Of a stretch of DNA of 64,000 nt, positions 1-64,000 are shown piece by piece (position 1 is the first letter of the stretch; the number at the start of each line of letters is the position of its first letter). This DNA comes from Pseudovirgaria hyperparasitica. Taxonomy: Eukaryota. The notes under the pieces are model-generated. The model made no database searches. It was given only the letters and a program-made list of their open reading frames with translations, and was not told the DNA's origin. The DNA lies in the NCBI GenBank assembly GCA_010093815.1, contig ML996584.1. The stretch is one strand, 5' to 3'. A program made the position numbers and the translations under genes.

Positions 1-650
1 CGGGTCACTTGGGTCGCACCGGTCAAGAATAGGAAGAAGTTAACGGTCGCAAGGCTAAGATGAGTATCAGTGATCTAGTTCTTCGCACGAAGCTTTCCAT
101 GGGATGTGAAAGGATCCCCGTATGAATGGGCGTCTTACAAGTAGTTTTGAGGTCGGATCACAAAGCACCACCTCGTCCAGATCAGACCAGTGGCCACAAG
201 GGACGCATTCTGAGACAAAGAAAGGTTCTCTGCTGGACGGGCAAGGTCAGAAATGCCGGCAATAACTACGCCCCACTATGCTGCCATTAGCTTGCGTATT
301 CCTCGGAGCAAATTGTTGTGTGCTTCATGTGTAATGGATTGATCGTGGGTGGATTTGCTGCCGGGGGTAAGAGAGTATGCTTGATATACCTTCATGATAG
401 GAGCCCTGTAGAATAATCATTATTAGCTTCCGGACTCTAATTTAAAAAAAAGTGCCCGTCTTGCATACCAGAAATGTACTGTCTTTGGTCCAACAGGACT
501 GTTCCATAGCTTTGCGAATCCACTCAGCTCCTCCTTGGGTGCTGTATCAGCCGCCGTGGATGCATTTCGGCGGGCGAACGGTTGGCGGAATTGGGTACGG
601 AAGATTCCACGACCGGCTTGGAATAGGCGAGCGCCTGGTTTGAACGACAT
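1..650 (-). CDS. MPC2: Mitochondrial pyruvate carrier, MPC2-type (3' end runs off the window)
   Basis: Exons 650-469, 405-390 (16 nt), 275-139 and 54-<1 with GT-AG introns. Spliced protein reads ...WNSPVGPKTVHFWAPIMKWGVVIAGISDLARPAENLSLSQNASLVATGLIWTRWCFVIRPQNYFLATVNFFLFLTGATQVTR. The GPKTVHFWAP..KWG signature is typical of MPC2/3. The Arg-rich N-terminus resembles a presequence. Confidence 0.92.
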
Positions 651-884
651 TATGGATAGCGCAATGTCAAAAGAGTGACAGGGCTAGGAAGGAAGTAGAG
701 TGGAGAGTGGAGTAGATAGTTACGTTAGAAGCTGTTGAAGCTATATCAATTAGTTGTTGGCCCGGAGTGAAGATCCGACTCCGGACTTCGGGCCGGCGAA
801 ATGTCGGGTGCGTCTAGACGACTTCATTGAAGTGGCTTCACAACAAGTTGAACGTAGACCTGTAGTGTCCCGCGATACCACATC

Positions 885-1345
885 ATGGCAACGAAATACG
901 CATTTGGAAACACACTCAAGGAGCTGAGGTTTCTCCTCTGCCAGACATCGGATCACAGTGCAGCTGCGAGGTAGGTAGGGACGGTAGATGTCTTTCCCGT
1001 CCCGTGTACACACTGCAGAGCTAACGGACCAATTGATAGATCATTTCTCACACGCACATACCCTACCATGAAGAAGCACAATCCAAACACCCCAATCATG
1101 ATAAGAGAAGCTTCGGGCGTAGAGCCGAAAGTCTATGCGCGCTACGGTAGTCAATATCTGTCCACGATGGCGCCTCGTTTGAGCTAATTCATTGTTGCCG
1201 TAGAGTTTGGAAGAGAGAAGATGCTGCCACTTACAGGTACGCACAATGACTATGCCGCAGTTTGAATGCCGACTGACCATGCTCAGGCCTAGACGATAAG
1301 ACCATCGAGCAAAAGGTTACGGAGCTGGTCCGGTCGAACGCCTAG
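885..1345 (+). CDS. NDUFA2: NADH:ubiquinone oxidoreductase 10.5 kDa / B8 subunit (L51/S25/CI-B8 domain)
   Basis: Not in the ORF track. Exons 885-970, 1040-1146, 1204-1236, 1287-1345 give MATKYAFGNTLKELRFLLCQTSDHSAAARSFLTRTYPTMKKHNPNTPIMIREASGVEPKVYARYEFGREKMLPLTGLDDKTIEQKVTELVRSNA*. The LKELRF..CQTS and NP..PI.IRE..G..P...ARY motifs are characteristic of B8. Confidence 0.92.
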
Positions 1346-2106
1346 ACGGGGTTGACCATATGTCACTGTACTCACACCGACGCATAGGCTTTGAGACGGC
1401 TTAGCTGTATATATACCCCAAAATACGATCGAATATCCTGGCATCAACACGTTTCTCAAGGGTCCTAACGGTGGTGCTCTCGCCCATTCTATGCCCTCAT
1501 TGATCGCTCTGCTAAGCTTGTTCTGTGGATTGCCACTCCCTAATATACAGTTATCCATGAGCTGTTTTGTGAGCCAGAATGGAAGAGATGCGCGACCGCA
1601 TGAATGCCTCCTTGCAGATACTGCAAATCAGACAATGCACATGCACCGGACTCTGGCGCCCGCGCGTTGTGATAACTTTCCGACACACACAGCACCTTGA
1701 AGCTTTAATTTCTACCAGCCGTGGTCTCAACCCTCTTTAAGAGTTATTCGAAGAATGTAGCATTGGTCAAGGGAGCAAATTCGGCTAGGAAGACACTGCG
1801 CTTTTGTCCTCTTGTCATTCCCACACGAAGAGTAATCAACACAGGACCTACAACTTATCGACTCCACGCGCTCTTGTAGCTTTGCAAACGTCCAAGAATA
1901 AGGTTGCAACGGCATGGCTAAAGTGGCCACTGCGGCATCATATCTCTCAGACGTTCACTCGAAAATACGTGAAATCCAGCAACTTAAAAGAGCGTCACGG
2001 CAGAACCAGGTGTATTGGACTACGTGGCGTGTAATTATTTAATTGAGGTAAAAATTTCTAATTCTATATGGAACCATTTCCTTTTTCATACGTGACTGCC
2101 AACACC

Positions 2107-3736
2107 TCAGAAGAACTTGAAACCGCCTTGTCGAAACATGAAGCCGTTTGGATCGTACTTCTTCTGGATGCTCTTCAAGCGTGCCTCGTTCTCAGAGCCA
2201 TAGCTTGCATACACGTTCTGATAGTCTGCAGCATCGTTCATGAAGAGTGGGTTGTACCTGTTGAAAGTGTCAGCCACATGGTCGGATAAACTTCCCCAAA
2301 CTGTAAACTCACGATGCAAAATTCTTGTCCCCCGACTGAAAGTTGGTTGGCCCAGCTCCGGGGAACGTCTTCGCCTGGTATGCTACCATAGTGTCCGCGG
2401 CGTCCTTCAGATAGGTCGGACATGCGTTGTCACACAAAGGGTTCAGCCATATCACATCATTCTCAATCCAGATCCGGTCGCCATACTTGGGGTCCAGGCC
2501 AAGTGTGTTGCCACCAGCATCCTGCGACGCCTGCGCAACGACGCGGCTCAACGGCTGTGGTGTGAATGTCAACACTTGCAGATCAAGATCGCGCACTGTG
2601 TTGTTCAACGAGCGTTTTGCGTAAACCTGGAAATGTTCCTCGTAGAATGCATTCATCTGCTCCGGCGGCATGTTCGGGAAAGTCGTCACACGCGCCGCGG
2701 TACTGAAGCCCTGGACGCTAGCTCCGCCGGCCTCATCCGTCATCTCTCTGTATGTCTTCGCTTCGGTGCTTGACGATATCGAGGGGATCTTGTCGAAGTC
2801 AGCGAAGACATTGCCAGGGTCAGGCCCGTCGTAAAACATGAAGACGATCAGAACGTCGAGTACACCGAGCGTGAAGTCGTGGGTTGGGATTAATGCGGCC
2901 TTCTTGTCGGGATAGTTGGCAACAAACTTCGACAGGCTGTCGAAGATCTGTGCTCGGTTTTCGGCCGCGTACGTACGTGTGCCGCCCCAGACTTGACCGT
3001 TGACACCTGCTGGGTGCGCCTTCAGGGTGAAGCGCGTGACGATGGCGAAGCGATTGCCACCGCCCTTAAGCGCCCAGAAGAGGTCCGAGTATTCCGTGCT
3101 TTGGGCATTGATGTTGGCGATAGTGCCGTCCGGCAAGACAGCTTCGTAATTGAGCACATTGTCGCAGGCCAGCCCGTACTGGGCAGAGTAGTATGATAGA
3201 CCCCCACCAAGAGTGAATCCTCCTACACCAATATGACTGAGACGGCCGCCAACGACGACTTGATTCGTCTTACCAGCCTCTGTGTAAACATCCCCCCAGC
3301 GGGCGCCAGAGCCGACGACGAAGCTGTTGCCGTCAGAGGAGCGAACGGCGGAGGATAGATTCTCATTGAAAGAGATGAGCACGCCCTTGTCAACACTGGA
3401 AAAACCTTTGTTGAATTGATGGCCACCGGACTTGATGGCGAACGGCGCGTTCGTATACTTGTTGAGTTGCTTGACAGCATCTGACACCATCTCCGCATTC
3501 GACGGGAAGAAGGCGCATGTCGCGCGATTGTACTGGTTCCTCCTGTCCCAATAGGCAGTGTGTGCATTGGCCCACTTGGAAGCGTTCGCAGCAGTCTTGT
3601 AGCCATTGATGTTCAGGGGATCCCAGGCCACGTATCTGGGGTACTTGTCAACAAGATAGGAACAGACGGCATCGGCATCGCTGGTGGGAGCAGCCCATGC
3701 CGTCGCGGCGAGGAAGACGAGAGATGTCAGCAGCAT
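2107..3736 (-). CDS. Secreted FAD-linked oxidoreductase (berberine-bridge-enzyme/VAO-like, FAD_binding_4)
   Basis: Exons 3736-2313 and 2257-2107 (intron GTGAGT...GCTGAC...CAG). Signal peptide MLLTSLVFLAATAWA; IKSGGH FAD-attachment motif; VGGFTLGGG; DLFWALKGGG; C-terminal YG.EN..RL..I.KKYDP BBE motif. Confidence 0.9.
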
Positions 3737-5637
3737 TTTACAGCCGAGAATGTCGAAGGATCAACTCGATGACCTCCAGTTCTATTCATTAAGATTAAGA
3801 TGTTGAAGGTCTTTCTATCTATACATACTGTTTTGGCTCAGACGAGACGATGTGCCCTTCCCACAATAGGCGATCATAATATCTTGGTCCCCTAAGGCTC
3901 TCCTGGAGATATAGCCAATGGGGGCGGGCCTGCCAGCGGCCCCAGCAGGAAACCTCGGCAGCTGGCCAGGGTGGCGTCGCACATGGGAGATCTATAAAAG
4001 ACTATGGAATGCATAATGGAAGAATTGTGATGCTAAGATACCTTTCTTTTCCATTGTGGTCTCATTCCACGGAGTGGCTGTTACCGAGAGGCTAAAAGCG
4101 CCATTGAGATGTTGAGTAAATCGTCCGATCTCGTTTTCGTATGGGTTCTGGGCGCCATCCATGCCCACTTTGGGGATGATCGACGCACCCACAGGCAAAA
4201 AGGGTCCGTTTAGCCTCAGCCAAACGTGGCGAGGCTTGTTAGTAGCTTCGGCATTCACATTCCAACCCCTCTTCATCAGCGACGACGTTATCTCGTAGAT
4301 ACCTCGACGAACAAAACGGTATAGAACAAAGTGGCTCTGATCTATGACGATGGTGCTTGCTTGGCTGTCTTTCCCCGGCGTGACAACTCGCCAAAATACG
4401 AGACAACCTGCAACAAGTCCACGACATGATTATATCATCAATGCGCTCTTGTGATTCAAGGAATTATACCCTGAAAACGTGGTATAACCACAACTCGATG
4501 GTCTCAGCACTATCATGCTGAACTTACCACAGGTCTTGCACTATCAACACTATCAGCAATGCATGAAAGCATAATCCATAATGTAAGCTACGCAGCGACT
4601 CACATATGGCTTAATCTTCATTCGATTGCCGCCATGTCGTGAAGATAATAATTTAGAACAAATTGTAACGAGCAGTGCCCTTTCTCCTCATATTCGAAAT
4701 TCAGTAGCATGGTCGAACGAATCTGGCACTAGGTCTTCAAAACGGGAGACAGGATGAGTGAAATTACAAGTCATGAGCTCCAGAGCATTCTGCTCAGTGT
4801 ATGCCATATTTAGATATTACCGGGTGGACAAAGATGCGATACTGTGGAGCTAAGAAGTAGCATGTCTCTCAATGATAGAATTACTGACTGACATTGTATA
4901 TCATCTATCAGACCCTTTAGTTCGGACTCAGTTGGGTGTACTAATCGGACTGGTAGTATTCATTTTGTCCGCCGTGACATTATACGCACGCTGAAAGAGA
5001 TATTTGAAGGCAAGGCAGTTCGTGGAAGGAGTTTTGATTGGTTATTGATCATCCATAGCTGGATCTCGGAGTGATTGATGCGTGTCAGCTCGAATGTAAG
5101 CCTTCCTCTATGCGGCAACAACGCCAAGATTGAGGCTACACCATGAATCTGTTGACGGTCATTCCTGTTTTAAGCTTAGTTGGTAGGTCGAGCTGTTCCT
5201 CTTCCATACACTTATAGTTTGGTAGACATTCTGCCATGATTATGCCTTCATTGCAGCGAGAACCAACAGCATGGGTCCTCTAGTCTATTTCGAATTATCA
5301 TCTCTGTTCGTGAGAGGCTGCTGCATATTGGTCAACAGTCTTTTCACGATGCTCCTGCATCCGCGATGCTAACATAAATACGGACGCCAATCTCGCATGT
5401 CTGCTGCAGTGGTACAGTGGCGTGTACGGCCATCGATTGCGCGACCGTCAGCTTGGGTAGCAATGCATGAAGCAGCTCATAGTTGTGTCTGTCACCTCCA
5501 TATATCTTCGAGTCCCTCGACGTACATTTGACGAAACATGTATCAGCACAGTTTCAGACAAATCGACACGCTTAACAAAAGGTTCCCGTGGCTTCTTTCT
5601 ACTGGTATATCCGAGTTGTCTTATACTCTCATGAAAA

Positions 5638-6986
5638 ATGTCCAGAGTTAGCCTTGACGATCGTCTCAACACCTTGGCTCCTACTGAATACATCTCGCCA
5701 ATATGGTTTAAGATTGTGGACTTTGTCAGCAGTGAGAAAACCTTACGAGACCGTTACAAGAGTACTGTCTGGCTTTTTGATCTGCTCGAGATTATTCCCC
5801 CAAAACAAAGAACAAGTGAGACTCTGGGTGGCATACGAGCTCAATTTAACCAGGATCCAAACTTGGTCATGAAACGGATCGTAGCCTTTGCCGAGGACTT
5901 ACACCTCCAAGAGGTCTCTCGCAGGACTTTGAAGTCTATTGAGGGAGCTGATATCAAGTTTTGGGAAGACCTTGGAACTCGTCTAGCAGGGTATTCGACA
6001 GATCTTGTGGATAACACAAGGGAAGCTCGCTGGAAGACCATCATGACTGAGTCGTGGACTACGCACACTTCATCGGACTCTTCCTCGATGGGCTTCAAGG
6101 TCTCCCAAAATGCTATCAGATTCATGGAAAGTCACGCTCAAGAGTACGGTCGGCTGACCTATTTCGGTTAGTAATCGAACTCACTCTTTGGTATCACTCG
6201 TTGTTTGTAATCTCCCGCTGATAGTGCTTAGCATCTGATATACATTGGAAAACATACCTACATAAACAATTCGCGGAACTGAAAGACAGAGGATATGATT
6301 CGCTAATCGAACGACTCTCAGAAATATTTTGGAGGTCTGATCTCAAGGAATCACCAGCTACGAAGCTAGAGATCCAATTCCGAACCAATCTTTGTAGACT
6401 GGCTGAGGCTATCACAGGACAGAGAGATGTCAACAGCCATCTCGAGGCAATCAAGATCTTATGGGACTCATGTGAAGCTCGTTCACGATACACAGACCTG
6501 TATAAAAGGATCTCAGACCAGGACACAACAATAGCAGAACAGAGGCGAATCATCACCTGTCTGAACTACCGGCACGCTTTGGAAAAACTAGGGACATGGA
6601 AAAAGCTCTGGACAGCAGCAGTACAGGCAGAAGCTGATCAGCTGTGGACTGAACGATCGGCGAACTCACAGACCGAGCGCCATCTCACCCCGGTCCTCAA
6701 ATATCAATTCGAGACTTGGTACAAGTACACCAAGCCAAAGCCAACACGGAGCCCACAGCTAAATGATTACATGGCATGGCCTGGTTATGTCCGAGGTCTG
6801 GGCTTCTTTGGTGACCTCAGTAACGACATCCACAGACATGGGAGCGAGTATGAGTTCAGCAAGACTCAGTGGTTAAAGACAGATCAAGTGATCCTTGAGC
6901 TGATCAAGCCGAAGCAGGCCCCGGGACAGGACGTCGACTGGGCCAATGAAGTGGCGCGCATATCAAAGGGAACTCCTAATACTTAG
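5638..6986 (+). CDS. Hypothetical protein, ~427 aa, no recognised family (5' end uncertain)
   Basis: ORF 5638-6166 joins through a clean intron (GTTAGT at 6167 ... GCTGAT ... TTAG at 6231) to a stop-free frame 6232-6986. Spliced length is 1284 nt, in frame. Helical, charged composition. Confidence 0.6.
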
Positions 6987-8840
6987 ATGTCAGTGCCGAC
7001 TAACCTTGCTGGATCGATAGTCTGTTAGTACTACCAAGCCATGTCGAAACGAAGAATCCAAATGACGTTTCCACGCTGTCTAGTCCTGTCACGTACCTAG
7101 ATCAATCTTCTTGATACTCGACGCTGATGATGTGCAGATTTGCATTAACGCTGTCCCTCACCGGGTGCTTATCAGACAGACCTGTCGATCACAGCTAGAC
7201 ATTCATTACATAGTCCATCATACATCTTCAGGCACACGAAGATGGAATCTCGATGTCAACCACAATACGCTACCAGTTTAGTTAGCGTGCCTGCAGGAAT
7301 CCGGATCTCATGCGATAGGAATAGTTTTAGGTCGAGCTTACGGACGATTGGCCGACAAAGGAGGTAGTATACGCCGACATCCGGCGTGATGTACAAAGAC
7401 AACGTGACAGGCACGACAAGCAGTCTAAGTCACAATCGTGAAAGCAGCGAACTTTAGTTACTCGACAACAATACACCTCTACATATTTAGACGAAAACGG
7501 GCAGGTACACAAAGCACAAAGTTGCTCCGAGACACAATCCACATCGATCTTCTCACAACTAACACATTCATCCCGCACGATAAAGCTCTCAACACCCCAC
7601 ATCAAAGCACCCAGTAGTACCAGCAAACGAAGCAAGCAAAGCCACCACAACCACATCCCAACCGTCCCAATAGCATCCAGACACCGCATCTCCGCTTCGA
7701 AGAAAACCCAACCATCAAACCTCTCCTTCCGAATCCGTCTTGGCAAAAAATCCTATAGAGGCAGGTGCGTTGTGTACAGAGAAGTCTAGGCCCGTTGGTA
7801 CGAACCTCGCGCAACGGATTTGAAGAGGTCATGATGCAGGTAATCGGCAATCCTTATGCAGGAACAGGGTCCGTAGCGCGCAAGCGAGCAGGACCAGACA
7901 GGGCCCCGGGAGTTATGCATGGAGCCGTCAGCGAGGTCGGATCGGTCAGATGGGAGGGATTGAATATTGGCGCCGAGATGAGCGGGTGGTGAAGAGGCTT
8001 GAGTTATGGTAGGGACTGAGGGGGTTTGCGTGGTATGTTGAGGTCTTGCATTCACTATAGGGATGAGTTCGATAACAGCATCTCTGAGTTCACCATCACG
8101 ACATCCTCTTACTCACAAAGATACAGGAAAGTCTGATCTCCAGATCATCAACCTCCACATGTATGCCGGGGTCGGCTCAGGGATCAGGGGCCCGTAGCGA
8201 GCTGACGCAGCATAATGGGATTCTCGCGAACCTGGCAACACAGCTAACGGTGCTCTCGGCAGACAAATCCCGCTCCGACGTTATCGGATATCATATTTTC
8301 TGATTCTGGTGTGCTTATCTCTTCACATGCTCTGGTTCTAAGCGGTGCTGTTTCCTCCTGCGCCACTGGGTCGATATCGGATTGTCTTGTTGTATGTTGT
8401 GGCTAGATTTAATGCTTAGAAAAGCTAGGCTGGGTCTGTTTTATTCCAGTCATGACACTGGATAGTCTCGAAGGAGTCGTCGTGAGTATGCGTGGAGATT
8501 TTTCGCTGTACCCTTGTCGCGGGTCATGATGCTCATTATCATCGTCCTCATCTACGGGCAGATGTTCCGCGATTCCCAGCATATCTATTTAGGCACATCG
8601 AGGAATCGATATCCGCCAGGACAGATATTCTAGTCCCGCGACCGGCCGTCTGTGCACACTGCAGCTTATGCATTGTGGCTGATCACGATGCTCACCGTCC
8701 GAGCGAGGGTCAAATATTGAAAAAGCCCCAAGTATAAGAATGATTGTCGTTGACCATATAGTCCCAGCAATCGATAACTCTCTGTTATTCGTACAGAATA
8801 CTGTCAGATCTCCTACACAGATACAGAGCTCCCATTAAAC

Positions 8841-10778
8841 ATGGCCGGTCAAGCTCTACAATTGGTACGTTGGGTCTCGGGCTCTATTTTACTATTCCAG
8901 CATCTCGCTAAAACCCTGATGATCAGGTCGCATTTGCGGGCCTTGCAGCTCGTGTGCTAGGCGCTGGGTTCCGAACCGTTGGCTCGTCAGGCTGCACGCC
9001 ACAGATGGTCTTTCTTCAGCCCTACACAGACAACGCCATCTTCATAGACAAGTAAGGACGAGCCCTCCTCCCCTTGACCTGACCTTACCTGGGGTTGCTC
9101 TGCTTTCCTCTAACCAGCCTGTGACAGTTTCCACGCCAACTATGGCGGACCTGGCGTCAACCTCCAGACCGGTGCCCATTCGACGACCGCATACGTGTAT
9201 GATGGGACCAACGTGCCAGTCTTTGGCACGTCGTATAATTGGCGGACGAATGCGCTGCGTAAGCTTCACCCCGTGACCAACACGTTTTGCTCTGCCGGTG
9301 CCTTTTTTCCGGACGGGACGTTGGTGAACCCGGCGGGAGCAGAGCCAGACGCGGCGAACGGGGTGGGCGATGGGTTCAATGCCCTCAGGTTTTTCGCTCC
9401 TGGGCCTTGCTCGACGCAGTGTACGAATGACTGGGTCGAGAACAGCCGGAAGCTGCAGGTCAGACGGTGGTATCCGACGACGGTCAACCTCGTGAATGGG
9501 GACATTGCTGTCGTTGGGGGCTCGAATGTGGGCGGGCTTGTGCTGAATGAGGCCAATATCAATGTTCCGACGTATGAACTCGTCTTGCAGAGCGGCACGC
9601 CCAAGGCGCCTGTGACACTGCCCATTCTGCAGTTCACGACTGCGGAAAACATGCAGCCCAACAAATCGTACAATCTCTATCCGATCCGTAAGTCTCTCCC
9701 CGCAGTGTCCTCCCGAGACTGTGAACCTCAGGCTAACAAGAACACTCACCAAGTCCACCTCCTCCCCAACACCCGCAACGCAAACGAAGTCTTCAGCCTG
9801 GCCGGCAACCAAGCCGTGATCTGGGACTACTCCCTCGACCGCCTCGTCAAGACCCTCCCCAACACGCCCCTCCAACCCCGCGCATTCCCCTCCTCAGCAA
9901 CCAGCGTCATACTCCCCATCACCAACAACGCCCTCTCCCCCACAATCCTCCTCTGCGGCGGCTCCAGCGCCGACATTCCAGACCCAGTAGCCCTAGACGA
10001 CTGCTACACCATATCCCCCTACGCCACAACCCCAACCTGGACCCCAACCGACCGCCTCCCAAACGGACCCCAAACAATGACCGACGCAATCCTCCTCCCA
10101 GACGGCACAACCCTCCTCATCAACGGCGCCCACCGCGGCTCCGGCGGCGGCTTCCAGGCCGACGACCCAGTCCTCGTCCCCCTAATCTACAACCACTCCG
10201 CCCCGCTCGGCTCCCGCTTCACCTCCCAGCCCGCAACCTCCATCCCACGCCTCTACCACTCCACAGCCACCCTCCTGCCCTCAGGCGAGGTCCTAGTCGC
10301 AGGCTCCAACCCAGCAGTCGGATACACCGCCGTTGGCGCCGTGCCCGGCGGCTGGCCGCTCTTCTCAAACAACGGCCACCAAGCCTTCCTGCACCAGCAG
10401 CAGCGCCAGAATTCACGCTACCCAACCGAGTACCGCGTCGAGATCTTCGCGCCGCCGTACATGAGTGCTTCGTCGCGGCCTGTGCTGACGACCGTGCCGG
10501 CGAGTATCGGGTATAACAGCGGGTTTGCGGTCGTGGCGTCGGGCACGACGGCAGCGGGGGCGGATGTGCGGTTTGTGCTTGTGCGTACGGGGTTCCATAC
10601 GCATGCTGTGGGCATGGTGCAGAATATGGTTTATTTGAGTGCGGTGAGGGGCACTGCGAGTGGGGCGTTTACGGTGACGTCGGTGCTGAATGGGAGTGTG
10701 ATGCCGCCGGGGGTGTATTTGTTGTTTGTGGTGGTGAATGGGGTGCCGAGTGAGGGGAAGTGGGTGAAGCTTGCGTAG
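8841..10778 (+). CDS. Copper radical oxidase / glyoxal oxidase-like (CAZy AA5), secreted
   Basis: Exons 8841-8864, 8927-9051, 9128-9687, 9754-10778; the last intron is 66 nt and in frame. Hydrophobic N-terminus. Catalytic set is visible: NTFCSAG (Cys), RRWYPT (Tyr), PRLYHS (Tyr/His), GFHTHA (His). C-terminal Ig-like PPGVYLLFVV..GVPSEG.WV. Confidence 0.9.
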
Positions 10779-11584
10779 TTGGGATGGGAGAGGGGTGGGA
10801 GGTCGTGATGTGTACCTTTGTATCTGATCGTCTCAGGATAATGTCATTATCTCTTTCCGCTATTGGAATAATGGGTGCTATTATGCTAAACTTCCTTGTG
10901 CATTCATGTCGTCCAGACCCCTGAAGTGTGAGTAACCTTGGTGTATATGTGCAGGACAGGAGAGGAGAGGGCAGGGCAGGGCAAGGCAGATCGGGTCAGG
11001 GCACAATGGGCAACAATGGACAAGCTGAGCATGGAGAGAATGGGAGGAATGGTGACTTTTCTTCGATGCTTGGTGTGATGTGGTGTCTGTGATCAAGAAG
11101 TGCTATGTACGCTGCAGAACGGTTCACATTCGGGATTTTTCGGAGCGAGGGAGTAGGGAGGTCGTACGTGGCTGTAATCGAAAAAGGAGCAGTTTCTTTC
11201 ATGGTAGTCTAGGCTCAATTGATCGATCAGTGTGTTCTTGTTCAGTACTTCTTGCAAGGCAGCTTGGCTCAATGGAGGTCAGTTGTTCATTGCGCGTGGT
11301 GTGGCTGAACGAGTCACGTGGATCGAGGGAGCATGGCCCTCATCAGTATAATGTAAACGCCACACGACACGAACGGCCGATGTTTCAATGCTCTATGGTG
11401 AATGTATCCATCCCATTGGTGCAGTAGCAAGTCAGGACTACGTGCTAGAGGTATCTTCTCTATGGCCATGATGGCAGTAACGAAGACCGGAACGCCGGAT
11501 GAGTCCAGAGTCCCGAGAACGGGGAGCTCAATATCAATTTCGTAGCATGTTCATAAGTGCATCAGCTGTTGCCGAGATCGCTCT

Positions 11585-12625
11585 CTAGCGACCAAAAGCA
11601 AAGTTCTGCGGCGCCTCTGAGGCCGGTCCCTCAGCAGTGACGTACGCCTTGGTCATGCCGCCATCGATCGCAAAGTCTGTTCCGTTGACAAAGCTCGCCT
11701 CATCGCTGGCAAGGAAGAGCACGCCGTATGCTTGCTCGATGGCCTCGCCAAACCGGCCTCCGGGCAGATGGACCTCGCGGCGATATCGCTTTGCCTTGTC
11801 GTCGCCCAGCCAGTCCTGCAGAAGAGGCGTATTGAGAGGTGCTGGACAGAGCGAATTGAATCTGTATCCCTCACGTGCGTGCACAATGGCTAGCTCACGT
11901 GTCATGGCCAGGACTGCGCCCTTGCTGGCGGTGTATGCTAGCTGTGGTGTCGCGCTGCCGACCAACGCGACCACGGATGCGGTGTTGATGACAGAGGCCT
12001 TCTTCTTGCCGTGCTTGCGGAAGCTCTGAACAGCTGCTTTGCAGCCATACCACACACCCTTGACGTTGATGTTGTGTGTGAGGTCCCAGATTTTCTCCGG
12101 GGTGTCGACAGCGTCGGCATCGTCGGCGTGCATGATACCAGCGTTGTTGAAAATCACGTCCAGTCCACCCCAGGCGTCAGTGTGGGCGACCATTGCTTGC
12201 ACATCAGACTCCTTTGACACGTCACAAATGATGGTGTCGATGTTTTGGTGCTCAGGGATCAATTCCTTGAGCTTGTTGGCTGCTTTTTCGAGGGCAGGGC
12301 CGGAAATATCGGCCATCAGGACATTGGCACCTTCACGAGCGAAGAGAATGGATGTCTCGAGTCCAATACCACTGAATTTGGTCAGTTGTTGATCACAACG
12401 GTGGTTATTGAGCGTCAGAATGGTAAATCGCGTGAGCATGGGAAAAGACTCGCGATAAAGATGGAGCACAGTGAAAAAACGCAGATCTGGTGCAGAGTGA
12501 ACGAAAATAATTGTGCCGTGACTCCATGGCGGCAGTTCAGGTGTTTCTAAAACTCACCCAGCAGCACCAGTGACGATGCAGTTCTTGCCAGCAAGGCGGC
12601 CCTTGGGAGGCGATACGCTACCCAT
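11585..12625 (-). CDS. Short-chain dehydrogenase/reductase
   Basis: Exons 12625-12558 and 12371-11585. Motifs: RLAGKNCIVTGAAGGIG (Rossmann), FNNAGI, INTAS, YTASK, RFNSLCPAPLNTPLL, DGGMTKAYVT. Confidence 0.93.
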
Positions 12626-13852
12626 GTTGAATGGCAGAGATTGTGATGACGGTTCCTGACTGATAGTAGAGTAATTATAAAGAAGTTTGTATCTGGGATG
12701 TAGTTAGTTCTGTTTGCGAGTTTCAGACTGTCATGTATATTTTGAGGATGCCTGTGTGACGTGTTCGGTGATGTCGCACGGCTATCTCCGGAGTAGATCG
12801 GATGCACTTACGCGATAAATAGCACAACCGGGCTAGTTTGTTTCAACACCACAGTAGTATAGGCTGATCAGGCAAAGCAGGAGATGAGACGCAAGATCAA
12901 CGCCGGCGGGAGTTAATGAAGGAAAAGAAGATATCGAAAAAGCAAGCTCACTAAGCCGGAGAGGAGTCAGCGGACCAAGCTTGGTAGCGGTTTAGGGCCC
13001 GATAATCGGATTGCAGTTAGCTGATAAGAAGGCGTCGGGCCCTAATCGCAAAGCTTCCGATGCATGTGGAGTCAAGTCTATCTGGTCGATCAACTCAAAG
13101 GTTCCGCCAGCTAACTATCCATGAGCTGCGTGGTGACATTCTCATTTCACGTGTTCGTTCCACACGTGTGTCGAGGGCAGAGATGGTGTCCTCTGCGGAA
13201 CAGTTCGTGGACTCGTGGAGTTGCAAATGCATGACCGAGCTTTCATAAACCTACATGGCCAGAGATGGATGCATCTTGGACTGGCGAGGAATGCAGAAGT
13301 CGGACGAACTGCTGGAGACACGAGGCGACGTCGAAGTTATATAGCTTCAGCCTCCTAGGTATCCATGCCTTGTATATCCCTCAAACAAGAGTCGGGTAGG
13401 AGTAAGCAATAAGCATGATTACGCCTCAGGCCTAACTTTACAAGGCTGTAAGGTGGGTAACCTTGAAGCGCCGAATGACTGTGCTGTACATACTTACCGT
13501 ACTGTATGTACTATTTTCCTGTATCGTATTAATTAGTGCACAGAAAAAACTACGTCGCTCGATTACCCCACCACGTGCGCATCAGCCACACTTACCCCGC
13601 TTTAACCCAATCGAATCCAGCTAGCTATCCATCAGCCACAGTAGCTATCTTTCCACCCTAGCTCGGTTAGTATCGCAAGGGCGAGACCTGAGAGAGACGC
13701 TTGACCGGAGCAAGGGCAGAGGTGAACGGTCGTCCACGGCAGAGGCCTGCTGAGGCTGAGGCTTGCCTCCTGTACAGCCCTTTCTGCGACACTACTTCTA
13801 CTACTAATATTCTTATCCTTGCCCTCCTCGATTTCTCAATCTATATCTCATC
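12626..13852. promoter_or_regulatory. Shared divergent promoter of the SDR/GS-like pair with candidate GATA (AreA-type) and CreA-type sites
   Basis: HGATAR matches at 12661, 12782 (rev), 12813, 13000, 13022 and 13645 (rev). SYGGRG matches on the reverse strand at 13566-13571 and 13595-13600. These are short motifs and function is unproven. Confidence 0.35.
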
Positions 13853-15422
13853 ATGGCGTCCGATACAAAAGTCTCCCTCCAGAACCTCCCTCGGATCCTC
13901 GCCGATGACGATGCAGTCAAGGTTGCCGGCATTGACGTCGACGGTCAGCTTCGTGGCAAGCTGATGGCAAAGAGCAAGTTCCTCAAGATTGCCGAAGACG
14001 GCTTTGGCTTCTGCTCCGTCATCTTTGGCTGGGATATGCACGACCGAACATACTTTCGCGAACTCGCCATTAGCAACGCAGAGAACGGCTATCGCGACCT
14101 GATCGCTGTGCCGGACTTGAACTCATTTAGAAGGATACCGTGGGAGAACAATGTTCCCTTCTTCCTCGTTACCTTTTACGATTCCGCAACCCACGAGACA
14201 CTGAGTGCTTGCCCGAGATCGTTGCTCAAACGCATGGTCGAGAAGCTTCACAAGGATGGCAAAGGAGCAATGGCAGGAGGTTAGTGGTGGAGAGTTCTGA
14301 TGAGTCTATTGTTGGGTGTAAAGCCACTGGGCTAATCAATTGCTTGACTACAGCCGAGTACGAGTTCTTTCAGTTTCGCGCGCCCGAAGGCAAATCTGCT
14401 GCGACCTTCCTGCAGGAGAATCCCGTCAACTCTCTCCCTTCTTTGACTGAGGGCATGTTCGGATACAGTATCACAAGACCCGTCGTCAATCAAGACTACT
14501 ACTATGGCATATTCGACAATTGCAAGAAGTTCAATTGTGGTATCGAGGGCTGGCATACGGAATCTGGTCCGGGTGTCTTCGAGGCGGTAAGAGAGTGACA
14601 CGAGTGCGACGACAATCTGGACGCCACTGACACGAAACAACACAGGCTCTCGAGTTCGGCGAAATCACTCAGATGGCCGACAAGGCGTCCCTCTTCAAGC
14701 TTGTGGTCAAGTCGCTCGGAACCAAGTACGGCATAACGCCTTGCTTCATGGCAAAGCCCCGAGAAGGTCTGCCTGGAAACTCCGGACACATGCATGTCTC
14801 GGTGATTGATAAGCGCAACGGAGACAATCTCTTCATACGATCCGAGCCTGATCCAAATCCTCCCTATCCCGACCTAAAACACCTTTCAGATCTAGGCCGA
14901 CACTTTCTTGCGGGTCTCCTCGAAGGCCTCCCCGACATCATGCCTCTTCTTGCACCTACTGTTAATAGCTACAAGCGTCTCGTCGAGAACTTCTGGGCCC
15001 CAGTAACAGTATCCTGGGGACTTGAGCATCGTGCCGCATCAATCCGACTGATTGCGCCACCTACAGCCTCGCCGAAAGCGACGCGCTTTGAAGTCCGTGT
15101 GCCTGGAGCAGATACAAACCCTCACTTTGTCCTGGCAGCCATACTTGCTCTCGGCTGGAGAGGTGTTGAGAAGAAGCTCGAGATAGCAGTGCCACCGTTG
15201 GGCAAGGGCGAGGACGTAGGCGGCTCCAGCGACAAAGGGCAGCGGCTGGCCAAGAGCCTCAAGGAGGCAACAGAAGTATTCAAACGGAAAGACAGCATTG
15301 CGCGGGAGGTGTTTGGCGATGAGTTTGTGGAGCACTACGCCGGGACCAGAGAGCATGAGATACGGCTCTGGGACGAAGCAGTGACAGACTGGGAGGTCAG
15401 GAGGTATATCGAGACTGTGTGA
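13853..15422 (+). CDS. Glutamine synthetase-like (GSI-type) gamma-glutamyl-amine ligase
   Basis: Exons 13853-14279, 14354-14586, 14646-15422. Motifs: D.DG.LRGK, EYEFF, HTESGPGVFE, GNSGHMHVS, NSYKRL, WG.EHR.ASIR, RFEVRVPGAD.NP. There is no N-terminal amidohydrolase domain, so it is not full-length FluG, and it is not the eukaryotic GSII type. Confidence 0.9.
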
Positions 15423-16342
15423 GGGAGCCAGTTAGGTTGACCTGGTGGCGAGCATGTCGACGCAAGGTTGGACGAAGCGAAGAGTGGCGCAAAACAGTAG
15501 AGAGGATGTGTTACACCATCGTCGATGCGTCTCATCTCCTATCGTTTCCTATCGTCATCTGTGTGCCATGTGTCGGCGTAAACTTGGAAGGGGGGAGAAA
15601 CAAGCATGTGGCGCAACAGTCTCGCTAACCGTATGCGGACAAGCGAGATTGGCTGGTGGCCGGGCAAACGTGCGTTAGTCCCCGCTAAAGTGCAAGGAAC
15701 TCCCCTAGCATTTTTAGCAAAATGACGTCATTGTCCTGTGTCGCTAACCTTTCGAGGGCGGTGAAAGCAAGTTTACTGGTTTACTGCACCGCATCGTTGA
15801 TCTCGCATTGATATTGATGTTATGCTTTCGGACGTGGGCGATGCAATATCTGAAAGGGACGTGTGTATGTCTCGCGTCGAGGTCCCGAGTCACTGCACCT
15901 GTCTCTATTGAAAGAGTGCGATGACGTAGATGAGGCGTCATTTGAAGATATTCGCAGAGGCAGGTGCTACTGCACAGGAAGAGCATTCACATACCGGTTT
16001 GTCCATCTTCCTGTAACATTCACTGCTAGCGCCCCGTCTAGTCCTGTGTCACACGCGCTCTTCCGTCCTTCAAGTTAGGCAGGCACTGCGCGCTCGGACC
16101 CGCCTCAGCTTTTCCTCTTCCGTTTGTTTATAACCTGCCCGATTTCTCTGTTCCTCAAATCACTTAACTCTCTCCAAATCCGCATTCCACACTTTTTTCT
16201 ACTTCTTCTTGCATCTTCAGCAAAATCCCATTACAACGATTCGCTCGTCGTTAAGACTACAGACTACACCTCAACTACTACTACTACCACTACTACTACT
16301 CTCTAAACACACTTAAACAACCTCCTCTCAAACTCAGTCATC

Positions 16343-16618
16343 ATGGGTGCCGTCGTTTCTTGCGTATGTTCCTCTTCTTCCTGATTCTAGATACCAGATC
16401 TGAGCTGGATTGCCACTGTTCCTTCTTACTAACTCCCATCACAGATCAAGTCGGTCTTCCAGTCCATCGGCTCCTGCCTGATGGCCATTGTCCACGCCAT
16501 CGGCTCCATCTTCATGGCAATCATCAACGGCATCGTCTCGCTCTTTGACATCATCATCGGCTGCCTGACCTGTCGCCGCGGTGGAGGTAGACGCCGCAAG
16601 ACCACCAGCCACGTCTGA
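16343..16618 (+). CDS. Small 64-aa hydrophobic protein with N-myristoylation motif
   Basis: Exons 16343-16363 and 16445-16618 (GTATGT...ACTAAC...CAG) give MGAVVSCIKSVFQSIGSCLMAIVHAIGSIFMAIINGIVSLFDIIIGCLTCRRGGGRRRKTTSHV*. Strong C-ending codon bias, TCATCATGG start context, TTATAA and a pyrimidine-rich leader upstream. Confidence 0.82.
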
Positions 16619-18608
16619 GAATCTGTCGCACACTCGCTAAACATTTGTGTCTCTATTTTCGTTCGTTTTTAGCCCGCCGCCACGTCGATCTCGGTCTGTC
16701 CGAGCCCCTCGGTGACGCTCGACTCGATTATCGTGCCAGGAGGGTTAGACACCAAGGGAGGAAGCTGTGGTATGGAAGGAGCCATCCCAAGCATTATGTT
16801 TGATACCTTTATTTGATGTTGCTGGGACCGCATGATTGGCGGTGGCCGGTGGTGGTTTACGATACCCTCTACTCTGCGTTGCTTGTTGTTCCTCGGCATC
16901 TGGTGACGGTCATGGTTACTCTGGCATTATTGCATTGAGTATGCCTTATCAATACATGACTTTATAATCGTCTGACATGTGTTGTCTTTGTGCAGTGTCT
17001 TTGTACTTGGTATGCTCTAGACAGTGGTCTTTTGCTTGTTTGACGAGAGTAGAGAAAGACACGGGTCTAATAAAGGAGTGAAGGAGAGAATGAAGAGGAG
17101 AAGGGAGCGTGATATATCAACGTTTAGGAAGATTTGGATGGTTGGAATTAAGGTTAGAGTATAATTATATGTAGAGTAAGCTATACTATACTATACTATA
17201 CTAAGCTCTAGCCTCGTTTCCTTTGCTAAGACTTTATATGTTTACTATTAATATCACAGCAGTAGTAGTAGCTCATAGCCACCCACATTAGTTCAGGGGC
17301 AACCTTATGTATGAATATGTATAGATATATATTTATTTCGTTTGCTATCATAGCCCTTGCATGTAAATACTGTATAATGTACCCTTGGGACAACCTACCA
17401 AGTCTATTATTCTCTCTCTCTTTGTATGTATGCATGTATGTATATCCCATCTACCCTGCCTTCCATTCCTACTTCATTCTTACTCCTCGTCCCTTCCTCC
17501 TCACTGGGGACCATCTATTATTGCCTATTGATCACAATGATATACACCATCTCGTCGTGTGTGGCTTTGTGCAAGCAGGACCGCTAGTACCTGCCCATCA
17601 CACCCTACCAGTTTACCCATCTCATGTCGGGCTTCGTGTCTATGAAGGTCCCCCATCTCTCCCCTCTATGGGTACCACTTTCATCTATGACCTCTCGTGT
17701 GCTCACTTCACGTCTATAGTAGAGAAGGAGGACGAGGACGAGGAAGAGCAGAAGACCACACATCAATCTACTGTTCTCAAGTCCTGACATCATCAGTGAG
17801 GGCGGCGAGTGTATACGTACCTACCATTTTCACAGTCAGGACTATAAATGTCCATACTATATACACCGTGTATATTTATATTTGTATAGGAAGGATGATT
17901 TCTTTCGGGGGAAGCAGTGACGGGAGAGGGAGAGGAATGGGACGGCGCCGGATTGGTAAGGCTTTCGATGTGGGCAGGAGTGAGGAAGGGAGGTTGTGGG
18001 TGGTTCGTCAACGGAACGGAAGTGGGCAGGCGCGAGTATGGACAGGCTCGATGTTGAGGACACAATATCCCAAGAGCGTATGCACCGATGGGGAATCGAG
18101 TTTCTGCGGTGCCATTCATGGACGCTGACGGCTGTGATGGCGAGTGATAAAGGTCGAATACGGGGATCGGAGGGCGTTGTACGAGTATGTGTCGAGTTCG
18201 TGCGATTGACAGGCGTGTAGCTGCAGATACGAAGGACTGTATATTGAGGAGACATGCCTAAGAGGGCATGCACCGACTGAATTGAGGGTCGTACTCGTGC
18301 CGCCCGAAGCTTGCAACGGGGCGTAGATGGGGTATGCTAGCCAAGGACGAGGTCGATCATGACAATCAGATAGCTTGTACAAGCATATGTTGCAGGTCCT
18401 TTATGGAAAGGGTGTAGTTGCAGATACGGGTGGAGTGCATGTCGACAATCGCATCCCAGAAAAGAAAACGACAATCAGTTCACATTCCTGATTGAGGAAT
18501 TCGGGGCTCCAGAAACGTATGAAGGCCCTGGTAGAGGCGTACAGATGCGACCGATCAGTTGCATGGTCGAGAACGGATGCAGAAGTCTGAATGCAGAATG
18601 GAGCGCCG

Positions 18609-18742
18609 GTGCAGATACAGGTGCAGATACGTGTGCAGATACGTGTGCAGATACAGGTGCAGATACAGGCGTGCAGATACAGGCGTGCAGATACAGGCGT
18701 GCAGATACAGGCGTGCAGATACAGCTGCGCAGATTCAGGTGC
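18609..18742. repeat. Minisatellite, ~10 copies of a 12/14-nt unit with core GTGCAGATAC
   Basis: Four 12-nt units (GTGCAGATACAG/GT), five 14-nt units (GTGCAGATACAGGC/CT) and one degenerate unit, read directly from the sequence. Confidence 0.95.
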
Positions 18743-21700
18743 GTCTGACAAGTGTGTTGTCTCTACGAGGCATGCATCAAGCATGCAGAGATTCCGCGTT
18801 GAGCTCCAGTGTCGTTCCAGGAAGTATGGGTGCCCTAGAAGAGGCTTGCAGACGTATGGACCAACATGTATGTATGGGGGATGTGGGCTTCACATAATCA
18901 GCCTCAGGCATGTCTAGCTCTGCAGACAAACATGTTGAAGTCTAGGATCCTCCGATCGCAGCCGTTCGACCACAAGGTTGCTTCGACCCTTCTTCGCACC
19001 TGCTTGCAGTGCTGTCGAGAGAACATCTTCCGAGTACGATCAATGACATCGACTTGTAGAACTCCCGTCTCGCGTGAGTCCATCTGCCACTGCTGCTCCG
19101 CTTTGTAACACACCCCGCGCTGATCCAGCCATGCATGATATCAATGCAAGCACTTATTCGGTCGGATGGCGAACGAGTGTGTCTTGAAGATGCTCGGCCG
19201 GCCCTTACGCTTGGAGTCGAACGCAATGAGTGTGTACGCTCGTATAGAAGGGATACGTACGAATCGTGCTTTCGCTGTGTCTCGTGACGGAGGATGAGTT
19301 CATCATATTTTCATCATGAGTTCATCGGCCGAGACAGTCCACAACGACGCGAAGCGCTCGATCTTTCGGTGCGGATAGACGAGACGAAACCGCGACTTTG
19401 GTAATAGCCTGAGTCGGCCTCCAAAGGGTGATTTGCCGGATGCAGCAATCACACATCGTCTAATAGACGAGAGACGTGACTCGCGAGCGCTTTTGGACTT
19501 GCCGTCCGCATTCGTGGTGTGTGATCGGGAGGACAGCTGGGACATGCCCTGTAACAGCATTTGCGCGGGAACAACGCATAGATTGGTGGTCACCCGCCCG
19601 GCACAGGCACTGATCGACGAACAACGAGGACGTACTGTATTCAAGGATTAAAAGCCCAAGGAAGGGAGCAGGGCCCCCTAGGCAGTTATGATGTGAGATT
19701 CCGTCGCTCCAGGTATGGCCCACCGGTAAGGTCCGCAGGTCGCGCAGATACACCTGGTTGCGGATTTGTGAGCGATGTTACCGTACACCAGGATTGTATG
19801 GCAGGACAGCAGGGCCAGATAATCCCGTCAATTCGGTTCCGTAATTGCTATGGCACGTCTAGAGTGAATCGAGCCCGTGTCGACGGGAGCGCTGAAATGA
19901 GGCGCTTTGGTTGAGGGTGAAGTCGAAGGTTATGATCATCCGAACGAGTGTCGTGTCATGTAGCATCGTTCTGGTGTGTAGAATGAGGATGAGGTGATAC
20001 ACAGGCTGTGTAAGGTGTAGGTCACGGACAGCAGTAATTTCGGAAATTCCTTAGGCCGGACTGCAGTAAAGACCCAATAACGGCCATCTTTCAACGCATC
20101 CTGCTGTCGAGGAAGAGAAAGAACGGTGATTATCCGCACTTCTGCCACCCACTGCCATGCATCACACACTGTGGATCTGCGTTGAGAATCAGACGGGGTC
20201 TGTTGGAACAAGAGCTTGGCTGACTCGATTTGTTCGCAAGGGTCACACGCATGTGGGAAAGAAGGGAGAGAGGGGGGGGGGGAGGAAGGGGGTAAAAGAT
20301 GGAGAAGAAATGCATGAGTGTAGCCTATAGGACGAGTCAGAAAATACCAACAAGATAATAGGCCGTTCTGACGACTAGGTTCCCATGGCCTTTCATCCCG
20401 CGCCCGACTTGAGTAACAAGTTGCAGCAGATCATATCTCCCGAAAAGAGCGAATGAAAACGTTAGCTCAACGGCTATAATAGCAAGCTGAGGGTGTGATC
20501 TCCCACGCTTTGTGTGTCTACGTGTCTCCACCGCCAGGCCAGGAGGCAGCGGTGAACGATCCCAGGACATGGCCAGCGACCCTCGTGGATTATCTGTGAT
20601 AAGACGGACAGTTGACCGTTTATAGACCCCCTGTGTGTCACACAGAACCTCACGGGCTCAACGTTCCCTGTCCTTCTCTGTCCTTTGACCCGACACCATC
20701 GCTATATTGCTCCCGGAACGATCCTGTGCAATCTTAGATGGGAGACGGCGGCCCAAGCAGTCTAGTGTGATTTGTAGAGGGTGCGGAATCACCGGTCAGC
20801 TCTGGCACGCTCCTTGCCTGGCAAAATATGCAAGCATTATATACTTTTTGTTGATAATGCTGGCTTGGATGTGTAGTGCGAGCATGAACGACAAGACTCA
20901 AAGTAGGATACGACGTCTCATTGGAAACGGAGTGGCTGGACAAACAGGTGGAAAGCATGGTATGGCGAACGAGCACGACCAGGTGAAGCAAGACCTGGCT
21001 GCCCCTGTTACCGCGTTTACGGCCACCACGGATGAACGGCGCATGCCGTTCGATTAGCGCAGCGTCAGACGGCAGTAGGCTTGAGATCAGTGGAAGAGTA
21101 GGTGGCAGGTCCGATCGATCAGGGAACTCGTTGGATTCTCCTGTATCGGAGCCAGGTCGCCATTGCGTACATGGAGCGGTCGGTATACCCTCCTCTCCTT
21201 GCACAGGGAAGAAATAGCAAAGTACGTAGGCAGAGTGGAACAAACAGAGGGGACGGGGTCGAAAGGGTGTTGGACGGCTGACACGCTGGCAGACTCTAGG
21301 CAAAATGATGACGCATATAGCAAGGAGCTATGCACCCATGGCATGTAAATTGATGGGCCCGGCAGAGTCTCACTCATGGGTTGGTAGGGCCGTTCGGTGG
21401 AATTATTTTGGAGGTCTAGGAATCCCGGGGATGATCAGCTCACAAGACGATTCAGCCTTTCGTGCGCTAGAACTTCGGTGGGATGTTGTCCCGTAGTGCA
21501 GACTTGAGGAGCCAAAGAAGCGCCGGGTTGAAGATTGACCATCTCACCACCAACTCGGCCGCAGAGGGCTAAGAGGTGAAGGGCAAGGGATGTGTGAGGA
21601 GAATATGGATGGGTTGGCGATCAAAATTCTTCCGCGTCTCGCAACTTTGCAACAACAGGCAAACGGACGGATATCCAACACGAGGCGTTCGAGTCTTCGG

Positions 21701-24274
21701 ACCTATGTGTTGAATGAAGCGACTTATCCGGAATATGAAAGTTGTGGGGATGTCAGGAGTGTTGCACAACGTGCATCGTGAAGATCGACCAGGCACCCTT
21801 GTTGTGAGTACGCCTGATAATTATTCGCTTTCAACAATGATCAGCGCAGACCCCAAAGGTCCCTCGCCTGACTCAGCTCGCGTGCATGGAACGGAGCGAA
21901 GGCCTAGTTCGGGGGCAGTTCGTCGCTGCAATGGGAGAGGTGAGAATTGGGTTCGTGATTGGAAAACGGGACCAGTTTGCAGTGCGAGGATAGGCCTTGA
22001 AGGTTGCGATGCAGTCGATCAGTTTAGGACATTGGATTATTGATCGCTGCAGCCAGATTAGGATGAGCCAGGGTGCAAGAGAGTGCAAGAGTGGTGGTGG
22101 CACCATTGCTCTCAGTCTTTGACTCTCCAGTTAGGGCGTGAGGTTTGTGGGGAGTAAGGCAGGCGTGGGGCTCGAGGGATCATGGATGGACAGTTGAAGA
22201 GCTGAGATAATACAGGCTGAAGAAGAGAATATTAAAAATGATGTGGGATTAGACGATTTGTGTTTGACGGTTGTGTAGGACCGATTGGTGGCGATAGAGG
22301 AGCAGTGCGCATATTACAGTATGTTGAAAAGGCTCACTCGATATGAGATGATTGTAGAGTTGGCACAAGCACCTGATGCAGCGAGCGGTCGGGAGGCACA
22401 GTCTACTGTTGATGGAGTGATGCTGTTCTTGAAGGCAGGTAGTATAGGTAGGAGATGAAGGATGACTGCGAACAAGATTAGTCTTTGTGGTGTCAGGATT
22501 GAAATGAGGCAGTAAAGGTGTTATGGTATTATGAGAAGCTTTCGTTAATGGCTCTCGCCGCGACCTTGCATAGGCAGCACCTTCAGCCCTACCTAAAAGG
22601 TAGATAGGGCTCAAAGCTTCGTCCCCACCAGATAGGTAGCGGTGATTGTGAGGCAGGAAACAAAGGCATTGTATGCACGTCAGGCCATCAGCCATTCCGG
22701 TCTGTCTATACAGGTATTAGGTTCAGTAGATCCCTACCTGTTCCCCATTGTGGGTGTTGTTGTGGAGAGCGATATGGTAGGGTAGGTTTGGTTGAGCAGT
22801 GGACTCGGATTGAGGCAGCGAGCTGACAGCGGTGACAAGAAAGGAGCAATCTCCGGTCGGGACAGCTCGAGACGAGCAGCAGTGACAGGCATAATGAATA
22901 GCGAAGTGGAAGCAGCCGCGTAAGGTTTGAAGAGAATCCTTGACAGTGATTGTTCTTGCGGCGAAATTCACCAGGATCGGACCTAGGAGGCACAGGGCGT
23001 GGGTGAGGAGATGGGCGAGCTGGACGGGTGGAAGTATAGCATGGAGCAGTGCAGTAGCAGTGAGTGGAAGAAGAAGTAAAGTGATTAGCTGTCGATATTT
23101 TGATGTATGGAGCTTGGAAGTGAATGTGATAGTGGATATGGATATGGGAAATAGTGTTCTGTGCGGAATACGTAAGAAATTAAGGCAATCACGGGAATTA
23201 AGGCAGACACGATGACGGGCAGGCACAGGGAGATGGACAGCCAATGAGAGAAGAGGCAGTCAGCAAGGCAGCCAGGCAGTAGCACGTGACTGTCCCAGTG
23301 GTGGGTGTGTGTCTACAGGTGATAGGAAGAAGGATGATGGTAATCAGATAATGGCGATGGATGATGACAAGCACAATGACAACAGATAATAGGCAATAGA
23401 CAATGACATCGGATGATCGACGCGCCCAATGCAGCATCTCTGCGCCCCTCTGTCTCCTCACGTCGTTCAACAGTTCTTCTCTCACATCCACTTGTCTTTC
23501 GCCCTGTGTAATCGCGTGTGTATGTGAGTGTAGTGTGAGTGTGTGAGTGTGTGTGTTATTGTTCGGCCGAGTCATGGCGATCGCAGTGCAGGCGAGACCG
23601 AGACTGTACCTACCAAGATTAGCGGTGGCTCCTTCTGCTCTTAGCCGTCTTCTCTGGCCTTTCTAGCCGGCATTCTAGCCAGCACCCAGGCTGATCAGTG
23701 GACCCTACTACAATAATACACTACACTATCCCCTCCCCCTAATCATCATCACAACACACACACACACACGCACACTCATCTCTCTAAACCTAAACACCCG
23801 CTCACCACCAGTACTGTCCCCCCCCTCCCCCTTCTCCCTCTCACCTCACCCGACGCCGCCGTCGATCCTCGTCACGCTCTTCTATCCGTGCCTACGTACA
23901 CTTAGTAGTAGCTAGTATACAGAGTACATTCCAGTCTGACTTTCTGCCAACACCCAATCATCACCACTCAGTCGACACATTCCCAACTTTACAACCCACA
24001 CCCAACAAACAATGCCCAACCAACGCCAGCACGGTTCGCACATCATCACCATGTACTGCTGTCCGTGATCTCTTCTGTGTCTGACATGATGATATGATGT
24101 TCGATGGATGGATCGATGAAGCATCATGCAGTGCACTGGACCATTCTAATTTACCTTGATACGTGTGTACACATAGTAGGATGTGTGCTATAGCTTTCAA
24201 CTTGATTACAAGGCCTGTGGTGGATTCTGAATGGAGAGAAGAAGTGTGTAATTGTCGATTCCAGAGCATTCACT

Positions 24275-24352
24275 ACATAGAGTAATAATCCACTCCCCCC
24301 CCCCCCCCCCCCCAACATAGAGTAAAAATCCCCCCCCCCCCCCCCCTCCCCC
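24275..24352. repeat. Tandem ~40-nt duplication, each unit ending in a long poly(C) tract
   Basis: ACATAGAGTAA(T/A)AATCC at 24275 and 24315, followed by C19 (24295-24313) and C17 (24330-24346). Confidence 0.9.
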
Positions 24353-25040
24353 TAAACTACCCTACCATACCTGACCTAACCTACCCTGGCACGGCAATTC
24401 CATCACCACCACGAGACACCAACGTGGCGGCGAGCAGGGCCGAGGCTGTATACTCGCCTATGAATGGACGCATCGGGGCGACAATGCAACGATGTGGTTT
24501 TCGCCTTTGTGCAGTTGTTGTGTAGTGGTCGTGGCATGGGCATGGTACTTACCGTCGAGGCGCTGTCCACCGACTGCTACCTACAGTACTCTACTGTAGG
24601 TGAGCTGCTGGGCTGCTGGGCTGCTGGGCAACTGGCTAACTGGGCGTGCACGTATGTAATTATTAGCCGCCAGACGTCAGCGACAAATACAAAAGTTACA
24701 ACTGCCTAGATGGTCCAACGCCCGCTTCTTCCGATCGCATGTCGCATGTCGCATGTCGCATCTTGAGTATCATCCTCACCGTCTACCCACCCCTACCTAC
24801 ATCCTGTTCCTATCTCCCTTCGAGGAGCCTGCATCTTCCTCCCCCAAATCATCCAAGAACGAGACTCGTCCATCGGCAAGCCACATTGCGGTACACGGCA
24901 ATTCGATCTGCTCACAATTCCACCCGTAGACGAACGTATCGCTGGCTTTTTCTTGGACCTGGTCGACTGCCGAGCGTCGTCAGCCCGCCCAATGCAGTAG
25001 TTGAGCCGGAATGAACTTTTGGAGGGGGGGAGAAATAAAA

Positions 25041-25599
25041 ATGCTACGAGCTTTTCCCTCTTGCACTGGCTGGCCGAGGATCCCTTGCGCCCCCCATGGT
25101 ATAATGGTAATGGTCACTCGGATCTCCGCCGCTAACTGACATCCAAATCCCAACAGGCTGGGTCCTACTTGATCATCGGACTACTTGCTGGAACATCAAT
25201 CATGGCCCGTGTCTTTTATTCTACCCAAACCAAACCTACGCAGTGCTCACATTCTTGTTCGTGGCGATGACAGTCTTGGTCCTGCTCATCCAACCAACGC
25301 TTCTGTTTGACTGGCAGGATGCCTCCGACTCGGTCATGATAAGGGCCGTAGGATGCGCTCCGCCGCAGGGCTCGGGTATTATGGCGAACAGCCGTGGCCA
25401 AGGATCTCTCATCGTGAATCTGACTCTTATAATGGCAATTGGAACGGATCTATCCAAACTTGAGCAATCAGCGCTCGCAGGATTGTGTGATAGCGAGATG
25501 ACGCCTTTGCTAGTCTATCTGCTCTATAATGAGTGGCGTGGAGAGAGAAGCCAATCCAACGTGGCGGCGCATATGGAACCGTTGCAGCTGGTGTCATGA
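25041..25599 (+). CDS. Candidate spliced orphan ORF (166 aa) or spliced non-coding transcript
   Basis: AAAAATG start; phase-1 intron 25099-25156 (GTATAA...GCTAAC...CAACAG) joins in frame to the 25243-25599 ORF; one hydrophobic segment. No recognisable homology. Confidence 0.3.
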
Positions 25600-28328
25600 T
25601 CGTCCCGTCATGGCCAAACTTCGCATTCTGCACCCATGACGAGCAAATCGCATCGTGCTCATCCTCTTTTGCACCGAGCAGCCAGCTAATAATGCTAAGG
25701 CTTTTTTTATTCTAAAGAACAGCCTCGTTTCTGCGCATATATGTACAAGACTAAGTCACTGTTTGGTTTGCGGTACCTCGGCAGAACACTGCGTGGAAAC
25801 AGTCGGATCTGTTGGTCTTGAGACGTAGGTAGTGGACCATCGCCTACCTCTCTGTTTCAAGTGGAATGACGCTGCGCGGGCAGATGATGGGTTCACGTAG
25901 TATGAGTCCAGAACTCCGGAGCCATCGATCTAGTCTTGGCGCGCGGCCGAGGTATCTACCTACCTACCATCCACCCATTCTTAGCTCCTTGAAGCAAGCT
26001 CGCTAGTAGGAAGAGACGACGACTGGCGGACCCCACGACTTGAGATGTTGGAAGATGTTGCAAGTCGAGTTAGTTGGTGTATGTGTGTATATATGCAGAG
26101 TAAGTGTGAGATCTCTGTGGGTTGAGTGCGTCACGGTTGCAGTGGGAGGCAATATTAGGTATGTAAGCCTTGTCGTGTGCGCCTTCCTCTTCGTTTACAT
26201 CTTCTGCCTTCCCGAAAACGACAACCCAGAATTACGAGCGTTCCATGCATGCACATTACATTACCGGTGGGGCAAGGACAATTCCGTGGGGAAAAAGGCT
26301 GGTGCAGATTTGAGGGTTTAGGGGGGGGGGAGGGGGGTAGTGGTGGTGCGGATGAGGGATAAGGGATGAGGGTAGAGTATCACAATGAGGTAGTGACAAG
26401 ACAAAGTGGGTAGATCGGCACTGGCAGAACAGACAGGCGGGTAGGGGCATTTAGTGTAGAGAGGGGGGATCTGATCTCGCTTGCACGTCCAATCAGCGTT
26501 CCCGCTTTGGAGCTTCCCGGGGCTAGGCAACACTAGTCTCGGGGCATTAACGCTATTTAGAAGATTTGCAGCGCCTTCCCGCCTTTCGCCCATTGTTGTT
26601 TGTTGTCCATCGCTCACACTTCTACTCTTCTGTCCTTGTATCCGTCCAGCCTATTGCCTCTAACATGGAGTTTGCCGAATACGTTGACGAGCTCCGCGGC
26701 CTGAGTATGGAGAATTACAACAACACCCGTCTATGTCTTGTTTGTTATACACCATCATGCTCTATCATGCTCTCTACACTGACAATCGTCCTAGCTCTGC
26801 AAGATGGATGGGCGGCAGCAGTATATAGTACATTGCTGTCAGGCAGAACCGTTTAGACGTGGTACCGTGGTCAAACGGTTCAAGTGAACGAGTGATGGCA
26901 AACAAACAGCAACGACCGATTACTAGAAAGAGCTATAGTGCACTGCACTCTATGTAGTAGTTAGTGTGTGTAGTAGTGCTAACATCTTTAGCTTGCCTCC
27001 TCCCCCCTCCCCCCTCCCCCCCTCATCGACCCTCTAGTGAGTTTCTGCAGATATCATCCATCGCATCGCATCACATCTTATCATCCTTTCCACGTGGACC
27101 TGCATTTCATTCACTCTTCTCACTCCACGACCTCCAATCTCCTCAACACCATACGTCTATCACGGCTTTGCTGGACACAGCATTCCAAAAGAACGCTTGA
27201 CGATTTCTGCCACAAGACCACAGTCTCTGGACGTCCTACCGTGCCTCATCGCTGGTCCTAGCTCCTCCTTACAGTGCTGCCTCATTTCGTCAACGCGTGG
27301 TCTGGGATCTCTATTCTTCTCGTCAAACGCAAAGACTGCTGCGAGGTCTTCGTGGCCCAAACGCCAAGACCCAGGGTCCTGTCATTGATCGCGTTGACAT
27401 TATAAGCTTGAGGCTCGAGCTCACCCTGTCTGTGTCGGTGTCTGTGTCAGCATCACCATCGCCATCGGCTGTTTATCACGACTCCAGTCCATATTGTGAA
27501 ACCCTCTTATCCGGCCGGAGCTTTTTTGGTCTGACTGAGACTGCCAACCTACCCTGTTCACTCGCCCGTCCGTACATACATATTCTTCCGTTTGCTCTGT
27601 CCTTCACTCGTCAGGCTTGGGCGATCTGCGGTGCAGTATTGCCTGTCCTTGCCCCTGTCGCCAAACCCCTGTCTGTCCTGAACAACGGTCCTCCCTGGCC
27701 TCGCACTCGTTCAGAAAAGGGCGATAACCGCCGCCAGTATAGATTGACAGCCCGGGATACGAAGACAGAGAGCAAGGCTCGGAGACGCCTCCACTCCAGA
27801 AGCCAGACCCCCTGGCCCTCCCCCGAAGCATCGCAGAAACCTCGCGCTTCATCTCAGACTCAGCATCCCCGTCTCCATCTAAGCCTAACCGACTGTTGCC
27901 CCGTCTGCATTACCGTTCGTGCCGTTGTCATGAGAGTGTCATCCCTGCTCGCTACCCATTAACGGTCCGCAACTTCGACCTTGGCTCATCCCCAACTATC
28001 TCGACTGGGGTTCCCACTGTCTGACCCACCCCGCCGGCGACTCTGTGCCTTCGTCACTCCCTGTTAGTGAGAGAGACAGACACACAGAGAGAGAGAGCCT
28101 GCGCTTCTTGTCTGCCTACTATTACTTACCTGAGCTCGCTCCTCGTCAGCCCAGCCTCTTTACACCTCGATTTGTCTGCAACCTTTGTTTTCATATCCTG
28201 CTTTGCTGCGACTGGTTAGCCTTTGCTATCCCATTCCATCTCTGCTCCCTCATTGTGGCCATTTGCCACTCTCGCCTTGCACTACCACTGTATATTTTCT
28301 TTCTTGGGATTTTGATCACATACCGAGA

Positions 28329-29462
28329 ATGCAGTTGTCGACAATGCTCCACGGCACCGCCGAAAGGGACGGACATCGTCACTTTGTTGACTGTTGTTCA
28401 CAGCGCACATCCTCTCCGCACACACAGTCACGAACTCATCATCACTTACCACCACAACATGGACCAGCCTATCCACCACATTCCCATCCATACTCGCAGC
28501 ATGGCAACCACATTTACCAAAGAAGACCACAGTCTCCCCCGTCACCGCCTGTCGAGGATAACTCGAACAAGCCACTGCTCCCATCAATATCTAGTCTCCT
28601 CGGAATGGCTGATGGCGAGAGATCGGCTCCGCCAATGCCTGTGCATCGCTTTCCGGTACGCAGTTCACCAGAATCTTCTCCAACCAGCATGTACCAGAGT
28701 CCACAGCCGCATTTTCCACAACGATACCAGCCAGCTCCAGCTCCCGCTTCAGCGGAGATGCGAAGGGATCTTATCTCCATAGCCGTGAGCAGCCAGCAGA
28801 AGATGGACCATAGGATGAGGCTACCGCCTACCCCTCCCATGTACCCTGAGAAATTCACTGATGGTAACCACTCTCCTTCTACCGCCTCAACACATTCTTC
28901 CCTATCTTCACAGCCATATCACCTGAGTTCATTGAACAACATGGACCCTGAGCACCAACGGCAAGCCGACCAACGGACTCAACCGGCGAAAGAACCATCA
29001 GCACCATCAGTCTCGAGCGTCTCGCCTTATACTCAGGACCAAGCTTCCTCCTCTCCTGGCACAACATCCCCGGCCTCCTACTACTCCCCAGACTCTTCTT
29101 TCACACCCGCGAACGGCCTGTACTCGCAACGACCGTTGCCAACAGACTTTCCTCCTCCACCAGTAACAAGTACTGCCATCCCCTCATCCCCCGGAACTTC
29201 AAACCCATGGCAACACCATCACTACATCAGCACCAGCAGCGCCTCGGCCTTCCCACAGTCCCAGGACCGCTATATCTGCTCGACCTGCAACAAGGCGTTC
29301 TCGCGGCCCAGCAGTCTCCGCATTCACAGCCATAGCCATACCGGGGAGAAGCCGTACAAGTGCCCGCAGCCCGGATGCGGGAAGGCATTTAGTGTTCGGA
29401 GCAATATGAAGCGACATGAGCGCGGTTGCCATGCTGCGGCTAATGCTATTGCTGTATCATGA
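28329..29462 (+). CDS. mtfA: C2H2 zinc-finger transcription factor, MtfA-like
   Basis: The first ATG in the ORF is at 28329. C-terminal tandem fingers [57 protein letters not shown], plus [16 protein letters not shown] and LPPTPP motifs, as I recall them from Aspergillus MtfA. Confidence 0.85.
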
Positions 29463-31285
29463 GAATCGAAGCAGTCAAACACATTGTCTTTATTACAATA
29501 TGCTCTGGCGTTTACCGGGGAACAGTTGAGAGACAGCGCCATATTCGCGCATCAGGGCTGCGTGCGGCCTTCTTTCTGAATTTTTTTTTTCGCTTTATAC
29601 CAATCTTCTTTGCACGGAGACGGCGTTTGGTCAGTGGACTGGACTAGAGGATTTTGGGGCAGCAGTTGACTGTGTGTGTGTATGTGGCATATCACAGGCG
29701 TTTCATTGTTCCTAAAGGGAATGATCAGGTTGTTCTTGACCATGTCATAGAGGGAGAATGATGCTTCTACTACTACTAGGGTTACATGGTATTGTCTTGG
29801 TTTGGTTTAGAGGGCCGGCAGGCAGGCAGGCACCATACGCCGACGAACGAACGGACAGCGACGAGGAAGACAACAAAAAACAACCTGTACATTAGCTACC
29901 CATCATGGAAGCAAGGAATTGGTGGACATGGGCGGTAGGGGGTTGGAATTTGGGGGGAGGGGAAAGACTCGTCTGTCTTGACCTTTCCTGATATCAATGA
30001 CTATGACATGTAATAGATGACATTGACAATGACATAAGACATGTAAAGAGGATGATGGTGATGTGCATAATATGTACAATTGTAACTCTTTAATTTCTGA
30101 TTCTCGAGTCTGTGTTATGTGTTACAGTGATGTCGATATGAGAGTTTTTCTCGGCCCGGACGCTTTTTGTTCTTCCATTTCATAGTACTGCACTACTGTA
30201 CTATGTGCTATCACTGTACTATGCTGCCCTGGCAGAACAACCTACTCCTCAGACATAAGACTGACCAGACAAAAGCAATCTTTCCCCGCCACGCACGCAT
30301 CTGCGAACCCGCTAGCCTTTCCTTTACTCTCTCCTACTGTATGTTGGTAGATGCAGACCACCGTCTTCGGCCCTGCCTCCCTCCCAAAGCCTCCTTCCCG
30401 TAGATCGTTCACGAGTTGTCAGACTGAGCTTCTGATCCTCACTTGGTGGGTTGGAATGGATGGGTACAAAACGACGATGAACACCTCGGAGCCATGTCCG
30501 ATGAGCGCGTGTCCCTGGCATAACGACTAGACTTGAATGGCTGTGGTTGACTGCGATACCCCCGCGGCGAAAGATGGATGGCCCTCTGTCATGGAATGTT
30601 TAGACTTTGGGTCCGGATACGCTTTTCAGATGTGTTTATGTGTGTATGCTAAGATTATAGCGTAGGGAATGTGGAATCGTTGGGTTTTGTGTAGGGTATG
30701 GGAATGTATGGTGTTTGAGGGGTGTGTTTGTTTGTTGTTTGGTCTGCTTGCTTCATTGCTTCATTGCTTCACTGCTTGTCTGCACTGCTTGTTTGTATGC
30801 CGCTCTATCCATCCTTTCTCATCATGTCTCACGCGAGCAGCTGAATGCATGATAACTGCATATACACATTGCCCAACTCACTCCATACACACATACACAC
30901 GCATACAACATCCCATACACACAACCCACCTCGCCCACCACCCCTCCAGGCCCACCTCAGACGAGCCCACCCGTCAACACGGGAAATCCGAACATCATTC
31001 GACATATACACACAGGCACACATAACAATTAATTATCCAATTCACTCCGCGGTTGTTGAAACCCACCCTCCCCACAAATGCACACACGCACACACACGCA
31101 CTATGTTTGACGATTGATGCTGGCGTGTGTGTGTGTGCGTGCGTTGTACCGTGCTGTTGGGAGGTTTATCATCATTACGTCCGAAGTTTTGCCCTGAGGA
31201 GGGAGGGAGGATGGATGGATGGATGGACAGTTACTGCATTTGGCGTGCTTCTGTGTCGTAGAGCAGTACTGGCCTGTGTTCGTAT

Positions 31286-31445
31286 CCATATCCGCACTCA
31301 CACTCGTAGCCAGATCCACGCTCACATCCACACCCACACTCATATCCACACTCATACTCGCGTCCATATCCACACTCACATCCACAACCACATCCACAAC
31401 TCCACCCCTCAACAACACCACCCCTCAACAACACCACCCACCAAG
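31286..31445. repeat. Degenerate hexamer (CACATC/CACACT-type) low-complexity tract
   Basis: Imperfect 6-nt periodic CA-rich run plus a duplicated CCACCCCTCAACAACA. Confidence 0.7.
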
Positions 31446-33279
31446 ACCAACAAATGCCAACCCCCCTTCTCCTCAGCCTCTGCCCAACACCCAATCCATG
31501 CCTGCCATCATTCTAAACCCTAGCCCTCACACTCACCAATACATCCCCACGAACCAACACCCACACATCCAACCCAACAAACTATCCAACAACCATCCAA
31601 CCCACCATACCGTTCCATCTCGTTTTCGCTAACTCAACCCCTGCCCATACACTTCCTGGACACGGCCTGGATGAGATCATGTTGCTGTTCTATCACTTTG
31701 CCATCACAGTATACTACATTGCCATTGCCATTCCATTGCAGCCTCGACGCGCGGACATCGAGTCCCGTCGCTTCGAGTCGATGCACACATACATACATAC
31801 ATATATATACATACTCCCGAACTATACCCAGCGCACCAATCGCACATTTCCCATTCCCCAATTTACATCCCCCTCGCGGTTCCGTAAGTATGGACGACGC
31901 ACAACCTACCTTCTGCACCTACGCTACCGCATGCGAACGCTTGGCGAGGTTGCATGAATAGGAAGAGTCGGTAGCCAAGACGCTGGGCGAGGTTATGAGG
32001 TGGTGGTGTCTTGTCACTCTGTGTGTGTGTGTGTGATGGCTCCGAGTCCTTGGGCACGGGTATGGCTATGTGTATGTGTACATGTGTGTGTGTGTGTGTA
32101 CGCAGGTACATGTATACCGTATATGTGCGCACAAAACTCTACAGTCACCTCGCCTCGCCTCATCTCCCACCCAACCCAAGCCCCAAAGCGGAGTTTCCCC
32201 TTTTCACTAAGAAGAACTAGGTCTACTAGGGGATGCCGGACTCTTGGGGAAGGGGCGTTCCGAGGGATTGGTGCTGGCTGGGCTGGATTGGATTGATGGA
32301 CAGAATGGATAGGCTTGATTGAGAGGGAGAGAGTATTAAAATGATCAGACCATGACCGACACCGATTGCTCGTGTAAAACTCGGGCATCATCCCAGCCCT
32401 AATTAACTACAGTACAGTGACCCCGACATACCATAATAGCTCCTGCAATCGGGCACATCACACATCACACATCACATCACATCACATCACAAGGCGGGCA
32501 GGCGGGCGATCGACGCACCTCCTCCGTAGTTCCCGACCGACGGGAAAGTAATCAACTAAACCAGCCCAAAAAGAACCACGATGAAACAACGAACCTTTTT
32601 CCGACAATAGATAATTAGACCCCCAAAGAAGCGGGGGACATTTTCGTCGGCTCACGAAATCCTTTCACACACACAAGACTCGTATCCATCTATTTCCTTG
32701 ACGGGACGATCAGGGAAAAAAAAGGGCTTACTCAACGCCTCAATTTCAAGCCACATACACACACATACACACACAAACACACACACCTAGCCCCCTCCTC
32801 CCCCTTTCGTATTTTCGTATCTGTGTATTCCGAACACGAGCTACGGATGGATGTGAGACAACAGCTACACATCATCCACTCTAGCTAGCCTCCGGCGGGC
32901 GAAGATTAGCGAGACGAGGCGGGGCGAGGCGAGGCGATGGGATGGGATGTGTGTGATCTGATGTGATCTGATGTGATTAGTGACGGATGATGTGAGACTC
33001 TGTGCCTCAGGCATACATACATACACACACTACTGTAATTATATCGATTTAATTGATTACAGCCTTGCAGCCTTGCAGCCTTGCAAGGTCGCTCGCTCGC
33101 TCGGTACGTACCTACCCAGTTCGGTCCCCGGCGCTAGCTCTGCGCGGACCGACGCGCTTTCCCTGCGTCGCATCGGGTATCGCGTCTCCGTCCACTGTCG
33201 TCGTTTCATCGTCTTTCTGTAGCTATACACACACACACACACGCACGCACGCATACACACTTCACACGCACATATCCCC

Positions 33280-35405
33280 ATGGACGTACTCACCGCACTC
33301 GCGTCCCGTGTCAACGACACCGACGTCTCGACGCTTCTACACCTCGCCGCGCCGGCGCTAGTCACGGGCTTCGCGCTACTCGTTGTCGTCGTGGTGGTGC
33401 GTCGATGGTCGCAGGCCGCAGCTGAGGCGGGAGTGCGGTACAGCGTGCCGGTGCCGGAGCAGGCGAGGGAAGGGTGGAAAGGGGACGTGCTAGAGAAGCC
33501 TGGGATCAAGGTATGTATGTTTCTGTCTGTCCTCTTGTTGTGCGGGTGGGATGATGTATAATTAAGATGTGGTGAGGGCGGATAAAGGGGGTGAAAAGGG
33601 GCGCTCACGTGATTGGCAGGTTGAAGGCAGCGAGGCCATACAGTGTTATTGTCCTGCGAATGGGCGGTTGCTGGGACGGATCGAGCCTGATACGCGGGCG
33701 GATATCGATAGGGCGGTGGAGAGGGCGGAGGCGGCGCAGAGGGAGTGGAGGACGACGACGTTTGCGCAGCGGAGGCGGGTGTTGAGGAGTATGCTGAGGT
33801 ATGGTGGAGGAAGTCATGATCTTCAGAGGTGGAGGATTTTAGACAGGTGCTGACGTGTTATGAACAGGTTTCTGCTGGATAATCAGGATACGCTGGCCAC
33901 AGTTGCGTGCCTTGATTCTGGGAAGACCCGGATCGACGCGCTGTTTGGGGAGATTCTCGTTACGGCGGAGAAGCTCAAGTGGGTGATTGATCATGGCGAG
34001 AGGGCGCTCAGGCCGGAGCGTCGACCGACGAACTTCCTCATGTTTTACAAGAAGAACGAGGTCCGATGGGAGCCGTTGGGTGTTGTGGCTGCTTGTGTCA
34101 GCTGGAAGTGAGTCTCTTCTCTACACTTGTCATGCTCTTCTGAATGTTAATGTACGACGCCAGCTATCCCGTGAGCAACCTCACTCCGCCACTCTACTAC
34201 CCCTATTCCACCCACTGACTCTACCCCAGTTCCACAACCTCATCAGTCCCGTCATATCGTCACTCTTCGCTGGCAATGCCATTGTCGTCAAGGGCTCCGA
34301 GCAGACCGCCTGGTCCTCTGCCTACTTCGCCTCCGTTGCAAAACACGCCCTGATCGCCTGCGGTCATTCCCCCGAGCTCGTCCAGTCCGTCACCTGCTGG
34401 CCCGACGTCGCACCACACCTCACCTCCCACCCAGGCATCGCACACATCACCTTCATCGGCTCCCGACCCGTCGCCTTCCACGTCGCCGCCTCCGCCGCAT
34501 CAGCCCTCATCCCCACCGTCATCGAGCTCGGCGGCAAAGACCCTGCCATCGTCCTCGACGACGCCGCCCCAGACCTCTCCCGCATCATCCCCATCCTCAT
34601 GCGCGGCACCTTCCAATCCGCAGGCCAAAACTGCATCGGCATCGAACGCATCATCGCCCAGCCCGCCATCCACGACAAAATCCTCTCCGCCGTCCTCCCG
34701 CTCATCAAATCCCTCAACCAAGGCTCCGCCCTCGACAACCCGCCCTCCGCCCCCGCAATCGACCTCGGCGCCTCCATCTCCCCATCCTCCTTCCCAGCCC
34801 TCCAAGCCCTCATCGCCGAAGCCATCGCCGACGGCGCAACCCTCCACACCGGCGGCAACCCCTACTCCCACCCATCCCACCCAAAAGGCCACTACTTCGC
34901 CCCAACCCTACTCTCAAACGTCACTCCCTCCATGCGCATCGCCCGCACCGAACTCTTCGCCCCAGTAATGCTCCTCCTCCGCGCCCCGACCCCCGCCGCC
35001 GCCCTCGCCGCCGCAAACGCAACCCCCTACGCCCTCGGCGCCAGCATCTTCGGCCGCTGCCCCCGCGTCCTCGCCGACTTGACCGACGGTATATCCGCCG
35101 GCATGGTCAGCGTCAACGACTTCGCCGCCTACTACGCCGTGCAGCTGCCCTTTGGCGGCGTGCGCGGCAGTGGCTACGGCCGTTTCGCCGGTGCGGAGGG
35201 CCTGCGCGGCGTGTGTAATGTTAAGAGTGTTTGTGTTGATCGTTGGCCGTCGGTGCTGCGGACGGCGATTCCGTCGGTGCTGGGCATGCCGGGAGGTGCG
35301 GGTGCGGCGCGCATGTGGGAGTTTGGCAAGGGGGTTGTGGAGGTTGGGTATGGGGAGAGCTTGGGGCGGAGGGTGAGGGGTGTGAGGCGGTTTTTGGGCG
35401 TTTGA
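33280..35405 (+). CDS. MSC7: Membrane-anchored aldehyde dehydrogenase, MSC7-like
   Basis: Exons 33280-33510, 33620-33798, 33868-34107, 34164-34170 (7 nt), 34230-35405. N-terminal TM helix; IQCYCPA.G; VSWNYPFHN; FIGS; ELGGKD; FQSAGQNCIGIER (catalytic Cys); ELFAPV; PFGG..GSGYGRF.G.EGLR. Confidence 0.88.
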
Positions 35406-35473
35406 GTGTGGGGTGGTGGGTGCTGTGAGGGGGATGTGGTGGGGAGGAGAAGAGGGGGTTGGGGAATTGGAGG

Positions 35474-35535
35474 TGTGGGAGAGAAGGAGAGGGATATGGG
35501 AGAAAAGGAGAGGGATGTGGGAGAAAAGGAGAAGG
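35474..35535. repeat. 21-nt purine-rich tandem repeat (~3 copies) just 3' of the ALDH stop
   Basis: T(G/A)TGGGAGA(G/A)AAGGAGAGGGA, three copies. Confidence 0.85.
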
Positions 35536-35908
35536 TCATGGCGGTGGTATATTGTATATCATTGCCACCAAGACGGACACGAGGATATAGCCACGACTAT
35601 ACACGCAGTCCTTTGATCTCGAGTAGAAAAGGGGGGGGGGAACATGAACAACCAAACGATTTTAGAGGTATATGTATGTATAGAGGATATGGTAGACAGA
35701 TACCAAGCCAGCGATGGAAGAGGCCATGGACATATACTGCCGACAGTGGTGTCCTACCGTGCACAGCTACAACACAACGCGTCGGCCAGACCGACCCAGT
35801 CCCTCACCATCATCCAGCCCCTGAACACAATCATCAAGCCAAGCAATAATTCTTTTTCGCCCCTGCCGCGGACGCCAAAACAAGTGCCTCGTGAACAGTA
35901 GCGTCTTT

Positions 35909-40782
<4,874 letters not shown>

Positions 40783-40863
40783 CTACGTAAAGAACCCTAA
40801 AGGCTCGAAATCAATTGTTGAACAATTGAGGGTATGCGAGCGACGCCGTCAAATTATAGAAAG

Positions 40864-40870
40864 TGACTCA
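40864..40870. promoter_or_regulatory. Gcn4/CpcA (cross-pathway control) site TGACTCA upstream of ARO1
   Basis: Perfect TGACTCA 88 bp upstream of the ARO1 ATG, next to a minus-strand TATAA (~40853-40858). Amino-acid biosynthetic genes are established Gcn4/CpcA targets. Confidence 0.7.
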
Positions 40871-42016
40871 GACGTAATTAGAGGCCTGTTTAAATTTAAC
40901 CTGATCTGAATTTCAGGTCGGCTGCCGATCCCGCCTCGCCGCCCCACCCAAGACGCCGAAGTAAGGGCTACTTTACCTGCATGCGCCGAGCATTCCACCA
41001 GGGTTATATAAATCCGACTGTAATCCAATCAGAATCGTTTTCACCAAGGTATATATAGCAGACTTGAATACTTTCAGTGGTAAGAGTTGGGAATATGTAC
41101 TGTTTACAAATATTTGAAGACTAGGCGAGCGGTTGTTACCGTCAGCAGGACCCAAGTTTGAGAGTGCCCTGTACATATTGCTATTGAAGTCGACTCGAGA
41201 GCAATCTCAAGGCAGAAAGTTCGCTTTCTCTAGAGGAGCAGCTCGCATCTATAATTGTTACATGGGTTTAAAGACTATGTAAAGTGTACCGTTGTGAAGG
41301 CTGTGATCGCTCGTGAGAATCTTCATTGCATTCATTGCACTAACCTCGCGGCGCGAACATGTGACGCATGTTGTAGATCGGAGGGGTATAGTCAAGACTG
41401 CGGATGCGTTGACAGATTGCGTGATATTTCTTTATGGCCATGGCAGAGCATAACTTGAGAGCCTTGGCCACTGTGCAACTCTCCAATGTCGACATGTGCA
41501 TGCTAGACTCAAATATTGCTACGAGATCATGAACATAGAACATAATGTCGGATGACACAGTCTAGCATCTATAGACAGCTTTTACACGGCCAAGTCGCGC
41601 CCCTTCGACTCCCGTGTTCACTTTCCTCCATCGGTCGTGTGATACACGGCCAGTTTGATTGTCCGTCCTGGGCTTCATCGGATGATCCTCTCGCAGGCAT
41701 AATGTGCATGATATGGTGGCAATACGAGCTTCTCGTTAAGTATACTTTGAGTAATAGCTTCTCCAATCGACTGTGCGACTGTGAGCAATGCATGTCCACC
41801 AGGTTGTCTGTTCAACTTGAGAAGGATACCGAAAGTCGTAGTATTAGCGGCCGAGACCTCCGAAGCTGACATTACAAAGGTGATATCACTCTGTGAGAGC
41901 TCGGCCCCACTAGCGGGGAACGTTGAAAGTCCAGACATTTCAGTACTCGAATGTCTACCAGCATTCACTCCTTGCCCTAATTGTGCAGTATTTAGATTCT
42001 TGCCTGACCTTCAATC

Positions 42017-42899
42017 ATGACGACTCCACGTGTTTTCATTATTCGCCATGGTGAGACTGAATGGTCGCTCAATGGCCGGCATACAGGTACAACGGAATTA
42101 CCTTTAACCTCGAATGGAGAGGCTAGGATACGCGCAACAGGACAAGCATTGATCGGAGAGGACAGACTGATTGCTCCTCACAATCTCGCGCATATGTAGG
42201 CTTGCCACGTATACCACACATCCTGCAAACGTTTGACTGGCAAAATCAGCTACGTATCTCCTCGACAGCGAGCACAACGGACTCTCGAGCTTCTTTCCAT
42301 CGGCTCTTCTTGCGAGATTCCATGGAAGGCGAATTACGACCACACATCCTCCACGAAACCTCGAACCGACGCTAACATCGAGGTGACCGAGGACATTCGC
42401 GAATGGGACTACGGCGACTATGAGGGTCTGACAAGCAAAACGATCCGGGAAGAGCGTCAGAAACGAGGTGAAGGTGGCTGGGATATCTGGCGAGATGGCT
42501 GCCCAGGCGGAGAATCGCCGCACGATGTGACCAAACGGCTAGATCGACTGATTCGAGACATCAGGAATCGATTCCACGAAGCCGCCGCCGGGAAACCCAA
42601 AGGAGAAGCTCCAGCGTGCGACGTGCTTCTCGTGGCGCATGGTCATATTTTGCGTGCTTTTGCTGCGAGATGGATTGGTAGAGAGATCCACGATAACCCG
42701 AACTTGATCCTGGAGGCCGGGGGTGTTGGCACTTTGAGGTAAATCAGCACCGACACGTTTCTGTGTGATGTAATACAAAGCTGACTCTTGATGATGTAGC
42801 TACGAACATCACAGTATCGATGAGCCTGCAATTTTGCTTGGTGGGGCGTTCATGTCCGACGTTGTGGAAAACGCAAAGGATGATGTGATGAAGCGTTAA
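42017..42899 (+). CDS. SHB17: Histidine phosphatase (phosphoglycerate mutase family), sedoheptulose-1,7-bisphosphatase-like
   Basis: Exons 42017-42195, 42250-42738, 42800-42899. Motifs: [62 protein letters not shown]. Confidence 0.82.
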
Positions 42900-42948
42900 G
42901 ACATCTGCCACGGAGATTCCACATAGATCATTGTTTGCTGTGCGCATA

Positions 42949-43464
42949 TCAAGTTCTGTCCATGACTTGGTCCTCTCCATGATGCTCGTCTTGTGCGGCC
43001 TCCTTGGCTTGCTCGCGCTCTCGTTTCTTCGACTGTGGTTCAATGCCGCATGGCATCCGCTTCTCCGCGGTACATGCCCGACAACGAACGACGAGGACAT
43101 CTGCTTTGGACTTTCGACCCCCTCTGCTTTTGTTTTCGATGTGAGAACTCGAGGTGATCCCAGGAATAAGTAGCGTGTCGCACCGCTTACATATGGAGCG
43201 CTTCAAATCCTTTGATAGACGCACGAGAGTCTTTTGCGATACAGCTTTCAGATCCATCATAAGCCTTTGAGACAGTCTGGTACTATACGTTGAGACTGAA
43301 CTCTCGGCGGACTTATTAATATTGCATGACTCCGATTCTTCTTTGCTTTCGGATTTAAGTTGAGCGCTTCGCACAGCCAAGTGGCACCCAGCTTGCTGAA
43401 GGAAAGATATCCTAGAATGAACGTGTCTATTTGGTACCTTGGTACCTTTGGTTTTCCTTGCCAT
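42949..43464 (-). CDS. RPR2: RNase P subunit Rpr2/Rpp21 (or Snm1-like)
   Basis: HSRISFL.QA, K..VRLSKDLKRSICKRC..LLIPG and a second C..C pair (CRAC) forming a zinc ribbon. Confidence 0.85.
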   Translation of the reverse strand: MARKTKGTKVPNRHVHSRISFLQQAGCHLAVRSAQLKSESKEESESCNINKSAESSVSTYSTRLSQRLMMDLKAVSQKTLVRLSKDLKRSICKRCDTLLIPGITSSSHIENKSRGGRKSKADVLVVRCRACTAEKRMPCGIEPQSKKREREQAKEAAQDEHHGEDQVMDRT

Positions 43465-43876
43465 AGAAACGTGCGCGGCGTTTGCAGCTTAGAACGGTGT
43501 TGAAAATGGCGCGTTGCAATAATTAGCAGAGCTCAGTGAGCACGGACCTCGCGATATCCCTTCACGTGACCCCTTAGCGTACTGCTCCTGCTTTTCAGCC
43601 CATCTGTTGCGCCCACCAACGCTTTCTTCCTCGCTGCCTCCCTCCCACCTCTCAGCGTCATTTGCTCCACCTCTACTTTCTTCCAACCCTCCTCATCTCA
43701 CCGATATTTCGGCGGTGGTGAGACTTTCGTACTTCGCACACTCAACAAAAAGCCTTCTCTACTCGGGAGACGGCCTTGCAGGTTTTCTGCGCGCCCTCGC
43801 TTCGAACGTCGCCTTTACGGTAAACAACAGTTGCAGGACCTTCAAATCACGCAACTTCATCGTAACCGACGCCAAG

Positions 43877-45741
43877 ATGTCTCACGAAGAGGACCTCATC
43901 GACTACGATGATGAGGAGTTCCAGAATGAGGCCCCTGCCAACGCAGCGACCGGAGCAGCCAACGGCGAGCAGAAAAAAGGCGACTTGATCGTCAGTGGAG
44001 GTGATGCTAAGGGCAGCTACGTCGGTATCCACTCAACGGGTTTCCGAGACTTTCTCTTGAAGCCGGAGCTTCTACGCGCCATTACAGATTGCGGTTTCGA
44101 ACATCCTTCGGAGGGTTAGTCACTCATTCCCATCAAGCATTTTGCCCTCTTCCTAGGCGCCCGTCCACATCTGCGACCTAGTCCACGAGCAAAAAAAAAG
44201 AGTCAATATCGAGGCGATACAAGTCTATCCAGAGTAGCTGGATGTTTGGCGGTTGAGCATGTCGAGATCATGTAAACCTTTTTGTCGTTTACCGCCCGAA
44301 ACCTATATTCATATCTCGCTCCTCAGCGCTTTGTATGGGTTGAACCCTAAAGACATGCGGCGTGGAAAAAAAGCTGGTCGGTGTCAATAAGACGATCTGA
44401 GCAGCTTGTTGACCTTGGGTCTCTCGTTGTGGTGAAGAATCGCATGCAAGGCAAGATGGATAGACTCGTGGACTTGCAGATTGGACTGGGCGCCGCGCCC
44501 GAATGCTTCTATCGCTTCTCTTGCTACGATCGTATCTAACATCCGCCTCTCGAACAGTCCAGCAAGTGTGCATTCCTCAGGCTATCCTCGGTACCGATGT
44601 GGTCTGCCAGGCCAAGTCCGGTCTTGGTAAGACTGCAGTCTTCGTTCTGGCCACCCTGCAGCAGCTCGAGCCAGTCGCCGGCGAAACCTCAGTGTTGGTT
44701 ATGTGCCATACTCGCGAACTTGCATACCAGATCAAGAACGAATATGCTCGCTTCACCAAGTACCTTCCCGAGGTCAAGATTGCCGTCTTCTACGGAGGTG
44801 TCAACATGCAGAAGGACATCGACATCATCAAGAACAAGGATACCCATCCTCACATTGTCGTTGCCACGCCTGGAAGACTCAACGCTCTCGTGCGCGACAA
44901 GCACCTTCGCTTGGGAAACATCAAGCAATTTGTCCTCGACGAGTGTGACAAGATGCTTGATCAGATTGGTGAGTTTGTTGCAGTGATTTGAATTGTTCGG
45001 GATGGTTTGCTAACCCGGGCACTAGATATGCGTCGCGACGTTCAGGAGATATTCCGTGCGACGCCAACTCAGAAGCAGGTCATGATGTTCAGCGCCACCC
45101 TGTCCCAGGAGACTAGGCCCGTCTGCAAGAAGTTCATGCAGAACCCTCTCGAGATCTATGTCGACGATGACACGAAGCTGACCCTTCACGGCTTGCAGCA
45201 ATACTATGTCAAGCTGTCGGAGAGTGAGAAGAACCGTAAGCTCAACGAACTTCTTGACACTCTCGAGTTCAACCAGGTCATCATCTTTGTCAAGAGCACG
45301 ATTCGTGCCACTGAGCTGGACAAGCTCCTGAGAGAGTGCAACTTCCCCAGCATTGCTGTCCACTCGGGCGTACCCCAGGAGGAGCGGTAAGTCGGACCAA
45401 GTCGTGGAGTCGTGCAATTGCTAATTGAAAGTAGGATCAAGCGATACAAGGAATTCAAGGAGTTCAACAAGCGTATCTGTGTTTCTACCGATGTGTTTGG
45501 ACGAGGTATCGACATTGAGCGTATCAACCTGGCGATCAACTACGACTTGCCAGACAACGCTGACTCATACCTCCACCGGGTCGGACGTGCAGGACGATTC
45601 GGTACCAAGGGTCTATCAATCTCGTTCGTCAGCAGCGCAGAGGACCAAGAGGTGTTGAAGTCTGTTGAGAAGCGGTTTGAGGTTGCACTTCCCGAGTTTC
45701 CCGAGGCCGGTATTGATGCCAGCACGTACATGGCCTCATAA
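43877..45741 (+). CDS. SUB2: DECD-box RNA helicase Sub2/UAP56 (mRNA export)
   Basis: Exons 43877-44114, 44558-44968, 45026-45386, 45435-45741. Motifs: [68 protein letters not shown]. Confidence 0.97.
44156..44494 (+). other. Putative structured RNA element inside SUB2 intron 1
   Basis: The 5' and 3' arms of the intron are complementary over several nested helices (details in findings). Confidence 0.6.
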
Positions 45742-48700
45742 ACGCGGCAAGATGACGCGACGACAGAGGCGTGAGCAAGATACAAAAAGGCGTTTGAAAC
45801 AATTCTTCACATGCGCGAATGCGTTGCAATTTGTCGTTTATTGGCTTGACATGTACTCTACACTCATATACTTATCTTTTGTGGATGGGATGAACGGATC
45901 GTGCCGGTCCACTGGGGCGCACCAGGACTCTCGTCCCGATGCTTTATGTACTAGAGTAGAGCGCGCCGGATAATTCAAATGATTTGCAATGTAACGAGGG
46001 TCTGCGAAGGACATGTGTGACTTGGTATACACGTGAATGACATGACTGACCGGCTGGCTGACTGACTGACTACAGGTCACCAGAGCCCTGACTTTGGAAG
46101 TATGGTGGTATCTGGTCATGTCTAATGTAGTGTGTAATTAATTGGTCGAGCTGGGATTTTAGACGATAGGATAACTATATCAAAAAGACTTATCAATACT
46201 ACTAATTACTGTAGATAGCGGAGATGACGGCGGTGATGACCAAAAACAAAACCATGCCGAATCTGGAGTCGTCTGTCTGGCTGTCTGTCTGTCTGTCTGT
46301 CTGTCTGTCTGCCCGGACAGCCAGCGAACCGCGAGTCAGGCACATCCATGCACCAAAACCCGACCTGCCCACGGTAGGCCAACCAACCACTACCATCCCT
46401 TTATTCACAGTGGGCATGAAGACAGACATGTCTGGTCTCCCAGGCAAATTAGTGATTGTGGTCGTCGCCTAGGATCGATGCTTTGTGACTGACTGCACTC
46501 TGTGCCATGACTAATTATGGCTCGTGTTGTTGTTGTCGTCGTCGTCGTCGTAGTAATGGATCAAATGTCCACTGCCGCTGAACTGTTGTTTGGCCTGGCA
46601 TGCGCGCAGTCAGGGGAGGGGGGAGGGGAGGGCATTCATGTATCCAAATATCTATCTGCACATTCGAATATCCATGGAAGTCTTTGCAGTCTGACGACTT
46701 GTTACAAAATGATGCGCTGGCACATGCGCAGCTATATACTGCCTGGTCTTCGATGGGCGTGAGAGAGAGAGAAAAGGTGGAAAAAGAGAGGCAGTTAGCA
46801 GCTAGACCCAGCTGCGGCTTAGCTACTACGTAGGTACTGTCGGGTGGGTGCAGCGGGGCAGATTGAGGCGGCTAGACAGGCTAGAGTAAGCTGTCTTGCC
46901 TGTCAAAGCTGGCAGCCCACACTACTGCCAAGTACTAGGTATCAACCCACGCGTAGAGCGGTCTGCATAGGTAGGTAGGTAGGTAGGTAGGTAACGTAGG
47001 AGGCTCCAGCACTCCAGTACCTATAAAGAGAAAGCTTAGGTACAGTGACAAGCCACCACCACCACCACCACCTACCACCAGCGGACATGCGCACAGCCCA
47101 GGAAAAGCCATCGCTTATGGCTAGTTTCTAGCATGCGTGTGTGCGTGTGTGTGTGCGTGTGTGCAGTATACGATCAAGACGCAAAAACCGGATTTTTATT
47201 CTCTATATTTTGTTTTTTTTGGAGGGGGTTTTTAGGTTTTTGAGGCTTCTTCCAAACCAACGCACTAGGGTAGTTGCCAGCCAACGAAGGTCGATCCTTT
47301 GTGAAAGAGTCGTTGTTGGAAGAGCGGTCAGTAGGGGGCTGGATTGGAGTAGATTGGAGGATTGTGGGATTGGGTTTTGGGGGTGAGGGAGAGGGAGAGG
47401 GAGTAGGACAGTTGGAGGTAGCACTATAGTATATACAATCGCAAGCAAGTACTTATAAGACACAAAACAGACAATTAGCACGACGTAGAATATTCATGAT
47501 CCAGTGTACTATATGCAGTCTAGCGAAAAGCTCTGCAATAGCAGTAATAAAAGAAAGTGAGAGACGAGACGAGACCACGATGTATAATGTGGTATGATGT
47601 GGTAAAGTGGAGTCGAAACTTGTACAGTACATGTAATTATCTACGCCGGCCCGCCCGCCGCCGCCATGGACGAAAAACCGGCTTGCACCAATTAATTAAA
47701 AAAACGAAGAAGAAAAAGCCAAAAAAAAGGATGAAATTTCAGGAACAGGCACAGGATCACGAACAGGGAGGGAGGGCTGATACAGATTTTGGCTCCGTTT
47801 CCCGCATTTTCACGGGACATGGGAAAGTTCGCTCGTATACGGACGGCACAGCAAGCTATAGCCTTTTTCCTAGTCACTATTCATCGATAATTATCATCCT
47901 TATTATCGTTGTTATTCTTATTATTATTATGATTATTATAATGAACGGGCCCGTGTCGCGTCACGTCACGTCGCGTCGAGAGTGTTGGCGGGTTACTGTA
48001 GTTGGCAATAAATAGCAAGGAATTTGATTATCCATTGCAGATCTAATTAGTCTTGGCTCTGCGCACATACCCTACCTGCCTACCTACCTACATGCAGATG
48101 CAGCCAGTTGAGCGGGAATCAAGGTTTATGGCATTCCGCGATGCACGATAGGACAGGTCGGGATAGGGGGGCAGTCATCAGTCAGTCAGTCGGTGAGGTG
48201 GGTGGAGCCCAAGCTTGCTGTGCTGCGGGAGGATGATCATCGACGTGTTTTTGGCATTGGCGTGGCTGCTGGGTGCTGGGTGCTGGGTGCCTGGCTGTGA
48301 ATGGATCGTGTGTCGTCTTATGGTTGTTGTTGTGGAATCGGAGAGCGAGGTGGGTGTTGATGGATGATGGGTATATGGATGGATGACGATGTGACGCGCG
48401 CTTGTAGACGGACGGACGCCCGTGTATACTACTGAGGTTCGTTGGGTCCCACGCCTCTTTTGTCTGCTGCTATATTGACACCACACACTACACACCACAT
48501 AATACAAAAGCACATCATACAGAAATCCTGAAACCACAATTACCGTGAGCAGGTATTTATTGGTGGTGGTGGTGTGCATGTAAGGCTTCCCTTCCTTGCC
48601 TGGCTGGTCTGGTCTGGTCGTCTATGTTATCGATAACAGGCAGCTCCACTACTTATCCATCCCGCTCGCAGTGGGTGGAGAAAAACCATCGACATGGGGG

Positions 48701-51531
48701 ATTTGCGTAGTGTATGTATGTCAAGGCAAGATGCACATTATTATCAAGTACTGTAATTATCGATAGTCTTCGGATGGATGGATTAGGTTTCGGAGGTTGA
48801 AACGGTTGTTACTACGGTGTCGTGCTCCACGCGTCCCGCAATGACTTATGTACTGTACTGTACCAATAAAGCACACACACACATACAACATATCAGACTG
48901 TTGGACGTCGTACTGTACCATTCCTCAGTACGACGTAAGCACGCTGCCTGCCCGTCGGTCGGTCGGTGGCGCGCAGAAGGCGAGTCGAACACACGCAAAT
49001 CGCAGTGCTCCAATTGAGCAAGCACTAAGATTGCAACGGACGCTCCGCAGGGATGGGCAGGGGGGCCCACCGCCCGTCCATGACCATGACATGACGGCAA
49101 AAGCTTGTACAGACAGTGAGACGTTTTTTTTCCCAACAAAGAGGAAGAAGAAGAAGACCAGGCTTTTCGTGCATTGCGTGTCGGGTGCGTGTATGCGTGT
49201 GTTGGGACGCGTCGTGTCGTGTTGTGTCGTGTCGTGTGTTTTCTAGTAGGACGTGAAAATATTGACAGGCCTAACCAAGACTCGCGGGCAGGCATACATA
49301 CAGACAGACGCGAACGCGGCATATCTGCACCACGCACCAAGTAACAAAACCAATGCTCCACACCGGGAGCTCGGAATATTCGGATGTACAAGGATTACAA
49401 GCACATCAAGCACAGCAAGCATGAAGCACATCAAGGCACATCCACATCGTAAGCTGTATGTCATGTATGTAGCGAGGCGAGGTTTCCCATGCGCCAATCC
49501 GTCTTGCGAATGCTTCGCCAAACGGTCGAGTGGGTGTGTGTGTCTCAATGATGTATGCAGACGCGGCTGTAAGCCCGATCACCGTTGGGGCCACCCACCA
49601 GGCGGCCGCCCCAGCAGCCGCCTGAAGTGTTCGTCCGAGGACAAGACCGCCCGTTTTTTTGGCTTCTTCTTTTCTTTTTTTGACATTAGATTTTTGACAC
49701 TCCTTCTGTGGCTAGTGTTGTTGCAGATTGAGGCGAAAACGGGATTGGCGTGCTGCACGTAGCCGCGACTACCAGTCAGATCCAACGGCAATAGTGTAGT
49801 CGGAGTGGAGACTGACAAAGGAGGCAAGGACACGCATTAGGACAACACACCATAATAGTATAACTGTATTACTCTACAGAAGGGGAGTGAGTTCTCGCGG
49901 GATGGTTGACTGACTGACTGACTAGAGCTGTAATTGTGCGTGTCGCAGATGGGTGTACCGCATACAGCAGTGGAGAAAGTGTCAAGAAGGATGATCCCTG
50001 CAGGCGTTAGAGGGGATGATGATTTGCAGAGCTCTGGCCAGAGTTTTGAAGGGGTTTGAAGCGCGCCATGATTGTGGATTGATTATACAGTTAATTACTT
50101 GTATTTTCGCATATTACATCTTGGTACTTATCGCATGCGCCGCCCACGACACGTTTGGGTGAAGGGGAGACACTAGCGGAGGCTAGCACGAGGAGGCGAC
50201 GTCAACTTTTTTTCAGCATGGATCACGCCAATGCTATCAAGGAGATAGGCGGCGTCGACAGCAACAGAAAGGTAGATTGATGAGAGTTGTAGAGGAAGAT
50301 TGTGGTGATGTTGAGAGTGCGCATGAGTGTCCGCCATCTCACCATCATCTTATACATGAACACGCTGGACTCCTATAACGTCACTCCAACCGTCCAACCG
50401 GGCAAATTACAGCTGTTCGACTCTCAACAGAACAACACGACTGTGCTGTATGTACTGTACTGGCTGGTAATAGCTGCAAGCTGCCATTTCAATATTGCCA
50501 ACATGCCATTCCCGTCTCCTTGTCGACGCTAATCCATCCCCAATCCGCATCGTTATCGTCCTAATAGCAGACCGGATTAATGTAATAATTAATGGCTGGG
50601 CTAAGAACTAATTACCACGTACACTCTTTGCTCGCTCGCTCACTCTCTCTCTCTCTGCCTGGGCTGCTGCTGGCTGCGGTGAGAGGTGATAGCGCAGTGT
50701 GAGAGAGATGAAGTGGCTTGGGCGATGACAAGGGGACGGCCAAGCTGCCAACCTCCTCTCACAGTGTGAATTAGTGGAGGGAGCTGGCAACTGGTTACTG
50801 CCCACACTGCTAATACGCCAACACTCACTCACTCACTCACTCCCCTACTCTACTACTACTACTATTACTGCTCTACCACTCTACTACCACTACCTACCCA
50901 CCCGTAACGTAGCTAATTACTGACCCCCATCCATCCATCCATCCATCCATCCGTCGTGCATCCGTCTCTCCGCCTCGTCCAATTCACACAATCTTTCTCT
51001 CCTCTTTCTCTTTTTCTCCTGCGCCTACTACTCACCCACCTACACCACCACTATCCCACATTCGTTTGCATTCACCACCCAATACTTGCACTCTCCGTTG
51101 CCGTCCTCCTCTTTTCTCAACGGCGGTGCTTTCCATATCCTTTGCCCGTTTGTCCGTCCCTCCCAGCGACCATCCACCCTTCTTTCCTCGCCAAACAGGA
51201 CCGCCCTGCTCCCGCGTCGTCCACCACCACCACCACGACCACCACCACTACCACTGCCACCACCCTTCATCTGCTAGAACACCGTCCTTCGTTTATTGTC
51301 GTTACTCGACGAACGCACATGTCGGCGACTCTTCTCCTTCGTCGCCCGGCTCGTTCATTCTGATTATCTTAATCACCTAATTAACAATCATCGCCCATCC
51401 GCCCAATCCCGCCACGACCTCCCTGTCCGTCCTCCCTTCGATCTCGGATTCCCCTTCGATCTTGAATTGCCTGTCTATCCCACTCACAGACCCTCCATAC
51501 TGCCACTGGCAAATTTGAAGCGACCGTTGTC

Positions 51532-54167
51532 ATGGCGCCTAATGCACCACGCCTAAAGATCCTGTCGGGTGAGTCCTCTCTCGACTAATTTCCTGCATCT
51601 CCTATGCGACCCACTAATTCGCCCTCGCCACTGCTCTTCACACGCTACAACTGATGCTGTTGCCAATGCAATGCTTGCAATGCTTCCTCTGCTTCACCTC
51701 ATCAACCGTCCATTGACTCCAGAACCATGCTGACATACTGTGTAGTCGGCGGAAACGCTGTATCAGCCTTCTTGTCCTGGCGATTACAAGCAACAAACGC
51801 GTGCGATGTTACATTGGTGTGGAAGTCGGGCTTTGAGAGCGTCGCACAATACGGAATCACTTTCAAGTGAGCTACACGTCATATTGCCAGCCAGTCATCA
51901 GAGACTGACAAGTATTCCAGATCAAAACTCTTCGGCAACGAGAGATTCAAACCGTATTCAGGTGCATACACCAGCCACCCATCTACACACGATGTCGCTA
52001 ACCATAACCAGTTGTACGAACACCTGAAGACGCTTCTCATAAGCGCAGCCAGCCTTTCGATTATGTCCTCCTCTGCGTCAAGGCGCTTCCCGATGTCTAC
52101 GACTTGGCCGCTGTCATTGAGTCTGTCGTGCAGCCCCAGCACACATGTATCCTCATCAACACAACATACACACTGGGCGTGGAGTCGTATCTGGAACAGA
52201 GATTTCCGACGAATGTCGTCCTCTCTCTAGTGTCTGGTGCAGAAATTCAGCAGCTGGGTCCGAGCGAGTTCGAGCACATGGGTGCTACAGATATCTGGGT
52301 TGGCTCAGCCAACAAGAATCCCGCCATACCTGCCTCAATACAATCTGACATGGCGGATGCGTTGGCCATGACATTGAGCTCGGGTCAAGTCGATTGCAAA
52401 GTATCACCCAACATTCGACAACAACAATACGAGAAGATGATTGGGTAAGCTTTCCGGTTTCTGGAAGAGTTCTCCAGTACGCTTACACTTTCTAGAAACA
52501 TTGCTTTTCATCCTGCCAGCGTCTTGTTCGAAACGCCAAACCACAACGAGCTCTTGGAGAAAGTTGGTGTCAGACCATTGGTCACTGGCATAATTGACGA
52601 GTTACTCAAAGTCGCCACTGCTCAAGGCTGCGTATTTCCCACGGATTTCGCACACAAAACAATGGAGTCGATGTGTATGCCACAGGAGACCAACAGCATC
52701 ATGTACCAGGATTTTACAGCAAGACGACCCATGGAAGTGGAAACTTACCTTGGCTCCCCCATGAAGCTTGCCCAAGAGGTTGACATTGTGGTGCCTCGCA
52801 TCGAAACGATGTATGCAATGCTTCACCACATCAATCTCGCCAACCAGAACAGAGCCACGGCGCCTCCGTCCCCGACGACGTCTGTAGCACCACCTCGTAT
52901 GTCATCCATGCCTCCGCCGCGTGGGCCTTCAAACGGTGGTGGACCCATGAATGGCGGCTCTATAAATGGTGGGCCTATGAATGGCGGACCAATGGGTCCA
53001 CCACGAAACGGGCCCAGACCAGGCAGTCGAGCGCCGTCAATGACTGGTAGCATGGGCCCACCCATGAGACGTGGTCCCCCGCCAATGAACGGCTACGGAC
53101 GTCACCCAAACGGTCACGCCTATCCCGGTCCACCCATGCAACGGAGGCCATCATTTGAAGGAAACGATCTCGAAGAGTTCAGCCATCTTGTCCTATATGA
53201 TGACATGCCGGAAGGTGAGATGGCCGGTGGTGGTGGTGGCTACGGTGCTGGGAACGCCGATATCGCGCTCCGAGAACGTGAATTGGCTATTCGTCAACGC
53301 GAATTGGCTCTCAAAGAACGCGAGATGCACATGCGACGTGGTGGCGGCGGCGGCGGCGGCCGAGGGAGAGGCATGGCACCGTCGGCAGGGTTTGATGATG
53401 ACGACGACGAGGATGACTATTTTGACGCAATGGGTCCTTCTCGTCCGACTGTCGACACCGACAACTTTGATATGATGAGTGTTACCTCTCGTCGTGCAAG
53501 GAACGGTCCTTCTGCCAGTCAAATACGGAAAAATCCCGAATTGATGTCCCAAGGACGAGCAAGCAGGAATATATTTGGCCGCCCGAAAGCCAACAAGAGA
53601 ACAAGTGCGTCACTTATGGCCGACGTGCCAGGGCTGCATGATTCTTTGATGAATAATCCATTGATGGGCTACTCTTCGAATCGGTACGGTAACGTTGATC
53701 GGCAAGCAATGGGCCAAGAATCGCGAACCAACTCTCTTACCGCTTCTCGCCTTGATGAACTTGGCGGTGTTGGCGGCGGCTCATACCCGTCCATGTCACG
53801 ACGGACAAGTCAGTCGCCTGGCAATCCGTTTGGTCCAGCACCGGGGCAAAGAAATGGCGGACGCCCTTCACCGCCCAACGGCTACTTCCCACCTGGCGGC
53901 ATGAACGGACGACCATCTCCACCGGGCATGAGGCAGCCAGTACCTCGATACCCACCAGGTCAAGGAAATGCGGTAGCGCCTCAGCAAGTAGAACAACACG
54001 CAGGGGTGAGCAATCTCTATCCGCCCAAAGCTGGTCAAGTTCGCAGTCTGACTGGAAGTGCGAGTGCTAGCGCGGGGAGTGGTGATAGTGCACGAATCGA
54101 CTCGGAGAACTCTGCTCACAGCAGTCAAAGTAGCCTCGGGCCTCGTCCCCCGATTGGCGTTCGATGA
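51532..54167 (+). CDS. Svl3/Pam1-like protein (ketopantoate reductase ApbA-like fold plus a long disordered C-terminus with a coiled coil)
   Basis: Exons 51532-51568, 51746-51866, 51921-51961, 52012-52444, 52496-54167. MAPNAPRLKILSVGGNAVSAFLSWRLQ...FDYVLLCVKAL...SIMYQDF..RRPMEVETYLG; ALRERELAIRQRELALKERE coiled coil; Pro/Gly/Met-rich tail. Confidence 0.8.
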
Positions 54168-56131
54168 ATCTACAGGGAATCATAGCGACAGTATATGGCA
54201 TCGTACTTGGAGTAATTGGAATCTGGCCGTCGACTCGCCTTTCTCACAACCTTACATTAATGACCATCCTCATACGCCTGCTGCGACTTCTTTTGCGCCC
54301 GCCCCACCTTCGGCTACTTCCGCCTTGATACAGCTGCAGCCGTATGTCATGCATCATCATCAACGTTGTCGAATTTCGAACCATTCCGCAAAGCACTATG
54401 GCGATTTGCCAGGTTTCTGGGCACTACATTTCAGCGCGAACAACAGCAAGCATGATGACACTACCACGAAGCGGTGGCTTTCTTTGAGTTTATTCCTTTA
54501 TAGTAACGACATAGACCAATTTTGGGGTGTGAGAGAGTGAGTGAGTGAGTGAGAGAGGGTGGGCAGACAATGTCTGCGTGCGTACTCTCGAGGCTGAAAT
54601 TTCCTATGTACCCTTTTTTGCCTTCGATCGTACACATTTTCACGATTGGCGACATTCGGCAATTCTCCAGTGGGCTAGTAGAACCACTTAATTATTCAGC
54701 ATGGAGGGAGGAGGAGGAGGAGGTCAAGGCCAAGTGGAATCAAAAAAGCAAAGGCGCCGGATTTGTAGAGGTGGCAAGCTGGTCAACAAAGAAGCCTCTT
54801 GGCTTCCAAGGCATTTGAACGGCTGACGGCAGGCCAGAGATGGCGGCAGCATGTCGGTGTACTATCTATATCCTCTTTAAGCTGTCGGGGAACAAGGACC
54901 AGGGATGGGCAAAGAGGGTTTGACGAATCCGGATGCATATGGCGATAGGGGTGACAGGCAGGTGGATGAGAGCGCTTATAAGCAGAGCATACATATTGGA
55001 TCAGCGAAATGAAAGTCGGAGCAGTCTGACAGCATTTACATTTTTAAGGATATTGTAGAGAGACAGAGAGAGAGAGTGTGTGAGAGTAGCGAGGGTGGAG
55101 AAGTGCACAGAAAGGCCAAACATTAGCGATATGTATATTCCGTTGGTTCAGCACCACCAGGATGGGCGTGACAGGCGAAATGCATGGCGACTGTCAAGAC
55201 GATGATGGATTACTGTTATTATGATAATGATGTTGATGATGATGATGATGATGATGTCGAGAAATGCTTTGCCGAGCGGGGTCCTCACTCACAAATGTTT
55301 CTAGGCGTCTTCTAGAACGTAAGATGATAGAATGATAAGCGTGGGATTCTGCAACTCACCACACACACACACCTCAACACTTTCCTGCATCACCGTTTTG
55401 ACACGACGCCTCAATTGGCTCTCCTGCAAGCAATCTCTCGCTCGTCCTGCACGTAACAGCTACCAACCTTGTCTTGTCCTGTTTATGGATCCTATCTTGC
55501 ATGCCCATCCAGTGATCTCATCACCGACTGGCTTGTCTGTTGAAATTCTCGCTCATATACCCATTGCTGTGCATACTTGTTCTGTATCCACGGGACCCGC
55601 CAGAGAGAGACCAGAGACGACCCCAGCAATTAACGGCGACTCAGACGCGCCCAATTGAAAGACGCCCCCCCCTCCCTTGACTCGTTCAAACACATTTCCG
55701 CGTTGTCTTCAAACGTTGTTGCAGGGCGGGCTCGAAAGAAGCCCAGCCCGAGGGCCGCAGATGTAAGTCTGCCGTCCGCCGCTCTGTTCAACCGGATTTC
55801 CATCTCTCTCTCCTCCAGCCAGGCCTGTTCGATCGCTGTCGTGCTCTGCCTTGTGCTTGTTCAATTCCTTCTGCCGAGTCTGGACCACCTGTCTTTGCAT
55901 CCGCTTTCGCGGCTTGACTATTCACTTGGCTTGGACTGGCTCCGAGCTCCATCTGCCCCGCAGTGTTCTTCCGCGTCTACTACTACTACTACCCCTCCGT
56001 TGAGTTCTACTACGATTACGACTACACCACGAGCTCCCTTTGCCGCACACGACAGGACTTGCTCTGCTCCATACTCGAACGAGGAAGAGAGATACGACAA
56101 GTCTTTCTACAATTCGGGCACCCAGCGCAGC

Positions 56132-57890
56132 ATGACTTTGGCAGACGAGGCAAGGCGGGTCGCCGCAGAGTTTGAGTACTCCAAGGACGATGTTAACAAA
56201 GCTGTCAAGGAGTTTATACGTGAGATGGGTGAGTGCGTGCCGATCCTTTTTGATGTTTCGCTCAAGGCCAGTGGTGTTACCTTCCTAGCACGTTTGCTAA
56301 CAGACACAATCTGCACAGACGAAGGCTTGACGAAGGATGGTACAGAGCTCAGTCAGATCCCTACATATGTCACTGCCGTACCCAATGGCACTGAGAAGGT
56401 CACTTGAGCCCGCTCTATAGCTTTCCTCGTAGGGAGAATTATTAGCTAACATGCTTACATAGGGGCTGTATATGGCCGTCGACCTGGGCGGTACCAACTT
56501 CCGCGTCTGCTCGATTCAGCTGCATGGGAACACGACCTTCTCCCTGACGCAGTCAAAGGTTGCCATACCCAAGGAATTGATGGTAGCCAAGACAGCAAAA
56601 GAGCTCTTCGCCTTCCTCGCCAAGCAGATTGAAAAGTTCCTCCAGACTCATCATGCCGAACACTACCAAGGCTTCGTCCGGCGTCGGAAGACCATATCCA
56701 ACGACGAGGGGTTCAGAGAAGAAGAGGTCTTCAATCTAGGCTTCACCTTCTCCTTTCCTGTCAATCAGATTGGCATCAACAAGGGCCTGCTTATGCGCTG
56801 GACAAAGGGCTTCGACATTAACGACGCAATCGGCAAAGACGTCTGCGCCCTCCTCCAAGACGAAATCGACGCCCTGCACCTCCCCGTCCGCGTAGCTGCT
56901 CTCGTCAACGACACCGTCGGCACCCTCATGGCCCGCTCCTACACCTCCCCCGGCAAAAAGGGCACCCTCCTCGGCGCCATCTTCGGCACCGGCACCAACG
57001 GCGCCTACGTCGAGAAGCTCTCCAAAGTCACCAAGCTGGCCGCCTCCTCCTCCGCCGCCGACGCCTCCACAACCAACACCACCGGCAACATGATCGTCAA
57101 CACCGAATGGGGCTCCTTCGACAACACCCTCAAAGTCCTCCCCAACACCCCCTACGACGCCGCCCTCGACGCCGACTCCAACAACCCAGGCATCCAAATG
57201 TTCGAAAAGCGCGTCTCAGGCATGTTCCTCGGCGAAATCCTGCGCCGCGCCCTCGTCGCCCTGCTCAACAACCCGGCCGTCCCCCTCTTCGCAGACGACA
57301 CCAGCGCCGCAAACGAACTCCACTCCACCACAAACGTCGACGAGTCCTCCCCGCTGTTTACGCGCTGGGGCCTGGACTCGAGCTTTCTGAGCACGGCCCA
57401 TGGCGACGCGAGTCTGGGGCTGCGGATGACGCGCCAGGCGCTCGATCGGGATCTCGCTGTTAGTGCCGCCAGCGAGGAGGATGCTGCGGCCGTTAAGCTG
57501 ATTGCCGCGGCGATTGGCAGGCGTGCCGCCCGGCTTGCTGCCGTTGCGATTGCGGCTGTGGTGCTTAATACCGGTGCGCTGGATGCTGCTGCTGCTGCTG
57601 CTGCTACTGGCCCTCCTACTACTACTACAACTACTACTACCACAACAACTACTACTAGCCAGGAAGAGGAAGCAGGCGACGAAATCGACGTGGGTGTCGA
57701 CGGCAGCCTAGTCGAGTTCTACCCAGGCTTCGAGGAGTATATCCGCGAGGCGTTCCGCGAGATTGACGGGATTGGCGCGGCGGGCGAGCGGAGGATTCGC
57801 ATTGGGATTGCCAAGGATGGGAGTGGGGTGGGCGCGGCGTTGATTGCGCTTGTTGCTGGGCAGGTGGCTGGTGGAGAAGAAGGCGAATGA
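56132..57890 (+). CDS. GLK1: Glucokinase (hexokinase family)
   Basis: Exons 56132-56228, 56319-56398, 56463-57890. Motifs: IPTYVT.VPNGTEKG.Y.AVDLGGTNFRVC, LGFTFSFPV, RWTKGF, LVNDTVGT, GTGTNGAY, NTEWGSFD, FEKRVSGMFLGE, VDGSLVEFYPGF, DGSGVGAAL. Confidence 0.93.
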
Positions 57891-57975
57891 TGATGATGAT
57901 GATGGGGATGATTGAGTTGATTGATTGATTGATTCAGTGATTGATTGATTGATTGATTCATTGATTGATTGATTG
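57887..57975. repeat. (TGA)n and (TTGA)n microsatellites at the glucokinase 3' end
   Basis: Read directly: TGATGATGATGATGATG..., then repeated TTGA units. Confidence 0.9.
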
Positions 57976-58353
57976 AGAGAAGGAGGGAGAGAGGGTTTGA
58001 GAGAGGAGGACCGTGTGGGAAGGGTTTGGGGGGGAGGGGGGATAAGGGGCAAAATCTGATGGTTTGTGTGTGTGTTTACACGTGTGCATTTATGGTGGCA
58101 ATGTGGTGATGATGATGATGAGTTGAGTTGGGGAGGAGCGCGCCTGTACTGCTCGTGTTTGTAAAGAGTTTTTACTTCTTGCATCTATGAAACGAGCGAT
58201 GCCACGCTTCTGCTTCTGCTTCTGCTTCCTTTCCCAAGACGATTCAAGTCGAGTCGAGCCCGACTTCCTCTTCCAGTCCACGGGGGTATATCCACCATCC
58301 ATCCATGCCCTAAATCCCTTCCTCCCCCTTCCACCCATACCCTCACACCACCC

Positions 58354-59367
58354 TCACACACCCTCCCCATCCCCCCTCGCCCCCGCCCACTCCCCCACCC
58401 GCACCCTCCTCCTAACAAGCACCGCCCCACTCGGCCTCAACCTCCGATAATACCCCTCCACAAAGCCCACCTCCTCAAACCCACGCGCGCTATACCACGC
58501 ACGACCCTCGGCATTCGCCTCCCAGACATGCGCCGTGACGGCGGAGACGCCATGTGCGCGGATCGCCCGGGCGAGGACGCAGTGCAGGAGGTGTGTTGCG
58601 ATGCCGTAGGCGCGGTAGCTGGGGAGGAGGACGAGGGTGGAGATGTAGAGGGTTGGGCGGGTGGAGGAGGGAGGGTCTGGTTGGGGTTCGGTGGTGGTGG
58701 TGGATGTGGATGTGGATATGGAGATGGTGTTGCTGGTGGGGTCCGGGGTGGTTTCTGAGGGGTGTGGGTAGATGCGGCAGCGTAGGCCGGCGATGAGGGT
58801 GCTTCCTTGTGGGGGCGTGTCGCGGAGGAGGACGGGTGGTTGTGGTGGTTGCGGGAGGGACTGTTGGGTTGTGGATGTGGGTGTGGATGTGACGCTGGGG
58901 TCCCAGAAGGCGAGCAGGGTGATGTTTGCGGTGACGGGGTCGGAGAGGACTTCGTCGTAGAAGGATTGTGGGTAGGGGATTGGGAGGAGGAGGGCGTTGA
59001 GGCGGCGGAAGGCGGGGACGGAGGAGCTGGTCATGGGGCTGAAGGATACGGGGGGTGGGAGAGCGGGGAGGGGCGGTGTGAGGGCGGCGAGGAAGGGTGA
59101 TGTTGATGTTGATGTGGATGTTGGCGTGAGAGGTCGTGTGGAGGAGGAGGCTGTTGGTGTAGGAGCAGATTCGGTGTTGTTTCGGTCATGGTTCGTTGGC
59201 TGTGTGGTGTGGATTGTGGGTTCGGTGATACTGTCGTTTGTCGGGTTGGGAGGTTGGCGTGGAGCTTTCGTGGACTCGATATGCTTGCCAGGCTGTGTTG
59301 CTAGGGCTTGAGGTGTAGGTGTCGCGACTGGCTTGCGAAGCCATGAGGACAAAGAGCTCTGTGGCAT
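58354..59367 (-). CDS. GNAT acetyltransferase, Naa50/San-like
   Basis: ATG at 59367 (MPQSSLSSWL). Motifs: FRRLNALLLPIPYP.SFY, LYISTLVLLPSYRAYGIATHLL, AHVWEAN..GRAWY..RGF, GYYRRL.P. Contains Thr/Pro-rich insertions. Confidence 0.8.
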   Translation of the reverse strand: MPQSSLSSWLRKPVATPTPQALATQPGKHIESTKAPRQPPNPTNDSITEPTIHTTQPTNHDRNNTESAPTPTASSSTRPLTPTSTSTSTSPFLAALTPPLPALPPPVSFSPMTSSSVPAFRRLNALLLPIPYPQSFYDEVLSDPVTANITLLAFWDPSVTSTPTSTTQQSLPQPPQPPVLLRDTPPQGSTLIAGLRCRIYPHPSETTPDPTSNTISISTSTSTTTTEPQPDPPSSTRPTLYISTLVLLPSYRAYGIATHLLHCVLARAIRAHGVSAVTAHVWEANAEGRAWYSARGFEEVGFVEGYYRRLRPSGAVLVRRRVRVGEWAGARGDGEGV

Positions 59368-59662
59368 CGTGATATTCAAGGGAAGGCTTGTAGTGATAAC
59401 GTCTGGCGGAAATCACTTTCTTGATGAAGCTATATTTTCGTATAGAATGTTGTAAGCATCCTGAGTAGGAGGAGCAGTGTAGCTGCGGCGTTGTCTCTTC
59501 AACAAAAAATCATTGTTGTTTTGGAAAGCTCATGACGCAGATCACTGCTATCCGGATTGAAGAAAGTCGCGCGGCCCAGAAACGCCAAGCCTTCTGACAG
59601 CAACCTTAGTCCTTCTTTTCGCCGTTCCGCAGTCCTCCAAACTGTCCATCACAACCGCAAAC

Positions 59663-60358
59663 ATGGGTCAAACGGGGTCGAAAGAGTCTCCTGCAGCGAA
59701 TCAGCATGTCTTCAAAGCGTAAGTCTCGACGCTGGGCTCAATTGGATTGCGCGTGGGCCTTGAGAGTGATGCCGACGGCTAACCCCCGAGCAGTGAAGGA
59801 CCGGTGAGCTTCAGTAACGAGCTTATGCAGTCGTTGCAAAGCAGCTCCCAAGTATGTCGCCGTGCTCAGCTATCGTACCATATGCTGTAGACTAACCAGC
59901 TGTGACAGTCCGACACGACCCGCGCGAAACAGATCGAACTCCACATCCAGAACCGCGTAGCCGCCGAACTAGAAAAGCTCCAATCGCAAGCATCGTCCGC
60001 CCTCAAGTCTGCACAAGAATCCATCTCGAAAGAAGAGCCCTCGGCCGACTCGTCCTCATCCCTCACCGAGAAGTTGTCCGATGCCGTGACGAGCAAATCC
60101 ACACTCGACGAGAAGGAGCGCCAAAAGAACATGAGCAGCAACACAGTCTCGAAGGAGATCGACCAGTTACGGAAAACGCTTGATGCCCGAAAGAAGCTGG
60201 AGAAGCCCGATGAAGCAGTGGAGAAGACAAAGGAGTCTTTGGTGCATTGCTTAAGGGTCAACGACCGGAGGCCACTGGACTGCTGGCAGGAGGTCGAGGC
60301 CTTCAAGAAAGAGGTGGGAAGACTGGAACGGGATTTTGTCGAGAGGACAGTTCGGTAG
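59663..60358 (+). CDS. MIC19: MICOS subunit Mic19 (DUF1690-type)
   Basis: Exons 59663-59718, 59794-59851, 59909-60358. MGQTGSK myristoylation motif; SDTTRAK..ELHIQ.RVAAELEKL; C-terminal CLRVNDRRPLDCWQEVEAFK (CX10C). Confidence 0.88.
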
Positions 60359-61174
60359 GCACTCGAAGCGTGATTTTTGCTTCCAGGTGTAGTAATAAAT
60401 GTCACTGTGATTTACGTGTCCACTTCAATTTCCTTTCGCATTCTATATAAGAAATTCAGTGCATGAAATACACAAATCAAGCCGTAGGTAGACGGAGAAA
60501 GTCCAAACTGGGAGAAGCAGCTCTTGGCCGCACATTGGTTTTCTGTGTAGTGCATCTTCGTCATTGTACTAATGCGTCTACAGAGGTCCTCAGCTACATA
60601 TCCCGAATGCAGTCTTTTGAAATGCAACACGATAAAGCAGTGGCACATTAATGCACAATTGTGTGTCTGCGTTGTCTGGTTCATGATAATTATTACCTCA
60701 GGCAACCGTCATTGCACAAAGTGAGGTCGTGGTGCGGACGGCGGACGAAGCCCATTGTATTGATTTAAAGCCCTTTATATTTTGTTTAAAAGCTGGGTAA
60801 TCGTCGGTCAGAGGAACAAGAGATACTTTTCTTCGGCCAGGCGGTCGTAGGGGATCGATGAGTGACGAACGTCCAGGTTGGGATCTGCCCTTCGGTATGT
60901 TGTTTCTCAATTAAATTATTTGGACATTTTTGCAAATGTGACTTTTTGCATCCCCGGCCGTCCGCCATTTGTTAACCATGATGGTGAAACATACCATGCC
61001 ACCTACACCCTTGTCTGTTTAGTGAAGTGTTTGAACACTGTCTGTTAACAATGTGGTCATGAGCCATCCCAGTCGACAAGAGGAAGGGTTGCTTATGAAG
61101 CCCACGGGCTCAACTACCTCATCAGAAGCTACTTGACGCTTATAGTTCAATCGACTCAAATACCGCACGTTACG

Positions 61175-62266
61175 ATGGCTTCACAGCTATGGGCGAAGCT
61201 AATACCGGCAAATGCGGCCTTCGAGATTCGAGAATCACCAGGCAAAGGATTCGGCGCATTTGCTACAAAGAAGATCGCCGCTCGATCGTGTATCTTGCGA
61301 GAAAGACCACTCTTTGTCATCGTTATGCCTTGGGAAGTCGTTGGCAATGACAATGTTGTGGACGCATATCGCAGCCTTGGCCCGCAGGAGCAACAGATCT
61401 TTCAGGCTATGATAGCTTACGAAACAGAGAAAAATGGTAGCGAGTTCCGGTTTCCAGAATACGCTACTATGTTGCGCAACAAGTTTTCTCAGCCGCCTTG
61501 CTACGAGGCAATGTGCGTGATCAGCAGCCGCTTGAACCACGCCTGCCTACCGAACGCTGCCTGTCCTATAGACGAAGAGGCAGATTCTGGTGAAAACATC
61601 TCCGTAGCAATGTTTGCTTTACGGGACATTGCTGAGGGTGAGGAAATCACATTCAACTATAATGAAGACTGGGCCTATATGTCAACGCATATTCGTCGGG
61701 CAGCAATGCGATGGGCCTTTGAGTGTAGTTGCCCTGTCTGTCATCCGAACAACCCTCTCCAGCCCATCAGCAATATGCGACGGGCTTTACTACGTGGCCT
61801 TCGTTGCCTAGCTTACGGCGAGGATCTACCACCTTGTGCATACTTGGAGTGCCCCGTCACCCTGAGAGCAATGGGTCCGAGTCCAGGCGGTCGAAATCCG
61901 AGAAACTGGGGAATGTGGTACTCCCTGGCTGGTTACATTGCCGAAGCGGAGGGATTGCCCGAACTCTCGCTAAAGATGTTTGAACGGGGGTTCTTCCATA
62001 TGCAAACAGCTGTCGGGGCAAACCTCCTGGAAGCTCACGAGTGGAGGACTGTAGCTCAATGGGGAGAGAAAAGTCTAGAGATCGGAAGGACTCTACCTCC
62101 TGAATGCCGTTCGCAAGCGAGCTTGGTGGCAACTCAGCTATCAATCATGGAGACGCTATTTTATGATCCGCCTGTCGACAACATTGAACGCTTCGCTGGT
62201 ATGATCCAGGGTGCAAAGCTTGTGGAGGAGACACAAAACGCTATCCGAGACTTTCTCTTTCGCTAG
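61175..62266 (+). CDS. SET-domain lysine methyltransferase-like protein (copy 1)
   Basis: Intronless. Motifs: ESPGKGFGAFATKKI...ILRERPL, SRLNHAC.PNA, ALRDIAEGEEITFNY, post-SET FECSCPVC. Confidence 0.85.
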   Translation: MASQLWAKLIPANAAFEIRESPGKGFGAFATKKIAARSCILRERPLFVIVMPWEVVGNDNVVDAYRSLGPQEQQIFQAMIAYETEKNGSEFRFPEYATMLRNKFSQPPCYEAMCVISSRLNHACLPNAACPIDEEADSGENISVAMFALRDIAEGEEITFNYNEDWAYMSTHIRRAAMRWAFECSCPVCHPNNPLQPISNMRRALLRGLRCLAYGEDLPPCAYLECPVTLRAMGPSPGGRNPRNWGMWYSLAGYIAEAEGLPELSLKMFERGFFHMQTAVGANLLEAHEWRTVAQWGEKSLEIGRTLPPECRSQASLVATQLSIMETLFYDPPVDNIERFAGMIQGAKLVEETQNAIRDFLFR

Positions 62267-62655
62267 GAGCAAGCAAATATTACTATCCATGTCGACCACA
62301 TAAGCCATACCGCTAAAGGAAAGTATTGGGACCGGACTCAGCATCCGGAAATCAGACTGGTAGCACTTGGCTATCGTGATCGCAGGCCTCAACTCAGGAT
62401 ATAGACAAGGGTTCTCAATTTGTGTACACACTATTCCTTTCCAGTCTTCAAGTCCTACCGGATCGAAATGCAACGTGACGTATGTTTTGACCGGTCGAAT
62501 CTCGGACTTTGAAGAGTGTTGACTTTACCACAGCCTTGTGTGTTAACTAGGTAACTGATTGTGCTTGTTCTCCTCTGCAGAATTTTTACACGCCATGACA
62601 TCCACAGTGAGCTGCTCAAATCTCGGCCCTCCGTCCATCATCCCATCTCGAAGTT

Positions 62656-63681
62656 ATGGAGTCGTCAAACATGTTCACGGCACTTTTGCCCCCAGGTACG
62701 CCATTTGAGATACGAGCCTCGCCGGGCAGAAGACTGGGCGTGTTCGCTACGAAAGATATACCTGCAAAGTCATGTATCTTCCGCGAAGAGGCCTTGTTTG
62801 TGATCAAAAGGCCTTTTAACATGATTGGACCAGAAGATGTCGACGCCGCATATCGACAGCTTGACTCTCGTAAACAGGCCCTATTCAAATCCCTGGTTGA
62901 ATACGAACGCCATCAAGAGGGGCAGAAACATTTCTTCCCGCAGGTGGAAGCTTTCAAACGCAACCAGTTCGACGTGTCCGGGCAGATGCATGATTACGAC
63001 CAACCTATTCCACATGCTCAAGGGCTCTTCCTGATTTCATCTCGTCTGAATCACTCTTGTATACCGAATGCTGTATTTCCTCGCATCCAGCCCAAGACAG
63101 GACACGGCTATAGGCCGGCAGTGTTGCTAGCTCTCCGGCCCATAGCCATAGGAGAAGAGATCCTTTTCGACTACGATCCTGCACACGCGTACCTGACTGC
63201 CAAGCAACGTCGAGCAGTACCGTACTGGAAATTCACCTGTACATGCGCTGCATGCGATGACAATTATCCGCAAAGAGTTGAGAGCGACATGAGACGTGCC
63301 TTGTTACGCGGTCTGCACTATCTCATCCACCGAAGAGATGTCCCAGAATGTTCGCGCCTGAAGCCACCAGTCCTTCAGAATGCCACCAGCGGACGCCCGG
63401 ATCCGAATACAATTGCCATGTGGCAGGCCATATCTGGATACATTGCTGAAGCAGAGGGACTAGCTATGCTGGCAATCTATTTCTTCTACGAAGCTCTAAA
63501 GATAATGATCAGCGTTTCCGGGAGCACAGCTGCTAGTAACCGAGGTCTCAAGCTCGCGGTTGTATGGGGTGAAAAGTTTCTGGCGATATCTGAAACGCTT
63601 CACCCTGACGCAGTCGAAGGAGTCGGAGCGGTTGAGCAGCTCATGGCTGTGTTCAAATCGATGATCGATGGGAAGACCTAG
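62656..63681 (+). CDS. SET-domain lysine methyltransferase-like protein (copy 2)
   Basis: Intronless. Motifs: ASPGRRLGVFATKDI, SRLNHSCIPNA, ALRPIAIGEEILFDY, FTCTCAAC. Confidence 0.85.
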   Translation: MESSNMFTALLPPGTPFEIRASPGRRLGVFATKDIPAKSCIFREEALFVIKRPFNMIGPEDVDAAYRQLDSRKQALFKSLVEYERHQEGQKHFFPQVEAFKRNQFDVSGQMHDYDQPIPHAQGLFLISSRLNHSCIPNAVFPRIQPKTGHGYRPAVLLALRPIAIGEEILFDYDPAHAYLTAKQRRAVPYWKFTCTCAACDDNYPQRVESDMRRALLRGLHYLIHRRDVPECSRLKPPVLQNATSGRPDPNTIAMWQAISGYIAEAEGLAMLAIYFFYEALKIMISVSGSTAASNRGLKLAVVWGEKFLAISETLHPDAVEGVGAVEQLMAVFKSMIDGKT

Positions 63682-64000
63682 AAAAACTCTGAGAGATTAC
63701 TAGTTGACAGCCGGATACAAATGTTCTACGCAACCGAGAAGTAGGATAGCGCACAAACTATAGCATATGAAGTAGCAGAGTTAGTGTATGTATGTAGATG
63801 CCAGCTTATTGATCTGTTCATACGCACATGTCTTCCAATGTATCGTGTAAAGCGAAAGAACGCCTTGCATACCCCACGAGAAAGGTAGTCATGCTACAGA
63901 TTGGTGTGCCCCTGACCTGTAAAAGATGCAGTGTCTGCTCTCAGGATAGTGCCGCCACTCGCGCCTGACGCTTATAAGAACGTCTTTGCCTCGTGCTTCT

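Follow-up and report, generated by a model that had tools for sequence, protein, structure and literature searches.

A divergent gene pair in Pseudovirgaria hyperparasitica, with a short-chain dehydrogenase (SDR) gene on the minus strand and a GSI-like ligase gene on the plus strand, raises the question of whether the two proteins serve one pathway and, if so, which compound they act on. The pair spans positions 11585-15422 of the 64-kb stretch of DNA that was analysed (the window). A first-pass annotation had read it as the two-gene core of a pathway that glutamylates and then oxidises ethanolamine or another amine, and our analysis supports this reading as a prediction. We consider it reasonably probable that the pair is a conserved co-located unit for amino-alcohol catabolism or detoxification, with ethanolamine as the favoured candidate substrate.

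Gene models for the classical SDR (284 aa, one CDS intron) and the ligase (478 aa, two introns) match the deposited proteins P0121 and P0001 letter for letter (Table 1). Both genes are transcribed in the one sample covered, and all three CDS introns are spliced out in contigs from two runs of that sample, which belong to a single study; the intron content claimed earlier is thus directly visible. The SDR intron interrupts the cofactor motif at TGAAG/GIG. Eight upstream ATGs lie within the SDR leader, and transcription of the ligase gene begins at about 13755-13824. The shared 1.2-kb promoter of the first-pass annotation holds as an ATG-to-ATG distance (1227 bp), but only about 440 bp of it is untranscribed, and this gap is likely the bidirectional promoter core. 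The window neighbours of the pair are housekeeping genes, namely AROM, hexokinase and an RNase P subunit.

Table 1. Features of the divergent SDR/ligase pair (window coordinates).
Feature	Position	Strand	Remarks
SDR CDS exon 2	11585..12371	-	Stop included; NNAG, catalytic Ser, YTASK; boundary is the transcript joint 12371/12558
SDR CDS intron, 186 nt	12372..12557	-	GT..AG on the minus strand; transcript contigs
SDR CDS exon 1	12558..12625	-	ATG at 12625..12623
SDR 5' leader	12626..13316	-	At least 572 nt once its own 119-nt intron (12693..12811) is removed; reaches at least 13316 (the transcript contigs may stop short of the true 5' end)
Untranscribed gap between both transcripts	13317..13754	.	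Limits approximate (zero contig cover)
Ligase 5' leader	13755..13852	+	About 30-98 nt; zero upstream ATG
Ligase CDS exon 1	13853..14279	+	N-terminal beta-grasp region, GFCSVIFGWD
Ligase intron 1, 74 nt	14280..14353	+	Transcript contigs
Ligase CDS exon 2	14354..14586	+	Metal ligands E-x-E, HTESGPGVFE
Ligase intron 2, 59 nt	14587..14645	+	Transcript contigs
Ligase CDS exon 3	14646..15422	+	Stop included; most of Gln-synt_C; flap NFWAPV, Trp for E327

The ligase carries the three motifs quoted in the first-pass annotation (GFCSVIFGWD, HTESGPGVFE and WGLEHR). Gln-synt_C (PF00120, 3.7e-82) is the only domain that Pfam detects in its 478 residues; no amidohydrolase domain was found, and the architecture is, as had been claimed, not that of a full FluG. 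Every metal, ATP and glutamate ligand is kept (E129, E131, E212, E220, H269, E357, R321, R339, R344, R359 and H271). The E327 position, by contrast with these retained ligands, holds Trp in the fungal ligase rows, in 5/5 bacterial rows whose gene is linked to an SDR and in 2/3 rows of a clade linked to an iron-type alcohol dehydrogenase (Fe-ADH), the Collimonas row having Leu. A deletion removes the Y179 loop, and the D50 position is Arg or Lys, in a part of the alignment that is less certain. Loss of E327 together with D50 served as the criterion for a non-ammonium ligase, as in two reports (PMC6529630, PMC6478659); both residues are likewise lost in GlnA4, which according to the first of these makes gamma-glutamylethanolamide in vitro, a compound detected there at m/z 189. 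Judged from its sequence, the fungal ligase is without the residues needed for ammonium chemistry, and its flap Trp at E327 and missing Y179 loop lead us not to regard it as a true glutamine synthetase.

The SDR matches adh_short_C2 in Pfam (2.3e-54) and has all classical motifs (TGAAGGIG, FNNAG, YTASK), together with the segments singled out earlier, GSATPQLAYTASKGAVLAMTRELAIVHAREG, RREVHLPGGRF and DGGMTKAYVT. It has an Asp in ...LMADI, which by general SDR rules favours NAD. The best NCBIfam model, NF004713 / PRK06057, gives 262 bits and so misses its cut-off (404). The same holds for L019, a genuine operon SDR, at 317 bits, so that the cut-off does not cover the whole operon SDR family. The best structure match is 4wec (7.1e-56), which we take to be from Mycobacterium smegmatis. 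An ESM Atlas search with the SDR returned bacterial SDR clusters only, and zero named species outside Pezizomycotina occur among the matches listed (at least 120).

In bacteria, the relatives of this SDR are linked to GS-like genes. More specifically, 63 of the best 80 bacterial SDR loci, whose SDRs are 53-58% identical to the fungal protein, carry a GS-like gene, which lies upstream on the same strand in 59 cases (within 150 bp in 38), is divergent in one, shares a single reading frame with the SDR in another and is partial in two. An operon-type aldehyde dehydrogenase (ALDH) accompanies 40 of these 63 loci, an amidotransferase or C26 hydrolase 45, and a close relative of ethanolamine permease eight. 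The resulting operon make-up is of GlnA4 type (ethanolamine permease, GS-like, SDR, ALDH, amidohydrolase), and the permease of one such operon (L024) scores 582.8 bits on the TIGR00908 'ethanolamine permease' model (cut-off 381.75). In a tree rooted on three paralogues, the fungal SDRs (support 100) are nested in a clade with GS-linked bacterial rows (support 96), leaving aside the mis-extracted row OUT_L084 (branch 10), which attached inside the fungal clade and is to be ignored. The proposed grouping of the SDR with bacterial SDRs linked to GS-like genes is therefore borne out by both the loci and the tree.

The linkage is also conserved in fungi. Among 80 environmental fungal loci, the SDR gene lies upstream of the ligase gene in 42, head-to-head in 36 of those; among the informative loci, those with 2.5 kb or more upstream, the pairing is present in 33 of 39. 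Adjacent locus tags extend it to the named fungi Paraphaeosphaeria sporulosa, P. minitans, Madurella fahalii, Emmonsiellopsis and Pseudopithomyces, and adjacency is absent in the other six informative loci and in one named species (tags ANO11243_004680 and 007880). The first-pass annotation had named three ways in which it could fail: a different grouping of the SDR, an unconserved linkage or a ligase using only ammonium. None of them went against it, and the first two points came out clearly positive. These data also bear on the reading that the two genes have nothing to do with each other, the ligase being a spare true glutamine synthetase and the SDR a general reductase. This reading, already disfavoured, agrees with the database names and with TIGR00653 GlnA being the top NCBIfam match of the ligase, though its score of 222 bits falls short of the cut-off (429); the altered E327, Y179 and D50 positions, the pairing of the same two families in both fungal and bacterial loci and the nesting of the SDR in a GS-linked clade make it very improbable.

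Across Pezizomycotina, identity is about 78-87% for either protein. Roughly 80% identity across fungal classes is above what is usual for a peripheral catabolic gene and hints at a more central role. In Magnaporthe (M. oryzae), mutants of MoGLN3 (MGG_02538) / MoGLN1, candidate orthologues, grew, sporulated and infected normally, as reported in PMC8229676.

The ligase has a different bacterial kinship from its partner. Its best solved relatives are 11zs (4.1e-49) and 5dm3 (3.1e-47, presumably from Chromohalobacter), with true glutamine synthetases at 5e-38 or weaker; 11zs and 5dm3 are in turn nearly orthologous to the ligase encoded beside the SDR in bacteria (2.7e-141 and 3.9e-117). The codes given for MtbGS2-4 in PMC13740247 are 9WRK, 9WRL and 9WRM, and 11zs is not among them. 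The ligase is 31-46% identical to any bacterial relative found and 37-46% to the closest. Around these nearest bacterial ligases, 14 regions were inspected: Fe-ADH is present in 13, ALDH in 12, a hydrolase candidate in ten and a permease in three, one of which reaches 618 bits on TIGR00908, above the cut-off. No SDR orthologue occurs in the 14 regions, three of which hold only 30%-identical SDRs. In five of five operon-bearing bacterial genomes, the best match to the fungal ligase is the SDR-linked ligase.

In the ligase tree, the fungal rows form their own clade (98) and join the Fe-ADH-linked rows in a clade (99) separate from that of the SDR-linked bacterial rows (99). Forcing the fungal ligase into the SDR-linked clade costs 317 lnL units (p-AU 0.002, for a group named after the tree had been inspected and with the mis-extracted row L107, branch 5.05, dropped). 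Orthology to GlnA4 is rejected on this basis: the fungal ligase lies outside the SDR-linked clade, in a neighbouring one whose bacterial members use Fe-ADH. Here the Streptomyces GlnA4 is placed by its operon make-up and by the PDB relatives 11zs and 5dm3. It follows that the fungal pair is a combination unseen in the bacterial loci examined. As to the earlier suggestion of an ancient bacterial origin, the SDR is the partner that looks bacterial in origin in the tree, and the ligase follows the fungal phylogeny from chytrids upward.

From these observations we infer a substrate and an order of reactions. The ligase would use ATP to join the gamma-carboxyl of glutamate to the amine, giving gamma-glutamylethanolamide, and the NAD-type SDR would oxidise the free hydroxyl to gamma-glutamyl-aminoacetaldehyde. 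An unlinked aldehyde dehydrogenase might then form gamma-glutamylglycine, from which an unlinked gamma-glutamyl hydrolase might release glycine and glutamate. The first-pass annotation expected the last two genes to lie elsewhere, and indeed none of the genes in the 64-kb window is orthologous to the ALDH, hydrolase or permease of the operons. Near the pair in the 80 fungal loci, no hydrolase or permease was found and a generic ALDH occurs in 4/80. The only ALDH in the window, at 33987-35402 and 18 kb away, was rejected as a pathway member, being 28-29% identical to the operon ALDHs.

The same two-step logic could apply to a different amino alcohol (1-amino-2-propanol, 3-aminopropanol, serinol and long-chain bases are candidates) or to a hydroxylated amine supplied by the host or substrate. 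Sequence cannot reveal the substrate, SDRs often act on secondary alcohols, the fungal ligases stand as a clade of their own at the modest identities given above, and an ethanolamine permease is not linked to the pair in the 80 fungal loci. Furthermore, GS-like enzymes of M. tuberculosis accept several amines in vitro, according to PMC13740247. Set against this, both bacterial operon types that flank the fungal proteins in the trees include members with a permease at TIGR00908 level, and the ALDH that comes after the dehydrogenase in both implies that the alcohol is primary. Taken together, we regard a substrate other than ethanolamine as rather unlikely.

We also infer how the pair is regulated. 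GATAAG occurs 84 times across 37 shared upstream regions, compared with 22 +/- 4.5 in shuffles and a background of 0.38 per kb elsewhere in the same records; the regions are approximately 5-fold enriched, as counted over related sequences. It ranks first among 60 hexamers of the same composition and is found in 35/37 regions. The Pseudovirgaria window has only two GATAAG sites, both inside transcribed leaders, and one HGATAR site within the promoter gap, at 13645; Zn2Cys6-type CGG..CCG sites were sought in the gap and none were found. The GATAAG core is also bound by other GATA factors. Nitrogen regulators of the GATA type are thus the probable activators of the pair.

This enrichment, which fits nitrogen-catabolic control, bears on whether the pair instead makes a gamma-glutamylated signalling or protective molecule, as proposed for FluG or for the GSI-like theanine synthase of plants. 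A biosynthetic role would suit the identity of about 80% of both proteins across Pezizomycotina, which fits a conserved cellular function, and the housekeeping neighbours; the GSI-like half of FluG has been proposed to act via an unidentified gamma-glutamylated metabolite (PMC6478659). We nevertheless find biosynthesis improbable: all bacterial contexts examined for both partners are catabolic (permease, ALDH, hydrolase), and the ligase is without the amidohydrolase domain.

Returning to amino-alcohol catabolism, we tentatively propose, with somewhat less than even confidence, that filamentous ascomycetes break down ethanolamine or other amino alcohols by gamma-glutamylation, independently of B12, and that the core of this route came together within the fungi. 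The ligase would be old and passed down vertically since the chytrids, with its kin in bacterial Fe-ADH-type operons; it would have been joined head-to-head with an SDR from a GlnA4-type bacterial operon, and the pair would then have come under nitrogen control by GATA factors. We know of no established fungal route for ethanolamine breakdown, and fungi are not known to be able to use the B12-dependent lyase of bacteria. The gamma-glutamylation breakdown route is so far described only in bacteria; none of the literature found naming gamma-glutamylethanolamide is fungal, and no fungal pathway of the glutamylate-then-oxidise type was found, judging from titles and the beginnings of abstracts. 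If true, this would be the first eukaryotic pathway of amine catabolism of this kind, and the mixed ancestry of the partners would illustrate, on a small scale but clearly, how a eukaryote can put a metabolic gene pair together anew from two variants of one bacterial pathway. In Pezizomycotina, the two rank among the better conserved genes that have no assigned role, and their database labels are misleading ('glutamine synthetase' for the ligase; 'oxidoreductase', 'glucose 1-dehydrogenase' or 'levodione reductase' for the SDR). The pathway prediction would correct the annotation of thousands of fungal genes.

Four known systems place the pair in context. Like FluG of Aspergillus nidulans, as described in PMC6478659, the ligase would be a fungal GSI-like gamma-glutamyl ligase and not a glutamine synthetase; it is set apart by domain architecture, since FluG has an N-terminal amidohydrolase domain and the ligase has none. 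With the E. coli Puu pathway (PuuA, PuuB, PuuC, PuuD) it would share a GSI-like ligase that gamma-glutamylates an amine at the expense of ATP, with oxidation and hydrolysis as the later steps, and puuA is indeed annotated as a glutamate-putrescine ligase, as the first-pass annotation had stated. PuuA, however, branches outside the clade of the fungal and both amino-alcohol-type ligases and has Tyr rather than Trp at the E327 position; moreover, Puu oxidation uses a flavin oxidase on the amine, whereas the proposed fungal oxidation would use a dehydrogenase on the hydroxyl.

Proteobacterial Fe-ADH-containing operons provide the closest bacterial ligases, most of which share the 'xWAP' flap, the Collimonas relative with its Leu being the exception. 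Those found here carry ALDH and hydrolase genes, and their alcohol dehydrogenase is an iron-type ADH, unlike the SDR of the fungal pair. An ethanolamine gamma-glutamylation operon, ETAGA-GAADDH-GETADH-GGAH, is reported from Phaeobacter MED193 in PMC10132767.

The remaining comparison is with the Streptomyces coelicolor glnA4 cluster, SCO1610-SCO1615. PMC6529630 confirms what the first-pass annotation said of it: glnA4 encodes gamma-glutamylethanolamide synthetase, SCO1611 a short-chain dehydrogenase, SCO1612 an ALDH and SCO1615 an amidotransferase. The fungal case differs in that only two genes are linked, with introns and a divergent promoter, and in that the fungal ligase falls outside the SDR-linked clade, to which the Streptomyces enzyme would belong. 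In both, a GS-like ligase without E327 and D50 adjoins an SDR, the fungal SDR is nested among bacterial SDRs from operons of the same make-up, and the proposed chemistry would be the same: glutamylate, oxidise the alcohol, oxidise the aldehyde and hydrolyse.

The divergent SDR and ligase pair that the first-pass annotation had placed at 11585-15422 is borne out by gene models and deposited proteins, and this interval runs exactly from the SDR stop codon (minus strand) to the ligase stop codon (plus strand). In database searches, both models are identical to Pseudovirgaria hyperparasitica entries, P0121 ('oxidoreductase') for the SDR and P0001 ('glutamine synthetase/guanido kinase') for the ligase, and all motifs quoted earlier are found in the two proteins. 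The sole Pfam domain is adh_short_C2 (2.3e-54) in the SDR and Gln-synt_C (3.7e-82) in the ligase. Because Pfam finds no amidohydrolase domain in the ligase, it does not have the architecture of FluG, in which amidohydrolase and GS-like parts are fused; the earlier statement that it is not a full FluG therefore stands.

Coordinates of the gene pair and of other features in the window
Feature	Position	Strand	Remarks
FAD oxidase	2312-3760		
Glyoxal oxidase	9114-10775		
SDR gene	11585 (end, stop codon side)	minus	284 aa; DNA reading
SDR CDS exon 1	12625..12558	minus	DNA reading
SDR CDS exon 2	12371..11585	minus	DNA reading
SDR mRNA leader	12626-13316	minus	at least 572 nt spliced; 8 upstream ATGs
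SDR leader intron	12693..12811		119 nt
Ligase CDS exons	13853..14279, 14354..14586, 14646..15422	plus	478 aa; DNA reading
ALDH	33987-35402		only 28-29% identical to operon ALDHs
Pentafunctional AROM	35980-40782	minus	intact, one 1601-aa open frame
C2H2 factor, hexokinase, RNase P subunit, SET-domain genes	elsewhere in window		

In contigs from two public runs of unrecorded kind (one sample, one study), all three CDS introns are spliced out with borders exactly as predicted, including the 186-nt intron that separates TGAAG from GIG in the SDR cofactor motif. Since they skip these introns, the contigs represent spliced transcripts; the pair is intron-containing, as had been proposed, and both genes are expressed in this one sample. 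Such contigs provide neither expression levels nor true transcript ends. The SDR contig, from which the leader intron is also removed, reaches at least 13316, and ligase contigs start at 13755 or 13824. Accordingly, the proposed shared promoter of 1.2 kb is correct as an ATG-to-ATG distance (1227 bp), but only about 440 bp of it is untranscribed. The SDR leader may confer translational control through its length and upstream ATGs, as against a ligase leader of less than 100 nt with none. At the other end, the ligase contigs (3136 and 3160 nt) extend about 1.4 kb beyond 15600, with the CDS ending at 15422, which means that the 3' UTR is long or that a neighbouring transcript has been merged in; the ORFs at 15744-16545 gave no Pfam domain.

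In an alignment with E. coli GlnA, the fungal ligase retains all metal ligands (E129, E131, E212, E220, H269 and E357) and the glutamate/ATP-binding residues R321, R339, R344, R359 and H271. It carries Trp at the E327 flap position (NFWAPV), is missing the Y179 loop and has not kept D50, changes which argue against an ammonium-only ligase. Trp also occupies the flap position in five of five ligases linked to an SDR and in two of three from the clade linked to an iron-type alcohol dehydrogenase (Fe-ADH); the third, the Collimonas relative P0270, has Leu, and E. coli PuuA has Tyr instead. The loss of E327 and D50 is shared with GlnA4, for which, together with PauA7, it is described in PMC6529630; it is likewise stated for FluG (PMC6478659).

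The two closest solved structures to the ligase, 11zs (4.1e-49) and 5dm3 (3.1e-47), rank ahead of genuine GS. The SDR-linked ligase of Dyadobacter matches both as a near-orthologue (2.7e-141 and 3.9e-117), and an Fe-ADH-linked ligase is intermediate (4.8e-81 and 1e-76). For the SDR, the top structure is 4wec (7.1e-56; runner-up 1.1e-36). This protein has the motifs TGAAGGIG, NNAG and YTASK and an Asp after the second strand (LMADI). An Asp in this position points to NAD, and hence to an oxidative role for the SDR.

The best 80 bacterial or archaeal genome loci for the SDR (53-58% identical) come from Bacteroidota, Acidobacteriota, Chloroflexota, Planctomycetota, Verrucomicrobiota, Actinomycetota and Pseudomonadota. 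A GS-like gene is present in 63, lying upstream on the same strand in 59 (within 150 bp in 38), divergently in one (L023), in a single frame with the SDR in one (L062) and as a partial gene in two. Among the 17 others, at least three are too short upstream for a verdict; in the Runella and Verrucomicrobia loci the gene is truly absent. Pfam and NCBIfam assignments in ten sampled loci give the operon order amino-acid-type permease, GS-like, SDR, ALDH, and class-I amidotransferase or peptidase C26. Across the 63 GS-linked loci, many of them cut by contig ends, ALDH occurs in 40, a hydrolase in 45 and a close ethanolamine-permease relative in 8; the permease of locus L024 scores 582.8 bits with TIGR00908 'ethanolamine permease' (curated cut-off 381.75). 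In a tree rooted with three paralogues, one junk row (OUT_L084) being disregarded, the fungal SDRs (support 100) are nested in a GS-linked bacterial group (support 96) with members from Actinomycetota, Acidobacteriota and one Burkholderiales MAG.

Some of these loci depart from the common arrangement. In an Acidobacteriota MAG (L062:8906-10774), the C-terminal part of the GS-like protein and the SDR share a single open frame, through either a natural fusion of ligase and dehydrogenase or a frameshift in the assembly. A Saprospiraceae MAG (L006:10861-13553) has three tandem TIR-domain genes between the SDR and ALDH of an ethanolamine-type operon. In Verrucomicrobia (L008:4431-10759, also L001 and L026), the SDR orthologue lies in a cassette without a GS-like gene, in the order DUF5690, class-III aminotransferase, ALDH, HAD hydrolase, class-I amidotransferase, SDR.

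The fungal ligase shares only about 31% identity with SDR-linked bacterial ligases, which are nevertheless its best match in all five operon-bearing genomes tested. Relatives of the representative P0270 (E <= 1e-90) occur in 26 of 201 genomes in the order of the bacterial genome G007. In the 14 of these 26 regions that were fetched, the ligases are closer to the fungal one (37-46% identity), and an iron-type alcohol dehydrogenase (13/14), ALDH (12/14), a hydrolase candidate (10/14: five C26, one amidotransferase, four M81 peptidases) and a permease (3/14) are found, with no SDR orthologue in any of the 14. Two of the permeases score 618 bits (L108) and 376 bits (L098, just below the cut-off) with TIGR00908. 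One such region, L103, encodes an ALDH 61-62% identical to those of three Bacteroidota SDR-type loci and an amidotransferase 47% identical to that of the SDR-type locus L019; these two enzymes are orthologous in some members of the two operon types. With these genes shared and the ligase and dehydrogenase differing, there are two bacterial versions of one pathway, distinguished by ligase clade and kind of alcohol dehydrogenase.

Two ligase trees (FastTree, 121 rows; IQ-TREE quick, LG+G4, 52 rows) both group the fungal ligases with the Fe-ADH version (support 99), apart from the SDR-linked clade (support 99). Forcing fungal and SDR-linked ligases together was rejected (lnL -317, p-AU 0.002), for a group defined only once the tree was known. 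The fungal pair thus unites a ligase of the Fe-ADH-type lineage with the dehydrogenase of the SDR-type version.

Further GS-like arrangements were observed in bacteria. In one genome of the order of G007 (L101:7708-10528), an Amidohydro_1 gene lies directly 3' of the GS-like gene, split where FluG is fused, though the amidohydrolase family may differ. A Candidatus Auribacterota MAG encodes a predicted giant protein with repeated GS-like domains (P0243 / P0412; 4424 aa, six separate ligase-matching stretches); the similar P0280 (2757 aa) has three.

Among the matches listed, those to the last ligase exon are full-length proteins (455-539 aa, 78-87% identical) and those to the SDR are 77-88% identical, both sets spanning Dothideomycetes, Eurotiomycetes, Sordariomycetes, Leotiomycetes and Lecanoromycetes. 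When representatives at 50% identity were searched and their names looked up, the ligase was also found in Glomeromycota (Funneliformis, 58%), chytrids (Podochytrium 51%, Phlyctochytrium 47%, Homolaphlyctis 39%), Ramicandelaber, Basidiobolus and two yeasts (Wickerhamiella 51%, Trichomonascus 45%). All fungal rows form a single clade (support 98) whose branching order roughly tracks fungal phylogeny.

Comparison of the two match lists gives adjacent SDR/ligase locus tags in five species: Paraphaeosphaeria sporulosa (DPSP01_003508 / 003507), P. minitans (PMIN06_001797 / 001798), Madurella fahalii (MFIFM68171_02705 / 02706), Emmonsiellopsis sp. (FQN50_006438 / 006437) and Pseudopithomyces chartarum (position-like tags, ~2 kb apart). 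Aplosporella has both genes on one 11-kb contig; in Dothideomycetidae sp. 11243 the tags (004680 vs 007880) indicate that the pair is not adjacent. Linkage was tested directly on 80 environmental contigs with ligases 65-80% identical, counting SDRs at >=60% identity. An SDR lies upstream of the ligase in 42 (36 head-to-head, six same strand). Where the contig continues for 2.5 kb or more upstream, it is present in 33 of 39 loci and absent in six, so the pairing is conserved in fungi; the SDR is still seen in 9 of the other 41, whose upstream sequence is too short to count as misses. No hydrolase or permease orthologue was found in the 80 loci, and a generic ALDH in only four. Fungi possess general gamma-glutamyl-cleaving enzymes, which could explain the lack of a linked dedicated hydrolase.

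In 37 mutually related head-to-head upstream regions (the window and the 36 environmental loci), GATAAG occurs 84 times vs 22 +/- 4.5 after shuffling (maximum 34, 200 shuffles), and its density of 1.83 per kb compares with 0.38 per kb in the rest of these records. Of 60 same-composition hexamers it has the top rank, and it is present in 35/37 regions; the window has only two sites, both in transcribed leaders. AreA and NIT2 are among the fungal GATA factors that have GATAAG as their core site, and other GATA factors share it. The enrichment of this hexamer fits nitrogen-catabolic control of the pair.

The remaining window content is ordinary housekeeping, with no sign of a secondary-metabolite cluster within the 64 kb. 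Its AROM protein comprises DHQ synthase, EPSP synthase, shikimate kinase, dehydroquinase and shikimate dehydrogenase domains.

Taken together, the glutamylate-then-oxidise interpretation is a well-founded prediction, refined in that the partners have different bacterial affinities. The ligase would glutamylate an amino alcohol, the SDR would oxidise the hydroxyl of the resulting gamma-glutamyl amide, and unlinked enzymes would complete the breakdown. Ethanolamine is the favoured substrate candidate, because both sets of bacterial relatives include ethanolamine-permease operons and GlnA4 makes gamma-glutamylethanolamide in vitro (PMC6529630). Equivalent Phaeobacter proteins rise on phosphatidylethanolamine (PMC10132767). 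In the literature collection searched, the 8 papers that name glutamylethanolamide, spelling variants included, are all bacterial or archaeal, and the titles and abstract openings listed on fungal GS-like/gamma-glutamyl proteins, MoGLN/GSI-like proteins and fungal ethanolamine nitrogen describe no such fungal pathway. Of the three 'GLN' genes in M. oryzae, MoGLN1 and MoGLN3, one of which may be the ligase orthologue, are reported to give no growth or infection phenotype when deleted (PMC8229676).

The chemistry itself is known from bacteria; what is new here is a eukaryotic member. E. coli PuuA branches outside the fungal, Fe-ADH-linked and SDR-linked ligases. The Streptomyces glnA4 cluster, which the Fig. 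2 legend of PMC6529630 lists as short-chain dehydrogenase, aldehyde dehydrogenase, glnA4, regulator, transporter and amidotransferase, agrees with the first-pass description and has the same gene set as the bacterial SDR-type operons; the route proposed in the Discussion of that paper leads from gamma-glutamylethanolamide through gamma-glutamylacetaldehyde and gamma-glutamylglycine to glycine and glutamate.

Follow-up and report, generated by a model that had tools for sequence, protein, structure and literature searches.

A candidate zipper stem with a conserved core in the long first intron of a fungal SUB2/UAP56 gene

Results

The SUB2/UAP56 locus and its transcripts

The window, a 64,000-nt stretch of contig ML996584.1 in the Pseudovirgaria hyperparasitica assembly GCA_010093815.1, contains a gene for the DEAD-box helicase SUB2/UAP56. 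The product of exon 2 matches yeast SUB2 (5sup) with an E value of 1.6e-61 and human DDX39B with ~1e-59, whereas the next DEAD-box helicase reaches 5e-24. The gene is organized as follows, with the end of exon 1 at 44114 (..HPSE|V) in phase 1.

43877..44114, + strand: SUB2/UAP56 exon 1, 79 codons plus 1 nt (translated; spliced junction in X3 and X4 contigs)
44115..44557, + strand: intron 1, 443 nt, phase 1; GTTAGT .. CTAAC (44536-40) .. CAG
44115..44120, + strand: 5' splice site GTTAGT, read from the sequence
44534..44540, + strand: branch-point box ATCTAAC with branch A at 44539 (TCTAAC/TCTGAC kept in the alignment; unpaired probability 0.88)
44555..44557, + strand: 3' splice site CAG (sequence; contig junctions)
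44558..44967, + strand: exon 2, DEAD-box motifs I-II region (protein comparison)
44968..45024, + strand: intron 2, 57 nt (spliced contigs)
45386..45433, + strand: intron 3, 48 nt (spliced contigs)

Contigs from two runs, X3 and X4, which were judged RNA-like solely because they are spliced, join across all three introns. At intron 1 the junction lies at 44113/44557, with 443 nt skipped between GT and AG (cut +1) in contigs of both runs. A preliminary description of this DNA had set a 443-nt first intron apart from short remaining introns, and the gene structure bears this out, since the stretches missing from the X3 and X4 contigs are exactly 443, 57 and 48 nt, each with GT..AG boundaries. No X3 or X4 contig covers intron 2 or intron 3, both of which are joined across. 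A 502-nt X3 contig, by comparison, spans intron 1 together with 30 nt of each exon, and an unspliced intron 1 form therefore exists. In 42 of the 51 introns compared below, a retained intron 1 runs into a stop after no more than 4 codons.

A long-range stem in intron 1

The two ends of intron 1 are complementary in nested order and together make a long-range stem of 36 standard pairs, one G-U. The parts of this structure are listed here with their pair probabilities in the folding ensemble.

44156-62 GGCGCCC / 44488-94 GGGCGCC, + strand: helix H1, pair probability 1.00
44163-67 GTCCA / 44482-86 TGGAC, + strand: helix H2, pair probability 0.98
44169-75 ATCTGCG / 44475-81 TGCAGAT, + strand: helix H3, one G-U, pair probability 0.99
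44180-89 AGTCCACGAG / 44465-74 CTCGTGGACT, + strand: helix H4, 10 nt, 100% complementary, pair probability 0.85
44224-30 TCTATCC / 44458-64, + strand: helix H5, 7 bp, pair probability 0.95
44156..44175, + strand: 5' arm of H1-H3 (complementarity, pair probabilities)
44475..44494, + strand: 3' arm of H3-H1 (complementarity, pair probabilities)
44160-44172, + strand: CCCGTCCACATCT, diverged copy in the 5' arm of the core CCGTCCATCT (alignment)
44478-44490, + strand: AGATTGGACTGGG, diverged copy in the 3' arm of the core AGATGGACGG (alignment)
44455-44466, + strand: AGATGGATAGAC, second core-like copy, which MAFFT aligned to the conserved 3' core
44121..44155, + strand: pyrimidine-rich 5' linker, left single-stranded by the main stem (sequence, fold)
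44495..44533, + strand: pyrimidine-rich 3' linker (sequence)
44190..44222, + strand: one-sided purine-rich bulge with an A9 run at 44191-44199 (sequence)
44231..44457, + strand: looped-out interior, unalignable to other lineages (blastn)

H1-H3 comprise 19 bp with 2 bulged bases, and adding H4 gives 29 bp with 6. Each helix of the preliminary description is present where it had been placed, but base 44465 had been assigned twice, and the inner helix is properly 44224-30/44458-64. The hairpins that it had listed in the interior do occur in the minimum free energy (MFE) structure, but evidence for their conservation was not found in the comparison. The main stem is contained in both the MFE and the centroid structures, the ensemble pair probabilities of H1-H5 are unchanged when 100-nt exon flanks are added, and H1-H4 alone reach -49.8 kcal/mol.

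Orthologous introns

Related loci were drawn from metagenome contigs and gave 50 non-redundant orthologous introns besides that of the window. An intron of 424-706 nt lies at the same codon in 66 of 68 assessable loci, and in related genomic loci intron 1 is ~9 times the length of its neighbors. Intron 2 is present in 78/80 loci (median 53 nt) and intron 3 in 59/73 (median 55 nt), as scored from exon-end peptides (tblastn reads through short in-frame introns). The donor is GTCAGT in 26 of the 51 introns, GTTAGT in 23 and another sequence in 2.

Two complementary motifs, CCGTCCATCT on the 5' side and AGATGGACGG on the 3' side, can be recognized, allowing up to 2 errors, and pair with one another in 45/50 non-redundant introns, where they form helices of 19-35 bp (-32 to -55 kcal/mol) around a variable loop of 174-515 nt. 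The arms are composed of GTCC/GGAC repeats, and within them a core of 10-13 nt per arm is nearly invariant over ~18 intron lineages, between which the interiors are not alignable; the exact GTCCGTCCAT is carried by 35 of 51 introns. In a MAFFT alignment (A1), pairing holds at 85-95% for the 13 core pairs, against 0.33-0.44 when the partners are slid by 1-3 columns. In the remaining 5/50 introns the core motif is not recognizable, and the stems found instead (-32 to -38 kcal/mol) lie farther from the splice signals. Fuzzy-motif anchoring misplaced the 3' arm of the window, which was anchored by hand on the pairing first noted there; by blastn against the 50 orthologous introns, the sole match of the window intron is 32 nt at the 3' end of one of them (L025). 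The tract that follows the 5' arm is rich in purines and in A among 18 lineage representatives (A 0.38 vs 0.23, purine 0.64 vs 0.51, Wilcoxon p 0.0002).

Position of the stem relative to the splice signals

In the window the stem begins 41 nt into the intron (44156, counted from the first intron base at 44115) and its last base, 44494, is separated from branch A at 44539 by 44 nt, for a total linker of 85 nt, or 80 nt when measured up to the first base of the ATCTAAC box. With the stem leaving 41 nt free on the donor side and 44 nt on the branch A side, the earlier proposal that the folded intron has an ordinary effective length stands. Corresponding distances in 46 introns are 37-106 nt (median 42) from donor to stem and 30-80 nt (median 41) from stem to branch A, with a median total linker of 82 nt. 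Intron length tracks loop length closely in this set (r 0.97), so that the variation in length is located in the loop, and the loop is never lost.

These distances recall the zipper stems of budding yeast, defined by a total linker of 42-85 nt and a helix of 6 bp or more in which no more than 5 nucleotides are bulged (Rangan et al. 2025, PMC12350175, accessible portion). The window stem falls within this definition in its donor distance, its branch distance, its 85-nt total, which is the upper limit, and its 19 bp with 2 bulged nucleotides. Across the 46 introns, 29 have total linkers inside the published range, representing only 8/18 lineages, and the remainder run from 86 to 186 nt.

Folding tests

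Unanchored duplex prediction proved a poor statistic, as duplexfold on arms of 150-260 nt extends greedily, and anchored windows were used instead; in the crude 150 x 150 nt version 15/1000 shuffles were as good as the native sequence. With anchoring at the zipper position, the window reaches -63.8 kcal/mol against -38.9 +/- 6.4 kcal/mol for its shuffles (z -3.87, 0/300 as good). The MFE of the whole intron is only modestly better than shuffles (z -2.10, 3/100 as good). The position-specific test is significant in only 8/21 lineage representatives (mean z -1.24), and three lineages with long introns score worse than their own shuffles. When the core stem is set against all competing pairings in full-length ensembles, its probability is at least 0.8 in 38/46 introns and 15/18 lineages; it is not favored in c2, L026 and L061. 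These models support the view that the intron 1 structure is real, long-range and, as predicted, thermodynamically dominant.

Pairing of the flanks

Sequence comparison supports lineage-specific pairing of the flanks that adjoin the invariant core. Outer flanks pair with their own partner at -4.99 kcal/mol and with swapped partners at -2.80 kcal/mol, and 1/10000 permutations is as low; the composition control gives 100/10000, hence this signal is partly compositional. For the inner flanks the corresponding energies are -7.11 and -5.22 kcal/mol, with 22-32/10000 permutations as low and a reversed-strand composition control of 1435/10000. Counted column by column on the fixed MAFFT columns of A1, the paired fraction (0.685) equals the shuffle mean (0.689). 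The lack of a column-wise excess reflects an invariant core and flanks that do not line up in register, and with a core almost invariant this count speaks neither for nor against pairing. RNAalifold predicted 0 pairs on A1, an alignment too gappy for the result to be informative. Conservation of the structure, which the preliminary description had raised, is thus seen in arms kept in position and sequence in 45/50 introns and in lineage-specific flanks, but not as an excess of column-wise covariation.

A helix between the two linkers was also considered and set aside, as own and swapped partners gave no lineage-specific signal (3519/10000). The 8-bp linker duplex of the window, CAAGCATT/GAATGCTT (-7.9 kcal/mol), is unsupported by the comparison.

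Discussion

Taken with its conservation, the predicted fold indicates that intron 1 of SUB2 probably carries an evolutionarily conserved zipper stem, that is, a long-range RNA duplex that would act as a structural element in splicing. The best reading is a zipper of the yeast type, in a new gene and clade and with a core unusually conserved in sequence. [quoted passage not shown] Should the stem not form, the intron would remain long and be poorly spliced, and the unspliced RNA would reach an in-frame stop within a few codons. Since an unformed stem would entail both poor splicing and an early stop, stem formation would be a natural control point for SUB2 output, and through the stem the cell may be able to adjust its helicase level. 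A role purely in spacing leaves unexplained why the loop is never deleted and why both arms are conserved in sequence, which counts against it.

The predicted window stem fits the positional definition published for zipper stems of S. cerevisiae such as that of RPS17B/RP51B (Rogic et al. 2008, PMC2536676; PMC12350175, accessible portion). It differs from them in its gene and, we infer, in belonging to filamentous lineages. Yeast zipper stems are only 20-30 per cent sequence-conserved and patchy among orthologues, according to the accessible portion of PMC12350175, whereas the SUB2 core is nearly invariant over ~18 lineages. A model for a zipper stem as a control point is given by RPL7B, whose product prevents its own zipper stem from forming, so that splicing drops (bioRxiv 10.1101/2025.03.14.643126, in part); regulation of this kind at SUB2 is hypothetical. 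In RPL7B, according to the part of that preprint consulted, the protein binds a conserved alternative structure and the branch point departs from consensus, whereas in the SUB2 intron no such alternative was found and the branch point is the consensus-like ATCTAAC.

There is some reason to think that the zipper stem might in addition serve as an autoregulatory sensor, although we regard this extension as tentative and on balance doubtful. Excess SUB2 or a TREX partner would bind or melt the duplex, or block its co-transcriptional formation; the intron would then act as one of >400 nt and be retained, and the transcript would be lost through its early stop, a negative feedback. The core duplex is conserved in sequence beyond what pairing alone would ask (35/51 with the exact GTCCGTCCAT), which suggests recognition by a specific factor. 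A conserved purine/A-rich tract also lies beside the stem. The preconditions of SUB2 autoregulation are present in the atypically long intron, the unspliced form seen in X3 and the early stops, and the loop is never lost. Precedents among export factors are YRA1 (Dong et al. 2010, PMC2864733, in part) and CHTOP (PMC5175361, in part), each likewise a TREX export-factor gene with one atypically long intron and early stops when unspliced, and RPL7B blocks its own zipper stem (bioRxiv 10.1101/2025.03.14.643126, in part). Mechanisms at these genes differ from a SUB2 stem: YRA1 depends on modular intronic elements, export and Edc3 decay (PMC2864733, in part), CHTOP on intron retention with nonsense-mediated decay (NMD) and a protein that binds its own mRNA (PMC5175361, in part), and a long-range conserved stem is not described in the accessible portions of either paper. 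Helicase feedback on the SUB2 stem is compatible with these observations and plausible. A duplex of 29 bp and -50 kcal/mol far exceeds what DEAD-box proteins unwind processively, so a factor could act only ahead of stem formation; moreover, a conserved, mutually exclusive alternative structure was not found, and the pairing of linker with linker shows no signal above swapped partners. In its most specific form, which we consider unlikely, the 13-bp duplex GUCCGUCCAUCUC/GAGAUGGACGGAC would be a TREX-helicase feedback sensor conserved in filamentous ascomycetes, in which SUB2 or a partner on the nascent 5' arm and its purine-rich neighbor would decide whether the stem closes while the loop is transcribed. 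An open stem would yield an unspliceable long intron and an immediate stop, and loop length would set the window for the decision.

The excised intron could itself be the product: stabilized by the stem, it would accumulate as a lariat or in linear form and work in trans, for instance to titrate a factor. Intron 1 contigs have word depths of 368 and 148 beside 2646 and 1346 for exon contigs, one figure per contig and a poor measure of level. An X4 contig of 424 nt, which has no exon flank, covers 44115-44533 and so takes in the first intron base and stops 6 nt short of branch A; its length comes close to the predicted lariat loop of 425 nt, a weak hint given that contigs cannot show ends. The X3 intron contig, however, has both exon junctions and is therefore pre-mRNA, and the interior is unconserved between lineages, unlike that of a trans-acting RNA, so that this explanation seems quite improbable. 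Vertebrate DDX39B hosts snoRNAs, and a long intron in a highly expressed housekeeping gene would suit a snoRNA host or a hairpin precursor of small RNAs. Within 43000-47000 no family of Rfam 15, which covers fungal snoRNAs incompletely, matched at E<=1, and none reached gathering score across 20 orthologous loci (84,748 nt); box C is absent from the intron, CTGA occurs just once on each strand, and no interior block is kept across lineages. The processed intronic ncRNA or snoRNA suggested at the outset accordingly found no backing in C/D boxes or Rfam families, and there is very little chance that it accounts for this intron.

Two inverted arms of ~34 nt around ~275 nt also have the look of a relic of an inverted-repeat transposon (MITE), and conservation of sequence in both arms is what opposed DNA-level protein-binding motifs, devoid of any RNA function, would show. 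A MITE should be dispersed, yet the element is orthologous: no second copy occurs within the 64-kb window, no duplication is visible by eye beside the arms, and across the 286,734 nt of sequence on either side of the orthologous introns, the core appears 16 times at <=1 substitution, against ~17 expected, and never exactly. DNA sites would be expected neither to hold conserved distances to donor and branch point nor to have flanks that co-vary with their own partner. Either account is highly improbable for the present element; an ancient transposon origin is still conceivable, and would concern where the stem came from and not its present function.

Studies of zipper stems have so far dealt with budding yeast, in which such stems evolve rapidly and conservation is rare. 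The SUB2 stem retains its sequence and position in almost all of the related loci examined. Introns of its clade are normally ~50 nt, and the gene that carries it encodes a helicase that couples splicing to mRNA export; to our knowledge, S. cerevisiae SUB2 is intronless. The locus therefore offers a natural test case for whether splicing under intron definition needs a long-range structure in the intron, and for whether TREX components besides Yra1 and CHTOP control their own abundance by way of an intron, in an element small enough for stem disruption and compensation and for reporter work. Catalogues of fungal structured RNAs (PMC5640933; PMC8216456) and Rfam 15 likewise hold conserved intronic structures recognized by comparative genomics. 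The terms SUB2, UAP56, helicase, DEAD and 'mRNA export' are absent from the accessible main texts of Li and Breaker 2017 (PMC5640933) and of Gao, Jones and Rivas 2021 (PMC8216456), and a structured SUB2/UAP56 intron is not described in the literature searched, whose scope excluded subscription journals and supplements.

Two further observations concern the related sequences. Runs X5 and X7, from other organisms, cover parts of exon 2 only and supplied no orthologous intron; in an X7 contig, the 15 letters before the acceptor resemble the intron end of the window. A second interior helix, GAAGTCTC/GAGACTTC, is real in 18/51 introns, is confined to two lineage clusters, and is possibly homologous to H5 of the window.

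The SUB2 gene and its first intron

The SUB2/UAP56 gene lies in four exons on the + strand (ATG 43877, stop 45739-41, 438 aa). Among solved structures its exon 2 product matches yeast SUB2 (5sup, E 1.6e-61) and human DDX39B/UAP56 (about 1e-59), with other DEAD-box helicases trailing at about 5e-24. Joined contigs from X3 and X4, two RNA-like sequencing runs of one sample of the same organism, span three intervals with GT..AG ends, 443, 57 and 48 nt long, and because these joins skip the 443-nt interval the limits of intron 1 can be placed at 44115-44557. Each helix of the long-range stem listed in the preliminary description was found in the sequence (36 standard pairs, one of them G-U), although H5 had there been given one base in common with H4.

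Features of intron 1
44115-44557, + strand: intron 1, donor GTTAGT, acceptor CAG
44156-62/44488-94, + strand: helix H1
44163-67/44482-86, + strand: helix H2
44169-75/44475-81, + strand: helix H3
44180-89/44465-74, + strand: helix H4
44224-30/44458-64, + strand: helix H5
44539, + strand: branch A, in branch box ATCTAAC

The stem appears in both the MFE and centroid folds of the intron, with ensemble probabilities of 0.85-1.00 with or without exon flanks, and H1-H4 by themselves contribute -49.8 kcal/mol. Linkers of 41 nt on the donor side and 44 nt to branch A agree with the roughly 40 nt originally estimated for each. Compared with shuffles, as had been proposed, the folding energy of the whole intron stands out only modestly (z -2.10, 3/100 shuffles as good); in a duplex test confined to the zone required for a zipper stem, z is -3.87 and 0/300 shuffles equal the intron.

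Conservation of the stem

With exon 2 (P0001) as query, 80 related metagenome loci were recovered at 77-88% identity across all 138 residues, and their short introns and CTAAC-type branch sites suggest that they derive from filamentous ascomycetes.

Introns at assessable loci
Intron 1: present in 66/68; 424-706 nt
Intron 2: present in 78/80; median 53 nt
Intron 3: present in 59/73; median 55 nt

Upstream sequence was too short to assess intron 1 in 12 loci; where present, it shares the phase-1 position between HPSE and V in 66/66. In both loci without it (L045, L067) the entire protein is encoded with introns 1-3 all missing; these are either contigs from spliced RNA or genes without introns. 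Including that of the window, there are 67 intron-1 sequences, 51 of them distinct, which blast groups into about 21 clusters, and blastn of the window intron against the others gave no similarity except for a 32-nt stretch at the intron's 3' end in locus L025.

When cluster representatives are aligned over 140 nt at each end of the intron, two conserved, mutually reverse-complementary blocks emerge, GTCCGTCCATCTC towards the 5' end and GAGATGGACGGAC towards the 3' end, which are likewise seen in the full MAFFT alignment of orthologous introns (A1); the window carries a diverged copy of this core, CCCGTCCAcATCT (44160-72) paired with AGATtGGACtGGG (44478-90). A search anchored on 10-nt cores with at most two errors located both arms in 45/50 non-window introns, where they form the centre of 19-35 bp helices of -32 to -55 kcal/mol. 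The five introns without a recognised core (L009, L010, L013, L030, L036) have other long-range stems (-32 to -38 kcal/mol) of GTCT/AGAC-type repeats, more distant from the splice signals. Across 46 introns, donor-to-stem distance has a median of 42 nt (range 37-106), stem-to-branch-A distance 41 nt (30-80) and total linker 82 nt (68-186), while the loop of 174-515 nt correlates with intron length (r 0.97). Partition functions of the full-length introns give the 5' and 3' cores a pairing probability of at least 0.8 in 38/46 introns and 15/18 lineages; core pairing is not favoured there in c2, a GC-rich lineage with a long loop (0-0.42), or in L026 (0.0) and L061 (0.25).

The arms are composed of GTCC/GGAC tetranucleotide repeats, which allow register slippage. 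GTCCGT within the 5' arm (window 44160-44172; consensus L001-L080) is one position off the donors GTCAGT/GTTAGT, and its complement ACGGAC in the 3' arm (window 44478-44490) is similar to the branch motif CTGAC/CTAAC. These likenesses could be coincidental, or could hint at the origin of the stem or at sequestered cryptic sites. A second 3'-core-like copy in the window, AGATGGATAGAC (44455-44466), lies immediately upstream of the H4 strand and pairs with GTCTATCC as H5. In A1 it was this copy, rather than the outer arm, that MAFFT placed on the conserved 3' core, and it could in principle serve the 5' arm as an alternative partner.

Evidence for pairing and alternative explanations

In the covariation check suggested at the outset, the column-wise paired count on A1 is no better than shuffles (0.685 vs 0.689) because the core is nearly invariant, its 13 pairs being 85-95% paired yet hardly varying. 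Core pairing in A1 is far above that of slid partners (0.33-0.44), a control biased by the derivation of the structure, and RNAalifold gave no pairs on this gappy alignment. The flanks of the core vary by lineage yet pair (CATCTTTGCA/TGCAAAGATG, CATCTCAGAA/TTCTGAGATG, CATCCCACAA/TTTTGGGATG; ATCTGCG/TGCAGAT in the window). Each 5' flank was therefore compared, register-free, with its own and with swapped 3' flanks, 18 lineages being represented by one intron each.

Pairing of own and swapped flanks (counts are permutations as low)
Inner flank, 16 nt: own -7.11 vs swapped -5.22 kcal/mol; 22-32/10000; reversed-strand control 1435/10000; window left out 85/10000
Outer flank, 10 nt: own -4.99 vs swapped -2.80 kcal/mol; 1/10000; reversed-strand control 100/10000; window left out 1/10000

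The reversed-strand control implies that composition accounts for part of the outer-flank signal. We regard the result as real but informal evidence of compensatory evolution. In a per-lineage shuffle test of 21 representatives, z fell below -2 in 8/21 (mean z -1.24), and three long-intron lineages were worse than their own shuffles.

Were the arms two DNA-level binding sites, the conserved distances to donor and branch point and the partner-specific flanks would both go unexplained. Descent of the stem from a transposon fits poorly with a window that holds no further copy, and in 286,734 nt around orthologous introns the core is seen 16 times with at most one substitution, about 17 being expected, and its exact form 0 times. 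The intronic ncRNA or snoRNA raised in the preliminary description found no match in Rfam 15 at E<=1 over 43000-47000; a snoRNA or other known RNA is further disfavoured by a scan of 20 orthologous loci (84,748 nt) in which nothing reached the gathering score, by the failure to find a box C in the window intron and by an interior without conservation. A stable excised intron is a weak lead: an X4 contig of 424 nt on 44115-44533 has no exon flanks, and a lariat loop would measure 425 nt, but contig ends are uninformative on RNA ends and the X3 contig (44085-44586) includes both exon junctions.

A probable zipper stem in SUB2

We file the element as a zipper stem that stands out by its host gene and by how deeply it is conserved. 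By the positional definition in the yeast study (Rangan et al. 2025, PMC12350175), the window's linker of 41 + 44 = 85 nt and its 19 bp of H1-H3 with two bulges place it in this class, and 29/46 orthologous introns fit the definition too. Pairing of the arms would loop out the intron interior, and the spliceosome would then see about 82 nt from donor to branch point, an ordinary length for a lineage with other introns of about 50 nt. Unlike yeast zipper stems, reported to be 20-30% conserved (PMC12350175), both arms here are conserved in sequence, and, beyond the yeast cases, the loop is never lost; together these suggest a duplex-reading factor, or a required delay between transcription of the arms. 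A full-text literature search (outside supplements and subscription journals) returned no description of the element, Rfam has no model matching it, and the gene is unmentioned in the main texts of two fungal structured-RNA catalogues (Li and Breaker 2017, PMC5640933; Gao, Jones and Rivas 2021, PMC8216456).

Retention of intron 1 brings a stop within 4 codons in 42/51 introns and within 35 in 51/51. After the 5' arm, most lineages carry a purine/A-rich tract (n 18; A 0.38 vs 0.23; purine 0.64 vs 0.51; p 0.0002), to which the window's A9 run belongs. Contigs cover intron 1 in both RNA-like runs, whereas introns 2 and 3 are joined across and no contig was found to cover them, contigs proving presence rather than absence and their depth not being RNA level. 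The early stops, the tract and the intron-covering contigs fit a control point. A DEAD-box protein is hardly able to melt a formed 29-bp stem, and thus any action of SUB2 would need to precede stem closure. Autoregulation of SUB2 through the stem is a possibility by analogy, and a bolder reading than a zipper stem alone. RPL7B, which blocks its own zipper stem, offers a precedent for control at this step (bioRxiv 10.1101/2025.03.14.643126), and YRA1 (PMC2864733) and CHTOP (PMC5175361) offer others.

Other features of the introns and locus

The 5' linker is conserved past the donor hexamer as GTCAGTCATAAC TTTYC TCCCC AAGCTCC (first ~35 nt of orthologous introns, A1 columns 1-90; window 44121-44155), and both linkers are rich in pyrimidines. 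Pairing between 5' and 3' linkers gave no lineage-specific signal, and protein or snRNP contact is therefore the likelier cause of linker conservation. Within the loop of several lineages (L002, L003, L004, L014, L016, L018, L019, L028-L040, L058, L061) a hairpin with loop TTTCGRC recurs, e.g. CTGTATTTCGACTGCAG or GTGCTACATTACGGCTGTAGCAC, with stem substitutions that preserve pairing (A1 columns about 470-505); it was not recognised in the window. In intron clusters 0 and 1 (18/51 introns) a further long-range helix, GAAGTCTC/GAGACTTC, lies in the interior at intron positions of about 103-126 and 238-264; it extends to GGCGG/CCGCC in one of these clusters and to GATCGATCC/GGATC.GATC in the other, with a compensatory pair, GATGTCTC/GAGACATC, in L023. 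Downstream of the gene, at 46050-46080, 46270-46312 and 46530-46555, lie (GACT)n/(CTGA)n, (CTGT)9-like and (GTC)n microsatellites.
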